Assembly (NCBI GenBank): GCA_020697515.1
Contig: JAIXNB010000021.1
Span: 1-8,682, forward strand
From: Nanobdellota archaeon
Lineage (GTDB): Archaea; Nanobdellota; Nanobdellia; Nanobdellales; Nanobdellaceae
DNA: 8,682 bases
Direction: 5' to 3'
This document shows positions 1-8,682 of the stretch, piece after piece; the stretch's first letter is position 1, and every line of letters begins with the position of its first letter. Both the position numbers and the translations under genes were made by a program. Under the pieces are notes generated by a model that had not been told where the DNA came from, did not search any database, and saw nothing but the letters and a program-made list of their open reading frames with translations.

Positions 1-954
1 ATCTTACCTTCATCTTCATTAATCAAAGTGCTAGATGAAGAAGGTAATCCTATCAATTTCTGTTACGAACAACCCAACGGAGAATGTAATACTACTCCTT
101 CAGATATTATTTGGGTTAAAGTCCCCTATATACCTGCTAATGGAAATACTATTTTAAGTATATTTCCTTCAGATACTAATCAAGCTGTGAATGGAGATCA
201 AGTATTTGAGTTCTAAGATGATTTTAAGATATTGAATACAAGTAAATAGGAAGTTAATAGAGCTAAAAAAGATCCAAACTTAGAATGTAAAGCAGAAAAT
301 GGTATACTATGGTTGGTTAAGAAAAGCAACGGGAAGGGTTGTAATATAAAAGCAAAGAATTTTAATGTGAAATATAATGATATGTATGTAATAGATTTTA
401 GGTTTAAGATAGATTATGTTTGTGGGACAAGTTATGATGGGGATGGAATGGCTCTGGTTATTGATGGGAATAGCGCTTCTCCTGGAGATGGGTGTGGTAA
501 GGGATTTGGTAGCCATCCATTGGGTACTAAGCAAGGACTCGTAGTTGAAATATTCACAGATGCATATGATTCTAGTACATATAATTTAGGAGGTATAGCC
601 ATTGATGATGACACAGGATGGTGTATCCTTAATCAAGATAATGTCAAAGCCTCTATAACTGTTTATGGAAATAACAAGAGATATGATTTAAATGATGGTA
701 TAATCACAGTTTATTTAACTGGAGATAAGATTAGAGTTCATTATAAAGATCTTAATCCGGCTAATGGTTATTTAGAAGATACTATTGAAGCTAATGTTTG
801 GGATCCTAATGGGAAAGGTTATTTTATGTTTGGAGCTGGTACTGGAGGCTCTAACTGTCCTAATGATGGAAGGGATTCGGCACATGGAATAGATTGGGTT
901 AGGGTTAGGAAATATGCTGATCGAGTGTCTAGAGTAAGGATCCAAATATCTTAA
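1..954 (+). pseudogene. DUF2341 + LamG/concanavalin-like surface protein, disrupted by two in-frame stop codons; the 5' end lies outside the window
   Basis: Frame 1 is open from nt 1. It translates as ...SDIIWVKVPYIPANGNTILSIFPSDTNQAVNGDQVFEF*DDFKILNTSK*EVNRAK...GIDWVRVRKYA. These are hallmarks of DUF2341 followed by a LamG-like domain (WVKVP, FxF-DDF, SKW, DWVRVRKY). In-frame TAA is at 214-216 and TAG at 247-249. Track ORFs 28-216 and 313-954 share this frame and start only on GTG/TTG. Confidence 0.6.
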
Positions 955-982
955 TTCATAATAGTAATACATATGCAAAACA

Positions 983-991
983 TTTTTTAAA
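983..991 (+). promoter_or_regulatory. TATA-like box (TTTTTTAAA) for the ttuA-like gene, implying a leaderless transcript
   Basis: The element is centred about 25 nt upstream of ATG 1012, with no purine-rich SD in between. The background is AT-rich, so specificity is low. Confidence 0.35.
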
Positions 992-1011
992 CAAGGATAA
1001 AAAAGCTTAGA

Positions 1012-1932
1012 ATGAAATGTTCCTTTTGCAATAAAAAAGCAATTTACAATGATGGTGAAAATAGATATTGTAAAGAACATTTTATTGAGTATTTCGAGAA
1101 AAGAATCTTAGATATTATAGAAATTTTCAATTTAATAGAACCCGGGGAGAAAATTGCGGTAGCAGTTTCGGGAGGAAAAGATTCAGTCAGCTTATTATAT
1201 CTTTTGGATAAATATAAAGAAGATTTAAAGATAGATGTGGTTGGGATACATATTGATGAGGGGATAAAAAACTATAGGGATAAACTGAAAAACTATCTTT
1301 TAGATCTTGCCAAAAAACACAATTGGGAAATAAAAGTCTATAAATTTAGAGATTACTTTAGGCTTACTTTAGATGATAGTGTAAAAATCGAAAGAAGACT
1401 TAAGCCATGTACAATTTGTGGGGTTTGGAGACGGTGGTTAATGTGGAAAGCTGCTAAAGATTTAGGTGTAGATAAAATAGCAACAGCTCACAATCTGAAT
1501 GATGAGGTTCAAACAATATTCATAAACCTTTTTGAGGGGAATATCAAAGATTTTGTTAAAGGTGGGCCGATAGTTGGAATAGTGGAACATGATTTTGTGC
1601 CTAGAATAAAACCATTCTATTTAGTTACTGAAAAAGAGACTACAATTTATGCTTTGATAAACAAAATAGATCCTCCTTGGGTAGAATGTCCTTATATATA
1701 TGGGCAAACTAGAGATGAAATAAGGAAATGGTTATATAAACTAGAAGAAGATTTTCCAGGTTTTCATAAAAAAGTCATTAACAAGTATTTGAGAATATTG
1801 AATAAGTTAAAGATATCATATAAAAAGACAAATAGGATAAATTTGAAACCATGTAAATATTGTGGATATCCTACATCTAGAGAAATGTGTAGAGCATGTG
1901 AGATAAAACTAATATTGTTAGGGCATAAATAA
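1012..1932 (+). CDS. ttuA: tRNA 2-thiolation PP-loop ATPase, TtuA/Ncs6 (Ctu1) family
   Basis: PP-loop SGGKDS at 1168-1185. N-terminal CxxC...CxxH and C-terminal CxxC...CxxC zinc fingers. Fe-S ligand-like PCTICG and ECPY. ATAHNLNDE motif. The 306-aa architecture is collinear with Pyrococcus TtuA as I recall it. Confidence 0.8.
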   Translation: MKCSFCNKKAIYNDGENRYCKEHFIEYFEKRILDIIEIFNLIEPGEKIAVAVSGGKDSVSLLYLLDKYKEDLKIDVVGIHIDEGIKNYRDKLKNYLLDLAKKHNWEIKVYKFRDYFRLTLDDSVKIERRLKPCTICGVWRRWLMWKAAKDLGVDKIATAHNLNDEVQTIFINLFEGNIKDFVKGGPIVGIVEHDFVPRIKPFYLVTEKETTIYALINKIDPPWVECPYIYGQTRDEIRKWLYKLEEDFPGFHKKVINKYLRILNKLKISYKKTNRINLKPCKYCGYPTSREMCRACEIKLILLGHK

Positions 1933-2012
1933 CTACCGAAGTTTAAGATGATATATTCTTAATTCCAGTTTTATACTATTTATACCCTTTTAGGGGAACA
2001 ACGAGATACTCT

Positions 2013-2064
2013 TCAGAGAAGATGGCGCTCTTCATAAAAATTCTGCCCCGATGGATCTCATCAT
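2013..2064 (-). ncRNA. C/D box sRNA, unit B (2'-O-methylation guide)
   Basis: Minus strand reads C (A)TGATGA (2058-2064), 12-nt guide gatccatcgggg, D' CAGA (2042-2045), 6-nt spacer, C' ATGAAGA (2029-2035), 12-nt guide gcgccatcttct, D CTGA (2013-2016). Confidence 0.75.
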
Positions 2065-2113
2065 CAGCGAGTGTGCGGTTCTTCATTGATTCCGATCGCA
2101 ACAATATCATCAC
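2064..2113 (-). ncRNA. C/D box sRNA, unit A (2'-O-methylation guide)
   Basis: Minus strand reads C GTGATGA (2107-2113), 12-nt guide tattgttgcgat, D' CGGA (2091-2094), 4-nt spacer, C' ATGAAGA (2080-2086), 12-nt guide accgcacactcg, D CTGA (2064-2067). This is the canonical archaeal box spacing, sitting in a GC-rich island within AT-rich DNA. Confidence 0.75.
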
Positions 2114-2130
2114 TCTCTATATACTTTTAT

Positions 2131-2136
2131 AAAAAA
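2131..2136 (-). terminator. T6 run on the minus strand downstream of tyrS (candidate oligo-T terminator)
   Basis: Plus-strand AAAAAA at 2131-2136 gives U6 on the tyrS strand, about 57-62 nt after the stop. T runs are common in AT-rich spacers, so this is tentative. Confidence 0.3.
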
Positions 2137-2192
2137 TAATTATAATAATTATAAGATTTAACCTAACCCTAATAGATCATGCTTTCGTCCAG

Positions 2193-3497
2193 TTACCTAG
2201 ATATTTTGATCCGTTGTAGTTCTTCTATATATCTCTTCCCATCCTTTTTAAAATAACATCTAATGGGCTCCAGTAATTTTAACAGCCAATTGGCTACAGC
2301 ATTCTTTAAATCTAATGGGTGTATTCTACCACTTATCCAATCTCTCCTTAAATCCCATAACTTTGTATAGACCTTCTGTTCTTTAGTTTTCCCATTTATT
2401 ATTTTGAATTCTATCTCTTTAAACCCTAAATCATAAAGATCTGAAAACTCTCTTTCAATCCTTGAGTAAACCAAATCCCAATCTATCTCATTTTTCTTAT
2501 TTTTATCTTCAATTACTTTAACGAGTTCATGTTTTTCAACACGTGGAAGCCCTAGTTCATTAGGTGTTACTATACTATTCTCTAATGCTATAAGGAGAAG
2601 ACCAATATTCTCCTGTTCTCTGAATATTACATATTCAACTAGTTCCCAGATAGGGTTAAATTCTGTTTCTTTCATAGGACAGAATGCCTGCTTTATTTTA
2701 GATAGTATCTCTTCCTCAGAATCATGTATAAATATTGCAGACCCGGGTATAGATTTTGACATTTTTAATTCAGATAGATCTTCCTTAATCTTCCTCTTAT
2801 CCTTCTCCTTTTTTAATTTTCTATAGATGTCCCATGATAACCTTAAATTGGTAATTAGGATATGATGTACTGCAAGTAGAGGGTAATCTATTTTATTAGC
2901 ATACTCCATTGCGATCACATGGGCTTTTCTTTGGTCTATACCAGCATGGGCTATATTAATATTTTGAAAAACAATATCCGCAGCTTGCATTAATGGGTAT
3001 ACTAACCAGGCCGAAGGAATTGATTCTGATTCTCTTCTACCCATAATTGTTATGGATCTTAGAACCCTGCTTAATGTAGTTTCTTTCCCAATCTTAATAA
3101 CTTCGGCCCAATAATCGTTGTTGTATATATCCGAAGCTAAAATAAACTCGGTTATAGTTGGGTCTCCACCTACAGCTTCTATAGATTTTGCTATTGCATG
3201 GGAAAAGTAACCTTTAGCAACTTTTCTTATAATGTCCATATTACCCCCCAGCTTATTATTTATCCAAGCATGCCAATCTGCCATGAAAACTTCAGTTTTA
3301 ATGCCTGCTTCTTGGAAGTCTCTTATCTTAGCCCCAGAAAATATACCTGTTCCTAAATGCACAAATCCGGATATTTCAAACCCTATATAATGTTTGAGTT
3401 CTATCCCTCTTTCGAATATATCTTTTAATTTCTTCTCTCCAAGAACCTCAATAGTAGGTTTTCTCCACAAAAGCACATGTATTCCCTCAATATCCAT
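2193..3497 (-). CDS. tyrS: Tyrosine--tRNA ligase (archaeal type, enlarged to 434 aa)
   Basis: Class I aaRS signatures: HYIGFEISGFVHLGT (HIGH variant HLGT at 3348-3359), ADWHAWINNKLGG, KMSKS (2751-2765). The C-terminal IHPLDLKNAVANWLLKLLEPIR is almost identical to the M. jannaschii TyrRS C-terminus as I recall it (LHPMDLKNAVAEELIKILEPIR). Confidence 0.9.
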   Translation of the reverse strand: MDIEGIHVLLWRKPTIEVLGEKKLKDIFERGIELKHYIGFEISGFVHLGTGIFSGAKIRDFQEAGIKTEVFMADWHAWINNKLGGNMDIIRKVAKGYFSHAIAKSIEAVGGDPTITEFILASDIYNNDYWAEVIKIGKETTLSRVLRSITIMGRRESESIPSAWLVYPLMQAADIVFQNINIAHAGIDQRKAHVIAMEYANKIDYPLLAVHHILITNLRLSWDIYRKLKKEKDKRKIKEDLSELKMSKSIPGSAIFIHDSEEEILSKIKQAFCPMKETEFNPIWELVEYVIFREQENIGLLLIALENSIVTPNELGLPRVEKHELVKVIEDKNKKNEIDWDLVYSRIEREFSDLYDLGFKEIEFKIINGKTKEQKVYTKLWDLRRDWISGRIHPLDLKNAVANWLLKLLEPIRCYFKKDGKRYIEELQRIKISR

Positions 3498-3520
3498 TAT
3501 ATCGGAAACATCTCAAAACA

Positions 3521-3529
3521 ATATATAAG
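3521..3529 (-). promoter_or_regulatory. TATA-like box for tyrS (minus strand CTTATATAT)
   Basis: Centred about 28 nt upstream of the ATG (3497), with no SD. This is consistent with a leaderless mRNA. Confidence 0.4.
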
Positions 3530-3799
3530 TTTTATCCTAACTCGCAAGTAAAATAAATTAATTTTAGCTGAGTGTTGGTTTTAATCCATCTAAATTTTAT
3601 TGAGCTCGTTAATAAACTACTGTAACAGCGTTTTTTATTATAGGATAATAATTTTTAACAACCAAATATTCACTATATCCAACAGCAAGCTTTCTAATAA
3701 GGAGCACAGTCCTCTTTAATTTCACTTTCAGAAAGTGCATATAAATGCTGAAACTATAGATATTTATTCTTAAGCGCGCGCCATGGTTGCTTAGGATTC

Positions 3800-4003
3800 C
3801 TAAATATGCTGCTCATCTATTTTAATCTTTTTGGCATACTCACCCTTTAGTTCTTTCATCTGTTTTAGTGCTTCTACGATGGATATTTCGCTCCTACCAA
3901 GTTTTTCTTCTATTTCCTTAAATTTATTAATAATACTTATATCAATACTTTCTACCACGGTATTTATCCTTTCCTCAAGAATAATATGAATTCGTGTGGA
4001 CAA
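3800..4003 (-). CDS. Doubtful small ORF (67 aa, charged and helical), possibly not coding
   Basis: The ORF is open only from a TTG at 4003. The first in-frame ATG leaves only 19 aa. There is no correctly spaced SD or TATA, and I recognise no motif. Confidence 0.2.
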   Translation of the reverse strand: MSTRIHIILEERINTVVESIDISIINKFKEIEEKLGRSEISIVEALKQMKELKGEYAKKIKIDEQHI

Positions 4004-4006
4004 ACA

Positions 4007-4012
4007 TTTATA
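4007..4012 (+). promoter_or_regulatory. TATA box (TTTATA) positioned for the GC-rich RNA candidate
   Basis: Its centre lies about 26 nt upstream of the abrupt switch from AT-rich to GC-rich sequence at 4036. The element is near-palindromic, so its orientation is not proven. Confidence 0.45.
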
Positions 4013-4035
4013 CAGCGATCTCTATAGCTGATCTG

Positions 4036-4144
4036 ACCTCCTCCCGCCCTTTAGGACAGGGCACCCGCAGGGAGCACCCCGCTCCATCGTCTCGCGACGG
4101 TTTCACGGGTCGATTGGTGTGATACCTCTACATCTCAGCTTTTT
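4036..4144 (+). ncRNA. GC-rich structured small RNA of unknown class (~105 nt); strand is tentative
   Basis: A sharp GC-rich island runs 4036-4130, bounded by the TATA at 4007-4012 and a T5 run at 4140-4144. Four GC helices: 4046-4050/4058-4062, 4063-4067/4106-4110, 4071-4075/4081-4085 and 4086-4091/4096-4101. Together they form a hairpin plus a three-way junction. There is no ORF. Confidence 0.55.
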
Positions 4145-4643
4145 AAATGTTACTAAAATTAGAAACTGTTTCGAACCCTGCAACCGTATTGACTTTTCCA
4201 TTATTTCTTTTCTCTAATTGATTCTAACTAACGCTTTAATACTACTTTATAAATTCAAGAATCTTGCATAAGGATATTACATTTATAACATATCTTTTTT
4301 GGTATGTTCACTCGTGGTATTCGGCAGAAAATATTATTACACATTTCAATTGCTGATAAGGCTCATTATTACTTTTTTCCCTAAAGGCCTAAGGCATAAT
4401 AACAATTTCCTTATCCGTAGATACCATTATTTTTAGTGTCCTAGGTTATGATACATAGAGGTTTGCTTGTCCATAAGTATAGTATTATAAATTAATCCTT
4501 CAAGGTCCAATATTTTCACTAATGATATATTTGAGTAGAGAAAGTTTTCTATATCGATGCATTTTTATGGTGCTATCAGAGTTGAAAACTGTTTCGAGCT
4601 CTAAAGATTATTTAAAAGGATAAACGATAAAATGTAACTTCCT

Positions 4644-5546
4644 TTAGGAGGAAGGTAAAAATAGTGGATGGATGTCAATGCAAATAGTACAGCTCAACAC
4701 TTTGAATGCAGTATATTTTGTTATTTCTTTAAGAAAATAAATATCATCCTTATCAATGACTTCATATACACAGTTTGCATATTTTAGCAGGTAGAGAGCG
4801 TTTCCTTCTAAATCTGTCATAATATCTGCACATATAATGTCGAAGTCTGTCCTTAATATTTTTTCTGATATTTCTCTCTCGTACTTTTCTCTACTTTCCC
4901 ACGTTTTAATTAACTCAACACCACAAGATATATCAGAGTTCGAACATATTACATTAAATGCATCGTACAATTCTTCGCTATCTAGCAGATACATGTCATC
5001 GGTTATAAACCCACAGTTGAAACCTTTCCGGGTACAATAATTAGTTATATTATTAAGTAAGCTAACTATATATTGTTTTGGAATGTTCCATTCTTCCTTA
5101 ACAATTATATGAAATAGAATGTTCTTTAGATCTAGGTTATATGTATCTATGAAATTTTTAAAATATTCAAAGTCTAATCTGAAGCATTGAGATCTTCCAT
5201 AATATGTACCGGAGTACTCACATTTTTTATCAGTAAAATACCAATTATGTTTTACTAGAAACTTTATTTTGTATTTTCTTCTAAACTTATTATATACCTC
5301 AATAGTTCTATTATCTAATATAGGGTATTCATCTGTGTCATATAATATTATAGAATAATCCATATACTGTTTATCTAACAACCGTATCGCTTCATCCTTT
5401 ACATTGTATGTATTTATTGCTACATACTTTATATGTAACTTGTGAGTATCTATAAAGTAAGTATCCGTAAATTTACCATACAATAGATACACAATACCTA
5501 TTATGAACATTAAAACTATCAATACTATGAATTTGGCATACTTCAT
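4644..5546 (-). CDS. Hypothetical Cys-rich protein with an N-terminal membrane anchor (orphan)
   Basis: A 300-codon ORF in stop-rich AT-rich DNA. It has an ATG start with TATA-like TTTATATATAA about 24 nt upstream and an N-terminal hydrophobic helix, KFIVLIVLMFIIGIVYLLY. There are about 12 Cys. YVAINTYN...SIILYDTDEY is only a weak GT-A/DxD-like resemblance. Confidence 0.6.
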   Translation of the reverse strand: MKYAKFIVLIVLMFIIGIVYLLYGKFTDTYFIDTHKLHIKYVAINTYNVKDEAIRLLDKQYMDYSIILYDTDEYPILDNRTIEVYNKFRRKYKIKFLVKHNWYFTDKKCEYSGTYYGRSQCFRLDFEYFKNFIDTYNLDLKNILFHIIVKEEWNIPKQYIVSLLNNITNYCTRKGFNCGFITDDMYLLDSEELYDAFNVICSNSDISCGVELIKTWESREKYEREISEKILRTDFDIICADIMTDLEGNALYLLKYANCVYEVIDKDDIYFLKEITKYTAFKVLSCTICIDIHPLFLPSS

Positions 5547-5798
5547 TATATAACTAAATTAAAATTATATATAAAATTTATATTAAATAAACAAAATTAA
5601 TATTATCTAGATCTACATTATAACCGAAAGCCATACCTTCTAGGTAAGGGATGAGAAAAGTTTAAAATATATATTATAGATTGCTATTTTGTCATCTACA
5701 ATCTCAAATTCTCTGTAAAGGGATAAAGATTGATAGATCGGAAACTTATCCTGGATCGAACGAAAAGAATATAGCTATAAATTTCTCTACTCTATTTG

Positions 5799-5898
5799 GA
5801 ACCCCTTCCCTTTAGAGTGGAGAGAGGACTAGTTTTATAACTATCTTATTTATATTATATTAATCTGACCATCTCTCGTCCTAAAGGGAGAGGGTTTC
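5799..5898. repeat. Inverted pair of ~30-nt CT-rich/TTTA/GA-rich hairpin modules separated by a ~40-nt AT-rich spacer
   Basis: Left arm 5799-5829 is ggaaccccttccctttagagtggagagaggac. The reverse complement of right arm 5869-5898 is gaaaccctctccctttaggacgagagatgg. The shared blocks are gaa-ccc, tccctttag and gagaga-gg. Confidence 0.65.
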
Positions 5899-5968
5899 AG
5901 TTGTAAAAATTAACATTACTTTAACAGAGGCGAATGCTTATAATATTGACTATATAAATCTAAGAAAT

Positions 5969-6907
5969 ATGTTATCAAAAAGAGATTTAGAATTGATATT
6001 TAAAGAAGTGAACAATGTTAATAATACTACTGAGAAGAAAGAGGGAGAGTATGAGGTTGACATTGAATTACTTAATCTAGAAGAGAGTGTCTGTAAAGAC
6101 TTAGATGTTACCTATATAGATTCCAGTTATGCTAGCGGAGTAATTGGTCCTTATGCATACATTTATTCTCGAGCTGTTTCAGTTTCTCCTTACACAATCA
6201 AGGAAGATAGAGATTTTTTACTGTTATCAGATACATTCTTCTATGCAGAATCTTATGAAGGAGAAAAATTAGAGATATTAGATGTTTCAGATATATCTGG
6301 GATTATTTCGAAAAATCTAGAGTATAGACTTGCTGTAGAAGCAGATACAGAATTCGTAGTAATAGATGGGTCACTTTTATCAGACGCTATCTTCTATAGT
6401 AATGGTATAGAATATAAGATACTTGAAGATAAGATAATGAGCAGATATGAAGAGTTCTTAATAAATTTTAAAAAGATTATTAACACTTATACTTTTTCTA
6501 TTGCTAAGAGAATTCTTGGCGGGAAGTTTATATGCTCAAATACAAATTCAGAGAACTCAGATTTTATGTTATTACTATCTAAATATCCAGAAGAAGAATT
6601 TTATACTCAGATATTTATACAGGATATGAGACCAAATATAACGGTTATAAATGGAGGGATAAAAGCTCTATATTTTAGACCTAGAGATGGAGACCACATA
6701 TACAGATTAGAAACTTTTGGAAATACTCCCAACGAAAAGATACTTGAATTCCTGTGCAGTACTGTTAAAAAACAAAAAAGATATCCAATGGAACTTAAGT
6801 TGGCTCATAATAGAGCGAAAGTAACTTCTAAGGAGAAGTATATCTTAGAACATTATTTAAAAAATAGTTTAGGACTTAGCAAAACAGTTGATTGGGAAAC
6901 AAAATAA
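5969..6907 (+). CDS. nurA: NurA-family 5'-3' nuclease
   Basis: VTYIDSS (D51), NLEYRLAVE, FVVIDGSLL (D133) and RYPMELKLAHNRAKV (H280) fit the NurA catalytic D-E-D-H pattern. The gene sits directly upstream of herA on the same strand. Confidence 0.7.
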   Translation: MLSKRDLELIFKEVNNVNNTTEKKEGEYEVDIELLNLEESVCKDLDVTYIDSSYASGVIGPYAYIYSRAVSVSPYTIKEDRDFLLLSDTFFYAESYEGEKLEILDVSDISGIISKNLEYRLAVEADTEFVVIDGSLLSDAIFYSNGIEYKILEDKIMSRYEEFLINFKKIINTYTFSIAKRILGGKFICSNTNSENSDFMLLLSKYPEEEFYTQIFIQDMRPNITVINGGIKALYFRPRDGDHIYRLETFGNTPNEKILEFLCSTVKKQKRYPMELKLAHNRAKVTSKEKYILEHYLKNSLGLSKTVDWETK

Positions 6908-7010
6908 GAACTTTAAAGATCCTACATATTAAATCCTTATCACTTAAACATTTAACCGTCTATCCGTAGATTTCTATTATATATACTAAAACTTGGCTTT
7001 TAATAGTTAA

Positions 7011-7021
7011 CATTTTAATAC
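7011..7021 (+). promoter_or_regulatory. TATA-like box (CATTTTAATAC) for herA
   Basis: Centred about 26 nt upstream of ATG 7042, with no SD. No T run follows nurA, so co-transcription with nurA is also possible. Confidence 0.35.
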
Positions 7022-7041
7022 TGGACTTATTAATAATAAAG

Positions 7042-8661
7042 ATGAAAGGAATAGAAGTTGGGTATATAATAAAGGAGGCTTCTCCAGAGCATTTCTACTT
7101 TGTTATAGATCCTTCTAAACGAAATCTTGTTAGTATAGGAGGTATATTAAAGATTTACATAGATGAAATCCCATATTTTGCTTTAATAGAGGATATATCA
7201 TCGGTAGCAATGGAAGAAGAGAGGCTCTTTGAGTATAAAGCTATAGAATATCTATATGGTAAATTAAAAAAACCCCAGTATATGATATGCGGAAAAGCTA
7301 TATTTATTGGATGTATTAGAAATGGAGTAGTTTTATCAGAAAAACCTCAGATTCCCCCTTTACCTGGTGATAGAATATACATACCTTCCGAGGATGAAAT
7401 GGAAAAGTTGTATTCGTTTGAAGACAAAAGACTTGTAGTTCCTATAGGGAAAATAAATTTACTGAAAAAAGAATATGATATTTATCTAAAAATTAAAGAG
7501 TTAGTGATAAGACATACAGGGATATTTGGAATTACCGGTTCGGGGAAATCTACCACAGTAGCACATCTTGTTAAAGAATTAACAAATAAAAACATTCCAG
7601 TTGTGATATTTGATATCCATAGAGATTATATAGCCTCATTTGACAATGTAATAATAATTACATTCGATGAAAAGGAAAAGAAATTCTTGGAATCTGTTCT
7701 GAGCGAAAGAGGATTAAAAGGTAAAGTTGTCGTTGGGAAATTTAAGCCAAGAATCCTTAAGGATTATGTAGAGGAGATTTTAGGGGTGTCTGGAAAACAA
7801 GCTGTCCATGTCTTTAAATTATTATCTAAATTGTTATCTCTTGAGCCGGAAACTATTAGAGAGCTTTTAGATTGGTTAGATGAGAAAACTTCGAATTCTA
7901 AAGTTAATAACATTCTTAGAAATACAAAAGAAACTACAATAGAATCCTTAAAGGCAAGATTGTATAGAGTTTCTGACTGGAGGTTATTTAGAAGGAACGT
8001 GGAAGATTCTGGTGAAGATTTACTATATCTCATGGATAAGATAATGGATGATCTTAGGGTGGGTACTACAAAGATGGAAGAAGACTTCAGCTTCGATGGA
8101 GAAGAAGTTATAATGAAAACTGTGGAATCTAAAGTTAATGTAGTTATAATAGATATGTACCCTCTTTCAATAGAAGAACAGAGAATGTTATTGGATATTC
8201 TGTTAGAGTCTGTATATACAAAATACAAAAGATGGAAATTTGAAGGTAATGCAGATGTTTTAGGTATTGTTATAGAAGAAGCTCACAGATTTGCTTCTAA
8301 GGATGTTAAAACATCTACAAAAATATCTCTTATAGCGAGAGAAGGAAGAAAATTTGGTTTAGGATTAATACTAGTATCACAGATTCCCTCTAAGATACAG
8401 GAAGATATAATCTCCCAGATTAATACTTTCTTACTATTGAAAATAATAAATCCACGCGATCTGGAATTTATAAGGAAGACTTGTCCATATTTGTCCAGAG
8501 AATATTTTGAAGCTTTGACTAAGTTAGAAACTGGAAAATGTTTAATAGTTGGATTAGCTGCAAAGAATCCTGCAATAGTTAAGATAATCAAAGATGTTGA
8601 AGTTGGAGGAGCTGAAGAGGATATAGAAAAAAGAATAATAGAGAGAATCTCACAACCGTGA
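7042..8661 (+). CDS. herA: HerA-family hexameric DNA translocase/helicase ATPase (FtsK-HerA superfamily)
   Basis: The N-terminus looks like a HAS barrel (GYIIKEASPEHFYFVIDP...GGILKIYI). Walker A GITGSGKST is at 7528-7554. Walker B and sensor LGIVIEEAHRFA start at 8260. AREGRKFGLGLILVSQIPS and the C-terminal TGKCLIVG are typical HerA motifs. Confidence 0.85.
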   Translation: MKGIEVGYIIKEASPEHFYFVIDPSKRNLVSIGGILKIYIDEIPYFALIEDISSVAMEEERLFEYKAIEYLYGKLKKPQYMICGKAIFIGCIRNGVVLSEKPQIPPLPGDRIYIPSEDEMEKLYSFEDKRLVVPIGKINLLKKEYDIYLKIKELVIRHTGIFGITGSGKSTTVAHLVKELTNKNIPVVIFDIHRDYIASFDNVIIITFDEKEKKFLESVLSERGLKGKVVVGKFKPRILKDYVEEILGVSGKQAVHVFKLLSKLLSLEPETIRELLDWLDEKTSNSKVNNILRNTKETTIESLKARLYRVSDWRLFRRNVEDSGEDLLYLMDKIMDDLRVGTTKMEEDFSFDGEEVIMKTVESKVNVVIIDMYPLSIEEQRMLLDILLESVYTKYKRWKFEGNADVLGIVIEEAHRFASKDVKTSTKISLIAREGRKFGLGLILVSQIPSKIQEDIISQINTFLLLKIINPRDLEFIRKTCPYLSREYFEALTKLETGKCLIVGLAAKNPAIVKIIKDVEVGGAEEDIEKRIIERISQP

Positions 8662-8663
8662 AG

Positions 8664-8682
8664 CCTCGCCCTTTAGGGCGGG
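8664..8682 (+). other. GC-rich TTTA-loop hairpin beginning 3 nt after the herA stop, truncated by the window end
   Basis: ccucgccc-uuua-gggcggg gives at least 7 bp (8665-8671 paired with 8676-8682, one G-U). It shares CGCCCTTTAGG with the 5' part of the 4036 RNA candidate. Confidence 0.4.

Follow-up and report, generated by a model that had tools for sequence, protein, structure and literature searches.

An orphan HgcC-family RNA element in a Nanobdellota genome as a probable right-end remnant of a TnpB insertion sequence

A GC-rich island in the genome of a Nanobdellota archaeon is, judged by its homology to RNA covariance models, a divergent, 5'-truncated member of the HgcC family on the minus strand. 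It lies in the window analysed here, a stretch of 8,682 nt (contig JAIXNB010000021.1, assembly GCA_020697515.1) whose proteins are named Candidatus Nanopusillus sp. in metagenome-assembled genomes (MAGs) at NCBI. We regard the island as a transposon leftover, most likely the orphan right-end or ωRNA-like gene of a TnpB insertion sequence. Our preferred reading, to which we assign a probability of about 0.8, is that 4134..4033(-) is a solo, 5'-shortened HgcC copy, that HgcC is the right-end module of a tnpB-only insertion sequence and likely the scaffold of the TnpB guide, and that the copy in the window is an orphan.

Results

Family identity and strand of the GC island

The GC content reaches 0.55–0.58 in 100-nt windows at positions 4000–4149, against 0.21–0.39 in the surroundings. 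The largest open reading frame overlapping the island spans 42 aa (3994–4122(+)), which bears out, at a cut-off of at least 50 aa, the original prediction that the island is free of ORFs; its view of the island as a structured RNA gene candidate and not a coding sequence is upheld. The further sequence features on which that prediction was built are all present, namely a plus-strand TTTATA (4007–4012), a T5 run (4140–4144) and the CU-rich stretch ACCUCCUCCC (also given as ACCTCCTCCC) at 4036–4045. In silico folding, which had been suggested as a check, shows no excess stability, the folding energy of neither strand beating that of shuffled sequence (z = -0.60 for plus, -0.58 for minus). As energy is uninformative on both strands, the case for a structure beyond chance rests on homology and covariation.

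A search of positions 3900–4300 with Infernal and Rfam under an E-value threshold identified HgcC (RF00062) at 4134..4023(-), with 40.8 bits and an E-value of 3.9e-8 in an alignment that spans the full model (1–130). This score falls below the curated gathering score of 50 bits because the window copy has no 5' hairpin, and Rfam in gathering mode gave no match over the whole window. At E<=10, only chance-level matches were found besides HgcC in 3900–4300, with no membership of tRNA, tmRNA, C/D, H/ACA or SRP RNA, and ARAGORN detected no tRNA or tmRNA over the whole window. The family itself was reportedly described by Klein, Misulovin and Eddy in 2002.

For an independent comparison with the family, relatives were gathered by DNA patterns, resulting in 5 genome loci and about 24 metagenome loci. 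The genome loci (from a Methanocaldococcaceae MAG, a Thermococcus MAG and a further archaeal MAG) score 61–121 bits in Rfam. One of the six loci from the genome scan, L007 of an NC10 bacterium, was dismissed as a chance match, as were about half of the 52 metagenome pattern matches, which lay in GC-rich coding DNA. Scanning viral contigs gave 0 matches, and so did a metagenome scan with a pattern specific for the short form. A covariance model (R1) built from 18 relatives, with the window excluded, aligned to the window at 4134..4033(-) with 61 bits and an E-value of 8.8e-16, covering the helices H2, H3, H4 and P0 as well as the 3' tail. On the plus strand of the island R1 found nothing comparable, the best match scoring 2.8 bits. 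A bridge between the window copy and the HgcC family is provided by locus L012 from an unrelated MAG, since it has the same short form and passes the Rfam threshold (61 bits in Rfam, above the gathering score; 71.6 bits with R1). The original prediction had called the RNA class unrecognised and had itself named a match of this kind as the end of its novelty.

The strand assignment also differs from the plus strand originally favoured. Both covariance models match the minus strand only, and the TATA-like boxes of the relatives lie upstream on the HgcC strand. Of 1123 paired cells in the family alignment, 98 hold a G-U pair that would turn into an A-C mismatch on the opposite strand. This assigns the structure to the HgcC strand, which is minus in the window. 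A G-U pair at 4087/4100 had been taken to favour plus. This pair is indeed possible on the plus strand only, but the conclusion drawn from it did not hold, given two G-U pairs in H4 (4056/4047 and 4058/4045) that form on the minus strand only and the G-U cells of the family. The fallback reading of a minus-strand leader with a GCGA loop, by comparison, had both the strand and the GNRA loop right. The plus-strand TTTATA box lies outside the element, in non-conserved flank, and the T5 run proposed as terminator is, on the minus strand, part of a TATA-like box, TTTAAAAA.

Architecture of the window copy and covariation in the family

Read 5' to 3' on the minus strand, the element (4033..4134, delimited by Rfam and R1) begins with the decayed remains of H1, the 5' hairpin, and of the GAUGA box (GAGAUGUAGAGGUAUCACAC; 4115..4134(-), from the Rfam and R1 alignments). 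Here, 8 nt stand in place of 19 nt (model positions 3–21), with the 5' hairpin of the Rfam model collapsed from 18 to 4 nt, and the GAUGA box reads UAUCA, so that the family's 5' hairpin (GAGGGnnn...nnnCCC) followed by GAUGA is missing from this copy. The remaining parts of the family core were all found: the K-turn-like GNRA hairpin, the GUUCCC hairpin, the terminal UUNA-type hairpin and the GGAGGAGGUCAG tail. The window copy hence keeps P0, H2, H3, H4 and the tail and has lost H1, as has L012.

H2 (4077..4109(-)) comprises an outer CCC/GGG stem, an internal loop GUGAA/GGAGC and an inner stem ACCGUC-GCGA-GACGAU closed by a GNRA loop. The internal loop, with its tandem G-A/A-G, appears K-turn-like. 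The inner stem, which corresponds to the arm AUCGUC-UCGC-GACGGU of the original prediction, shows the strongest covariation of all family helices and carries one A-C mismatch (4100/4087) in the window copy. H3 (4061..4075(-)) forms the hairpin GCUCCC-UGC-GGGUGC and aligns to a near-invariant family GUUCCC-UGN-GGGAAC, from which it differs by one compensatory change from U-A to C-G and one U-U mismatch. The terminal, right-end hairpin H4 (4043..4060(-)), CCUGUCC-UAAA-GGGCGGG, covaries in the family and ends 10 nt before the element boundary. A closing helix P0 may form between G4038, G4037, U4036 and C4112, U4113, A4114 (4036–4038 with 4112–4114(-)).

The 3' tail AGGAGGUCAG (4033..4042(-)) is invariant in the family alignment, with GAGGAGGTCAG present in 27/27 aligned copies, and the element boundary follows directly after G4033, a position assigned in the window by homology. 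What had been proposed as an anti-Shine-Dalgarno 5' tail is the reverse complement of this invariant HgcC 3' tail, ending at the right-end boundary of a transposon. The tail is conserved because of transposon-end and scaffold constraints, not because of Shine-Dalgarno pairing.

The family structure (H1, closing helix P0, outer and inner H2, H3 and H4) was set by hand and tested by pair counts; RNAalifold on the MAFFT alignment had missed several helices owing to local misalignment. In the MAFFT alignment A4, from which the window was excluded, 95.6% of cells are paired, compared with 39–51% when the partners are slid, and 12 pairs comprising 60 cells are compensatory (double changes). On four of five measures, 0/500 shuffles of A4 reached the observed value; the fifth, the count of pairs changed on both sides, was reached by 40/500. 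In alignment A5 (38 matches), 94.4% of cells are paired with double changes in 28/33 pairs, figures that lean towards the model since the alignment was fitted to it. P0 is nearly invariant in the MAFFT alignments and therefore beyond the reach of covariation. Altogether, the family fold is strongly supported by covariation, and compensatory changes in relatives, which had been suggested as a check, were found for this fold.

The other parts of the originally proposed structure fared less well. The hairpin GCCCU/AGGGC (4046–4050 with 4058–4062) is in a different register from the conserved pairing of 4054–4060 with 4043–4049, and a compensated pair in the metagenome contig L006 (4044/4059, see below) fits the family register only. 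The closing helix ACCCG/CGGGU and the arm GGAGC/GCUCC are thermodynamically possible, but they compete with outer H2 and with H3, which covary in relatives.

HgcC in relatives: the right end of tnpB-only elements

The open reading frame adjoining HgcC in relatives is TnpB according to Pfam (Cas12f1-like_TNB, OrfB_IS605, RuvC). The protein has matches among solved chains of Cas12f and TnpB, and its D/E/D motifs (GVDLG, E, DRD) are intact. In all 10 tnpB-linked relatives (7 metagenome or MAG loci as well as Methanocaldococcus bathoardescens, Archaeoglobus profundus and Thermococcus nautili) tnpB is divergent from HgcC at a distance of 50–125 nt. The space between the two genes contains TATA-like boxes, and every HgcC copy is preceded by one at a distance of 24–34 nt. 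The divergence of TnpB correlates modestly with that of HgcC (Spearman 0.48, from non-independent pairs). About two thirds of the family copies are solo, with unrelated neighbours, yet keep promoter and structure.

The ends of these elements can be read from comparisons between copies. HgcC copies within one MAG show no difference from GAGGGCGG to GGAGGTCAG and lose all resemblance as soon as GGTCAG is passed; across the family, similarity between copies ends directly after TCAG, a boundary defined by at least 20 relatives. On the HgcC strand, the right end consists of a hairpin followed by 10 nt ending in TCAG, and the left end of T(C/T)AC, 19–21 nt and a hairpin (in L011, L075, L052, L072 and L009), with the tnpB stop codon at the left boundary. 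Both ends share the hairpin in direct orientation on this strand. Locus L008 is a miniature element of left end, promoter and HgcC: in it, the promoter and HgcC are joined to about 115 nt that start from TTAC|CAT and match the tnpB-3' side of L009 at every position. L035 is a similar miniature element. No tnpA was seen at any locus. T4 runs occur in 2 of the 21 tabulated family flanks, at 17–20 nt after TCAG (L010, L038), and none occurs earlier.

The ends of IS608 are TTAC followed by 19 nt on the left and 10 nt ending in TCAA on the right. The relatives' elements resemble IS608/ISHp608 in carrying, on the HgcC strand, T(C/T)AC, 19–21 nt and a hairpin at the left, and a hairpin and 10 nt ending in TCAG at the right; unlike in this element of single-strand "peel and paste" transposition, no tnpA was seen, and tnpB is inverted with its stop codon at the left boundary. 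This IS608-like end geometry places HgcC on the active strand of the transposon, at its right end and reading into the flank. From these sequence comparisons, an archaeal tnpB-only insertion sequence of the IS200/IS605 type appears to carry HgcC at its right end, as an RNA module that reads outward.

Published transcript data touch on the same arrangement. HgcC transcripts have mapped start sites, some of them within transposase genes (PMC4247193). HgcC of T. kodakarensis and P. furiosus is linked to transposase genes, with the P. furiosus RNA antisense to its transposase and three T. kodakarensis RNAs described as sense to theirs (PMC4247193). No protein named after T. kodakarensis was found among the TnpB homologue matches. 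Karvelis 2021 cited the transcripts of PMC4247193 as unexplained tnpB-associated ncRNAs (PMC8612924), and the function of HgcC has been called unknown (PMC5732400; PMC4615843).

Locus, promoter and strain variation of the window copy

In the window, the three-frame translation of 4020–4700(-) contains no tnpB remnant, and neither a repeat search nor blastn-short with nine left-end sequences found left-end-like sequence in 4134–4640, upstream on the minus strand. With no tnpB and no left end nearby, the window copy is an immobile orphan. The TATA-like box TTTAAAAA (4140..4147(-), read from the sequence) lies 6 nt from the H1 remnant; a transcript from it would be expected to begin close to 4116, shortly ahead of H2. 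A TATA-like box before an H1-less element is also the layout of L012. The flank directly 3' of the boundary (AUCAGCUAUAGAGAUCGCUG, 4013..4032(-)) is the site that a TnpB guide would occupy by analogy with ωRNAs, and since its first 20 nt contain no T-run, a transcript would read on into it. The small ORF further downstream (3800–3958(-)) has no family match and carries a frameshifting insertion in L006.

The same locus is present in six metagenome contigs at 98.6–99.9% identity, where the element scores 57–61 bits. L006 differs from the window by 7 positions in 5232 nt, and two of these, 4044 and 4059, are the partners of one H4 pair: on the minus strand, 4059 C>U and 4044 G>A convert C-G to U-A in a compensatory manner. 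The compensated pair suggests that H4 is constrained, or else that another copy acted as donor in gene conversion. L001 and L005 share a pair-breaking change at 4098 (H2), and L002 and L004 a loop change at 4067. Variation within 4033–4134 across the six contigs thus amounts to one pair-breaking change, one loop change and one compensated pair.

Further insertion sequence remnants in the window

Three further stretches of the window resemble ends of such elements. At 8654..8682(+), AACCGTGAAG followed by the hairpin CCTCGCCCTTTAGGGCGGG looks like the start of another, left-end-like insertion sequence end that is cut by the end of the window. It scores 10.5 bits with R1 positions 88–105, matches the left end of L011 over 23 nt (91% identity), is preceded by TCAC (8650–8653) and replaces the 3' end of herA; contigs with an uninterrupted herA part from the window at about 8646–8653. 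An exact look-up of the window HerA gave no match. As a side observation, the 10-mer AACCGTGAAG is common to the window end and the flank of L012, which alone is not significant.

By-eye comparison suggests two decayed right-end-like remnants that converge on each other. The first, GGAACCCCTTCCCTTTAGAGTGGAGAGAGGACTAG (5798..5832(+)), was compared with the family consensus GGAACCCTCGCCCTTTAGGGCGGAGAGGAGGTCAG and was not recovered by R1 at E<=10. The second, AACCCTCTCCCTTTAGGACGAGAGATGGTCAG (5865..5897(-)), sits where groups of contigs cease to be colinear with the window. In this Nanoarchaeote population, such elements are present as several remnants and polymorphic insertions, a part of which coincide with rearrangement breakpoints.

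Discussion

The window copy resembles HgcC (RF00062) in its helices H2, H3 and H4, in its GGAGGAGGUCAG tail and in forming a GC island within the AT-rich genome of a hyperthermophile. It differs in its host: it comes from a Nanoarchaeote MAG, while the known members of the family belong to Methanococcales, Thermococcales and Archaeoglobales.

As regards function, a first comparison is with the ωRNA or reRNA of TnpB elements such as ISDra2 (Karvelis 2021, Altae-Tran 2021). Likewise, HgcC of the relatives covers the right end and crosses the boundary into unique flank, as is found there directly and in the window through a boundary placed by homology; the relatives' TnpB keeps the RuvC D/E/D residues, and the miniature elements retain HgcC. 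The gene layout is different. An adjacent sense tnpB overlapping the RNA at its 3' end was found nowhere: the window has no tnpB partner in view, and the relatives' tnpB lies on the opposite strand in 10/10 cases, so that HgcC has a promoter to itself instead of being made from the 3' end of tnpB. The known ωRNA models show no detectable sequence relation to HgcC either. To our knowledge, every characterised ωRNA is encoded in sense at the 3' end of tnpB, so the divergent HgcC layout departs from them all.

A second comparison is offered by the sotRNAs of IS1341-type elements and the PATE-derived RNAs of Halobacterium (RF02656/RF02657; Gomes-Filho 2015), which are likewise structured RNAs of transposon ends with a right-end-like terminal tetraloop hairpin. 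Among these RNAs, intergenic copies that lack tnpB are expressed. Unlike HgcC, sotRNAs overlap tnpB in sense; PATEs contain a left end fused to a right one, and the window copy lacks the former. Both ends, as in a PATE or a miniature IS200/IS605 element, are present in L008 and L035, which are true miniature elements, and not in the window copy.

Based on these comparisons, we infer a guide function for HgcC. In line with it are the scarcity of T4 runs in the tabulated family flanks, the modest correlation of TnpB and HgcC divergence and the large share of solo copies among unrelated neighbours. HgcC would be transcribed from its own TATA promoter, divergently from tnpB and outward across the element boundary into the flank. 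The four-helix RNA would serve as the scaffold of the TnpB guide RNA (ω/reRNA), the roughly 16–20 nt of flank after GGAGGUCAG would act as the guide, and this guide would lead TnpB to the empty site next to the TAM. The window copy, having no tnpB, left end or H1 and retaining H2, H3, H4, the tail and the TATA-like box, would at best be a small RNA that is usable in trans or otherwise co-opted, and at worst a relic in slow decay, with constraint remaining on its terminal hairpin. A more far-reaching version may be put forward tentatively, at clearly less than even odds: HgcC RNAs could be the ω guide RNAs of a hyperthermophile TnpB clade with an inverted gene, and promoter-bearing orphans, the one in this genome-reduced Nanoarchaeote among them, could be under structural selection and program a TnpB whose gene lies elsewhere in the cell or in the host.

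The alternative that survives best is that of a pure fossil, a dead right-end fragment that is untranscribed and functionless and persists for want of decay time. We consider it a genuine possibility, if one short of an even chance. A solo copy with neither tnpB nor left end nearby, the loss of H1 and the GAUGA box, the mismatches in inner H2 (A-C) and H3 (U-U) and the pair-breaking polymorphism at 4098 in 2 of 6 contigs would all be expected of such a fragment, and the window holds other clearly decayed end remnants at 5798–5832 and 5865–5897. However, H2, H3, H4 and the tail are intact enough for 61 bits, a TATA-like box has been retained upstream, and the H1-less layout recurs in the unrelated MAG of L012. 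The strain variation also argues against mere decay: only 7 positions of L006 differ over 5.2 kb, two of which make up the compensatory double change in H4, and the remaining changes in the element are one pair-breaking (in two contigs) and one in a loop.

Alternatively, the element could be a host RNA co-opted independently of TnpB, either as a leader into the small ORF 3800–3958(-), as a K-turn or L7Ae-binding sRNA, or through a GGAGGAGG tail that imitates a Shine-Dalgarno sequence and so titrates the 3' end of 16S rRNA. We consider this improbable. The tandem G-A, K-turn-like loop in H2 would suit such a role, as would the lack of a terminator-like T-run between element and small ORF and the retention of promoter and structure in the many solo copies of the family. 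The HgcC tail is, by its sequence, complementary to the CCUCC of 16S rRNA. A leader function is difficult to reconcile with the unrelated flanks of the relatives, which leave no conserved downstream gene, and with a small ORF that has no family match and is frameshifted in L006. As to the Shine-Dalgarno mimic, the distance from GGAGGAGG to the ORF start is about 80 nt and part of the motif is predicted to pair in P0, and the invariance of the tail is already accounted for by its position at the transposon cleavage site. Overexpression of analogous RNAs altered the growth of Halobacterium (PMC4615843), which counts in favour of a host role.

Finally, the original model of an independent RNA of a novel class, read from the plus strand and pairing with GGAGG-type sequences through a CU-rich 5' tail (ACCUCCU) that resembles the 16S anti-Shine-Dalgarno, is very unlikely: TTTATA and T5 do bracket the island and the G-U at 4087/4100 is plus-only, but the covariance models, the two H4 G-U pairs and the 98 family G-U cells all speak for minus, TTTATA lies beyond the boundary, the H4 register is contradicted by the L006 pair and the class is already in Rfam.

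Consequently, the claim of a new RNA class falls, as the family has been in Rfam since the early 2000s and is read from the other strand. The comparative data instead suggest a concrete role for HgcC: it would be the RNA that a TnpB insertion sequence of unusual, inverted gene layout carries at its right end, reading outward from a promoter of its own. If the role as a TnpB guide is true, guide production in these elements would be uncoupled from the processing of tnpB mRNA, and assays could draw on compact, thermostable pairs of nuclease and guide that have a T(C/T)AC-type TAM.

Sequence surroundings of the HgcC copy

The HgcC copy of the window (Rfam RF00062; 4134..4033, minus strand), a right-end module of TnpB-carrying insertion sequences, is separated from the 300-aa ORF by a long AT-rich spacer. 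Here, the palindromic box GAAACTGTTTC occurs twice (4164–4174 and 4587–4597), each time within one unit of a 32-nt direct repeat of 72% identity (4148–4179 and 4571–4602), and it could represent a protein-binding site. Furthermore, a 17-nt inverted repeat with 82% complementarity (4097–4113/4171–4187) pairs the 5' side of helix H2 of the HgcC copy with sequence upstream of the TATA-like box, which would be relevant only if transcription begins further upstream than assumed. Downstream of the HgcC element lies a small ORF of 52–67 aa (3800–4003, minus strand), which is called by gene callers in only some contigs, has no match in a Pfam search and carries a 1-nt insertion at 3869 in contig L006. 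This ORF is probably non-coding.

The closest relative sharing the short form of HgcC, without the 5' hairpin, is located in L012 (L012:1500-5132), where it is surrounded by toxin-antitoxin cassettes, in which ORFs with a PIN domain accompany small antitoxin-like ORFs; one such pair is duplicated. The contig end truncates a TnpB from another subfamily (OrfB_IS605), located 1.3 kb from this HgcC.

Orientation of tnpB and HgcC, and miniature elements

In elements containing tnpB, the reading frame crosses the antisense of the left end and extends out to the element edge (L011:5915-5921 and the tnpB 3' ends of L052, L075 and L073). In the same loci, the stop codon of this frame shares bases with the T(C/T)AC target motif, as TCA reads TGA on the opposite strand; in L011 the next gene begins 4 nt past this stop. 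All examined tnpB-linked HgcC copies were divergent or antisense to tnpB (L009, L011, L013, L031, L036, L051, L052, L072, L073 and L075). In contrast, a transcriptome study of T. kodakarensis described HgcC1-3 as sense transcripts with internal start sites within transposase genes (PMC4247193). This discrepancy may partly result from over-long tnpB annotation: the T. nautili tnpB is annotated with 419 aa, and the resulting 5' end overlaps HgcC in antisense.

Besides these, we found non-autonomous miniatures (L008:3730-3991, L035:1460-1740, L028 and L038), which lack tnpB but comprise a part of the left end together with a complete HgcC and its promoter. The right flank of the L035 miniature is the same as that of L011, which harbors the full element including tnpB, and L035 has an additional GC-rich, multi-hairpin segment of ~130 nt upstream.

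Insertion polymorphism and genome arrangements

In the Nanopusillus contig L066 (13797-13850), pspC is broken immediately past GTACTTAC by a palindromic mini-element of ~55 nt, in which an inverted, perfect right end (CTGACCTCCTCCCCGCCCTAAAGGG) precedes a forward, degenerate one with the terminus GAGGTCAG. The sister contig L065 (13760-13800) has the site without the insert, a clean presence/absence polymorphism for an insertion at TTAC.

At the window edge, the final codons of herA are substituted (8647–8682, plus strand; compared with L065:12640-12700). Here, TCAC (8650–8653, plus strand) is followed by AACCGTGAAG and then by a perfect hairpin of the family type, CCTCGCCCTTTAGGGCGGG, truncated by the window end, while contigs with uninterrupted herA read CCTTAC followed directly by AGATGAGATAG. 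Judged by sequence, this segment looks like a left end belonging to a second member of this element family that has integrated at T(C/T)AC, and such an insertion in herA would explain why the contig ends at this point.

The window also contains the junction of two contig groups (5614–5717). Colinearity with the TyrRS group (L001-L006) ends at 5717, past which these contigs run on into eIF-1A or SecDF contexts, and colinearity with the NurA/HerA group (L065-L070) begins at 5614. The two groups share these ~104 nt, which could reflect either recombination at this site or a chimeric assembly.

Directly beside this junction, two decayed right-end hairpins with tails were recognised by eye (5798–5832, plus strand, and 5865–5897, minus strand), in convergent orientation with an AT-rich spacer of 32 nt between them; neither was recovered in the window search with R1, a covariance model built from 18 HgcC relatives.

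The class I tRNA synthetase of 434 aa (2193–3497, minus strand; Pfam W/Y family, named tyrosine--tRNA ligase by NCBI) is identical across contigs with differing far flanks, which shows that this Nanopusillus population contains several coexisting genome arrangements.
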